Source: Heteronotia binoei
Taxonomy: Eukaryota
Length of the DNA stretch: 64,000 nucleotides
Direction of reading: 5' to 3'
NCBI RefSeq assembly: GCF_032191835.1
Contig: NC_083227.1
Location: forward strand, 112,778,001-112,842,000
In this document: positions 1-64,000 of the stretch, piece after piece
Position numbering within the stretch: position 1 is the first letter of the stretch
How the letters are laid out: every line of letters starts with the position of its first letter
Made by a program: the position numbers and the translations under genes
Notes under the pieces: generated by a model
The model's input: only the letters and a program-made list of their open reading frames with translations
What the model was told of the DNA's origin: nothing
The model's database searches: none

Positions 1-809
1 AACAACATAAAATGCATCATTTATAACTCAGCGTATAAAATTGTATCAATTGGCATAATTATGGAGTGTAAAAGTATAAATGTCTTAGTTTTCTACAGAC
101 AAAACTGACAAAGCCACCCCATCTTAAAATGAGAGAGCTGCAAACTACAGCACCCTATGCTATCTTAACTAATTTCACCCATTCTGTGAGCAAGACATTT
201 CAAAGCTTTTTTTAAAAAAATGCTTCCCAAAATGTCCAATTTTTTCCACTGGAATAACTGAATGCTATGCACTAAAATCTTGCCTTAAAACATTTTACTG
301 ATTGCAAAAGAACAATTCTTTAGAGGCTTTTCTAAGCATTCCACTAAATCTGATTTGGGAAAATTGAGAAAAGTCCTCATAATTCCATGTTATATATTTT
401 CAATAAGTAAAGTTTTTTTAAAAAACATTTAACTAATGACAAAGTAAAATATTTTCTACAAGGTTTTTTGGGGAGCTTCTCAAAACTTTCCTCTGGAAAA
501 AAAGTCCTAAAAACACACCCTTTTTTCTCCCAAATGTTGCCACAATTTTTTCCAGGTCTTCATAGCTCTAACTGGGGCACCCTCATTTTTTAACCGCTTC
601 CATATCTCTTACTCTCTTAAACTTTTGACAACTAAAAAGGCAATTCTTTTTTCTCCAGTTTTTGTTGAGGTTTTTCTTTTGGGGGGAAGGGTGAATTATG
701 GAGGCCTGCCTTTTACACTGCTTTTAAACATTAATCTTAGGCTGACGAAGTTGGTGGGCCCAGCCTGCCCATCCGGTTATACCGCCGGACAATTCGGTCG
801 CACCATGAC

Positions 810-1015
810 GTAGCAAACTCTGTGAAAACGGGGGGGACCAGCGAGAAGGTGTTGCTACGGATGCAGTAATGCAGGAGAGGCCATTGCAGTGACCATCTGC
901 CAGGCATAGCCAGACAGTGACCACACGGCGTTCACTACACCGGGAGAGGAGAGGCTATGTATTGCGCATGCACTTTCCCTGGGGGGGTAGGATTCCCAGA
1001 GGGAGCCCACCCCCC
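810..1015 (-). ncRNA. Candidate HDV/CPEB3-like self-cleaving ribozyme in the inverted RTE 5' UTR
   Basis: Minus strand: P1 GGGGGG (1015-1010) with C7 (836-830); P2 GUAGCAAC (858-851) with GUUUGCUAC (818-810); P3 ACC/GGU; L3 UUCUCGCU; GU after P1; J4/2 CAGA with candidate catalytic C at 822. Manual fold only. Confidence 0.6.
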
Positions 1016-1696
1016 ACCACCCCCAACTTCGTCAGCCTAAGAGAAGGAAAACTCTAACATCAAACCCGGGCAGATAGAGCTCGTTAATGTAACACCTACC
1101 ACCTGGAGGACTCACTGCCGGCGTCCCGGCTTACTGGGCCATGGCAGATGACCCCCAGGTGAAAGGGTGGAGCCAGTACCGCGCACACTGCGCTTCACCT
1201 AAAAAATCCCTCTGCGCAGGCCTGAAGGGCATATCCACACACACAACCCACAACGCATCAAGTCCTGCAGCGATAGGCAAGGGGCGAAACGGCAGGTGGA
1301 AGGTGCCACTGGAAGCCGCAGTCCCGATCCTGCATGTAGGCGGTTCAGGATATTGGTCGCCTGATGCTAACCCGGAGACGAAAGCATCTTTCGGCAGCAC
1401 CCTGAACGACCAAGCAGCCTTATCTAGGGACAGCACTGCTTGCTCCACACGGAGAGGGGCCTAGAAAAGGTGGCCTAAACAAAGCTCGTCTCCCCCACCC
1501 CAGTTGGCTAGCCGCGGTCAACGGGCATCCTTACTTGCGGTCGAAAAATAACAACAAAGAAAAGGCATGCACCTGCCTCACAAAGTGTGCAAAGACTAAA
1601 GCTTGCATGTTGGAACATCAGAACCATGCTTGACACAGTAGGCAGTGGTCGCCCTGAACGACGCTACGTTTAGGATGTCCCCCAAGGTTCCTCAGC

Positions 1697-2941
1697 ATGA
1701 TCATCCAGCTACACGAAGACCAGCGAGGCCAAGTCAGACACTGCAACGACCTCTCGGAGCCCTTCCCAATAGGCACAGGTGTAAAGCAAGGCTGCGTTCT
1801 CGCGCCAACTCTCTTTACGATCTTCTTTAGCATGATGCTTCAAAGAGCCGCAGTAGATCTAGATGAGGACGATGGTGTCTACATCCGCTATCGCACCGAT
1901 GGCAGCCTGTTCAACCTGAGGCGACTAAAGGCACACTCCAAGACAATGGAAAAACTCATCCGAGAGCTACTGTTTGCTGATGATGCTGCACTCGTCTCTC
2001 ACTCGGTATCAGCTCTGCAGCATATGACGTCCTGCTTTGCAGAGGCTGCTAAGCTATTCGGCCTAGAAGTTAGTCTGAAGAAGACAGAAGTTCTCCACCA
2101 GCCTGCACCCCAGGAAGATTATCACCCTCCCTGCATCACTGTGGGTGAATCAGTTCTGAAGACAGTCCAGCAGTACAGCTACCTGGGGTGCATCATCTCC
2201 TCAGATGCCAAGATCGACAAGGAGATTGACAACAGGCTGGCAAAGGCAAACCGTGCATTTGGCCGACTGCACAAAAGAGTGTGGAGCAACAAGCATCTGA
2301 AAAAAGGCACAAAGATCAATGTTTACAAAGCGGTTGTGATGACAACCCTCATCTATGGCTCCGAATCGTGGGTTTTATACCGTCATCACCTGCGACTCCT
2401 TGAGCGCTTTCATCAGCGCTGCCTTCGCACCATCCTCAACATCCACTGGAGTGACTTTGTGACCAACACTGAAGTCCTCAAGCGGGCAGAGGTTACCAGC
2501 ATCGAGGCACTGCTGTTGAAGACGCAGCTGCGCTGGGCAGGGCATATTTCTAGGATGGAAAACCACCGCCTTCCCAAGATTGCCCTGTATGGCGAACTCT
2601 CCACCGGCCATCGAAATAGAGGGGCACCAAAGAAGAGGTACAAGGACTCCTTGAAGAAATCCCTTAGCACCTGTCACATCAACCATCACCAGTGGTCTGA
2701 CCTAGCCTCAGATCGCAAAGCATGGAGGCACACCATCCACCAGGCTGTCTCTTCCTTTGAGAACACACGCATAGCTGGTCTTGAGGACAAAAGGAGATTG
2801 AGGAAGAATCGCACTGCTACAGGACCAACCCTAAATCAGACTTTTCCCTGCAGCCGCTGTGGCCGGACCTGCCTGTCCCACATTGGTCTTGTCAGCCACC
2901 AGCGAGCCTGTAGCAAACGTGGACTACTGCACCCTTCTTAA
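1697..2941 (+). pseudogene. RTE ORF remnant: C-terminal reverse transcriptase region plus C-terminal Cys/His motif (414 aa, uninterrupted)
   Basis: GVKQGCVLAPTLF, LLFADDAAL, YLGCIIS motifs; ends CSRCGRTCLSHIGLVSHQRAC. Endonuclease and N-terminal RT are missing through a deletion junction near 1665. Confidence 0.9.
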
Positions 2942-3958
2942 ATCTTCGTTCGCGAAGCCAAGCCGAGAGAGAGAAACATTAATCCCTTGTCACTAACAGC
3001 TTTAATGATTTTATGCTCTATTATTAAGCTTATTAAAGTGTATTAAAAGTTTTACTTTTTTGGAAGAAATTGTTAAAAATGTTAACTAGGATAGCTTCTT
3101 TATTCCCAATACCGAAGCTGTAAATATGTAGATCTTTATATGGTTAATATCAATACTATACTCTTAAACTTCTCATGTTATAACAAAAACATATTAAAGG
3201 GTTTATCAAAAACTCAGCATTCAGTGAAAGTTCCACTAACAAAGAGACATTCTTAAAGCTTTAAAGTTGTCAACAGCTTCTGAACAACTGCATATTTATT
3301 ATGATCTTCTACAGAAGATCTGCTCCGGATGACCCCATTTTCTAAGGTGTGAGGCAAGGGGCAGGGTCATCTTAGTGTGGAATTGTTTTCCTTTGCACAT
3401 CTACCACTAGCTCCCATCATTACTGTCTCAGGTATTGGCTAAAAACTTGTTTACTTGGGCTTTTAAGTTTATGACCCATGGCATAATATGTGCTGCTGTT
3501 TTATTCTATCATTTTAATGGCTCTGTTTATTTTAAGATATATAGTATTTTTATATACTGTCATTAAACACATGGGAAATCAGCCTTTGGTTGAAAGGTGA
3601 GGCATATATCTTTTAAAATAAATAAAACTATTAAGTAATGAATGAGCAAGGTGACATAAAATCTAAATATAGCAGAAAAGGATCCCAGGAGTTGCAGGAA
3701 ATTTTATTGTAGCAAAGAGAAAGTAGTAGAATATTCTTTACATATCAATCAGCTTCTCCTTTCACCTTAATGAAAGGTTTTGCCTAATAATTTTCTTGGA
3801 CTGGTAGAAGTTAGGAGTCCTCACTGATCATGCCTTGTGTCCTTTTGCTAGTTACCTGAGGAGAGATGGGAGCATAAATCTTCTCAGGTAAATTATACTT
3901 GGGGTAAATCAGTTGTCCCTTTTTAAATTTAGAATACAGAGAAATGTGGCTGTAGATA

Positions 3959-4548
3959 CAGGGGTGTCAAACTTATTTGTTATGAGGGCTGGATCTGACA
4001 TAAATGAGACCTTGCTGGGCCATGTGTGTCATAAAATGTAACACCAGGTAGCAGATATATAAACTTTATAAAGGACTCAGTCAAACACAGTTAAAGAATT
4101 TTAAAAACCCTAAAAATAACCCATTTAAAACATTAGCACTCATTGGTCTTAAAGGTGCTTTCTTTGTATCTCTCCCGTGGGATCCAGGGAACTGGGTAAA
4201 GTAAGCTCTGGCTCTTTCCTTCCCTCCCCAGGGGACCAGGAGGAGGAGGAGCCTCAGCCAATAGAAGGAAGAGAAAGTTGGCTCAGTAGGTCTACTATGC
4301 TACTGAGAGAGCCTGGCAAAGCTCCCTCTATCCCTTCCTCCCAAAGGAAGGAGTCTTCGCCAGTGGAGAAAATAGAGGTTTGCTCAGTAGCTTCTGTGCA
4401 ATTGAGCAAGCTTTGCAAAGCAAGCTGCTACATGGAAGGAAGCAAGAGAGAAGAAGAAGGAAGCAGACAGCCAGTTGCTCAGGGGCCTGTTAGGGGCCTT
4501 CTGGGGGGGCCTGATTTGGTCCCCGGGCTGCATGTTTTGACACCTGTG
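3959..4548. mobile_element. Non-autonomous hAT (Charlie-like) DNA transposon
   Basis: Imperfect TIRs CAGGGGTGTCAAAC ... GTTTTGACACCTGTG; right flank CTCTAGAA resembles the NTCTAGAN target; left TSD degraded. Confidence 0.6.
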
Positions 4549-5770
4549 CTCTAGAACTTTTTCCTTTTAGGACACTGTCACCTGAACATTAGTAGATGAT
4601 GCCGCCAAAGTACAGCCTGTTAACACTTATAGATCACTTTTTTAAAACCCAAAATCACCTGGGGCAAAAAAAAATAACCACAAAAATATACGACTACTGC
4701 CAGCAGGGTCATTTTTCTGCTCCATGAATTTATTATCCAGAGAACTATTTTAAAGTGCACTGCAGCACTGGCAACCTTAATGACAAATTGCAGAATATTT
4801 ATTGCACCAAAGAGAGAATACCTGTTGAGTAGAAAAATACTCCAAGGTACAAAAATGTAAGAAATCAGTTTTACTTATTTTCCTTTAAAATTCATATTAG
4901 TCATCCAATATCTTAGCTATAATTATAATTTTCACCTATCCCCCTCCTCCCCTCTTTGTGGCAGTCCTTAATTTTCCTCCTCTTGCTATTCCTGGGGGTT
5001 CCCAATCCCCAAGAAGCTGCATTTCAGTGAGCATTTCAAGGTGTACCATGGGGGGAGAGGTTTCCATATTTCTGTGCATGGATTTAAAACAGGATCCAAT
5101 CTATAATAAGGGAGTCCAGGAAAAAAAGTTCTTTAAAGAAAACCTTTATGGCTTTGGCAAAGTTACTGAAGTACAGTTTTAGAAAACCATCCAGAAATCC
5201 TGTGGCATGATTATGCCAAAGTCTAAGAGAAAATTGTTTACATGCCCATATATTCAAGAATAAGATACATATACGTGAAATAAATATTCGACAAGCGAAG
5301 ATCAGGTGAAGGCAGCAGCTACACTAACACTACCCTTAATTTAAACAACACAATGTAACGCCCCAAGAGCAATTTTAGAGCATAATCAACAAGATAAGAT
5401 GGTACTCACTACAGGGTTTTTTTAAGACTTCATATTTTAAACAGAGAATTAGAGACTGACACAATCTCTCTCACTAAAAAAAATCCCAACATAGATCCAA
5501 AAGGTACCTTTGGCAATTCCTCTTTCCACTCATTCACACTAAAAAGCAGTCTTGCAGATAAGGGAGACCTGCAGCCACCAAAGGAAGAAGTGTAGGGATT
5601 ATGCCGGCAAAAGGGAAGTGGCAGAAATTGCCTCCTGTTTTATGCTCCATTCAATCCACCCCGCTATCAACCCCTGTACCAGATTCAGCACCATTCCTGA
5701 GAGTTCTCAATTTTCACAAGAGACATTTTGGGAAAGGAGGAGCACAATGAGCAGGGGGAAAAAAAGATCT

Positions 5771-5935
5771 GAGTTTAGCAGCACTTTAGAGACCAGCAAG
5801 TGTATCAGGGTATAAGCTTTCAAAGGGAGCTTTGACTCATGAAAGCTTATACCCTGAAACTCTTGTTGGTCTCTAAGGTGCTACCAGACTCAAATCCAGC
5901 TCTGCTACTGCAGACCAACACAGCTACCTGCTGAA
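5771..5935. mobile_element. Penelope-like element terminal remnant with inverted-repeat architecture
   Basis: Arms at about 5771-5821 and 5841-5892 are reverse complements. The TTGGTCTCTAAGGTGC...CAGACCAACACAGCTAC tail recurs near 34600, 54075 and 57905. Confidence 0.6.
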
Positions 5936-8900
5936 CCTAACTATACTGGTTAGCAGGGCTGGCCAATTTCCTGGCAACCACACCCAGAACTTGGCCCACA
6001 GCTACAAGGAAGCACACAGGGCAAAATCCAAATCAAGACTGCAGATTCTGGTCACATCATGGTATGATGTTGGCTTTCTAGAAAATATGGATTGGAAAAT
6101 TCTCTGATGTCCTATACAGAATGCCATTTGATTTAATATTCTTATTTTGACTTCAATGTAGTAAATAAAATCTAGGAAATACACCACATTTAGGTCCCAA
6201 TACCAGCAAACTCCTGAAATGAAATATTCAATTAGGAACAAAAAAAATTCAAGAACTAAAATAATCAAATGTATGCTTTAAAGACTGGAGAACAGCCCTG
6301 TGGTACCTACTAGTAAATATTAAAGGAAGTAGACAAATGACACAGTATGAGCAGCTGGCCACCTCAATAATTAAGGCATTATGTGTTTATAGTCAGGTCA
6401 AGTTCTGTCTAAATAAAAAAATAATTTTTACATTTTTAGTCTGCAGTCTTAAAGATTGCCATAAGACTAGATTAACAATTGCTTTGAGTACTGATAGCTT
6501 TCACACTTTCCCCCCCACAAAATGTTACTTCAACAACATATTAGAATTTCTACTGGTTTGTTATCATTTTTCAAAAGCTACACAGTGTTTGCTTTTTCAA
6601 AACAAAATCAATGTATCCATTTTAGTTGCATGATCAATGGAGAGAACAGACTGTACGTTCCCATTCCATGTACCTAAACCTGAACCAGAATCTCTCAAAG
6701 TGGTATCTATTCTTCTGGTTCAAAACAAAACATAATAGAGTGTGGAAGGAAATTAGTTAGGAACATGTAAATGTATTCATTTATTGGTTACCAGAAGACT
6801 AAAATAACACTGGGCTGAATCCAGCAATCTATCAGTGCAAGAAAATTGTGCCCCTTATGTTCTATTTCACCCAGCAGTCCCTTTCAAGCTCTGCTGACAG
6901 AAGCAGAGGAGAATTTTACTTCAAGTCCCACTCTTCACTGCAACCCCCACCCCCACCCTTACCGCTGGATCTACATGTATCCTTTGACCTGGGTATCAGC
7001 TGTCCAGAGGTTGGAAGGATTCCTGTGGGGTGGGGGAATGAAAACCTGCATGTTCCAGAGCCTTTTGCTATCATATTGCTACACTCAAAAAGCAAATTAC
7101 ATTAATGGCTAACTCACACCGTCTTCTGAGAGCAGCAGACCAAAGTCTAAATGAAGCAGTCTCCAAATAGGGCAAAATAGTACTTTATTTAAATCTGCTA
7201 CCTATCAATTTCAGTGAATTACCCAATGACAGTATTTTTCCTTATCTGCATCTTCGTACCATATGATTTTACAGAAATGATAATTTCCCATTTCAATAGT
7301 CATTTTTCTAATTTAGAAAGTTAACAGTTGTTTATTTCTTTTCTCCCTGTAATAATCTACCTACCTTATTTTGGCAAACATTTTCTGATTCTTATCAAGC
7401 TCTGCTACATACTAAAATACTTATTTAATGGATGTTAGTTGTTTCCTAATCATTCTGAGCGCTGTTTGCAATTTGGAGGACCGCACTATAGCAAAATAGT
7501 GTCCAGGTGATTTATTTTCCCATAGCAGATTTAGTAAGTGCACAATTAACCCCAAACCAGCCAAGATAAAGACATCTCCAAGTAGAAAGGCAACAGTTAG
7601 TACAAGAGTTCCTATCGTCAGGCAGTTTTAGATAGTACAAACTGTATGAGTGCTACTAAATTTGTTTAGATTAACAACAGTCAGCATGGATATCAAGACG
7701 TGGGCAGCTCACTAGGTTTCACTGAAGCTATATGTCTCACAATCAAGCACCTTCATCTGTTGTTAGAACATTTGTTTTTAAATTTCTGAGATTTCTTTTC
7801 TATGCAATTATCTGCAATAAATTCAATAGCCATAAGGGTTTTTCTTCTGTTAGGATAATTTATTCCAAAGCACACTACATTCTTGACATAAGCTAATGTG
7901 TCATTCTGCTGCTGTATCTTCCAGAAGAAATCTCTCTCATATTCTTCAGCATATTTTGGTTTTTGCTATCCTGAACAGTGTGTCATCTACATATGCAGAC
8001 TGCCTTACAATTAACATTCCCACATTGTTATTAGAAAGTACCTGTCCAAAACCTTTAAGATGCCACTTGTTCTTCAAACCAGCCCTAGCACTATAATCAT
8101 TTACTATCAAGCTTCCACTCTATAGTTACTTGAGCATAAAAGCACCTGGGCCACTTACCTGGACATAAAAATAGCAGCCCTTTGATGACTAAGTGACAAA
8201 TTGTACTGGCCATTCTGTTCTTCACTCACTATAATGGTATTCCTCCAACTACCAGCCCTTTAAAGTCAAGGTAGAACAGTTCTGTGGGAAGCTATACCAG
8301 TTACAGCAGCCAACTAGCAGCCAGGACAGTACTGTGACACAGGCCTGTAGCCAGCAGAGGGGCCCCAGGGGTGGTGGCCCCTAAAGAACCTGCAGCACCC
8401 CCTCCCAATCTTCCCTTCCCCAGTGAAAGGGAAGACTAGGTAATATTGGGTGGGTGTGCTGCAGATTCTATAGTCTCTCCCCCCCTCGCTGGCTACGGTC
8501 CTGCTGTGATGGCAGAGGGTGTGGAGAAGTACTCCAGTAAGTATAGCAAATAGAGTAAATTGGTAGCCACCAATTATCTTCAAGACTGCTTTATGTTTCC
8601 TTTGGTTGCCTACTACTGTTATACCTGAAAAAATTAAAAACATCTTGAACTGCCTTGGAAAACAAGAATTTAGTTGTGTATCTATAAGGCTTTCAAATAT
8701 ACAACAACGTTTCCTATGTAAACATCTGTGTGACTCCAATAAAAGCAGCACCTAACTACCACCAGATACACTAAAACCAGCTCAAATCTTCAATATAGTA
8801 TAGATCCCATGAAAAATGCTGGTACTTCAGCTTTTAGAGTTCTCTATAAAAATAACTGTAAAAATTAGATTACTCTTTATTTCTGTAACTACTGGAGATT

Positions 8901-9199
8901 TTGTTGCTCCGCTTCTGAAGAGAGACAACATTCCTAAGCAGCAATTTAAGAATGTAAGAACTCTTAGACAATCCAAGCTAGAAAACACCATACATTTAGA
9001 AGTTTTACGCACCAACGCACAGCAACTAGAGGAGGATTCCCGCTGTAAAGGCGTCTGGTAGACCAATCCGCATTACTGCCGTAAACCCTAGTTAACTACA
9101 GCTCATATCTTCCTTCTTCCTTTAACTTCCCCACGCAATACTCCGAGATAAATAGACTCGTGTACACAGCACTTTATTTATCGAGAAGGTAAACAAGGC

Positions 9200-10110
9200 C
9201 TGCCACAAACGCGGAATGCGAATCCTGAGATCAGCGAGTTATCTCGCAGCCTACAGCAGCACTGGGGCCACCGGAGAAAGGGGAGGGCAACAAGGCTGAG
9301 TTATCTCGGCCACAGAAGGAACGAAGATAAACCCCTCCCCCTCCCAGAGTTTAAGCAGAAGCTCAACAACAACACGCGCACGCACTGTGAGCAAGCACGC
9401 AAAACCTCCCACCCATCCGTGGGCCTCACCGCCAGGTCCTGGGGAACGGCCCCACTCATAGCCCGTACGGTTCCGCTCCTCCAGGCCCGGGAGGGCAGTG
9501 CAGGCCCAGGCTCCGGCCCCACCGCCTCGCCTTCGCCCGGACCCGCCACCAGCAACAGCAGGAGTCGCTTCCCCACGGGGGAGGCTGCCGCGTCCGCCAT
9601 CCCCGCCGGGCAGGAGCCGTCTCCTCCGCCGCCGCGTCTTCGAGCCCAACGGCCACCACCGGAACCACCGAGCGAGCCAGCAACAGCCCTAAGCAGGGCC
9701 CCCCCACCACAGCCCGCCCTGATCCCGGCGTGCCCCGCGCCAGACGCTTCTCTCCTATCCCGGCGTGCCTCACGTAAGCCAGACCGTCCCTCGTCCTGAG
9801 CTACCGGCGTGCCTTGCGCCAAGCCTTATTTATTTACTTCTCCACTCCCGGAATGCACTGTGGCCGCTTGCTTGGCTTTTGCGTCAGAGTGGAGGTTTTC
9901 TCCATTGGGCATAGTGCTGGGGCAAACCTCCCTTCGACGTCCATGACTATTAAAAGCAGAAGTCTTGCCACCGACGGTCATCTCGCTATTACCCACGCCC
10001 TACCACCAAAACACTTTCGATGCCCAAGTGCTGCACCTGTTAGGGAAAAGTCCAACCTCGGAACGGCTAAACTAGAATATCGTGTAGAGGTGCGGCCTTC
10101 CCTGTGCTAC
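9200..10110 (-). promoter_or_regulatory. KDM3B: CpG island / promoter and 5' UTR of KDM3B
   Basis: GC- and CpG-rich segment around exon 1 in an otherwise CpG-depleted background. Confidence 0.8.
9430..9600 (-). CDS. KDM3B: Lysine demethylase 3B, coding exon 1 (57 aa)
   Basis: [16 protein letters not shown]...[20 protein letters not shown] matches the recalled KDM3B N-terminus; phase-0 donor GCG|GTGAGG; synteny with FAM53C and CDC25C. Exon 2 not found in the window. Confidence 0.95.
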
Positions 10111-10489
10111 GAGTAATTGTCTGGCATAGAAAGCACAAACATGCTACGTTAAAGGTTATGAAGTGGCCATAGTAATCCATTGACAACAGAAATAGCATAG
10201 AGTAAGGGGGAAAGTATTGTCCTGTTCTTTTAGACTTGTCCAACTGTTCCCATAATACTAAAGACCTGTGGTTAGGGGAGCCACTTTACCCATCTCGTTG
10301 CGCAAATCAGTTGTTATTTAAACATAAGAGCTCAAAAGAGTGTGCAGCTATATCAACTACTTTCACTATTCAGTAGTTTTCCATGTAGAAGGTTCAAGTC
10401 CCAGCATGGTGTAGCAGTTTGAGTCATATAAAAATTTGGGAGACAGGTTCAAATCCTCACTCTGCCATAGATTGCCATGCTTCATAATT

Positions 10490-10860
10490 ACATTATCAGC
10501 CTCACAGGGCTATGCCAACAATAAATGGAGTTATCAACCTGCTTACAGAAGGAGAGTGAAATTCCATCCAGGACAGGCTGACTCCTGTCTTTTGAGCAGC
10601 TTCTCCATTGACCAGTAGTACCTCAGTCTTGTCTGGATTGACACCGGCACCACCTTTTTGGAATTGGCCACTCAAGTAACAGCAGAACCAGCAAAGCAAG
10701 ATTCCCGCCCTCCCCCATACTCCTTGCCCAGCCAACCTCTCCAGGATACCATGGTTGATGATGGTGAAAGCCACTGAGATGGTCCAGGAGAATTAGCAGA
10801 GACAAACCTGTCACTCTCTTGGTGAAGTTCAGTCAGGGTAACCAAGACCATTTATTTTCC
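10490..10860 (-). mobile_element. L2 LINE fragment, preceded by a tRNA-type SINE head (+) at about 10403-10470
   Basis: Minus ORF contains NPDKTEVLLV, typical of L2 ORF2. The adjacent plus-strand TGGTGTAG...GGTTCAAATCC has A/B-box-like motifs. Confidence 0.6.
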
Positions 10861-13800
10861 CAAAATAAGGCTTGAATAGATTGAGATGGGCCTAAAAAAA
10901 CAGACTCCTTCAAGACTGCCTAAATCTGATCCTAGGATAATGGTATAGATGTGTTATTACAGGTTTTTGTATGGGAGGGGGGATTTAAAGGGTTAAGTAT
11001 TTTCTGATTATTTGACGGCACTTGTTGTATATTGTTTTTAAAAGTTTCATTTAAAAAGAAAAAAATAATAATGCCTGAAGTTGTATAGCCACCACTCACT
11101 TAAGCACCTTGCCCAAAAAAGGAACACTGGCAAACTGATGGTGGTAGTTTAGTGGGTTTCAAGGATGCCTTCTTCAGGAGGGGTCTCGTGGTTGCCTCTT
11201 TCAAGGCAACTGAAGCAGCACCCTCCTAGAAAGGTGTTTAATAACCTCTTTAATACCTATTTTATTACAATATTCACTTGACCAACACAGTCAGGCCCAA
11301 TTTCAGCAGTCACAAAAGGCAAATGTCAGGTCTAGAAATGGTACGGCACATAGTTCTAAGCAGCTTGTCCATTTCTGAGATCCTAGTGAGCCTCTGTCAA
11401 TTACAGTAGACAATACTGACCTTGGTAGACAATTCCAATTCAGCATCTGATAGTTTCACATATTCCTATGTTACCAGCTACCTAACGCATTGTAACAGGG
11501 CTAGGAGTACAGGGGCAGGGGGGATGCAATATTTCCAACATATATAAGAAGGAAAAAGCAGCTATTTAGAAATTTCTCTATCCCTTTTCACATGACATGT
11601 GATTGTTAACAGCAAACTACAGTGTTTCCCTTCAAAGACAGCTTGGCTTCTGATGACAGTATTGAATTACTTGCCAACTTTTAAAATTGTTTTGAAAAGT
11701 TATCATTACAACACAATGGAGCTAAAGTAACTGAGTACCTAGGCAGCATCCTATCCCCAACTTTGATAATACTACATGTACACTAAGCCCAGTAATTATG
11801 GGATTCTCAGTGCCTTTGTGGTTCTTTGCAGCATACAAGTTTTGATATAAAAACTGAGCATTTTGTATTTAGAACATGGCTTTTAGGCTCACAGCATGAG
11901 TTAGAGCCATCTCACTGCCTTTAGGTTGCCAGTTTTACCTTGTAACAAATCAAATGCATCAGACTCACAAATTGTACAGAGAGGATACTGCATCATCAGC
12001 AATCAAATACATTGTAGGGGCAGCACAAAAAAGTAAAACATTCCTGTTTTCATATGCAATGTAATGTATCATGCCTATGTGTTAGAATGCAGGGCTATTG
12101 TGTTTCTTTGTAATTACTCCTGTATACATCTTATACTTCTCATTGATTAGATGCCCCATGCATCTGAGGGGTTAAAAATACTTTCTGCCACAATAAACTT
12201 AAGACCTATAAGACTGTTTTGGCTGAAGCAGTATGGCATGCCTTGGCTAACCCACTGAAAAGTAAAACAAGACAACCCATTTGACAATAAAGGAAATATT
12301 TATTAAAATATATTCAAGAAACTGTCAAACTTCTAACAAAAGCCAGGAGAGAGTTGAAGCGAGAAACATCTGTACAGGAAACATTGTTGGAAATGCTTTT
12401 ACATGCTTTATCTTTAAGTTTCACAGTTTAGTTATTGTCTACAAAAATATATTTCTGAAACTCTGAGCCCTCTGTAAAAAAAGCTGGTCAGCAACAGCAA
12501 ACCTGACAAGCAGAATATACCTTAGAACTGAGTGAACTCCTCCTGCACATAAGCTTGGCATGACCCAGGGTACTCCTGCCACCTCAACATTAGGAAGAAA
12601 CTACTGCTCTTTGGGATTAAGCTCCACTTTTAATTCTGAAGGAAAATTATTTGAAAATAAGACTCTTGTTTCTTTCTTCCCCAGCATGCATAACATCTGG
12701 AGCAAGAAGTTGCACATCTACACACACAAGAAGGGCTCTGAGCCAACATCTGGTATCAGGAGAGGGACTAGTATCCAAGATTCACACCTTCTTGTGCTAA
12801 CTGCAAGTTCTAACCAACAACACACTGTTATGTGCAATCAAAGCACTTTCATGAGCACCTGGCCAATCCTGCTTTTTGGAACAGATGCTTGGTATTAGCA
12901 AAGGAGTCTTCTGCTCTGGATCCTCAAATAATGCCACTCTGGTAGTTTTGAAGTTATTTCAACTCCCAAACATAAACTTGGGTAATACTGGTTATTTTTG
13001 AGGGTTTAAGGCTTAAAACCATGTTCACCAACATCCAGAGCCTGACATAATTGTTACCACTGTTAAGTACATATTTCTAATAAGATAACTAGCATGGTAT
13101 CTTAACATGCTAGCCAGCTGGGATCTTCCCAATTTCTCTCCTTATGGAGGTTTTACCTGATAAGTCCTTAGAGGTATTCATGTGTAAAAAAGGGTTTGCT
13201 TACTAATAAGTGAGAGCCACCTTAAGTATATCTTGTAATTATTCCCTGAAACTAGATAGATGAACTAACTCCAAGCAATCCCATGACTAGGGCCCTCAAT
13301 TGGAAAACTTACAAACAGAAAATATGAATTGCCAGGAGCAAGTTGAAGGGGAAGAGTTATTGATGTATTCTGCTTATAATGCAATTTGACATCAGGGCAA
13401 TCAGCTTCCTGTTTCTTTACTGCAGGGATGTTCAACCCATGGGTTGCCAGAACTTAAGCAGCAGTGTTAAAGCCACATAATTTGTTAAGTTGCATTGGCC
13501 AGTGAAATACATTAGTATCTCCAAGTGGGGTAAAAACTATGAGTAGAAGGGAGGCATCTTTCTTCATACCCTAGGGCAATGCATATTCTGCATATGCACA
13601 AGAATATCACACAAACACAGAATCGATACCCTGAGAAGCTCTGCTTTCATATTTTAAGAGTATTTCTGCTTATATGACTAAGCAACAAATTGGAAAGTAG
13701 TGGCCAGTATACAGTCAGATTCCAAATAGTAGAAATGAAGAGTTGTGGGTCCTCAGGGTCCTCTGTTATTTTTCCTCCACAGTACTACTTTACTGTCTTT

Positions 13801-16336
13801 GCAATTTCCAGGCCCTTATTACCCAACTATTTCCCTGTTCTCACAGGTAACATCAAAACATCTCAGTGAGGCAAAAAGCCTTTATGTTATTCATTTACAA
13901 ATGTGATTTGGGGTTGAGATGGCTCAGAATATACACAGCCCTCTGGAGTAGTGCGACATACTATGAATATTTGAAATGCATTAAAAATGTGTTGTTTTTT
14001 ATAGTTTGGGTGTTGTCCTCCTATTAACAGGCTCACCAGAATCATCTATCAGCAGGCCAGGCCTACTAATTAAATAGCATAGGCTTTCCAAGAGGCAGTG
14101 CAAATATAATGCAACACTAGCCCTTAATCAGAATTAAGGGCAGGCCATAGGACCACATGCTGTGTCTCCTGCACCACCCCCCACTCCACTGTATGCAAAT
14201 TTCTGCTCACTCTATGTTGGTTCAGAGTTATGTTTCACCAATGTTAACCCTGGCCAATATAAATCTGAGCATACTTTGATCCTAGCTTTTGGAATCCATG
14301 GTAACAGAGAAAGGGGAACCATATTTCTAGACCAACAATGTGTTGTATCTATACCAGGCTAAACAATAGTCTCATTCCATTTTTAAGATTATGTGAAATC
14401 TGTTCTAACCATACAAATTGAGATTGTTGCTTTTGCCCCAAAGTAAAGCTCTATAGAGCTGGATGCTTTATTCAAAGACTCCACACTTAGTGTGCTCCCC
14501 ATTAATATACTGATTAAACCCTGAGCAACCAAAGAGGTATGTGATTTTTTTTCTTTTAAACAAAGTCATAACCATCCAAAGGATTATAAAGCTACTGTGC
14601 CTCCCCTCCACCAGAACCTATGCTACATTAAACACTTCCAACTCACATTCTAGCAAAGCACACACTACAAGGGAATCATATGCCATCTCAAGGAACAAAC
14701 CAAATTTGGATAACACAGAATTAATTTCTTTCTTTGCATCTTTCTTTCTTTAAAAGAACTGCACCCTGTCTGCACATGGCAGTGGAGGGGAAAAACATTT
14801 TCAAGCAGTCAGAAGAAGAGTTGGAAACCTGCAAACATGCTAGCCTGTTCACTTTTCAGTTGTAAGCACAGATCTAAATTGGGATTTTTATTCTACCAGA
14901 GTTTCAGGTTGACTGGCTGCTCTTTTGTTTGGAAAGGGGGTTGGGGAGAGGCAGGAACTGGATTCTAGGAACAATTCGCATTCTCCATTGCCAAGTTCCT
15001 TTGTCAGTTGTATGCTCAAATAGGTGGATTTAAGAAATATTTTTTTCTTCTTTGTCAAACACTTCTGTGAAATACACGCATCATGGTAAAGCTATCCTCC
15101 AGTAATAAATATTTTGTTTCATACTGAAATATATACTGTACCAGGAAATAAAAAATTTCCCTCCATAAAAAGACAACTAAACCTTAATTCTGCTTCCAAA
15201 TATAGTTCAAATTATTCCTTTAAAATACCCTAGAAAGAAAAACATTTAAAATTGCAATAGCTCAACTAAGTTTTTCAAGACAATTGTGTGGCTATCTGCA
15301 AGTTCACAGAATGAGTTTTGTTGCTTCCCCGCCCCCCCCCCCCCTTCTTTTTTTGCAAGGCAAGGAAGACTCAATTCAGAGAAAAGGGTTGAAGAACATG
15401 AAAATCCAGCACACACACCTGGCACATTTCACACTAGACAAAGTCAGAGAGAACAATTCTAGCTGGGTCTTTAAAGTAGACTGGAAAGAGGTCAGAGAGG
15501 GCCTAATGCCTACAATTTCAGCATAAACTTTTTTTTAAGCAAAGTTGTATCACTAATGTGCAAGAATGGGCATTATATAACCTTAAGCCTAGAGTTCTGA
15601 ATTACCTCCTTTCTTATGTGGAGTTGAGCTCTCATTCCCTGAGCTTCTCTTCCTGTGACTTAACAAGCATCTTGACTGTCAAAAACAATGTCAACAATTC
15701 TCTGCACAGGTTTTGAACACTGGTCAGATTTCAGGCAGAATTTCAAATTCACTCTGGCTCTTGTAAATACTTACCCTCAGTGCCCTAGAAGCAAGTCACC
15801 CACCAACTACAGCTGTTAATAGTATACAGGCAGGATCAAAGCAGTAAGTGCCCACCACATCTGAGAAAGAGGGTCCCCTTATTCCTAGTAAGCAACAGGT
15901 AAACCCACAACTCTTCTTTCCCACTATGATGATCTTTGTCATTTGTACATGAGTTCTTAGCAGTTTAAGAAGTCGCCTTAAGAATCCACACCAGTCTTGT
16001 TCTGGAATCACTGGAGATCTCATATTCAGCCAGGTGCTGTTCTGCATATCACAGTGGAGGCAGGTGTATGGGAACTTGCATGATAAAACTAAACATTACC
16101 AAAAGGATGAAAGTCACTGCTTTTTTGCCCCAGACAAGGAAAGAGATTCACCAAGAGATTTAAACTAAATCTGTTATAAAATATCTGTTTAAAGGCAAGA
16201 GCTAGAATTTGCCAACAATGAAATGCATTCTCCTGCCCAGCATGAACAGGAAACAGTCCATGAGGTGTCACAATAGGTCCTAAAACAGGATAATAACCTG
16301 CTTTCTTATGAGGGATAAAAAGAGATAGCAGAGATG

Positions 16337-16528
<192 letters not shown>

Positions 16529-17013
16529 TCATTACGTCACTGAGTACCCCCTAACTATTTCACCGCCAAAAACTATCCATAAAAAGTACAGCCATCAGAA
16601 ATTAAGAGCAGTGAAGACCAGTACAAAATGAGCTTAGAACAGCTATGAAATTCAATATTTACCTGGCTACCTGTGTTATGTAACGCTATATCTCAGCTAA
16701 TCAAGTTTGGTCCTCATTGCTTTAAGGATGAGCTCCCCATGTTAAAATAGCAAAAAGGGGATCTAGCTAGTAGCCTATCTGAAGTAGAAGGGTCCTCAAA
16801 GACAGTGGCCTTCTCAAGTTGGTACTCTTTGTTCAAGAAACATCATCTACAAAAGCAATCATGTTTTATTTCTTGTAATGAGTCTGCTGCCAAACAAAAA
16901 ATACACAAGGATGGATCAATTCTCACAAAGCTAGGCTGTACCCAGAAAGCCAGGGGACTGATGACAGCTAGAAACACATAACCAGTGCAAAAAGCAGTAG
17001 ATGAAACATCTCA

Positions 17014-17163
<150 letters not shown>

Positions 17164-17519
17164 CTAACTTGCACACAAAAAGCCAAAGCTAACATGCACA
17201 CAAAAGGATTAAGCAAATGTCCCTTCTTACTTTTAACATAGGACCTAAGAGATGAAAGAAGAGTCCACCCAACAACACTCATGTGCATACAATATCTCTG
17301 GAAGGTACCATACCAAGAAGAATGGCTCATTTGCTCTCCGGTGTTGTGGTTTTGAGAAAAAATTCCTTAGGCTGCAGACTCTAGGTGCCAGATATTAGAA
17401 CATAGGCACATAACAGAAGCCATGTTGGATCAGGCCAACACACAGTTGGACAATATATAGTCACACAGTGGCCAATATATATATACACACACACAGTGGC
17501 TAATAGCCATATATATATA

Positions 17520-18879
17520 CAGTATGTCACAGAAGTGAGTACACCCTGTCACATTTTGTAAATATTTAAGTATATCTTTTCATGTGACAACACTGAAGAA
17601 ATGACACTTGACTACAATGTAAAATAGTGAGTCTACAGCTTGTATAACAGCATAAATGTGCTGTCCCCTCAAAATTATGCAACACACAATCATTAATGTC
17701 TAAACTACTGGCCACAAAAGTGAGTACATCCCTAAGTGATAATGTTCAAATGGGGCCCAAAGGGTCAATATTTTGTGTGGCCACCATTATTTTCCAGCAC
17801 TGCCTTAACCTTGGGCGTTCACCAGAGCTTCACAGGTTGCCACTGGAGTCCTCTTCCACTCCTCCATGAAGATGTCACGTAGCTAGTGGATGTTAAGAGA
17901 CCTTGCGCACCTCCCGTTTCAGGATGCCCCACAGATGTTCAATAGGGTTTAGGTCTGAAGACATGCTTGGCCAGCCAATCACCTTTACCCTCAGCTTCTT
18001 TAGCAAGGCAGTGGTCATTTTGGAGGTGTGTTTGGGGTTATTATCATGTTGAAATACTGCCCTGAGGCCCAGTCTCCAAAGGGAGGGGATCATGCTCTGC
18101 TTCAGTATGTCACAGTACATGTCGGCATCCATGGTTACCTCAATGAACTGTAGCTCCCCAGTGCCGGCAGCACTCATGCAGCTCCAAACCATGATATTGC
18201 TACGGAGGTTGAAGGGGCGTTTGGTCAGTGCTCTGACCATACGCCACATGCTGCATCAAATTGGTCTGCAGGGCTGTCATCCCAGAAGGAAGCCTCTTCT
18301 AAAGATGATGCACAAGAAAGCCCGCAAATGGTTTGCTACAGACAAGCAGACTAAGAACATGGATTTCTGGAACCATGTCCTGTGGTCCGGTAAGACCAAG
18401 ATAAACTTACTTGGTTCAGATGGTGTCAATTGTGTGTGGCGGCAACCAGGTGAGGAGTACAAAGACAAGTGTGTCTTGCCTACAGTCAAGCATGATGGTG
18501 GGAATGTCATGGTCTTAACATCCACCAGCTATGTGACATCGTCATGGAGGAGTGGAAGAGGACTCCAGTGGCAACCTGTGAAGCTCTGGTGAACTCTATG
18601 CCCAAGAAGGTTAAGGCAGTGCTGGAAAATAATGGTGGCCATACAAAATATTGACCCTTTGGGCCACATTTGGACATTATCACTTAGGGGTGTACTCACT
18701 TTTGTGGCTAGCAGTTTAGACATTAATGGCTGTGTGTTGCATAATTTTGAGGGGACAGCACATTTACACTGTTATACAAGCTGTAGACTCACTACTTTAC
18801 ATTGTAGCCAAGTATATCTTTTCAGTGTTGTCACATGAAAAGATATAAACATTTACAAAATGTGAGGGGGTGTACTCAC
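17520..18879. mobile_element. Rearranged non-autonomous Tc1 (IR/DR-type) element with two 3' ends
   Basis: Starts CAGTATGTCACAGAAGTGAGTACACCC after TA. About 240-bp TIRs with internal AAGTGAGTACA repeats; the inverted arms extend to about 370 bp. Transposase fragments lie on both strands. The right terminus runs into Ns. Confidence 0.9.
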
Positions 18880-19012
18880 NNNNNNNNNNNNNNNNNNNNN
18901 NNNNNNNNNNNNNNNNNNNNNNNNNNNNNNNNNNNNNNNNNNNNNNNNNNNNNNNNNNNNNNNNNNNNNNNNNNNNNNNNNNNNNNNNNNNNNNNNNNNN
19001 NNNNNNNNNNNN
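18880..19012. other. Assembly gap (133 N)
   Basis: Run of N. Confidence 1.
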
Positions 19013-20369
19013 GATGGACCTCTGCTCCATATTTTTATCCAATCCCCTCTTGAAGCTGGCTATGCTTGCAGCTGCCACCACCTCCTGTGGCAGTGAATTC
19101 CACATGTTAATTACCCTTTGGGTGAAGTACTTCCTTTTATCCGTTTTAACCTGACTGCTCAGCAATTTCATTGAATGCCCACGAGTTCTTGTATTGTGAG
19201 AAAGGGAGAAAAGGACTTCTTTCTCTACTTTTTCCATCCCATGCATAATCTTGTAAACCTCTATCAAGTTACTCCACAGTCGACGTCCCAAGCGTTTTAA
19301 CCTTTCTTCATAGGGAAAGTGTTCCAAACCTTTAATCATTCTAGTTGCCCTTTTCTGGACTTTTTCCAATGCTATAATATCCTTTTTGAGGTACGGTGAC
19401 CAAAATTGTACACAGTATTTCAAATGAGACCGCACCATCAATTTATACAGGGGAATTATGATACTGGCTTTGTTTTCAGTTTCCTTCCTAATAATTCGCA
19501 GCATGGCGTTGGCCTTTTTTATTGCAATCGCACATTGTCTTGACATTTTCAGAGAGTTATCTACCACATCCCCAAGATCTCTCTCTTGGTCAGTCTCTGC
19601 CAGTTCACACCCCATCAACTTGTATTTGTAGCTGGATTCTTGACCCCAATGTGCATTACTTTGCACTTGGCCACACTGAACCTCATCTGCCATGTTGACG
19701 CCCACTCACCCAGCCTCAACAGATCCCTTTGGAGTGCCTCACAATCCTCTCTGGTTCTCACCACCCTGAACAATTTAGTGCCATCTGCAAACTTGGTCAG
19801 TTCACTGCTTACTCCCAACTCCAAATCATTAATGAACAAGTTAAAGAGCATGGGACCCAGTACTGAGCCCTGCGGCACCCCACTGCTTACTGTCCTCCAC
19901 TGCGAAGACTGCCCATTTATATTCACTCTGTTTCCTATTAATTAGCCAGTTTTTGATCCACAAGAGGACCTGTCCTTTTACTCCATGCCTCTCGAGCTTT
20001 CTAAGGAGCCTTTGATGAGGAACTTTACCAAAAGCTTTCTGGAAGTCAAGGTAAACAACATCTATTGGGTCCCCTTTGTCCACATGTTTGTTCACCCCCT
20101 CAAAGAACTGTAACAGGTTAGTGAGGCAAGATCTCCCCTTACAGACATTAATTCATTAAACAGAAAATCCTCCTAGGCTTCACTCCATGCATAATGAATG
20201 CTAGACATCTGCATCTGGGACAGGTGAACAAAAGCACCTAAATTAAGGAGCTGAAGGAACTAATCCAGTGACTTCCATTCCATCTCTATTGATTAGGGAG
20301 AGAAATCCATCAAAAAAAATCCTAACTTTTAAGGAATGAAGACAATTCCTACTGCATACATCTGATCTA

Positions 20370-20567
<198 letters not shown>

Positions 20568-20599
20568 TTACATTTATGTACTTAATTTGGAGGGAAAGA

Positions 20600-20820
20600 G
20601 AATGGTGTAAGTTGCTTTGGGTCTCCATTGGGGACCCAAAGCAACTTACACCATTCTCCTCTTCTCCATTTTATCCTTACAGCAACTCTGAGGAAGGTCA
20701 GGCTGAAAAGTGTGTGACGGGCCCAAAGTCACCCAGCATGCTTCCATGGCAGAATTCAAACCTGGGTCTCCCAGATCCTAGTCTGATACTAACCACTATA
20801 TAGCAAACTGGCTCTCAGGA
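20600..20820 (-). mobile_element. tRNA-derived SINE (Squam3-like), diverged
   Basis: Homologous to the copies at 54951-55235 and 58619-58862; minus-strand head GAGAGCCAGTTTGC...TAGTGGTTAG. Confidence 0.65.
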
Positions 20821-20932
20821 TGCTGAGGGATTTATGACTGTGATCCCACACAGGCCAGAGACCCTGAGTGAGCATCATCCTGCTGAAAAGTGGTCACGGT
20901 GGTCGCAGCACAGATTGATGGTGAAGTCATTA

Positions 20933-21094
<162 letters not shown>

Positions 21095-21460
21095 CTAACA
21101 GAATGGCAGTAACAACAACAACAAAAATTAAAATATGAATACAGGTCAGCCATTGTGAACAAGGGGTAAAGCATTTCCCTCAAATATGTCAAGAGTCTGG
21201 ATAACTCACTGCAACCTGAATAGTGGAAAGTGTACATACTTTGCTTTATCAGAAAGTGCTTCAAGTACTGAAATAATCTAACAAAAGTTACAGCAATATA
21301 AAAACATCTTAAAGGAGAGGAAATGAAGAAAGGCAGTGGGAGATGAGCACTGGAGGGAGGAACTTCTAAAATTCCTTGAAGATAGTAGCTGAGAGGCTGG
21401 GCCCTCTCCCATCATCCCAGTGCTCCATCTCCATCCAATGACACTGCTTTTAGCCTATAT

Positions 21461-21736
21461 CGGGGTGGCCAAACTTGCCTAACCTAAGAGCCGCATAGAA
21501 TAAACATCAGCTGTTTGAGAGCCGCAAGACATTAACATCAGGGGAGGGAGGAAAGGAAGGAAGGAAGAAAGGAAATCAACTTTAACTTTAAATGCCAGCT
21601 GGCTTGACTTGGAGAAGTGATTTAAAAAGACAAATGCCTTCTCCGAGCAGGCTGATGCAATGGTGGGGGCTTTGAGAGCTACACGATGTGTGAAACAGCC
21701 ACTCGTGGCTCCTAAGCCACAGTTTGGCCACCCGTG
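21461..21736. mobile_element. hAT MITE
   Basis: TIR CGGGGTGGCCAAAC / GTTTGGCCACCCGTG; 8-bp TSD GCCTATAT / GGCTATAT (7 of 8 match). Confidence 0.75.
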
Positions 21737-24654
21737 GGCTATATCCTGGGCTTCTTTTGAAGCTCTTAAAAATGAAAGAGGTCCTGTTCATGGACATGCA
21801 TTTTGTTAGTTTAGTAAAAAGTTCACCCCTCCACCCCAGACTGGGAGACTACCTCCCTTTCCTCAGCCTTGAGTGAAAACCAGAATAGTCCTACATCAAT
21901 AAGAGCATGGTGTCTGGCCTCAAAAATCAGAGACGCAGTTGTTCTGGCTCTGGGGAAAAGTACTATATAAGTGGGGATGATGATTCAGAGGGAAAGGAAG
22001 GGCAGATGCTGAGGGAAAATGGCACCTTTAAGAACACCTAGAAAGTATGGGCTGAGCAGAGAAAACAGACATTTTCCCCCATTGATCAAGAAACAGAGGA
22101 ATTTAAGGAGACACACTGACAGCAGCAGCTCAATGACAAACTGTCTCAGGATATGATGGCGAGGTTTCCAAACAACAGGATGCTGTCTGACCAGTCAACA
22201 AGAAGACATGCTGCTTAAGGCATTAAAAACCATTAACAGAACCTTAAGTTTAGTCTCCATTCTGTAGGCAAGCAATGTAAAGAATGCAGGGCAGGCATCA
22301 TAAACGGCATTTGCCTGCACCAGGAAGGCACTTCAGTGCACTGAACAAATCCACAGGTGGTAGAGAATAGGAAGAAAATGCTTCCCTCTGCTTGTTTGCT
22401 GTCCTGTGGAACAGATGCTGAATCATCTCCTCACCCTTGGTAGGCCTGGCACCTCCCAATTTTCCCCCTATAGCACCGTGCTGTAATAATCTCTCCAGCC
22501 AAGAAACTAAAGCTAGCTGGGAAAAAGAAGACTCAAGCCAGAGCAAACCCACCCCACGCCCACAGCACATACAAACAAAACAGTTCATTAAGGTAGACCC
22601 TGGAACATGGCCCTTTGGGCAAATTGCCAGAATGCCAGTAGAGTCCACCAGTGACCCCTGACAATATGTCTCTACCACTGTTTGGACCCAACTGAAGCCA
22701 TTGCCTATCCTGTCCCATTGGACCATGGCAAAGGTGGGGCTTCCTTGGAGGACCTAGCCTTGTCTCCAACATCATGCAGCTTTTCTTCTTCTCTGCTTCA
22801 ATCTCACACAGACAGCAGGCTGCAGCCAGCTGGTCACAAGCACCTTCCCATTTAGGGCAAGTATTTGCTTCCAGATTGGCCACCCACCCTCTCACTAGCT
22901 GTCTCTTCCTCCCCACCCAGTAGAAGCTGATGTCCTTGTTCCCTGCCACCCTCTTGCTTCTTCATTTACTCATCTGTGCAGGTAGTGGCCAGGAGAAAAA
23001 GTTGCTTCCTGATTCCCCCACCTTCTCCCCCTAGGCCTGGGCAGCAACTTCCAGGCATCTCCACCACTAGATGCTCACAACAGAGAATGGGGACAAGTTG
23101 GCTAGCAACAATGGAAATAAAGAACCACCAATGACTATATCAATGCCTGCTCTGAATAGCACGTGGGAGGGGAGGAGCCAAAGAGGAGCAATCTAGTAAC
23201 AGGTGGTTGTAGTAGATTTCTTGAAGACTGGAGGGAGGGACTGAGGAATGAGGCACTTTTAATGGGAGAGGACAAGACATACTGCTGAAGGCCCCACAAT
23301 CACCTGGAAACAGCTCTGTGAGGATCACTATCTGGCAAACAGTAGACAGTGCCCGCATATCTAGCTGATGGAGTTGCTGACTTCTCAGGGACTCCCTTCT
23401 TAGAAGAGATCCTCTCTATATTTGGTCAAACCATAACAACTACTTCCGGTTTGCTTGTCTTAAATGGTTTCCTTGAGAAGACTACAAATATCTATGCTCA
23501 TCATTCTCCAAAGACTTAGATGAGGGCTTGTAGAAAGAAGGTAGTACCTTGTATCTGGATTTAATTGCTTGCCTCTGTCTTGTCTGTTTGCTGTCCACAT
23601 CAGAACTTCCCTTCAAATGTAGCAGAGATGCAAATAGTTTTAGCTCTCTCCCCAGAGTTTCAGTCAGACCAACCTCCAGGCTGTGACTGTGCAGTTAGTT
23701 CTGCCCTTGCTGCATAAGGTATCTAACAAGCCATCAGCCATGTAGTGACATATCAAATAGGGCAGTCAATCAAAATCAATGCTATCAGCTTTAACAGTTG
23801 CTCCTGTTGCTTTAACCTGGCTACAAAGAAACTATGGGCTTCGTCAGTAATGCTGAAGCTATTACTCTAGATTTCATGAACCTACGTAGTACAAGGTCAG
23901 TCTTCCTGTCCTTGCAAGGCAAGAGTCTCTAGACAAAGCAGCAACCACTTAATCGATCTTAGCAAACATGAAGTTGTTCCTGCAGTCCACACCAAAGGAG
24001 ACAAGCTGGCTCTGCCATTTCCTGTTGCTCAAGAACCACATGTAAGAAACAAATCAGTCCAGTAATGTTCCTAGCAATCTTTATTATTTCTTGCTTTTTC
24101 TTCATCTTGGCCTGTTTACAAAGTACAGTACACACCAGTTTAAAACAGGCAGTCTAAGGCTAGACATTGGAACCTGAGAAAGCTCACAAAAGAAGATGGA
24201 GAAAGTCAGCTCTAAGGAAGGAATTAGGAGGTGCCTCCTACTTCAGCCCACAACCAACTCTTCCTTCTAGAGAACCTGCATCACACTGGAAAGATCAATC
24301 AACTTCTGCACCACTGGATGGAGATAAGTAGGAAGCAGAATGGTTGAAAACCCACAAGGAGGAATTACAAATATCAGACTATCATTAAATAAGCAAAGAT
24401 CTGCTATAAAGTAAAACTGTTCCCTTCAAACAGGTACAGCACATTAAATGAGCACTGAGAGGCCAGACGGACAGGAGCAAACTATGAGATGAAAAGAATC
24501 CATAGCTGTTTGTAGTAGCTTTGTTTTATTAAAAACTATTTTCAATATTCTTGACTTCCTCAACACTGCCAGTTAACTGAGTATCTTATATAGAGACTGA
24601 AACCAAACATTCAATTGTGAGAGGCATTTTATGATTATAGAATCAAATCAGTCA

Positions 24655-25011
<357 letters not shown>

Positions 25012-25891
25012 TTAAAGAAAGAGAATGTGTTCGTCTTAAGTATAGCACAGCATATTCCTAACTGGGAACTAAGTGCTGGGATAAGCATGAGGAATGACCC
25101 ACATGAGCACACTTTATGGCCAACACCTAGCTTGCTTTACTATTCTCTATAATTAAAAGGAGTAGGAAAACAAAGTGTGGGTACTCTTGAGGAAATCTAT
25201 ATATTTTTTCTCCCAGAAAACTCACCCAGGCTACAACAGTGGTCTTCATGTAACTGGACAGGAAAGGTCTTTTGTCCCATTTACATGATATTTAAAAGAC
25301 AAGTTGCCAAAAGCTGGTACAGATGATAATTGAATCACACATGGAACAAAGGCATGCCCAGTAACAAAATCTCCTATTGGACTGGATTTTTTTATTCCAA
25401 AAACACAATTGTACCTTGTAGAATGCTGACCAGAGGAGGCCAAGACAACAGCTTTAATTACTACATGTTATTGGTAATTCACAAGTTGTTTGAGCTCTAA
25501 TTTAAAAAACCAAACCAAACCTGTGAGTTACTGGGAAGTCACTACTAGCCATAACTGACAGTATAAGGCTAGACAGACAACAGGTCTGATTTAATATAAA
25601 GCAGCACTTTATATAATTCACGGTCCCTGCCTAGTGGCACTTCCCATGTGCAGTGAAATTGACAAAGGTGAACCAGATAACAAAGAGGAAAGATAGAAAA
25701 AGACAATTTTTAGAATCAATGATTCTATCTCTGAATTTTATCAATTCAAATAAACGATTTTTTTTTAACAAAAAGCTGTAAAGTTATTTTTTTTTTCCTT
25801 GCTAATGGAATCCTTTTCAGAAGTCAGCAATTGCTTCTTGAGCTTCAGTTCTGAATCAGGGTAGAAAAACAATGTCATGAATTGTAACATA

Positions 25892-26397
25892 CCGTGTTTC
25901 CCCCAAAATAAGACACTGTCTTATATTTATTTTTTCTCAAGAAGACACACACGGGCTTATTTTCAGGGGATGTCTTATTTTTATTAAGTATAATAAAACA
26001 ATCTACATTTATTCAAATACAGTGGGGCTGGTGCTAGTGATGCGTGAACTCCTTTCCCCTAGCCGTTCGCATGTGCACAACAGGATGCCTGCGACCACGG
26101 TTACCACACGCGCACCCATGCATGCGCGAACGGCTAGGAGAAAGGAGTGATGTGGTTGCCACTCGCGCACCTGCGCAAGTGCAAACGGCTCGGAGAAAGG
26201 AGCTGTAGCAGATAAAAGGTATTTCAGTCTTCCTTACCGCTCCACGCCAAAAATCATGGCGTGGCTATGCAGATACGCTGCATAGCCACGCCCATCACTA
26301 GGTCTTATTATCGGGGCAGGGCTTATATTTAACAAATGCATAGAAATCCTGCTAGGGCTTATTTTTTTGGGTAGGTCTTATTTTCGGGGAAACATGG
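25892..26397. mobile_element. Tc1/mariner-superfamily (Tc2/pogo-like) MITE
   Basis: TIR CCGTGTTTCCCCCAAAATAAGAC / GTCTTATTTTCGGGGAAACATGG, flanked by TA on both sides. Confidence 0.8.
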
Positions 26398-26619
26398 TAG
26401 CTGGCACAAAGCAGCTGTTAGGGTTTTTCTTGATCATATGCAGGTCTATTTCCTCAGCATAGGCACATGGAGTAGAGAGGAAGCATCTTGGTTTAGAAAA
26501 ATAATCATGCAAGTGGGCTGAGTCAAACGGTATCAAATGGGGGCTTACAAAAAGTACCTTCCAATGCCTTCAGTCCAGTGCTCTATTCCTGGATTCCCAG
26601 GATGCCAATACTAGGGCTA

Positions 26620-27021
<402 letters not shown>

Positions 27022-28760
27022 CTACAGGCAACAGAATATAATGTATCACTTATAGTGAATTATTCAGCAATATTACATCAGTCCATTCCCAACCCAAAAT
27101 CTGGTTTTCATGTGAGCCTAAGACCAGTTGCCACTATTAGTTTTATTCCTAGTCCACAGAAAGTTGTGAGCAAGAAGATTCTCTGGCCTAAGAAGTCTGT
27201 AGGAAGAAAACAGAAAATGCAGCATTGCATGGAGTCTGATACTGGTCTATCTAGTCTGCAAGAGTTCTTTCTCTAGCCTAGGCCATCAGCAGCTCTCCTC
27301 TTTGTCAGGCAAAGATCTTCCCAAGTTCTGCTCCTCATGGTCCTTTTATTATGTATATCAATCTGAGGTCCTTGGAGGAATGGCAGGATAAAAATGCACT
27401 AGATAGATACAGAAGCCAAAGACTTGCCCTGGGATCTTCAAAAGGAAAGACATATGGCCTACTACTTTGCTGTGGGCACCATTAAACAATTTCTTGACAA
27501 GTGCTCAACTCTCTCCAAATATATCATAGTTTAGAAACAACTAAAGTGAAGCAGAGCAAAAATTTCATTTTGGTATATAATTGCTATGATTTCAACACTG
27601 TGAAAGGCTAAAGCACAACAAAAAGTCAAGCACTTAGGTACACTGGCTGAAACTGGCTAAAACAGGAAATTCCTTCAAACCAGTTGCTCACAAGTGCTTG
27701 AAGCAGACCAGTTACACAATTAATTGGACCTATGTATTTGAACAATGTACATATTAGTCTGAGGCACAGTTATGCAAAAGTTATATCAAATCAATATTGA
27801 GTCTGGACACTGCAGAAAATCTCCAGTAGTAGAAGGGATTTCCTTCAGTGAAACAGGACTTTCTCACCTCCCAACACTAGCTACAGCACTATATGCCTCT
27901 TAAAATGTAGTGGCACAACTCAGCAAGTGAACTCAGAAGGCATTTAAAGTTTCAATGTCTTCTGAACTTGTCAAGTTGTGCCGTAATGGCAGCACAACTC
28001 TGCAAGTGAACTCATAAGGCATTTAAACTTTCTGCCTTCTGAACTCACTGAGTTCAAAACTTAATTTAAATGGATCAATTCTCCATTATACCCTATGGCG
28101 GAATAAGTTCATGTTTCGCAAATATTTACCTGAATACCAGCACAATACCAATATTGATATTTGGGGATATTGATATTTTTCAGATTCAATGGACCCAAAT
28201 GGGGGGGGGCATTTCTTTTTGCACACCCCTAATCAGCATACGCTAGTTGTTCAGCAAGTATGTATCTGTGCAACCCTGGAACTGAAAGATCTCCCGCATT
28301 ATGTCCTGTTTCATGATCTTTACTTGGTTCCCAGGGCAAAGTTTATTGCCATCATTTTAGCCAGGCTAGCCTCGCATTCAGTAGCAGACAAAATCATGTA
28401 CCTTGCTCTTATGTGATGATGATCATTACATCACCTATATGATGTCACTGTATGTATAGGCTGCCAAGAAGATTCATGCAAAACTTCTGCCCTCATGTTC
28501 AACACACTGCATTCTCTGCTATGTCCCGGTCCTGACAATTTTAACATTTTTAACCTTGTGTTTTTACTGTAATATTATTACTGCTCAGGCAGCTGTCTTT
28601 ATATTGTTACAGCCTTTGGCCTCATGCAATACAATTCTACCTACCTATATGCTTTCTGGGAGACAAAGGACCCCCAACAGCAAAATGATGTGTCTGCTGA
28701 TGGAGGAGGCAAAAATCACTTCCCTCCTTTCCATCACCAGAAATTTTCCATGGGCCAATC

Positions 28761-28952
28761 CAATGTTCCCTCTAAGCTGTGGAGTCTTGTCAGCAAAAAT
28801 CCTACTTCATGAACTATTGGCATTAAAGTTGTGAGTCCCTGCATAAATTAGTTTGCTCTGGGCCCATTTTTCCTGAGCTAAGACAAAAATGTGTGAGCTG
28901 GAAGCTAAAAAACTAAGTTAGCTCCCGTTAACACAGCTTAGAGGGAACACTG
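28761..28952. mobile_element. hAT MITE (same family as 60880-61073, opposite orientation)
   Basis: TIR CAATGTTCCCTCTAAG / CTTAGAGGGAACACTG; TSD degraded. Confidence 0.75.
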
Positions 28953-29450
28953 ACCCCAATTCCTTATGCAAAAAAAAGGTTTAGAATTGGAATGTCAAAA
29001 TTTTCTAAGCAATCAGATTAGCAAAACAGGTTCATCAGGCAACATGCTTGTTGTTCTGTATACCATGCTACAAGTCCAGCTGTGTCACAGCCTCGGGCAT
29101 GTTGCTGTTCCTGAGCCTCAGTTGCCCATTTCTGAAATTTCAATTGTCCGCATGAAGCTTCCTTATACAAGATCACTGGCCCATTTATCCAGTACTGTCT
29201 ACCCTGAGAGGCAGCACCTTCAAGGGTCTCAGGTGCAGGTTTTTCACATCCATTAACTGAAAGGTCTCAGAGATTGAACCAGGCACATTCTGCATGCAAA
29301 GCACATGCTGTACCACTGAACCACAGCCCCTCCCAAGTATCACCTGGGAGCAACCATCACTTGAGGAATCCTAATTTTTCTGACTGACTTCCAGGAGGTT
29401 TTTTCCCCCTTTCTCTCCACATATTTACCTATTTTAAAAAAATATTTCTA

Positions 29451-29609
<159 letters not shown>

Positions 29610-29993
29610 CTATGGGAAGGCAGAACAACAAAAAGATGCTTGCTGCACAGTACTAGAACAAATCAGATCAGAATACTAAAATCCACTTTCTAGATTCACC
29701 AGCAATGAACTTCACACCAGTATTAGCAATCACCCTTTTCCCATACACCTAGCAAAAAAGCCCCCTACCCCAAGTCTTCAATGAGTTACAGGGAATTTGA
29801 GGGGGAGACAAGATAGTTCCCCACCACCACGACCCACCCACTTACAGACAGAATCAATTAAGCACAGTTTATTTCTGAGGCAAAAGCAGAATGAAAAGCA
29901 GAGAAATACCCCTTCCCCAAGTTCTCTGCCCTACACACTGGGTTTTTCCAGGATTAGAGGGGGACAGGATGAGTCAGCTACAATGAACAGCTA

Positions 29994-30263
<270 letters not shown>

Positions 30264-31306
30264 TTAATTAACTGTAATAATGAGCAATTATTTATTATAC
30301 TTACATCCTGTCTTTCATTTTGTACACATCTTACATAGGAGGTCTTATGTCCAGTCACTGAGCACACCAAGATCATCCTAGCTTCTGGAAGGCCATAGTA
30401 TCATGTGCTCTCTAACCTTATCCTGGTACTCACTATATCATCAGTTTTAATCCAGCAGCACAAAAAATGGACGAGATCTTAAAGCAGCTCTTCCAATTAA
30501 GGTATGTTTTCAAGACACACAAAAGCTCCCAACTCATATTAATACATGCACACAAACACTGCTTGAACAAGTGATGCATACAGCTGGGCTCAGCCAGACT
30601 TGTGAACTATATAACTGGCTGTCAAACCCCATCACAAAACCTGTGCACACTATAAACAGAATCAACCCTATGTAGTCTCATGAAAGGCAAACACAATGCG
30701 ACTCATGTTAATATCTCCTTTCTCTGACTCTTAAAGTGACCAGAAATAAAGGAAAATCAGGATTCATTTCCAGAGAGAAAAATGCTTATAATACATCCAG
30801 CATGTGTACAAATTACCCATTTCTGATTCAGACAGGTAGCAATGAAATACAAAATAAGGGTTCATAATGAACAATCCTGGAGGCGTCCCCCCCTTCTTTT
30901 TTAGTTCAGGAAAGGGAACAGCACAGACACAAATTCAGAGCAGGCATCAGAGAAGGGTCACATTGTACCATACACCAGAAATTCCTAAACCTTAGTGTGA
31001 TGAACCTCTCTATATCAAAACACAAAACTGCTCAAATGAAACTAATGCTGTAAGCCTAGGTATACATGTGGTACTAAGTCCCACTGAATACAACTGGACT
31101 TATTTCCAAAGAAACAAGTGCAGGATCAGGTTACAAAATATTGTGAGGACAACTTGCATGATAGTTATCAATCTGTTCACATTCAAGGAACAAGTAGAGA
31201 AAAGACATTATGTTTTTGAGGTGTTTTAAACTAGGATTCCAGGGAAGCAAAAAGGCTCTGAAAAATTTCTCCCCCTCCAGTTAATGCAGCGTGTGTGTGT
31301 CTAGAC

Positions 31307-31446
31307 CAGGGGTGGCCAATGGTAGCTCTCCAGATGTTTTTTTTTTGCCTACAATTCCCATCAGCCCCAGCCAGCATGGCCAATGGCTGGGGCTGATGGG
31401 AGTTGTAGGCAAAAAACATCTGGAGAGCTACCATTGGCCATCCCTG
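31307..31446. mobile_element. 140-bp palindromic hAT MITE
   Basis: Whole element is a near-perfect inverted repeat; TSD GTCTAGAC / GTCTAAAC. Confidence 0.88.
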
Positions 31447-32849
31447 GTCTAAACAATATTGTTCATGCTGCAGTCATCCCAGAGTCATGATGACTAGAAA
31501 GGAATATATAGATAAGCAGTCTCTCTTTTTCATCAACTGCAATGTGAGTGGGAGAATAAGACATTAGCAACTATTTCAGCAACTTCCTATATCTCCTTAG
31601 GATGGTAAGTAGTTCTGGGGTAACCAACACAGTGGCATCTTAGGCCACAGGGCACCATATCCTTGGCTCTTTCTTAGAAACATCCACTGCACACATTTGA
31701 GCATCTTAATGAATTAACTATTGTCAGGCAGTTAAAGAAAGCACATAAGACAACAACTGTGAGATGGTAAAGAAAATACAATGTCAAACAGCAGCTGTGT
31801 TATCAATACACACTTCTCACAATTTCCTGCACCTTCAGGTACCCACACATTTCCCGTTATATATATTTTAAAAACCCTCATTTCCATCACAGCATTAATG
31901 CACATAGAGCAGCTCTGTAGATAGTCACTGGGCACAGGCATATAGCAGTGCCACATAATTAGGTTACCAAACCCAGCCAAACCGTGTGTGCATGAGTTAC
32001 TTTTTCAAGAAGCCTGACTTACAATTTCCTACACAGTACTAGAAGATTCCTAAAGCATCAGTAAAATGTTCCTGATTGATTTCAAAACTATGTGACTAAA
32101 CCTCTGCTACCTGCTAAGGCCCTTACCCTCTCCAAGAAAAATATTTTTGTACACATCCTGACTATGCCAAAATGCAAATTCCTCACCTGCTCCCAGCCCC
32201 TTTCCAGGCAGTGAAATATAGGCAGCTGCCCGCCCACCCCCCACCACAATACAAAATAGATACTACCAGGACAGACTCTTTCTCAGAGTTCAACATGAGT
32301 GAGGGACTCTAGCAGACTTATTTTATCTGAAATCTTTGAATCTAACTTGGCTTTTAAACCCAGGATAAAGCTGCTGTCTTTATTACTGGAGATACCTTTC
32401 TCCAGGATACTATTAATGGTAACATCTGAGACACCCTTAAGTAAAATAAACTACACAGCATAGTACCCAACTATTGGGGCTGGTAATGGGTGCACCAACT
32501 AAGAAAAGGAGGTGCAAAACTACCAGATCAAATCGGATCTCAGTGATCGCACTGTAGACGTTATCCTCTCCCCCCAATTTGTACGGGGGGGGGTACTGGT
32601 TCACTTTGCAGTAGTACTTATAAAGCTTATCAAGATGTAGCAATCCAAATAGTGCACAAAGAAGAAGCTTAGAACTTTTACTAGTCAGGTGAGATTAGGA
32701 CGACTCCAGCAGGTCACTCATTGATATTCCTCGTGAGCCTCCTGCATTTGAACAAATCGGATAACAGCTCCAACATCGAAGTTTACAACGGGAGAAATAG
32801 CACCGATATCTAGCAAACGGCTTGATACCTTTAAAATAACAGTAATCAT

Positions 32850-33600
32850 AATAAAGGTTTCTGTCACCGCAGCAAGTGGAGAGCAACTCGGGAGCGGAGG
32901 GTCCGAATGAGAGCCTACGACAGCTTGCAATGAGACACACAAGTAGCCAGCAGCTTGGAGCAGAGCCCGGCTTCGCCGCTCCCCCAGTCCAGCCCTTCCC
33001 TCCCTCGTTCTCAGGGCGTTACCTTCGCAGATGCGGTCCAGCCTCTGACGCTTCACTTTGTGTCTGTCCATAGGACACGCCGAGACGGGCCCACGCGAGT
33101 CTGACGGGAGAGATGAAGGGAGGGCGCAACAAAAAGGCACAGCCCTGGCTCAGCTAGCGGGACCGAGTGCAGAGGGGAGCTGCGGGTTCCTGCCCAAGGC
33201 ACAGCAGCTGCAAGGAGGACCCGCAGCGACTCGTTCTCTGCCTCTACCCTCCCGGGAGGCAGCGGCAACCAGACCACTTCAGTAAGTGCAGCACATAACC
33301 CGTCCACCTCGCCTCCGCTCTTCCCCAGCTCAGCGCCCCCCGCCTCTGCCTCGCCACCGGCCTCTAAAAGGAAGCGGAAGGGCCGGACTGCGTTCGCGGA
33401 GGGCAGGCTCTCCCTCAATACCCGGGCAAAGCGGAACGCGTCAGCCAGAGGAATGCCTAGAAAGTCCCAGGGTCCAGGCAATCACTTCCGGAGTAGCACC
33501 TTAACCTTTTTATAGTGGCGCTTGTTTTCGCGATACAGGAGGGGTGGAGTCCTGTGTATAAGGGGCACGAAGATGGGAAGCGGGGGTGGGGCGAAGCATT
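32850..33600 (-). promoter_or_regulatory. CpG island / promoter of the CtBP-like gene
   Basis: CpG-rich; ETS/GABP-type CCGGAAGT on the minus strand at 33484-33491; CTTCCGCTTCC near 33370-33380. Confidence 0.7.
33023..33071 (-). CDS. CtBP-like gene, coding exon 1 (MDRHKVKRQRLDRICE-G), CtBP2-type NLS exon
   Basis: ATG at 33071; donor GAAG|GTAAC. The nine exons sum to 1320 nt = 439 aa + stop with consistent phases. Confidence 0.92.
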
Positions 33601-33899
33601 CAAAAAAATAAAAGAAGTTGGGGTTACCGTGCTTTTAGGCATAAAAGAAGTCAGACAAATATGATTTGTTTCCTGGCAAGGCTTTGGTGCTCTTAAATGC
33701 CTCATGACAAGGAAAATTAAAGAAAAGCTTTGCTTGTTGAGTTAGCTACCTATTAATGCTATAAAGACACATAAGTCTTTTTTTTTTTTTGCTATTTAAA
33801 GCACTATGTAACAGTTATGAGAAGATGGTGCTATCAAATATGCACCTACTTGCTTTGAGAGCATGTAATCTTTCCTTTTCTGGCTGCTGCTATCTTGCT

Positions 33900-34640
33900 G
33901 ATGTTTATTCTAACTACTTTAACCTTCCAGAACATTCACTGGGTGATCTCAAAGTTGCTGTTTTACTGCAAAGGAACTTCAAGAACAGAATGCTGAGGGA
34001 AATTGCTAAATTACAAATTATTAAACTTGTGAACAGGAATATTGGTTTTTTATCTCATTACATATGCTAAACCTACTTTCACCAAGTATGGCTATATATC
34101 CACAGTATTCCAATGTATTTCTCTTTTAGGATAGTGTATATGAATGTTTTTGTTATTGACATTCTCACAAATAAGGGATATTGGCTGTTGATCTCATTAC
34201 ATATACTAAACCCATCTTTGACTGTATTTTAATGTATTTTTCTGATGGCAAACTAGAATTATGTATATATTTATGTTACATGTTAAAAGGTAAAAGGTAA
34301 ATTAGTTAGACAAGAACTTCTGGGGGAAAATCCTCTCATTTTGACCCAGGCTTATTAGCAATAGAATAATTAACAGACATTCTCACATTAATATGTTGCT
34401 GTTTTATTGGTTTCCCACACTAATGCAACCCAGATCAAAGGTTTTCTGAATTTGTTAATTTTACTATTCTATTGGATTTTAACTTTGTACCACTTTGCAT
34501 TCTAAACCCCACAGCTATATATAGCTCTGCTTACTTTACCTAATTCTTTGAAGAAGTGTGCATGCACATGAAAGCTTACATTCTGAATAAAAAGTTTGGT
34601 CTTAAAGGTGCTCCTTGACTTCTGCTTTGTTCTGACAAAG
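33900..34640 (+). mobile_element. Penelope-like element remnant (GIY-YIG endonuclease C-terminus and terminal repeat)
   Basis: YFNLPEHSLGDLKVAVLLQRNFKNR...REIA...NIGFLSHY; partial repeat of the ORF end near 34175-34212; terminal motif at 34545-34640. Confidence 0.7.
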
Positions 34641-35321
34641 CATGATACCAAAAATATTTCTTTAAATGCTTTAAATATATTCCTTAAATGCATTGAGAAG
34701 TAGTGAGCAAACTGCTTATTCTTTGCAAGCCATTATAGAACTCACCTAAAATCAGTCTTTTTCTTCCTCCCTGTACTCAGGAACAGCCAGGACCTCTGTT
34801 TTAACAAGCCAGTGAGGAAACTGGCTCATTTACTGAGCAAAAAAACCTTTGTAGACAGATATGAAGTAGTGCAATGTAAAGTAACCAGGAACCCCAGTAA
34901 ATTCCCAGTTGTTACAAAGATTCTTGGGACTTTCACCACTTTTGTCTGTTTATGAAGGATTTTAATTAGAATCTGAAGTGACATTTCTTGGGATTTTTTT
35001 TTTTTACACTTGTCTTTGGAAAATGTTTCTGCATTTTGGGGGTAAGTAAGGATTTTACTGACAACTCTAGATGGACATGTGTAGAAACAAGGTCAGTGTC
35101 ACTAGCTTCTTTTCCCTCCAACAATAACATTGTCCCATCCCAAAGACATACCACTCAGGTAAGTGATTTTCCCTTTTTTTAATACAAAAGGAACAAGCAG
35201 ACAAAACCCCGTGAATCCCACTGCCACTTTTCCCTTGGCACCCACCCCACTGCCCTCAACTAGGAACGCGGTCTCCCCCGCTGCTGATCCCAGAGTCAGT
35301 TTTCAAAGGAACATCCAATCC

Positions 35322-35585
35322 CTAGTTCTCCTCAATCAATGTTAGATCCAGATCACTGAAGTCTGGTTGGAAGAGAGTCCTTTTGCTGGCTAAGTTCCAG
35401 TTTAGTCTCCTTGCTGCTTCTGCTGCTGCTGCTTCTTCCTCCTCTTCACTTTCACTAAGCACCTGGATGCAGTTGCTGACGGGACTGCATGGAGCTGAGG
35501 GTGCTTGTGGGCTGCAGGCCAAGAGCCATGATGGATAGCCACCTTCAGATTTGTCTAACTGACAGACAGCTCCTGCAAATGGTTT
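35322..35585 (-). CDS. FAM53C: FAM53C last coding exon
   Basis: KPFAGAV...QVLSESEEEEE...SKRTLFQPDFSDLDLTLIEEN*; acceptor TTTCACAG|AAA. Confidence 0.95.
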   Translation of the reverse strand, partial: KPFAGAVCQLDKSEGGYPSWLLACSPQAPSAPCSPVSNCIQVLSESEEEEEAAAAEAARRLNWNLASKRTLFQPDFSDLDLTLIEEN

Positions 35586-36480
35586 CTGTGAAACAGAACA
35601 ATGGAAATTTATAAACATCTTTTTGTTTTTACTGTTGTTACATAAGGCCTTTCCAATCATATTCATGATACACTGTGCCTTCAGGTGTATCTCACAGACA
35701 TAGCTAGAGAAACTCATTCTGGCTTCTGAGGATGGGAGAGCTATTGTGGCCTTCACATACACCACTGGGAAGTTACTATGGACGATACAAATGGTTAACT
35801 GAATCAGACTTTAGTTTTTCAACCCTATTTCCACTACAGACTTAAGCAGGACTGCTAACAGACTATTCTAGCAAAGCCTTCCTGAACCTGTTCCAGACTC
35901 ACATAATCTGTACTTCCAATGCCATCTTTCCCCTCAACAGTCTTATTAAAGTAACTCTATGCTCTCCCCAACTATATTTTTGTATCACTCTCGACAATCA
36001 TAGTTTAGCACCACCACCTTCAACAGAAAATTACTACATTTTGTATTACTTGCAGTACATTTCAGTTGGTATTAAACTACAGCTATTGCCTTTTTTATAC
36101 AAAAAAGAAAAGCAGTAGCAAGAACAGACTCCCTTACACCTTCAGAAGGTTTGGATTTGCACAACACACACCAAAAATTGCCAATATATCCAAAGCAAAT
36201 GTTTTGCTGCCACCCTACACATAAATCTTGATGCCATATGTGGCTCCCAGCTCCTCATTGTTCACTGCAGTGCTCTTGAGCCATCCCACAGTAACATATT
36301 ACTGGATGTAGTTAAAAGTCAGCTCAAGAGAACCATGTTCTTTATTAAACGGGCACCCCTCTGCTTTACTTCAGATGCACACAGTTGGTCTCTCTTAATC
36401 CAGTCCACCAGCTTTTTCTTCCTGTGACCCCACCTAACATTCTCTGACAATGAATGGATAGTGCCTGCTTCCTTCCCTAC

Positions 36481-37208
36481 CTGATTCATCTTGTAGAAAT
36501 CAAGTGAGGGTCTGTGCCACCTCACTTCCTCATCATGGCGCCGCTTGAGACCACATTTCCTGGTGTCCAGGTCACATGGCTGTGAGCGGCTTCGAGGGAG
36601 GCTGTGCTGGTGTCGAAGCAGCTCTGGTGTGGAGGTGGTAGAGCTTCGTGGAGATGGGAGAAATCTGACAGGTGACAGGGAGAAACGTCGTTGCAAAGGG
36701 TAGGGCTGCAAAGTCTCTCCAGTCTCCCACTGTACACTTGCTGGGGATTCTCGGGACAGGGCCAGACTGAAGAAAGGTGGGCTTCTGCCACCACCAGCAC
36801 CATCTTGAACACACTGATGAGAGGCACTGGGGACAGGATTGAAACAAGATCTGCTGGCTCCCTGGGTCAGGTTTTGGGGGCGAACTGCCAAAGTGTCCCC
36901 TCCACTGTTGTCCCGACGTTTGATGTGTGTCCACACTTTGGAGCCCAGGGGTCTCCAGATAGTCTGCCAACGTGAGAGATCTTCGGGCACTGAAAGTGAA
37001 CGGCAGTGTCTTTTGGTGGGGGGCACAGAAGCCTTTTCTGAGACTGATGAGTTGGTGGCCAGTGTTTGGGTTATGAGGCTGCTCTGAGGATTGTTGTCTG
37101 GGCTGCAGGGGGGCAGGGGAAGGCTCAAGCTGGAGTGTTGGTTGAGGCCTGTGGTGTCCTGAAGATGGATCTTTGGACAAGGAGCCAGGTCCCTCCATGA
37201 AGCTCCCT
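36481..37208 (-). CDS. FAM53C: FAM53C large coding exon (728 nt)
   Basis: EGASWR...PPTKRHCRSLSVP...RRFSLSP...LPRSRSQPCDL...RPSLDFYKMNQ; canonical splice sites. Confidence 0.95.
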
Positions 37209-38479
37209 CTGCAAAAAATACCAAACAACAAAAGATTACAAGGTAAGTGCCGCACTGCCACCCAAATACGCATCCCAGACATCCATAATTATATCCTGTG
37301 AAATGACAAGAATTAGCACTCTGATCTGTCTTTGGAAATGTATCAAATAGCATGGGCACCCTTGAACGCACGTAAAATACTTCCCAAAAAGTTTCTGTAC
37401 TGCTGAAGCATAGAATTATTCCAGACAATGGCTTTATGTTGGAAGATTGAAATTGGCTCCAATTTTTATAGTACATTTCCCCCTAGCCAACAGAATCTGT
37501 GGTCTGGCCTGATCATTATCTCTCAAGTAATAAGCAACCCACAAGGACACCCAAATGGGGCATGTTTATCAGTTGCTCCTTGGTCCACTAAATATGATGT
37601 CTGTGTTTTAAATTCCTATGATGCACAAGACATCCATGAACTCTAATAAGTAGTTTTCTTACCAAACTAGGCATTTTGGGGTCAGAGGAAATTAATAAAG
37701 CTGATGAACAAAAGGAATTTGGTTTATTTTTCTTATGGCTGGGGCAACACATGAGGTAGAGAAGATGACATTTCCCCCATTACTGGGACTGAACAACGAA
37801 AACAGGCTGACAGATCGAGCACAAATTAAGAGAAACCAAAACAGAAGAGTCGTTGAAGTATTCCTGTTTCTTTTACATATTGCAATGATTAGCATTACTG
37901 GGATTAAGGTGGCTTTTCACATTTAAAACAAGCAAACCATCAGATCTTTCAGCAATTTTCCTACAATATCTTGGATATCTCTTAAAGAAAGTAATGCAAG
38001 AAGTTCTGTGCTTCAACAATGCTCTTCAATGTTCTTCTAACAGCAACAAGACATTCTTAATTTAATCACACAGGTCTTCCTTTGCACCACTAAAGATTTA
38101 ACTAAAGCTAGTGCTCACTATCTTCAATAGAGTGAGCAACCAAACCAGAAGGCATGCAGCCCTGAAGCAAATCCAGAGAATAAAAAACAGAATTCATTAA
38201 GGAGCTGGCTATGTCTGACAGCTATAAAACAAGACTTTCTAAAAGCAATAAAACTAAAATGGATCATTTCATTCAAAATGTACAAAAGATTAGTTGCCAT
38301 TATTGGCTTTTTAAAAATGGAAACAAGAGGACCAATGGAAAAGCCAGAACCAAACATGCCACAATAAAAGGGATAGAAGTTGGCACAAGACAGTAATCTC
38401 ATGAAATAAAAACAATGTTTTCAGACAGGACTAAAAAAGATGAGTTACTTTTTCCTTTATGTTTCACAGGAAATCACCA

Positions 38480-38876
38480 ATATACTGTCTATGAACTCCA
38501 AAAGAGCAGTCATGTTAGTGTGCAGCAGCTCTGAATCCTGTGGTATTTTAAAAACGGCTGTATTTATTTGGACACACATTTGTATGGGCCAGAGTCTTTG
38601 AGATGTCACAGGATTATTTGCTTATATCCTTTTTGGACATACCATCCAAGCAGAAGAAATGGAAGATATGGAAGATATGGATATACTGTCTATGAACTCC
38701 AAAAGAGCAGTCATGTTAGTGTGCAGCAGCTCTGAATCCTGTGGTATTTTAAAAACTGCTGTATTTATTTGGACACACATTTGTATGGGCCAGAGTCTTT
38801 GAGGTGTCACAGGATTATTTGTTTATATCCTTTTTGGACATACCATCCAAGCAGAAGAAATGGAAGATATGGAAGA
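38480..38876. repeat. Tandem duplication, 2 copies of about 197 bp (period 201)
   Basis: Copies start ATATACTGTCTATGAACTCC at 38480 and 38681; about 3 substitutions differ. Confidence 0.95.
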
Positions 38877-40435
38877 AAACGTTCCCTTAATTCTAGTCAT
38901 CCAGTCCAAAATTCTCATACTGCCAGGTTGGTAATGCCCTTTATCTCAAACAGGGATGATCAGCAAACTAGTTTCAAACCAAGTGACTCAAACTGATATA
39001 GGTTTTAGCTTAATTCAGTCCATGAAATGCTTTTCACATGCAAGAAGTTCACATGCACATACAAGTCATTAAGTGGCACACATTCTAATTCTAACCTACA
39101 GAGCACCAAAGTATCACAGTTAGATGGCTGTACAACATGGCTATAAGCAGGGGTCATTTTGTAGAAAAATAGGTGGTGCAGCTCATCCAGGGATTGTTAT
39201 GCAGCTGCACATACTATTCAATGGACAAGGAGGTGGAACTTTCAGAAAGGTTCAGGAGCTGTGCTCCTGTGAGCTCCCACTGAATCCGAGGCCTGGCTAT
39301 AACACAAAAGACCAGAACAGCTACAGAACTGACTCACTTTGTCTCTTCTAGACAACTGTGCCTAGAGAAGAGAATGTGCTTGCAAATAAAGATGTCATTT
39401 CAGAGAACGTGACTGGGAGCTATTTGATTCCAGGCTCAGTATCAGGAATACTCTGAGGGAATTTTTTGCACATGTTAAAAAATGGCTTTTTTGCTTCATT
39501 TCAGAGCTGCAAAAGAGCCAGTAACATTATTTTGATGGCTTGACAAACTTTTAAAGGTTTTCCAACACATAATAAGTTTATACACCAACATTCTCTTTGA
39601 GTCAACAGCTATAAAAACCCAACAGCATTGTGTTACAGGGCAGTTACTCATTTTTAAATTAAAAATATAGTATTTATCTATTATTTTCTATTATTATTAT
39701 TATCCATTATAGTATTTATCAATTATATGCATAATTGGGGCATTCATGACCCAAATACTCAAAAGGACTTTTTACCTCAATGGATTCCACCAACATAATA
39801 TTTCCACTACAATAATTTTTAATAACAAAATATCGGCAATATCTATATGGCAGCATTAATATAACCGGAATACCAGTAGTGGTACTTGGTCACATACATA
39901 AAGCTTTTAATGTGGGCAGCATCCAGTACAAATACTGTAAAACTCATCTATATTTGTTGGATACAGCAGTAATAATCAACAGTACGAAATGGGAGACAGA
40001 AAGGTAGAATATCTGCAGGAACCATTTTAGAAACTACTAAAAACAACATTTTTTTTCTACTTTTACAGGGATAATTAAGCATTAAGCAGATTTAGCAATC
40101 TCTTTCCTTGATTCTTCAGAGGTAGGATAAAGTAATTAAGATGAAATTATAGATAACTTTGCTTTACAAAAAACAACTATTCTCACTATGTATGGAAGCC
40201 TTCCTGTCATTGACCCTGGTAAATGCTTGTTTTAAAAACAAATCCATCATTGACACTACATTTGGACCAAGCTTTCATTTTAAGTGAAAGTGGTATCACA
40301 TGATACTCCACAAAGAAAACAGGTGATTTTTATTAGCCACAAATTACACATAGAGAACATCAGAAGATTAAGAAACCAGACAAGAGAGAAATGGATGTAG
40401 GCACAAAAGGTGGAAGTCCAGCCAGATGCTCTTAC

Positions 40436-40493
40436 CAGGTGCTATCTGGAAGGGGCTGCCACAGGTGGCCACATCAGCATGATCAGGCAAAGG
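40436..40493 (-). CDS. FAM53C: FAM53C second coding exon (PLPDHADVATCGSPFQIAP)
   Basis: 58 nt; canonical splice sites; phases fit. Confidence 0.92.
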
Positions 40494-41454
40494 CTAGGGA
40501 GGGAAACACAAGGAGTCACCACATCACAGCAACAACCAGTATCTCACAAGTGCCTCCAACTCTGTCATCCCCACCATATAACCTACAGTAATAGGCTGAT
40601 ATCAGCTACAGGATTTCATCAACATTTGGATATCTTACTCTATCTGAATTCCCTACTAACTACCTCCCAGTCAGCACACCTGCCCAAAACTTCAAAACAA
40701 TTTTTATGGTGTTATCCTTATCCTCAATCTATCCTCTAATGAAATTCTACACATCTTTAAGTCTTGGTGCCATGCATTTACTAGATTCAAGATGTCAAAT
40801 TTAAGAATGCTTTCTCCTCAGAACAGTGTTGAAAAGATAAGTCAGGAAATGAAATTATTAACAAATCCAAGTATGTACTAAACCTTTTCCCCTCTTTCAT
40901 TGTATTTCACTGTTCTTTCATGACTGGAAGTTCTTTGCGGCAAACAAGAACCACATATCCTTATTTACCTTTCTTCCTAGAGGCCTGTTCTCTTAAGAGA
41001 TGGAAGAGCTCAACTTTAAACATAGTAAAACTTACTAAAACTCACCACTTACATAAGACAAGTAGCTAAATTTTAACACAGACACACCCCAATTCCTTGT
41101 TTGGCAATAATTCACAAACACACCTAATTAAAATCTCAGGACCTCATAAATAGTTATAATAAGAGGATATTCCTGCAACTTTTACCACATTTTACAACAT
41201 CGGGTTTATTTATAACATTTATATCCTATATTTCTGCCCAATCAACTAATAACTAAAACACCATAATAAAAGCACCCTGTAAAACAAATTGAAAACCATG
41301 GCTAAAAATACATATATAGAACAAAATACAGAAAATTAAAATATAAGGAAAGAAGGATTGGGAGAATGTCAGACAAAACAACAACAAAAAGTCTTCAACC
41401 ACTGGCAGAAGGCAGTGATAGCAGGAGACAGATGAATACCCTGGGCATGGAATT

Positions 41455-43570
41455 TGTTTGTTTGTTTTTCAGATTTGTATTCTGCGCTCCCCATACGGGC
41501 TCAGGGCGGATTCCAACAAACAATACAATAAATTAAAACAGTAAAATTCAAGGTAGCAGCAGTTAAAATGATCTATTATGGCCACATTAGTGCAGTCAGT
41601 GATATTTCAGTAGTTGGGATCTGAAGCAGGGAGGCCAATCTGCCTCACTTAAAGACCTGGGGGAACAACTCTGTTCTGCAGGCCCTGCGGAATGATAAAA
41701 GGTTCCACAGGGCCCTGATATCCAGTGGGAGCTGATTCCACCGAGCCAGGGCCAGGAAAGCCCTGACCCTGGTGGAGGCTAGGTAGATTCCTTTGGGCCA
41801 GGGGTAACCAGTAGGTGTTGATCTTGTGTGAGAAAGCCTCTTCAGGGCACATATGGGGAAAGATGATCTTTCACACATGTTGGTCCCAAACCTCATAAAG
41901 CTTTAAAGGTTAATACCAACACCATGAAGTGGATCTGGTACTCAACTGGTAGCCAGCATAAGTGGTACAATACCAGCTGAACGCATGTCCACATGGGTGA
42001 AAACATCAGCATGCATGCTGTTGCATTCTGTACCACCTGGAGTTTCTGGATCAGTCACAAGAGCAAGCCCACTAAGAACAAGTTACAGTAACTTGTCTGA
42101 TCTGCAAAAAAAAAAGAAAAATGCAGATCTGGCAACTGTGGCCTCCACAGAGAATGAGGCATCCAGGATCACTCCCAGGCTCCACACCTTCTGGGACTGG
42201 TGAAAGTGGTGCACCATCCAGGGTGGGCAGTCTGATCCTGGCCTCAAACCGGTTTCAATCAGCTCTGCTGCAACCAACCAGCCTGGCCTCCAACACTCTG
42301 GTCAAATTCTCTGGGGTGAAGTCTGGGCAGCCATCCAAAAACAGATAGAGTTGGGTATCATCCATGTATTGGTGACATTCCAACCCAAACCCCCATACCA
42401 ACTGGGCAAGGGGGCACCCAGTTGAGGAGTTCCATCATATTGGTGCCATGACCAAGAAGGCCTTTTCTCAGGTGCCAACTGTCTTGCTTCAGAAAATGGG
42501 AACACCCAAAGCAAGGCCTCAGAGGATGACCACAGCTGTCAGGTCATACAGGAATAGGCGGCATATATAGGGAGAAAACTGGGAGCCAGTGCATAATGAC
42601 CAAGACTGAAGTGATATGGTTCCTACGTCTCATTCCAGACCGCATCCTGGCTACAGTTTTTGTGCTAACTGGAGCTTCCAAAGACTTTTCAAAGTCAGCC
42701 CATGTAGAGTGCATTTCATTAACTGCAATAATAGAATATAAATTTTACCAGGGCATGCACCACACTGGCAAGATCTTTTCTGCCCAGGAAAGGTCACAAG
42801 TAGTTAACTAGTTGTGGTAACTGAAGGTGGTAAAAGACACTCCTGAGCATAAAGACCACCCACCTATCAATTAGCATGCTTGGGTCCAACAGCACCCCCA
42901 AACTATGGACCTACTCCTTCAGCAGAAGTGCAACCCCATCCATAGCAAGAGACACATCAAATCCCGGATCAGTCCTTCCACCCACCAGTAGCATTTCCAT
43001 TCTGTTGGGTAAAGCTTCAGCTTACTAGCTTACACCCATCCCAAAACTGCCACCAGGCCCCAGTTCATAGTTCCTTAGCATCCCCAGGATCAGCTGGGAG
43101 CATGAGAGGTGGATGTTATCTACATATTGGTACAGCCCAGCCGAAACCTCTGGATGACCTCACCTAGTGTCTTCATATAGATGAAAAAGAGCACAGTAGA
43201 TAAGATGGAACCCTGTGGTACTCCATAAACCAAAGGCCAAGGAGGCAAGCAGCATTCATCTAGTACTACCTTCAAATACCTACCCTCAAGGTAGGATTGA
43301 AACCACCACAAAACAGTGCCTCCCATCCAGAAAGTTACTATGATCAATGGTATCAAAAGCCACTGAGAGATCCAGGAGAATCAACAGGGCCTCATCCCAT
43401 TGTCCATCTCCCAGTGCAGGTCATCTCCATGGGGACCAAGGCTGTTTCTACTCCATATTCAGGCCTGAAACTAGACTGGAATGGCTTCCAAAATGCTGAT
43501 AGAATAACGTCTCCTAGCATTATCAAGGGAAATGAAGTGCATAATGCTGAAGTGAAGCCATTTTAAACTC
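41455..43570 (-). mobile_element. Old 5'-truncated L2 LINE
   Basis: RT motif YGVPQGSILSTVLFFIYMKTLG at about 43150-43240; broken frames; L2-type 3' tail near 41455-41515. Confidence 0.75.
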
Positions 43571-46500
43571 CAAGGACCATGCAGAGTTTGATATGCTAAA
43601 ACTCCTATATGAAAAGGTGCATGTGAATTCTTTTCCCAGGTGTACCTGTAGTGATACTTTGCTGTTTTAACTAATTTCCAGGCAAAACAATTCTGCTGCT
43701 ACAGAATCAAAATCGACTCCAAAAACAATAAGAATAAGAAAAAGGCAGAATAAGAATGCACATGCTTCACAGTCCTCTGGTTCATTCTCTTTAAAAATAA
43801 ATTTTGCCATATGAGCACATTGCCTTTGGTTTCCTGATAAGGCCAATTTATCTAGGTTGTTCCATTTGATTCTGACCTTGATTGGAAAATATATCCAAAA
43901 CCCAATGATACAGAAACACTTTAGATTTAATATAGGTGGCTAGAAGACAGAACACTTGCACACAAACTAGAAACTGGTGAGAGATTTGGAAAACTAGTGT
44001 TATTCTAGACTCTTTAAACAAGGAAGATGGTAATACAACTAAAAGCAAGAATCTGGGGCCTGAAAGACAGGAAATCAAAGTATTGCACTGCTTCCCATAA
44101 TTATATCCACCACAAGAACAAATGTGAATATTCAGAACAGCAAGGCAATATATCAATATTGTTTAGATTCCTTCTAACACACACACACAAACTCTTTCTT
44201 CCCTTTGCCTGTCTCTAGCAAAATGGCTCCTTTAATCTTAATATCACAGTGTTAAAAGTCAATCTGTCTCTTTTCTGTTCAGAGAAGGAAGAGCCACATG
44301 TCTAATGCTAACATGGGGCAAATCTGCACATGGGACATGAAGGTGCAAGGCTACAACATGCATCCATACTTCTTCTGTAGTCCACATGTGTGTATATTGT
44401 TAGACAATGTTTGCTCTTCACCTGACCCTATTTGTTTGCAACACAGATCGACCATTTCATGACCAGCACAGTAAAACAATAACTAAATAGCTAATTTCTT
44501 GACCCCATGGCTATAGGGAGGTAAATGGAAGTGGGTAGGCAGGCTTTGACAAACACCTTGAAAAATATGGTTTCCTATCCAAAGAGTAGTTAGCAAGGTA
44601 TCTTTAGATAGCAAAGGTTCCAGTTTCTCCTTATGGTGCCAAATCCATTCTTCTTTCTCTAAATTTTGTGTCTCATTTTCCTGAAGATCCAAAACTGCCT
44701 CCCTGTTCAGCGACAAAAATAAAACAAAATGTTTTCCAAATTCTGTCAAAAGAATTTCCCAAACATGTTGAACAACAAGAGTTAAGTCAGCCATACAATT
44801 TGTCATTCACCCACAGGAAGCAACTGAGCACCCAAGATGCAAACTGCTCCTAAGTTAGCGGCACCATTAAGAAGCTAAGCATCCCAGTGCTGTGCTTAGC
44901 AATGAGATGCATAGCTGGCTGAATGTGTCTCTTACTCTTCTAGCATTAGCAAGCCAGATACCTTTTAAAACCAGAAGACAGAGTAGGCCATATGCCTGAA
45001 CTCTATCACTCTGCCATGAAGACTGCATATACAATGCTCTCTCTTTTAGCACTGGAGCAACTACTCATTTGATGCTAGAAGAGAGACAGACATCTGCAGC
45101 CTCCACAGCACAAACAATGTGTTTGCTGAACACACACCCAAACTATGGAGACTACACAAATGGGGCTCCTAACTCTTTCATAACAAAACACTAGAAGAGG
45201 AAGCAGCAGGGGTGGAAGGAGTAGCTGCAGCAGAAGAGAACAAAGCAGCAGACAGACAGCCCCTCCCCTCCCCACCCAGCCCAATTATTTACATGGCTGA
45301 AGTAAATGTATGCAGCATTTTCTCATGTGTCTCATTTATTCCAGTTATGAAATCTGGCTTTCCTAGTAGCAAAATAGGATTATCCAAGCTACTGCCTCAG
45401 GCTAAACATCTGCTAATATCATGGTCTGTTTATGTGATCAAGTAAGTCAAATTTCAGTTTTACTTACCACCTGAAGCCTTCCATCTACCATCATCCTAGA
45501 TACACCAATACTCCTTTGCTCTTCTTCTATTAGCTCCTAACCTGCTTTCCTCTACAACAACATATAGAACTGCCTCATCAGATCAAAGCAATGATCCATG
45601 ATCTGGCTCAGAACTTTCGCTTTTGTCAGTAGCTAGACTAGATGATACAAGGAGGTTCAGAAGCAGAACATGATGGCAAGATGTCTTCCTGTATGTCCAA
45701 AGCATTCTGCAATCAGACATACTAAAGTGTCTCTAAATACATATGCTGTACTTCTGCCTGCTGTGACTACTAACCAACTGTACATCTGCCTTCTATCCAT
45801 TTATCTTAGTGGACATCACCACATAGTAATGAATTCCATAAGTTGTGATTTGTCTTGAGTTGGATCTCTAACCTTAGGCAGCCTCCAGATTACTGTTTCT
45901 GATGAAAAAGAAGATCTGCTATGTTACCATTACTATAGCACTAGCCCTGATCAAGAATAGTAGATCGATAAACATCCAGTGCAATGGGTGGAAATGGGAG
46001 AGACCTCTTGTGTTCCCTAATTCTAAACTGTACCTGCTTTCCATAATCAGAACAGCTAACAGTCTACTCAGTTTCTTCCCCGAAGGAAAGGAAGTGTCAT
46101 TGAATTGCAGGACATTGCTGAGGGGAGCAGGTACTCTTCCACTGAGGGTTTTTTTGCTTCTTTTTTTTTTTAAAGAGCTACTTGAATGTACAGGCATCTT
46201 TTAATCCATCCTTTAATGTGATGATTTTTTAAAAAGTTCTACATCTGTTATGGCCACAGGATGAAAGAGGAAAAGGGGGATGGATAAAAGAGAAAGCTAT
46301 TTGTCATGAGTGCTATCAAATAGATTGTCCATAATTGTCACAGAAAATATGCAAACATCTTCTGCAGAAGTGCTGATAGCATTTTTGAGAGGTAATATCA
46401 GCTTCTCCAAGGCACAGACTGGTACACAGTGAGCTGGGAGCCTGCACTAAGCCTAGTGTTTTGAGGGGGGGGTGTTTTTTGTTTGTAGTTCTTTCAACAA

Positions 46501-46756
46501 TGGACTCCCCATTCCAAAAGCTGCTTTTGAACTTCTCCCCAGTTTCAAATAGCAGTTTGCCATACAGCACTGGTGGGCAGAGACTGCTCACGAAATAAAA
46601 GTTCTAACATTTCATTCATGGTTTGCTGGATCCTGGCCTAAGTTAAAAACAGCTTACAACACAATACCACTCTTCCATCAACCAAAACAGAGATCTACAG
46701 TTGAAGACAAACCTGAAGGTACTTCTAACACTACCCTAACTTTCAAGGCCAGGTCA

Positions 46757-46852
<96 letters not shown>

Positions 46853-49800
46853 TTATAATGGAGGCCTGGCATCAGAACCTCTTGTGACTCCAGCTTCTAC
46901 CTCCTGCCACCCTTCTGCCTCCCTCAGCAAGTCCAGCCGTGTTCAAGCATCATCATTATCATCAGCTGTTACACCTTCTAAGCTGTTGTCTTCATCACAA
47001 GCAAGTCATGCTTCACGACATCCTCAGGGACCCTGCAATACACAGGCATTTTAATATATGGCATACCACACTCCCTGACACCTAAACCTCTCTAGATCTG
47101 AGGCTCAAAAACAGAAATATACAAGCTAGCTTTATTTTACCCACATTTGCAATAGTAAAGTCTGAGAAGCCAACATTGCTTATTTTGCACTATATCTTCC
47201 CAATTAAAATTCCCTGGGCAAAGATGACAGAGCAAGTTAAATAACACTAAGCTTTTAGTATACATAAGGCTCAGCATTCAGCATCAGATTCTTTCTTCCG
47301 TAACTTGATAATCCAAGTCCCCTTTTATAAACTTACAGATGTTCCTACTCATCTCAGAGGTTTTATTCCTAGGGAATCCAAGCAGTATAATCTTCCCCTA
47401 TTTCTGCTGCATTATATCACCTTAACAGTTCTGTGAGGTAGACTAGGTGGTGAGATGACAACTGGCCTAGTGTCATCCAGTGAGCTCTGAAAGTATTTGA
47501 AGATCTGAATCCAGTCCCAACACCAGTTCTTCAACTCTTACTTTCAGCATGTTGCTTAACTATTTTATTTCAGAAGTCCCTATGACTGCTTTCTGAAGGT
47601 ACAGGCCAAAGAATCAGGACAACTTTCCCACCTGCACAACCATATTCCTTACTAGAGTCTAGTACCTCCTTCCATCTATTATCCCAGGGAACAGCATCTG
47701 CAACTAGCTTAATGCATAAAGATGCAATCCAAGCAAAGGTTTCTTCACATGCACAATCAGAAGTGCTAGCATCAAGGGGGAAAGCACCAGCATTTGAGTG
47801 TCATGTAAAACAAAAATCTTCAACCTCTGTGATCTTTCATAGAATTCTGCTCCCTTTGCTTTTTTTCATTACATTCTAAAGACAGTCCACTTGTCTTCCA
47901 ATCAGATCCCCTCAGATGCTTTTTTCAGTTATGGCCCATGCACACTTCAGTACTATAGCATTATTTAATATTCATTTTCTGTAGTCTGTGAGGACCGACT
48001 GAAATGGTCTTTACTCTAAACACAAACACATTGAAGTCTGGGCCTTTAGTTATTAAAGATACAATGTCCCCAGATTAGAAAGCATAAAATATTGGCTGAG
48101 TTCAGACTGCCAGCTCAGGGCAGCAGCGTGCTGCCCCAGAAGTGAGCCGGCAGAAACCGGAGCACCCCAGAGTGTCCAGACGGCCTGTGGGAAAGGGATG
48201 GGTCACAGGTGCTCTGGGGGAGCTTCCACAGCTCCCCAGGAACTTCCTGGCTGTCCAGACAGCTGGGGAGGCGCCCCAGCAATTACCACTTTGCAAGTGG
48301 TACCTTTTAGAGCCGGCTCCCAGTAAGTTGGGGACAGGTTGAGTGTGGAAACAGGCAGATGTGCATGTTTAGATGTGCTTTTTGGGGATGCTTGCCTACT
48401 GTCCCTGGGGCACCTAAAACCACTCATCTGAACCCAGTCATTGTGACTCTGAATCAGAACCATGCCCCATAATTTCTCCCTTCCAGATGGCCAGTATTCA
48501 AGACACCAGAGGAAATCACAAGATTCACTATGATTATTTGACATTTCCACTTCTATCCAAGCTTGAAGCCTTTCTTGATCTACACAAAATCTCAGCATCT
48601 GACTATCCACAACTTTAACAGCAATCATTCTGGATAATTATCACCCATAAATTCTACTTCAAAGGTCTGAGATTCCAAGGCATCTTCTCAAAAAATGTTA
48701 ATCTGCCCTTGACATCTTTCTTGTACATGTTAGTCAGAATACCTCCTGTACTGCTTTCACTAAGGATTTACAAACAGTGTCAAGGTGTGTTTTCTTAGCC
48801 AAAACCTTCACTAAAGTTTAAAAAAGAGAGAGAGAGGCAAAATAAAGGCAGCCTATTAATAGTACTGATTCTTAACTTAGGGAAGACAAATAGGAATAAT
48901 CATTCATTCTGTAATTAATGTATCAGAATACTTCATCTGATATGGCAATTCTTAATGAAGTCTATCCCCGGAAGAATTCTTGAAAGTAGGTAACTGTGGT
49001 TTCCATTTTACAAATACATAATTTAGTCAAAGAAATCCTGACTTATTCAGGACCACCCAGAAAGTCTGGCTAAAAAGCTGATTTTGAAGCCAGGATTTTT
49101 AAATCCTAGCCAGACACTGACTATTATGTTTGCAGTTTGAGGAATCCTTCCCACCCCTAAATATATATAATTTAAGAGTCTCCTTTTACTAGTGCCATCC
49201 ATCTTCTGAAATTCAACATTCTGTTAGCAAATTTTGTCCAACTATTATGTTTCTATATAAATACACATTCTGGAATGACTTTTGCATTCACAAAAAGTCA
49301 CAAGAGAACTTGGTCTAAGACTACAGGGGAAAGCCTGCAATCAGGGAATGCCTGTGAAAATGAGTAGAACAAGGTATACTGGGGGAGGGGGGAGATGAGA
49401 AAAGAAAGCACTCACAAAGACCCAAGTTGCATTTATTTGAGGTGAAAGCAACTGGCAATTTACTAGGGGTGGGGGAGAGCTAAGCAACCCACAGCTTTAT
49501 TAATGTTACCAGTTTAAAGAAAAAACATTGAAATACTTCAGTAATAAAAATTCCAGATATAGTAATACTGTATAAAGAGAGAGAAATAGAAACACCCTTT
49601 GAGAGTCCTGTAACAAACTCAAATACACTTGGTCATATTCATCCTCTCCTACATCTGTCTTCCTTTCTTCACTGTTTGTTATAGATTGTATGCTCCTTAA
49701 GGGCAGGGGCCTGGCTTTTTTGCTTATAAAATTCTATAGTTATCATGAACACTGACAGTTTCTGTAATCCCTCCTCTGGTAAAAAAAACTACAGCTTTAC

Positions 49801-51174
49801 AAAGATACACAAGAATGGCCAGGTAGTTTCCCTACATTCTTATCATAAATCTTGCTAGCACAGAAACAGGTTTTCTACTTCCATGAATGAGCAACCATTA
49901 ATCTTTCATCAGCTGTCCATTTTATGTTCCTAAAGTCCAGATTCTCTAGACCAGGGTTTCCCAAACTTTTCTTTCCTGTGGCCCTGCTATTTTTACACTT
50001 CTCCTTCAAGGCCCACTAAAACTTGGGGGTGGAGCCAGGAGACTTTGGGGGTGGAGCCAAGAGACAGGAATTATGTCATTTCCTGTGGTGTCAAGGAGCA
50101 AGTGATGTCACTTTCAGGGCACACTGAACCCAAACTCCACCTTTTCCTGTGATGTCACTTCCACGGCAGTCCCTCAAACCTGCCTCTTCTTCGGAAGCAA
50201 ATTCATTTTCAGAAAAATCTCTCTGAAACTCATGCTGAGCCAAAACGGGGGTGGAAAGTGGGCGGTCCTCTCTTTTCACCCCCACACCTGCATGTACTCT
50301 CTGTTTGTGTATTCTTCTCCAGCTTGCAAGCACTCCTAATGCCCATGTTCAATTGCCTGCACCACCTACAAATCCTTTCCTCAACAGCACTGGCCAGTGT
50401 ATGCAGTTGGGAGTGCTGTTGCCATTGCCATCAGGAATGCCAGCACTGTGTACCACCCACATTGGGCCCTGGCAGTTGCTCTACCTCAAAATATGCTGAC
50501 ACATTTAGTAGGCCCTTCCTTCAGCTGCTACTACTGGAACCCTGCCTCAAGCTACAACCAAGCTTGCTTGGCTTCAAGAAAATCTTTCGACAGCTATTTT
50601 TCATACTTTTCTTTGGTTGAAACACTGGGAAATTGCTGTGAAAGGTAGCAGAGAATTGTACTGCAATTAATGAATTAATTTCAAGTTATATGAAGTTCAT
50701 ACAAGCTTTTCTGCAGTTATCCCAAAAAGAATATTTATCAGGGGCTTGCAGCTTTTTGCTGGCTGTGTTTCCCATGCCTTTAAAAGCAACCTGTTGTGCA
50801 GATACTTAGCCAGTTAACTACTTTCATTCTTTTTAATATCTACAGGAGGAGTTTAATTTTGGTGTCAGACAGCTGTTAAAAGAAGGACCAGTAAAATGGT
50901 GCCAAGTTCATAGTACCATCTCTTCCAGTGCTGTTGAGATATACCGCAGTAATCACCAATAATCTCTTTCTGCCCCACACCTCTTACTCTCACTCACTCA
51001 CACAGAAATCTCATAGAAGGCCACCTGGCTACAACTGGGAGTGCCAACTTTTCATTGGCAGAGCTCCTATGTCTGCAGCAACAGTACGATGAACAGAAAA
51101 GTTTCATCCAGCAAAAATGGAAGGAAAGAAAGAAAGGGAAAGAAAGGAAAGGAAAAGAAAGACACGGAAAGAAA

Positions 51175-51350
51175 GAACATAAACATAAGAGGAGCCATGC
51201 TGGATCAGGCCAGTGAACTATCCAGTCCAAAATTCCCTCATACAATGCCCAAAAACCACCAGAACGTCCACCAGTGGGGCCAGGGCACTAGAAGCCCTCC
51301 TACTGTTGCTTTGCCCACCCCCAAGAATACTGACAGAGCATCATTTGCAG
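51175..51350 (-). mobile_element. CR1 3'-end fragment
   Basis: Reverse complement of the TGGCCTGATCCAGCATGGCT...CTTATG tail also seen at 17396-17445 and 62840-62875. Confidence 0.7.
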
Positions 51351-52849
51351 GGAAAGAAAGAAAGAATGGGGGGGGGGGAAGAAAAAAAAAGCCTTCTTCA
51401 CCATCAGATGACCCCCGCCAGCAAAAATTCTGCCCAGGGGTCGTTTGGCAAAAAAAAACAGCTACTGGAATGCCCACTCCCTGCCCCTCCCAGCTGAAAA
51501 AAACACACATATCCTTCTTTGCTGCCCAGCCTCCTGGGGAAATCTCCCCAAAAGAACATGCTGCAACACACATGAAAGCTCATACCTTGAAGAACACTTC
51601 ATGGGTCTAAAGTGCCAATGGATGCTAGCTTTTTTCTCAAACACTGGGAGCAGGGGAAAAGGAAGGAGAGGCAGCCCAGCGGGGAGATGGGGCGGGGCTA
51701 GCTTTGGCTTTTCTTGTGACCCGGCAGTGAGGCTTCTGTGGCTCGGTACCAGGTCACAACCCTGTAAATGGGAAACACTGCTCTAGACTAATCTAGAGAG
51801 CTTCTACTATCAACGATTTCCCATTTTCCCCAGAACTATAATCCTGATTAATTTTTCATCAGATACAGAGTACTGGATTTAGATCTGAAAGACTGAAATT
51901 CAATCCCATGCTCAGTCATGATGAAGCTTCTTGGGTGGCCTTGGATAAGTACTATCTCTACTACACCCTAACGGGCAGGACTGTTGTGAGGATAACACAA
52001 GATAAAAGATGTAATGTAACTCACCCTAAGCCCTGAAGATAGGTGAGAAATCCATAGAAATAGTTACACCAAGCCTCATCTAATATGCCAAATACCTTGT
52101 GGTTATTCTTCACTAGCAGGCATGTTGCTAAATTACGCTTGCCCTTTGTTTCCTGCCCTTAGGCAACTGGTTACAGTACTTTGCATCTTGTTCCACTCCT
52201 ACTTTCTTTAACAGATTCAGGCCGCAGCCCTTTAGAAAGCCCCGCTAAATCAAGCTCCTTGCCCAATGGCTTTTAAATTAAGTTCACCAAATTCCAAAAG
52301 GCAGCCTTCCTCTCCAAATTTATAGGATTTCACAAATATTAAATTATTTCGTCTCAGGTTACCCACCATTTACCAAACAGAAAAATACAGGAAGGCTTGA
52401 AGCAACCGGTAAAACCTCCAGCAGCTCTGCCACACGCACAGTGCAAGCCTCCATGACATGATTTTACCATGCAGGGAGATTAAACTGCGTTTTAAGAATG
52501 GGTCCCAACAACCTAGTTTTAGGAATGCATCCACAGGGGACGCAATACTTAACAAAGCATAGCTATCCCATCCTCCACTGAGGGAGCCACTTTTCCACTT
52601 CCCAATGAAGGCCCTCCATTCCACTCCAAATTTTCACACAGATGTATTCACACACAAGAGCGCACCACCAAAAGCGACATCCTGCTTGGAAATCCCAACA
52701 TTCCTCCCATCAACCCAGTAAAATTAAGCCCTCATAAACAAAACAGCCCTAGCTTTATAATCCCTTTACCTTACATTAAATACCTTAGAAAGACATATCA
52801 CAAAGACAACCCCCCAGAAGATGCCAGAAAACCTCCTCTGCTGGCACCA

Positions 52850-53600
52850 CCGAAATCCCTAATGCACCCCAAAATATTTCAACAACCCCCTCCCTCTCCA
52901 TGTGCGCACACACACCTAGCTTCACAGCCCCCTCCACCGCATACCACCTTTTCCGGTACCCACCGCGCCAGGAGAATGTGGCGGCGGCTCCAATACCTCC
53001 TCGCGGGGCCAGAGCAGTTGTGCGCCCCGAACGGTCTTGCAAGCCACCCCCCCCCCCTTCACTGCTAAACACCCCCGGACCCGACCATCAGCCAAAGGGG
53101 AAGGTTCTCGAGCACTAGCCCCACCACCCGCCACCGTCCTCCTTCTCTACCCCGACGGCCTGGGCTCCCAGCCCCACCACCCCCCGCAGGAGCCTCTGCT
53201 CCCCCCTTCGGTCGGGAGTGGACCGACCCGCTGAGCCCAAACCACCCACACAAAAAAGGGGGGGACGCCTGGTAGCTCAGAAAGGACCTACGAGACAATC
53301 TGAGAAAGGGATCCGGACATCTGCAGATCTACCCCAACCTGTCCTCCCTGCTGCTGCACCATAGCGGGTGATCTTCCCACGATTCTGGATTTTGCCCCAA
53401 CACCATACTCTTTTGCTCCCCTTCTATGGCCCATACCACGTGGCAAAGCATGATGGGACATGTAGTTCGACGTTGGTCTCCTGGTGAATGGTATTTGTGT
53501 CTCTTCTCCCCCCCCCCCCCCGCCCCCCAACCTCTGGCCCTTTCCTTCCGCGCCCGAGAAGCATTTTCTGTCTAATTCCGTAGGGTACTTAATTTGAGCC
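52850..53600 (-). promoter_or_regulatory. FAM53C: CpG island, probable promoter and non-coding exon 1 of FAM53C
   Basis: CpG/GC-rich island with long C tracts upstream of the FAM53C coding exons. Exon boundaries not determined. Confidence 0.6.
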
Positions 53601-54034
53601 AGATGTGGTCACAAACTATGCTTTGGGGAACAAGGCTCAGCCATGTACAGTGGGATAATACATTTGTATAGATTTTCTAGTGCCTCTCTATTAAGTAGCT
53701 TTCAGATAAAATGAAACTCACAATCGGGGACCTAGCTTTGATCCTCTTTGCACAAAGCAAAAACCATTTAGGTATGTATCTGATGCAAAAATGAACAACT
53801 GGTGGTAAAATTATGCTGAAGCTCCATGTACTCCGACTGCAGGAAAACAACTAAACCTATTGCTCTTTGTTTCTCCAACTTGCCAAGGCTTCACTTTAAC
53901 ACACATGAAGTGGAATACATTGTACAAAATGCTAGCTAGAAAAACCTGAGTACAGCCTTAAGGCCAGTTTTAAGGGGCCAGGTCCCTTCTACTTGCACAT
54001 TGGACACTTCATGCTTGATCACTAGTAAATGTTC

Positions 54035-54150
54035 AGTCATTGTGTGCACACAAAAGCTCATTCTTTGAATAAAACTTTGTTGGTCTTAAAGGTACCACTG
54101 GACTCTTAACTGTATTCTATTGCTTCAGACCAACACAGCTACGCACCTGG
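54035..54150 (+). mobile_element. Penelope-like terminal remnant
   Basis: GTGTGCACACAAAAGCTCA...GAATAAAACTTTGTTGGTCTTAAAGGT...CAGACCAACACAGCTAC, homologous to 34545-34640 and 5841-5935. Confidence 0.6.
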
Positions 54151-54736
54151 ATCTGTGCAGTCATACAATCAGCCTTCCTTGATTACTCACTGCTGCTAGA
54201 GCTTAGTTTTGAACAGAAGCATTTGAGAGAGTAGCCACAAGCCTTGCATCTTATCCCCCTTTCACCCCACACCCTGAAATGTACACCCATGAGTGTTAAC
54301 TTCCCCAGTCACTACCTGCTTAAGCAAACAGAATACAATAATACAATAAAGTTTTAATCAACTGTTTTTAATCAGGTCAAAGTGTTAGGCAGAGATGATC
54401 TTTCTCAAATTAGTTCAGGCACAGTGTTTGTCCTCTTAGTGCTCAAATCACACTCTTCCTTACAAGGCATGGGACTGCAAGAACTATTTGACTTCTGTAA
54501 TAGTCACCACTCCTCTTCCACCCAAACTACACCCATATAATAGAAATGTGACCAAAGACATGTTAAGTAGTTAGTCATGTATTCACTCCATTATTATGAA
54601 GACTGGACAAAAAGAAGCTGAGTACCAGAACAGCTGCAGAGATAGGCTAGATCCCCCTACAATCTTAGGGATGTTATACCAAAATAACTGGGAAGATACA
54701 CGAGCAGGGCAGAAACATAAAAGCCTCATGTCTGTC

Positions 54737-54925
54737 TCAGGTCTTTCCCTCATTTAAACAATGCCTTCTAAAGGGTGTCAAGCGCCGCCATATTCTCAGG
54801 ACATGACATCTGCACTCAGGGCAGACAGAACAGTCTTCTGCATGTTCAACAAAGTTTCCACCATTGAAGTGATCATTCTCAGGCAGCCATGGAACAAAGT
54901 GACGAGAAGCTGACAATCTAACAAC
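54737..54925 (-). CDS. SLBP2: Putative SLBP2 terminal coding exon (62 aa + stop)
   Basis: Acceptor T11-AG|GTT, phase 0, open to TGA at 54739-54737. Supported by phase and splice sites only; no recognisable homology. Confidence 0.5.
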   Translation of the reverse strand, partial: VVRLSASRHFVPWLPENDHFNGGNFVEHAEDCSVCPECRCHVLRIWRRLTPFRRHCLNEGKT

Positions 54926-54950
54926 CTAAAAAAAAAAATGCAGTACATGA

Positions 54951-55235
54951 AAGAAGAAGAAGAAGAAGATATTGGATTTATATCCCGCCCTCCACTCCGA
55001 AGAGTCTCAGAGCGGCTCACAATCTCCTTTACCTTCCTCCCCCACAACAAACACCCTGTGAGGTGGGTGGGGCTGGAGAGGGCTCTCACAGCTGCTGCCC
55101 TTTCAAGGACAACCTCTGCCAGAGCTATGGCTGACCCAAGGCCATTCCAGCAGGTGCAAGTGGAGGAGTGGGGAATCAAACCCGGTTCTCCCAGATAAGA
55201 GTCTGCACACTTAACCACTACACCAAACTGGCTCT
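54951..55235 (-). mobile_element. tRNA-derived SINE (Squam3-like) with (TTC)n tail
   Basis: Minus strand: A box TGGTGTAGTGG, B box GGTTTGATTCC, L2-like 3' end GTGAGCCGCTCTGAG...GGGCGGGATATAAAT. Confidence 0.8.
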
Positions 55236-55374
55236 CCAATTGTCTTAAGTTATTTCTTCTAGTAACTCATCTCAACAGAAGGAGGCTTTCTTTCAGTCCC
55301 TCCAGAATAGCAACGCCAATGGGATCTTTGGTCTCATGAAGGTCTAGCACTCCCAAAGCTTAGCACCACCAAAA

Positions 55375-55650
55375 TAAAAGGTAAGTCCCCTGTCGTTACT
55401 GAGTCAAGGGGTGATGTCACATGACATTTTCTTGGCAAACTTTTTGTAACAGAGAAGTTTGCCATAGCCTTCCCCAGTCATCTCCACTTTACCCTCAGCA
55501 AGCTGGGAACTCATTTTACTGACCTCAGAAGGGTGGAAGGCTGAGTCAACCTTGAGCTGGCTACCTGAACCCAGCTTCCACCAGGATTACACTCAGGTTG
55601 TGAGCAGAGCTAGTACTGCAGCTTACCACTCTGCACCACAGGGCTCCTGA
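55375..55650 (-). mobile_element. Sauria (Squam1)-like SINE
   Basis: AAAGGTAAGTCCCCTG...AGCTGGGAACTCATTTTACTGACCTCAGAAGGGTGGAAGGCTGAGTCAACCTTGAGC, recalled as the Sauria SINE reverse complement. Confidence 0.7.
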
Positions 55651-55846
55651 CATCAAAATATATACATATATATGTAACACCAAAATATATACATATGTAT
55701 AAAAAGTTGATTATAAATTATAATCAAGTCATATGAACTATTCCAAAACCAGCAGCATGGGATCGGGAGCATTAGAATTCAACTGCCTCCACAGTACACT
55801 CCTGCTGCTGGCCATTGCTTATGTCACATAAGTGGAGTCTAATTAC

Positions 55847-55949
55847 CTGTCCTCCTAAGGCTTCTTCATATGGGTTTTCTAGCATCTCTTGGGTATCAAA
55901 GCAGCCATTTGAGACGAAGAGAGGACGCCTCTCAATCACCAGCTTCTGC
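55847..55949 (-). CDS. SLBP2: Putative SLBP2 exon after the RNA-binding domain (QKLVIERRPLFVSNGCFDTQEMLENPYEEALGGQ)
   Basis: 103 nt; phase-2 acceptor matches the previous donor; donor CAG|GTAATT. Confidence 0.6.
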
Positions 55950-56600
55950 CTTTGCAAAGCAAGAGCAGTTTCATTTAAATTGAATCAGGAAGTAGACAGC
56001 ATAAAATAAGTTTATATCCAAGAGGGAAACCATGAAATATACTATGAGAGATGTATGGATAGCATAGCACTACAAGCTCAAATCTTGCACTCTGGGAGGT
56101 TCATTAGGGACCCAATTAGCTTCAGTTGAAAACTGCTGAAAGTTGTACTTTCCTCCCTTATATAGCACACTTGCATCTCCACTTCTTTTCCAGGTAGAAG
56201 ATAACTACGCCAAACTATACCACTTTAGGTATTCACATGTCACTGATTACAAAGTCTTTCCAGGCTCTGATGGGTAAAGGAACCATTTGCTCTCACTGAA
56301 AGGAGACTGTTGATAATTAACTGTGACTCCATGGTGATAAGGAATGTCATGGTGAAAAGCACATAGGCCTGTGATTCCTGAATCATGTGTCATGACTACT
56401 TCATAAATGGGTCACCAGCAGTGGATGTTCTACAATAAGGTACTTCTTAACATAGAACCAAGATTAAATGTGCATCTTGAAACAAGTGAATTTGTTCACC
56501 ATAGCAGAAACTGGACTAGGCTATGTGGATATGTGTCCTAGTTGTGTTCCTACCCTTTCTTCAAGTTGGCCAGAAGAAGCGAAGAAAAACTGACACTTAC

Positions 56601-56747
56601 CTCTCAGGTCCTTCTGCATTTAGCCCAGGGGGGTCCCAGGCATGCAGTGCCCGTCGCCATAGCTTAATCTGCATGTCCCAGGAACGACGACTGTACTTCT
56701 TATGTTTGTTTGGAGTACGTGGATGAACACCTGACTGCCGAGAAGCT
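56601..56747 (-). CDS. SLBP2: SLBP2 RNA-binding domain exon 2 ([40 protein letters not shown]...)
   Basis: 147 nt; TPNK and SRRSWD..IKLWR..LH.WDPP SLBP signature; canonical splice sites. Confidence 0.93.
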
Positions 56748-57008
56748 CTGGAATGAAGCACAAAAGATGTAGCAGGTTCTGCTAATCAGGTTGCCTTCAG
56801 CCGGTATCAAGATTCCCCAAATTAAGAACCCAGATAGACTTTTTCCCTGATGGCTTATCAAAATAAGCCAAAATGAATATGCTATATACCCAAAATCCCA
56901 GGGTACGATTCAATAAGAAGTATTTAATTAACACAGAATGGATGAATCCTATGTGAAGAGCCCGCCTCTAGATCAAAACTTAGGAGGGAAGAAGCATGTG
57001 TCACTTAC

Positions 57009-57113
57009 TTGGGGACTTGTTGGACAAAGTGTTGGTAACCAATGGTGTTTTTGCCATACTCTATCTGCTTCTGTCTTCTTAGCAAAACAGCCTCATCAGT
57101 CTCCTCATCAGAT
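57009..57113 (-). CDS. SLBP2: SLBP2 RNA-binding domain exon 1 ([35 protein letters not shown])
   Basis: 105 nt; ETDE.VL.RRQKQI.YGKNT signature; YQHF in place of SLBP1 YDRY points to the SLBP2 class. Confidence 0.92.
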
Positions 57114-57919
57114 CTGCAGAAGACAGACAGAGAATGCTGAAGATGACAGAAAGGCAAGCTGTGATCAACCAGAGCAGCTGCCCCAAGAAAGTTCACCTGA
57201 ATTCTGAGCAAGATCTTCTCGGCCTATATGACCTTGTGCCTACACCCACACTGACCATCTGCCTTTCAAGATATAAGGCCTGGGAAGATGACGACAACCT
57301 ATTCACAAGAAAATAAGGTTTTGATTAGTGAATATGCAAACCTATCTGACACCTCGAATAAGATCTTACAGTTCCCATCATAGCATAACTGCTGTTTTTA
57401 TGATCCTTATAGGCTAATACATTGTAATTCTGAAACGAAGGGAAGTATAACTTTCAGGGGGATTTGGTTAGTTTTTTGTTGTTCATGTTTTTGGTTTTGT
57501 TTGTTTTGCAATCTAGAGCTATGGTCAAAGACCACACAGGACAAACTGCTAAAACAGATGTTTTTATTCCTTGGAAACAAATACCTGAAGAATAGAATCA
57601 TTTGAATAAACCTATGAAGTACAAAAGTTTTTTCCTCTAAGGGACAAATAGCTGGAACTCAAGTTCAAAATACAGGACTCTTAATGCACCATAAAGACAA
57701 CCCATTAAACATTGAGATCAAATTCTATTTTATGCCAACTGAAATACAGAACTCCTGTTGCCTTTAAATATACAAGATAGCAACGCAGGATAATTTCAGA
57801 GGGTAACCCTGATAGTTTTGAGTCCAGTAGGTCCTTAGAGATCAACAAAATTTCCTTTCGACAAAGGGAGCCTTGACTATCAAAAGCTCAAATTAAAAAA
57901 AAATCTTGTTGGTCTCTAA

Positions 57920-58426
57920 CAGGGTTGCCAATCCCCAGATGGGGGGAGGGGATCCCCCGGGGTTGGAGGCCCTCTCCCCGTTTCAGGGTCATCAGAAAGC
58001 GGGCGGAGGGGAGGGAAATGTCTGCTGGGAACTCTATTATTCCCTATGGAGTCTTATTCCCACAGGAACTAATGGAGAATTGATCCATGGGTATTTGGGG
58101 CTCTGGAAGGGCTGTTTTTTGAGGTAGAGGCGCCAAACTTTCAGTATAGCATCCAGTGCCTATCCCCAAAATACTCCCCATGTTTCAAAAAGATTGGACC
58201 TGGGGGTCCAACTCTTTGAGCCCTGAAAGAAGGTGCCCCATCCTTATTTTTTCCTATGGAAAGAAGACATTTAAAAAGGTGTATGGTCCCTTTAAATGTG
58301 ATGGCCAGAACTCCCTTTGGAGTTCAATTATGCTTGTCACACTCTTGCTCCTGGCTCCACCCCCAATGTTTCTTGGCTCCACATGCAAATGCCCAGATAC
58401 TTTTTGAATTGGACTTGGCAACCCTA
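57920..58426. mobile_element. hAT MITE A (507 bp)
   Basis: TIR CAGGGTTGCCA / TGGCAACCCTA; TSD GTCTCTAA at 57912-57919 and 58427-58434. Confidence 0.85.
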
Positions 58427-58434
58427 GTCTCTAA

Positions 58435-58557
58435 CAGGGCTTTTTTAAAGAAAAAAAGCAGGAATGCAGTTCCAGCTGGCTTGGCATCAGGGGTGTGTGG
58501 CTTAATATGCAAATGATTCCTGCTGGGCTTTTTCTAACAACAACAAAAAAAGCCCTG
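58435..58557. mobile_element. hAT MITE B (123 bp)
   Basis: TIR CAGGGCTTTTTT / AAAAAAGCCCTG; TSD GTCTCTAA at 58427-58434 and 58558-58565. Confidence 0.85.
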
Positions 58558-58618
58558 GTCTCTAACATGCTAGTGAACTCAAATATAGCTGTTCTAATGC
58601 AAGAATAATAAACAAGAG

Positions 58619-58862
58619 ATGATGAAGTAGAGATTGGATTTATACTCCACCTTTCACATGGAGTCTTAGAGCGGCTTACAATATCCTTTCCCTTCTCCTG
58701 CCCACAAAAGACACCCTCTGAGGTAGGTGGAGCTGAGAGAGCTCTGAGAGAACTTATGACTGACTGAAAGTCACTCAGCAGGTGCATGTGAAAGAATGGG
58801 GAATCAAACCCAATTCTTCCAGATTAGAATCTGCATTCCTAACCACTACACCAAACTGGCCA
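58619..58862 (-). mobile_element. tRNA-derived SINE (Squam3-like)
   Basis: Homologous to 54951-55235. Confidence 0.75.
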
Positions 58863-59295
58863 GTATGTGTATTGCTGCATTTTATATCACATTGCAAAAG
58901 CAACATGCGTTCATTGCCTTATGGAAAACACAGTCTTCAGACCAAACTAAAAATTTCTGAAGTATCTCATTCCACTCAATGAAGTAATTAATCATCAAGT
59001 CTCTCAGCAGTCTCTTGGTTACTTTCCTGAAAGTAGGCATAGGTGCTCTTCAAATCTTGTATAGGACTCCCTCATGCTATTGTGCTTTTATGTAAATTGC
59101 TGTCAGTGTAAGTGATCCAGGGGCTGCACATTACTACAACATCTTACATTGTAGTGTAGAATAATGTCCCTGAGTGGGCAGAGGAGGAAAAAATTGCAAT
59201 GATAACTTCATTTGACCTGAAGGTCATAGTTCACTGTGAAATGTATCCCCTCATTTAGCCTAACTATTAATTGTTTTTGCATGGCTGCATGATAC

Positions 59296-59369
59296 CTATC
59301 TTCCTTTTTTCTCAGTTGTGTTCCCTCTATCACTGTGGTGTTGGCTTCTGGTACAGTATGCCTCCTCTT
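59296..59369 (-). CDS. SLBP2: Putative SLBP2 upstream coding exon (KRRHTVPEANTTVIEGTQLRKKED-R)
   Basis: 74 nt; acceptor CTCCACAG, donor AG|GTATCA; phase 2 joins the exon starting at 57113 in frame. Confidence 0.55.
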
Positions 59370-59440
59370 CTGTGGAGGCATGAGAGTCAATTAATAAATG
59401 CTCCAGAAATGTTAATGAGAGCTATTATTTCTAGTAGAGG

Positions 59441-60045
59441 TAGGCTTGCCAATCCCCAGGTCCCAGCGGGGGTTCTTCTGCTTTCCCAGACTCCTTCCTG
59501 CCCCCAGTCAGCTGGCCGGTGGGGGGGAAGCCCTGCGCCCAAAGCCACCATCTGACTTTCCAGCTCCAGAGGCTTCAGTCTCCCATTGGAAAGGCTTCCT
59601 CTTGAGATGGTGTGTCTGTGTTACTTTGAAGAAGTTGGCAGCAACTTGTGAGTAGTGATGCCAATCCCTCGTTTTAGAGTCACCAGAAACAGGAGGGGGG
59701 GGGAGGAAATGTCTGCTGGGCACTTCATTATTATTATGTGGACATCGATTCTCATAGGGTATAATGGGGAATTGATGTGGAGGTATCGAGGGCTCTGGGG
59801 GGGCTGTTTTTTGAGGTAGAGGCATCAAATTTTCAGTATGGCATCTAGTGCCTCTCCCCAAAATACCTCCCATGTTTCAAAACGATTGGAGCAGGGGGTC
59901 CAATTCTATGAGCCCCAAAAGAAAGTTCCCCTATCCATTATTTCCTATGGAAGGAAGGCATTTAAAAAGGTGTGCTGTCCCTTTAAATGTGATGGCCAGA
60001 ACTCCCTTGGAGTTCAATTATGCTTGTCACACCCTTGCCAAGTCC
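59441..60045. mobile_element. Second, partial copy of hAT MITE A family
   Basis: Starts TAGGCTTGCCAATCCCCAG; extensive identity to 57920-58350; right TIR not seen. Confidence 0.7.
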
Positions 60046-60879
60046 AGCTATTTCACATTTTTTCTTTTTTTTACATAATTCTGTGTGGCAGGCAATTACT
60101 AAAGGAGGCTCAAGTTGCCATCATGTACCAAGTGGGTTCCTTACTGGGCCTCTCTCTTATTCAGCAGACACATAATGGTCCATGTGGGGAGGGGAGAAAT
60201 CTTACAGGCATTGCATCAGGGTAATTTAAGACCATCAGAACCAAAGAAGTATCATCACAATGGAAAAGGCATGGATAATTTTTCAGTGTTTTAAAGAATA
60301 CTTGCTGTCATTCTATATTAAATACCCCATGCCCTTCATAATATAATGCATTTCCAGATACAAGGTTGCCAGTTTCTTCTCATATTTGGGTGTATGCACT
60401 TAGAAAGCTTTGGAGGATGAACTCTAAGGCATCAAATTCCCACTATGCTCCCTCCCCAGCCCCCCTCCCCAAAACAATCTTCAGGAATTTCTCAAGCTGA
60501 AATTGGTAACTCTAGTATCAAAATCATGTGGCTCATTTTTTTCACTCTGCATGTAGAGGAAGTTTCTTCACCATTTTTAGAAGTCCCCCTTCCTCCCCAT
60601 ATTCATGTTCCTCCTTGTTCTAACTTTTTTTACCTACCCATTTTTTTCAAACACTGGTGATACCCCAGCAGCAAATCCTCCATAGTCAGAACCGAAAGAG
60701 TCACAAAACAGAGAACTGAGGGCAAATCACAAGAAAGATGTTCATGTTACAAACACCTGAAACTGTTGCCAGCTGTTCAAACTAATAGTTTGTGTTCTCC
60801 CCAAATAGTTGGTTCACCCATCACATAAGTAGCTTCCAGCAGGTAAGAAATGGACTTTAGTCACAAGACTCCTTGTAAG

Positions 60880-61073
60880 CAGTGTTCCCTCTAAACTGAG
60901 TTAGGGTGAGCTAGCTCACAGATTTTTAGCCTCCAGCTCACACATTTTTGTCTTAGCTCAGGAAAAATGGCCCCAGAGCAATTCAATTTATGCAGTAGCT
61001 CACAACTTAAATGCCAGTAGCTCATAAAGTAGAATTTTTGCTCACAAGACTCTGCAACTTAGAGGGAACATTG
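60880..61073. mobile_element. hAT MITE with perfect TSD
   Basis: TIR CAGTGTTCCCTCTAA / TTAGAGGGAACATTG; TSD CTTGTAAG at 60872-60879 and 61074-61081. Confidence 0.88.
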
Positions 61074-61439
61074 CTTGTAAGACAACCAATTAATAATAGC
61101 CATTACTCTTTATTCATTTTTATCCCATTCAGCAACAATGCAGACCTAATCTATGCCAATAAAGGTTTTGACTGAACTTGAGCTAGTAAAAGCCTGCAGG
61201 TTCATACCTCAAACATGAAGCCCTGTTTCCACGCAAAGTAAAATGGGGTTTGAACACTCAGGGGAGGAAAAAACACAGGTATAATTACATGGTATCTCAA
61301 GCTCAAGTATTAAAGCTTTAACTGATCAGACTTCCCAAGCAAAAGAACATTCATTACAAGGATGTACTAAAAAGAAGCTTTCACTTGCTCTGTGCCTCTT
61401 TAGCATCTTTATTGTTATCCCAGTAGTACTCGTATTGAA

Positions 61440-62185
61440 AGAAGAAAACCGCTTGCGAACCATATACCCTCCCCCCTCCACAACCTGAAGTCAGGCACCT
61501 GTTGGTCAAAGGAACCCAGCCGCCCTGCATCTGACTCCCAATTGGCTAGATTACGTCAAAACAAGCAACACGCCTGCAGAAGCTGGAGTATCAGCTTCCT
61601 ACGTTTTAAATCTCCCTCCAGCAGGGAGGAAAACAGGCTAGTAACACAATTACAGGGGGATGGGAGGAGGATTATTCTGGACAAGTGATTGGTTGCATGA
61701 AGAGCACAAAGAACGGGAACCTCATTGCAGTGGTCAAACAATAACAAATGTGATTAGTTAAGACCCGCCCCTCCATCATCCCCCAATAGATGCGACCGCT
61801 TTCCAATGACGTAAATCGAATGATAGCCAATTAAAAAGCTACTAGACCGATTGCCGGTTTCTTCTTCTTGCCGTGCTTTGAGAATTGGTTGGTTGGTGAA
61901 AAGAGAGGTGTGCGGTCGATCCCAGACCGGTAAATTCAAACTCCCCGGATTCTGTTGATTTTTAAGTCTATCCGGCCCGTGGGAGAGTTCGGTGTAATCT
62001 GGGGGTGGTGATTAACCGGAGGAAGAAAAGCCCAAGGAATTTTGTCTGGGAAGGCTTTTGAGCCACCCCTGTTGTAAATTTTGGCTGTTCTCATAACACG
62101 GAGGAAGAGCATCCGGAACTGGTATCGTGTGAACTGCATCATCGGCCGAGTTTAACTCGGTGTTGCCTTACTGTTTTGTCCGCAG
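61440..62185. promoter_or_regulatory. CDC25C promoter, candidate bidirectional SLBP2/CDC25C promoter
   Basis: CCAAT/ATTGG boxes at 61538, 61688, 61783, 61803, 61827 and 61884; GC box 61764-61770; CRE/ATF-like TTACGTCA (61551) and TGACGTAA (61807); CHR TTTGAA on the minus strand at 61935-61940; CpG-rich. Confidence 0.7.
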
Positions 62186-62194
62186 ACTGCCATC

Positions 62195-62382
62195 ATGTCT
62201 ACGAATTTTTCCCCCATGGATACAGATGTCCCTCGCTTGCGTTTCCAGTTCCAATCTGGCTGCCAGTTTTTGCTTAATTTGCTGCGAGATACCGAGATCG
62301 CCCTACCCTTCAATGCAGAATCTCCTCTTACGCCAGACTCCAGCTTGACTCAAGGTTTCAGAAACGTCAGCGGTTTAGCAGG
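62195..62382 (+). CDS. CDC25C: CDC25C first coding exon
   Basis: MSTNFS...FLLNLLRDT...PLTP...NVSGLAG resembles the recalled human MSTELFS...MLNLLLERDT...PRTP...NLSILSG; acceptor CGCAG at 62185; phase-2 donor GG|GTAAAT; expected synteny and orientation. Confidence 0.8.
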
Positions 62383-62689
62383 GTAAATGTTTTGGGAATC
62401 TGAAAAGAGACCTTGAGTCACATTCTGTGCCTTAAATGTTTTCGGTTTCTCTGAGTGACCACCAACAAGGGGGGCGGGGTTCATCTAGATTTAGCAATCT
62501 AACATTAATTTCTTTTAGGTAATTTCTTTTCTGTGGATGAGGGTGACCTAATTAATCATGAACTGTAATCCAGTTGCCCAAGCAAAAAGGTTCTGCAGTC
62601 AACAACATACTCAACTGCCAAGGTCTTTTGCTCCTCCAGATATATTTTAGTTACTGCGTTATTTTTAGTTATGGAGTTTGGGGACTCCT

Positions 62690-62875
62690 TTTGTCTCAGC
62701 AAGGAGATGCTCTGTATTCTTGGTGCTTGGGGGGCAGGGACAATGGGAGGGCTTTTAGCCTCACTGGTGGACCTCCTGATGGCACTTGGGGGGGGGGGGT
62801 TGCCACTGTGTGACACAGAGTGTTGGACTGGATGGGCCATTGGCCTGATCCAACATGGCTTCTCTTATGTTCTTA
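62690..62875 (+). mobile_element. CR1 3'-end fragment
   Basis: GGATGGGCCATTGGCCTGATCCAACATGGCTTCTCTTATGTTCTTA terminus. Confidence 0.75.
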
Positions 62876-64000
62876 AGGAAGATGGACTATAAATTAAGTA
62901 AGTAAATAAACAATGTTTGAACTAGTTAGTTATGATTATGAGACTTAGTATATAATTTATTACCTGTCTTAAGACTCAGAGTTCTTATTTTTAACGTGTG
63001 AAATGAGAACTTCCTGACCAGTTTTCCCTTATAATAATAAGATTAAATACTTGAAAACTCTAGTCTTCTTTCTGAGTCATTAGATGACTCTGTGGACTAG
63101 AGCATGAAATAATCTGTTAATGTCTCTGGAGTTCTTCATTATGCATTCTCTTTTGTGCAAGGCTTTGCCTTACAGAATCTTGCATTGCTTTCCTTACTCC
63201 CCCCCCCCCCCCCAATCTTGCTCTTCATGCTTTTTATGCAATATGCTGTTTCTACTTCAGATAGTCATTTTCCCCTGTTGGATGTGGAGGACTTTGTGCT
63301 GTCTCAGACTTGAGAGATGGCACCAATGAGTTTAGACAGGTAGAGAGGTCAAGACACATAGAACATCCTTTCCTTCCTGGTATCTGATCCTCTTCTTTGA
63401 AGCAGAATGCTACTCTTAAGGGCAATTTCCTCCTCTCTTTCCAGACACACTCTTTCATGTATGCACACAAAGAAGGTGTGTGATCTTTCTGTCTTGCATC
63501 ATGGAGGCTGAGCATGCAACACCATCTAGTTAGCTACCATAGGTAATCTATCTCTTACCTGCACTCTCCTGTATGTATTTCCTTTGATAAAAGTTACTTA
63601 TTAGTTTTAGATCTGGTTACTGATTTTGTGGTTTAAGTTTGCTGCCACACGTAGTCCCAGTTTTGCTGTGTTAAAGCCTTGAGCATCCTGCTACTTTTTG
63701 GTGGTTCCCTGACAGTGCCAAATCCAGAGAATCCAACATCTCCCATGATTAAGGATAAACTGTATCTGCATACCAGTCTGCATACCAGTGTTTGATGTTG
63801 TGATCTGTAAGGACTGTATTCTTCTCGCAAAAGGGGGTAATAATGAAAGTCTGCAAATCCTCCTGTTTAAGACGAAATACTGGGCTGTCTTTTCAAGTGT
63901 GAGAAGAATTTCAACCAGGCTGAAATACATCAATGTTTTGTAACAGCAAATATGTGGTTCCCTGTATACACACATGCAAGAACTATAGTATTGCTAATGT

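What the first reader, a model, noticed from the sequence alone, without database searches (positions are those of the whole stretch)
810..1015. Candidate HDV/CPEB3-like self-cleaving ribozyme placed in the sense strand of KDM3B intron 1
Seen on the minus strand: GGGGGG (1015-1010), about 150 nt of hairpin-rich linker, then GUAGCAAC-ACC-UUCUCGCU-GGU-CCCCCCC-GU-UUUCA-CAGA-GUUUGCUAC. This maps onto the nested double pseudoknot: P1 G6/C7, P2 of 7-8 bp, P3 ACC/GGU, an 8-nt L3 one base from HDV UCCUCGCU, a single C-G P1.1 plus U-U as in CPEB3, no P4 helix, and J4/2 C-A-G-A with the catalytic C at 822. Established: RTE-clade LINEs carry HDV-like ribozymes at their 5' ends, often with long J1/2 inserts, and P4-less minimal HDV-like ribozymes exist. 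Inference: the predicted cleavage G (1015) sits at the inversion breakpoint, as expected if it was the RNA's 5' end. The LINE body is antisense to KDM3B, but the inversion flips the ribozyme into the KDM3B pre-mRNA sense. That would be a recently created, CPEB3-like intronic ribozyme that could cut nascent KDM3B transcripts.
Basis: partly seen in the sequence, partly recalled or inferred. Interest (0 to 1): 0.88.

Follow-up and report, generated by a model that had tools for sequence, protein, structure and literature searches.

The report
HDV-like ribozyme motif of a LINE
The flagged sequence is the 5'-terminal module of a very young, roughly 3,400-copy reptile LINE, it fits the hepatitis-delta-type self-cleaving ribozyme well beyond chance, and here it sits flipped into the sense strand of KDM3B intron 1; cleavage itself, and any effect on KDM3B, remain untested.

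Summary
The motif is not a one-off: about 3,400 copies of its core exist in this genome. They form the first ~216 nt of a 4.2-kb single-ORF (endonuclease plus reverse transcriptase) LINE with a (GA)n tail.

For the ribozyme reading:
- A strict HDV descriptor hits once in the 5' UTR, nowhere else in 128 kb, and in 0 of 20,000 shuffles.
- P3-L3-P3' is nearly identical to the HDV ribozymes.
- One P2 pair changed compensatorily (G-C to A-U) between subfamilies.
- Insertion 5' ends fall at the starts of G runs long enough to form P1.

Against it:
- No Rfam match.
- No P4.
- P1 and P3 never vary, so they carry no covariation.
- RNA reads were uninformative.

The likelier cleavage site is 5' of G1024, the true family 5' end and inversion breakpoint, not G1015.

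The 5' inversion, the target-site duplication and the KDM3B intron-1 sense orientation all hold. The claimed effect on KDM3B is speculation.

The scan noted the same motif on another piece of this genome (s1-328426).

Verdict: a probable new member of a known ribozyme kind.

The parts
735..2973 (+). One LINE insertion: inverted 5' module, rest of the 5' UTR, internal deletion, 3' half of the RT ORF, (GA)n tail
   Evidence: Flanked by the target-site duplication AACATTAA at 727-734 and 2975-2982. Family structure.
735..1024 (-). First 290 nt of the LINE (e1-e290, where e = 1025 - window position), inverted relative to the body and therefore in KDM3B pre-mRNA sense
   Evidence: In about 25 of 30 loci and nearly all of an unbiased 30 this segment is in LINE sense at the element's 5' terminus. 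The window and L002-L005 have it inverted with the same junction.
1018..1024 (-). G run 1 (GGGGGUG): proposed P1 5' strand, with cleavage 5' of G1024
   Evidence: It is the 5' end of the family by target-site duplication in L031 and L032. It pairs 6 of 7 with the C7 at 830-836.
1010..1015 (-).
   Evidence: It makes a 6-bp perfect match to 830-835, but in the MFE and centroid folds it pairs locally with 981-991. 11 of 27 copies of old subfamily A start exactly here.
859..1009 (-). J1/2 insert, 151 nt (159 nt if P1 is run 1), folding into hairpins
   Evidence: Fold. Subfamily differences here are mostly pair-preserving transitions. R2 ribozymes have J1/2 of 216-498 nt (PMC3774820).
851..859 (-). 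P2 5' strand (C)GUAGCAAC
   Evidence: Pairs with 809-818. The pair e169/e213 (window 856/812) is A-U in the young copies and G-C in all older ones.
837..850 (-). P3 ACC, L3 UUCUCGCU, P3' GGU
   Evidence: The HDV antigenomic ribozyme reads ACC-TCCTCGC-GGT (PMC11055280). The genomic one has L3 TCCTCGCT (string found in 14 papers). The only fixed L3 change in the family is at the fourth L3 base (T to C in old subfamily B).
830..836 (-). C7, P1 3' strand
   Evidence: Its length is polymorphic in decayed copies.
819..829 (-). P1.1 GU (G829 with the L3 base C845), 5-nt linker UUUCA in place of P4, J4/2 CAGA with the candidate catalytic C822
   Evidence: CPEB3 P1.1 is one G-C pair plus a U-U, and its J4/2 is 4 nt long (PMC4836649). 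The linker is 5 or 6 nt in different subfamilies.
809..818 (-). P2 3' strand GUUUGCUAC(G)
1020..1042 (.). Inner arm of a 23-nt inverted repeat (its partner is 735-757), created by the inversion with an 18-nt duplication of e273-e290
   Evidence: I5, 96% complementary. In the pre-mRNA sense strand the arms form a stem that encloses the whole motif (z = -4.5).
1043..1665 (+). Remainder of the LINE 5' UTR in LINE sense, ending at an internal deletion junction 1665|1666
   Evidence: Full-length copies continue into the endonuclease domain after the equivalent of 1665.
1697..2941 (+). C-terminal part of the RT ORF (414 aa)
   Evidence: The full ORF of 1074 aa carries Exo_endo_phos and RVT_1.
9430..9600 (-). 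Coding part of exon 1 of the host gene (KDM3B by its N-terminus)
   Evidence: The [19 protein letters not shown]...AVPQDLA is followed by GT. A JmjC exon lies on the same strand at C5:112726311-112726460. The gene name rests on my memory of the human N-terminus.

Best explanation
Window 809-1024 (minus strand) is a copy of the 5'-terminal module of a young, high-copy LINE with RTE-type architecture. That module is an HDV-like, P4-less self-cleaving ribozyme with a ~150-nt structured J1/2 insert.

In the family it would free the LINE RNA from upstream read-through transcript at the element's first base. P1 is formed by a 5'-terminal G run and the C7 that follows P3. P2 is the covarying hairpin. 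C822 is the general acid.

The 5' end has two G runs and the module has two C runs. Run 2 (1015-1010) mainly pairs with the local C run, and run 1 (1024-1018) forms P1. Where run 2 is long enough it can take over P1 and give a second cleavage register.

The window copy arose in one retrotransposition event, with a twin-priming-type inversion of the first 290 nt and an internal deletion. It lies antisense in KDM3B intron 1, so the intact module is transcribed in sense as part of the pre-mRNA.

Shown: the anatomy, the family membership, the orientation, the significance of the motif and one compensatory pair. Inferred: catalysis, the cleavage site, and any effect on KDM3B.
For: - Letters at the stated coordinates.
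- About 3,470 genomic matches to the 20-nt core against 168 for the control.
- Position at the 5' terminus in sense in nearly all copies, with boundaries proved by target-site duplication.
- Single ORF with endonuclease and RT domains.
- Strict descriptor: one hit in the UTR, none elsewhere in 128 kb, 0 of 20,000 shuffles.
- P3-L3-P3' is near-identical to the HDV ribozymes. P1.1 and J4/2 are as in CPEB3.
- Long J1/2, missing P4, and P1 mismatches at the top of the stem are documented for R2 ribozymes.
- HDV-like ribozymes at RTE 5' ends are established.
- P2 pair e169/e213: GC in 39 copies, AU in 16, other in 1.
- The sites that vary between subfamilies are the fourth L3 base and the P4 linker.
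- 5' ends: 0 of 15 old-B copies (run 2 is only GGGG) start at run 2, against 11 of 27 old-A copies (run 2 is G6-7). Fisher p = 0.0035.
- Gene context.
Against: - No Rfam HDV-family match, even with lax filters on 71-236 nt.
- P1 and P3 are invariant, so only one evolutionary event supports any helix, and that helix (P2) would also exist in a plain hairpin.
- The MFE fold extends P2 instead of forming P3. Forcing P1 and P3 costs 14.7 kcal/mol before any pseudoknot bonus.
- P1.1 is a single pair, and there is no P4.
- In young copies only 2 of 36 start at run 2, and run 1 gives only 6 of 7 P1 pairs.
- RNA reads show no pile of ends, and 5 reads in one run continue past 1015 into other sequence (low depth, reads on both strands).
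- The strict descriptor was written after the fact.
Confidence: 0.6

Rival explanations
1. This is an ordinary LINE 5' UTR. It has a conserved hairpin (the 'P2' stem, extended as in the MFE fold) that serves the element in another way, such as an internal promoter or a protein-binding element. It also has G and C homopolymer runs produced by slippage. On this reading the HDV resemblance is coincidence and the 5' ends are set by transcription initiation.
For: - The MFE and centroid folds contain the long hairpin without a pseudoknot.
- The whole 225-nt fold is unremarkable (z = -1.0).
- The relaxed topology is common.
- No Rfam hit.
- The inherited 9-nt extension upstream of G1015 shows that most template RNAs were not cut at G1015.
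- Some RNA reads cross the site.
Against: - 0 of 20,000 shuffles meet the strict descriptor.
- A 13-14-nt near-identity to the HDV P3-L3-P3' lies exactly inside a hairpin, followed by the complement of the terminal G run and preceded by C-N-R-A.
- 5' ends track the length of the G runs.
- A review states that RTE elements lack their own promoters.
Confidence: 0.22
2. This is a relic. The module descends from an HDV-like ribozyme but cleaves poorly or not at all in this family, because of the single-pair P1.1, the missing P4 and the competing local hairpin. It is kept for another role of such 5' structures, for example in translation or in reverse-transcriptase template handling.
For: - Weak P1.1 and no P4.
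- A stronger alternative pairing.
- RNA reads that run through the site.
- HDV-like ribozymes are proposed to aid translation initiation.
- Large ribozymes need a stable J1/2 'pinch' for fast cleavage, and the predicted J1/2 here has no single closing helix.
Against: - The catalytic C, the L3 U, C and G, and P3 are kept in all subfamily lineages over roughly 10-15% divergence.
- The 5' ends coincide with P1-capable G runs.
- R2 ribozymes with little or no P4 are reported among R2 elements.
Confidence: 0.15

Closest known systems
HDV-like ribozymes at the 5' ends of non-LTR retrotransposons (R2, R4/Dong, Baggins, L1Tc, mosquito RTE drz-Agam-2)
   Same: Position at the element's first bases. Nested double-pseudoknot order. 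Conserved P3/L3/P1.1 core. Long J1/2 inserts. Variable or missing P4. P1 of 6-7 bp with mismatches at the top. Role in release from a co-transcript (PMC3774820, PMC6765202, PMC4908430).
   Different: The host is a reptile LINE with RTE-type architecture and thousands of near-identical copies. P1 is a G/C homopolymer helix with two possible registers. P1.1 is one pair. No activity data exist, and no Rfam model matches.
HDV genomic and antigenomic ribozymes
   Same: P3 ACC/GGU is identical to the antigenomic form. L3 differs by one base from the genomic TCCTCGCT. J4/2 begins with C and ends R-A.
   Different: There is no P4, J1/2 is 151-159 nt instead of 1-2 nt, and the second P1.1 pair is replaced by U-U.
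Mammalian CPEB3 intronic ribozyme
   Same: It lies in sense in an intron of a protein-coding gene. P1 is G-rich. P1.1 is one G-C pair plus a U-U. J4/2 is 4 nt.
   Different: CPEB3 is a single-copy element conserved across mammals and has a P4. This is one recent transposon copy among thousands, it lacks P4, and a 23-bp inverted repeat clamps it.
Twin-priming 5' inversions of LINEs
   Same: An inverted 5' segment is followed by a sense 3' segment inside one target-site duplication. There is a small duplication and microhomology at the junction.
   Different: The inverted piece reaches the very first base of the element. The same junction (e1 joined to e273) recurs in at least five independent insertions.

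Membership tests
HDV-like self-cleaving ribozyme | Order P1-J1/2-P2-P3-L3-P3'-P1'-P1.1-(P4)-J4/2-P2', giving a nested double pseudoknot | tested here: met
   My own descriptor finds it in both registers. 0 of 20,000 shuffles meet the strict version.
HDV-like self-cleaving ribozyme | Core bases: catalytic C opening a 4-nt J4/2 (C-N-R-A); L3 with a 5' U, the P1.1 C and the G of the U.G wobble | tested here: met
   CAGA at 822-819 and L3 UUCUCGCU. Compared with HDV and CPEB3. These bases are kept in all subfamilies.
HDV-like self-cleaving ribozyme | Helices supported by covariation | tested here: inconclusive
   P2 has one compensatory pair (GC 39, AU 16). P1 and P3 never vary in the family.
HDV-like self-cleaving ribozyme | P4 helix | tested here: not met
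   Only UUUCA (5-6 nt) lies between P1.1 and J4/2. P4 is reported as dispensable in some R2 ribozymes, so this does not exclude the fold.
HDV-like self-cleaving ribozyme | Match to a curated Rfam model of the family | tested here: not met
   No HDV, CPEB3 or drz model hit at E up to 10 on 6000, 236 or 71 nt. This is expected for a P4-less motif with a 150-nt insert inside P1.
HDV-like self-cleaving ribozyme | Site-specific Mg2+-dependent self-scission giving 5'-OH and 2',3'-cyclic phosphate ends | not testable with these tools
   RNA reads were too sparse and lay on both strands.
Retrotransposon 5'-end ribozyme | The cleavage site coincides with the 5' end of genomic copies | tested here: met
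With P1 formed by run 1, the site is the base next to the target-site duplication in L031 and L032.
RTE-clade LINE | Single ORF with AP-endonuclease and RT domains, no ORF1, microsatellite-like 3' tail, target-site duplication | tested here: met
   A 1074-aa ORF with Exo_endo_phos and RVT_1. (GA)n tail and duplications of 8-11 bp. Architecture as described in PMC13295347.
RTE-clade LINE | Placement of the RT within the RTE clade by phylogeny | not tested
   No tree was built.
CPEB3-type intronic ribozyme | Single-copy, orthologously conserved intronic element in sense of the host gene | tested here: not met
   Sense orientation in intron 1 holds. However, this is one of about 3,400 transposon copies and a recent insertion about 99.5% identical to other copies.

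The most novel reading that the evidence does not exclude
The module is a fast, active ribozyme with two usable P1 registers. The inverted copy in KDM3B intron 1 cuts the nascent pre-mRNA about 8.4 kb downstream of exon 1. This lowers or truncates KDM3B output from the allele that carries it. The 23-bp clamp may hold the two halves together. It would be a newly born, possibly polymorphic, CPEB3-like regulatory ribozyme created by a LINE 5' inversion.
Probability: 0.1. Interest if true: 0.75.

Novelty: new member of a known kind. Interest (0 to 1): 0.52.

Why it matters
If cleavage is confirmed, this would add an amniote LINE of RTE-type architecture, with thousands of young copies, to the retrotransposons that process their RNA with an HDV-like ribozyme.

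It would also be a natural P4-less example with a long J1/2 insert and a homopolymer P1 that can slip between two registers. That would link ribozyme register to the heterogeneous 5' ends of LINE insertions.

Every sense-oriented copy in an intron, including this inverted one in KDM3B, would then be a potential co-transcriptional cut site. That makes the family a natural experiment on how intronic ribozymes affect host genes.

Tried and rejected
- **Rfam scans** at three scales found no HDV-family hit.
- **A relaxed topology-only descriptor** proved non-specific, with 83 cores in 128 kb, and was dropped as evidence.
- **Thermodynamic folding** does not favour the pseudoknot helices, and the region's z-score is ordinary.
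- **RNA reads** from three raw runs gave zero depth on the intron flank. Depth on the repeat was 5-40 and came from other copies. There was no pile of ends, so the reads neither support nor refute cleavage.
- **A search for a second family with the same core but other helices** (pattern with non-family flanks) gave 24 hits against 29 for the control. The recurring 16-mer TACCTCCTCGCTGGTG belongs to an unrelated repeat with no P1 or P2 partners.
- **Naming the host gene by tool** failed: the atlas search on the 57-aa exon gave nothing, and a paper search for the peptide gave nothing. The JmjC exon on the same strand is indirect support.
The breakpoint is 1024/1025.
- **Simple slippage as the only source of the upstream G run** was considered and rejected, because the spacer base is subfamily-specific (T or A) and therefore inherited.

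Full report
**Observation.** These are G6 at 1015-1010, a 151-nt linker, then GTAGCAAC / ACC / TTCTCGCT / GGT / C7 / GT / TTTCA / CAGA / GTTTGCTAC from 858 to 810, with the proposed catalytic C at 822.

**What the sequence belongs to.**
- A search of the window's own genome and pairwise mapping show that window 735-1665 is the 5' untranslated region of a LINE.
- Full-length copies (L031, L032) are about 4.2 kb. They have one 1074-aa ORF carrying Exo_endo_phos and RVT_1 domains, a (GA)n tail, and target-site duplications of 10-11 bp.
- The 20-nt core of the motif occurs about 3,470 times in the genome, against 168 for the reversed control.
- I number the element e = 1025 - window position, so e1 is window 1024.
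- The motif lies in LINE sense at e1-e216, at the very 5' end, in about 25 of 30 loci similar to the window. The same holds in nearly all of an unbiased sample of 30.
- In L031 the element starts with GGGGGTGGTGGGGGGTGGGC directly after the duplication. L032 has two more G at that end.

**The window copy.**
- The insertion spans 735-2973 between AACATTAA duplications.
- It consists of e290 to e1 inverted (735-1024), then e273 to e913 in sense (1025-1665), then an internal deletion, then the last 414 codons of the ORF and the tail.
- The 18-nt overlap plus C/G microhomology creates the 23-nt inverted repeat 735-757 / 1020-1042.
- Four other insertions with different flanks share the same junction but have different outer ends. 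Other 5' inversions and many 5'UTR-to-3'-end deletions also occur in the family.
- The inversion is therefore real and of the twin-priming type, as another note of this scan also said (s1-330178).

**Host gene.**
- An [19 protein letters not shown]...AVPQDLA followed by GT lies on the minus strand at 9430-9600.
- I recognise this N-terminus as KDM3B from memory. Tool attempts to name it failed.
- A JmjC exon lies on the same strand 52 kb beyond the window's left edge.
- No motif that I recall from the next exon of human KDM3B occurs in the window.
- So 810-1024 lies about 8.4 kb into intron 1, and the minus strand is the pre-mRNA sense.

**Is it an HDV-like ribozyme?**

Against chance:
- The bare topology is common.
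- A descriptor carrying the family's sequence constraints hits only here in 128 kb and in 0 of 20,000 dinucleotide shuffles. It was written after the fact.
- P3-L3-P3' (ACC-UUCUCGCU-GGU) matches the antigenomic HDV ribozyme ACC-UCCUCGC-GGU (PMC11055280). It is one base from the genomic L3.
- A P1.1 of one G-C pair plus a U-U, and a 4-nt J4/2, are the CPEB3 arrangement (PMC4836649).
- The unusual features have precedent in R2 ribozymes: J1/2 of 216-498 nt, P4 too short to fold, P1 of 6-7 bp with mismatches at the top, and even a 4-nt P1 (PMC3774820).
- HDV-like ribozymes at RTE 5' ends are established, and those elements are said to lack their own promoters (PMC6765202).

Family comparison:
- I fetched older subfamilies (82-95% identity) and aligned 57 copies (A1).
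- The P2 pair e169/e213 is A-U in the young and intermediate copies and G-C in all older ones: GC 39, AU 16, other 1. This is one compensatory event.
- P1 and P3 never vary, so they are neither supported nor contradicted.
- The changes fixed between subfamilies within the core are at the fourth L3 base (U in HDV, A in CPEB3, U or C here) and in the length of the linker that replaces P4. Both are positions known to be free.
- Subfamily differences in J1/2 are mostly pair-preserving transitions in the predicted hairpins. This is weak evidence.

**Cleavage site.**
- The 5' end carries two G runs and the module carries two C runs.
That duplex is -21.8 kcal/mol, against -13.2 kcal/mol with the distal C7.
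- Run 1 (1024-1018, GGGGGUG) can pair 6 of 7 with the distal C7. That puts cleavage at the element's first base.
- Old subfamilies have perfect G6-7 runs in run 1.
- The spacer base after run 1 is subfamily-specific (T, or A in old B), so run 1 is inherited rather than added at each insertion.
- In old B, run 2 is only GGGG, and 0 of 15 insertions start at run 2. In old A, run 2 is G6-7, and 11 of 27 insertions start exactly there (Fisher p = 0.0035). In young copies 2 of 36 start at run 2.
- This fits 5' ends set by whichever G run can form P1. I therefore prefer cleavage 5' of G1024 in the window, which is exactly the inversion breakpoint, with G1015 as a minor register. This step is inference.

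**Evidence against, and limits.**
- No Rfam model matches.
- The unconstrained fold prefers a plain extended hairpin and is not unusually stable (z = -1.0).
- Forcing P1 and P3 costs 14.7 kcal/mol in a model that cannot credit pseudoknots.
- RNA reads from three raw runs gave no depth on the intron flank. Depth on the repeat was low, lay on both strands, and came mostly from other copies. There was no pile of ends, and a few reads ran on past 1015. Expression data therefore decide nothing.
- In the window's pre-mRNA context the 23-bp arms clamp the whole module. After a cut they would keep the two halves paired.

**Verdict.**
- The best reading (confidence about 0.6) is a genuine HDV-like ribozyme module of a LINE with RTE-type architecture. 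It is a new member of a known kind.
- The scan noted the same motif on another piece of this genome (s1-328426).
- The KDM3B consequence is possible but unsupported, and it is not special to this locus beyond the inversion that places the module in sense.

Noticed in passing
window 1020-1025; L002-L005: The same inversion junction (reverse complement of e1 joined to e273) recurs in at least five insertions. They have different flanks and different outer ends (e290, e275, e275, e261, e260). This suggests either microhomology-driven recurrent twin priming between the G-rich 5' end and CCACC at e268-272, or a transposing inverted subfamily.
   Followed up: partly
window 1665|1666; L002, L036, L040, L046, L049, L051, L058: Many copies join part of the 5' UTR directly to the 3' end of the element. 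The deletions start between e267 and e1064. The window's and L002's deletions start 5 nt apart. These are possibly template switches or non-autonomous derivatives.
   Followed up: partly
5' termini of L006-L101: The first 10-15 bases (G runs with T or A spacers) are far more variable among copies than the rest of the element, even among copies more than 99% identical. Run 1 is 5 G in L031 and 7 G in L032 at boundaries defined by target-site duplication.
   Followed up: partly
L043 and L049: Other 5' rearrangements occur. L043 has e2-68 inverted, followed by e61 onward. L049 has a head-to-head pair of about 1,060-nt 5' regions.
   Followed up: no
window 1141-1464 (+): A 107-aa ATG ORF lies inside the LINE 5' UTR in LINE sense. 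It is not known whether it is conserved or coding.
   Followed up: no
L102-L107 (for example G000:C1:149199800-149200540): An unrelated interspersed repeat beginning AGGGTTGCCAGGTCT carries TACCTCCTCGCTGGTG, an exact HDV-type P3-L3-P3' string. It has no P1 or P2 partners, so it is a chance look-alike.
   Followed up: yes
window 5766-5896: A 57-nt inverted repeat (86% complementary, 17-nt loop) gives a sub-threshold MIR2670 match (36 bits against a gathering score of 117). It is probably a hairpin-forming repeat.
   Followed up: no
window 735-1340, RNA runs X10-X12: Most RNA reads laid on the LINE 5' UTR carry variants of other subfamilies (for example 745 A>G, 925 A>G, 1208 C>T). The expressed copies are therefore largely not the window's own.
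   Followed up: no
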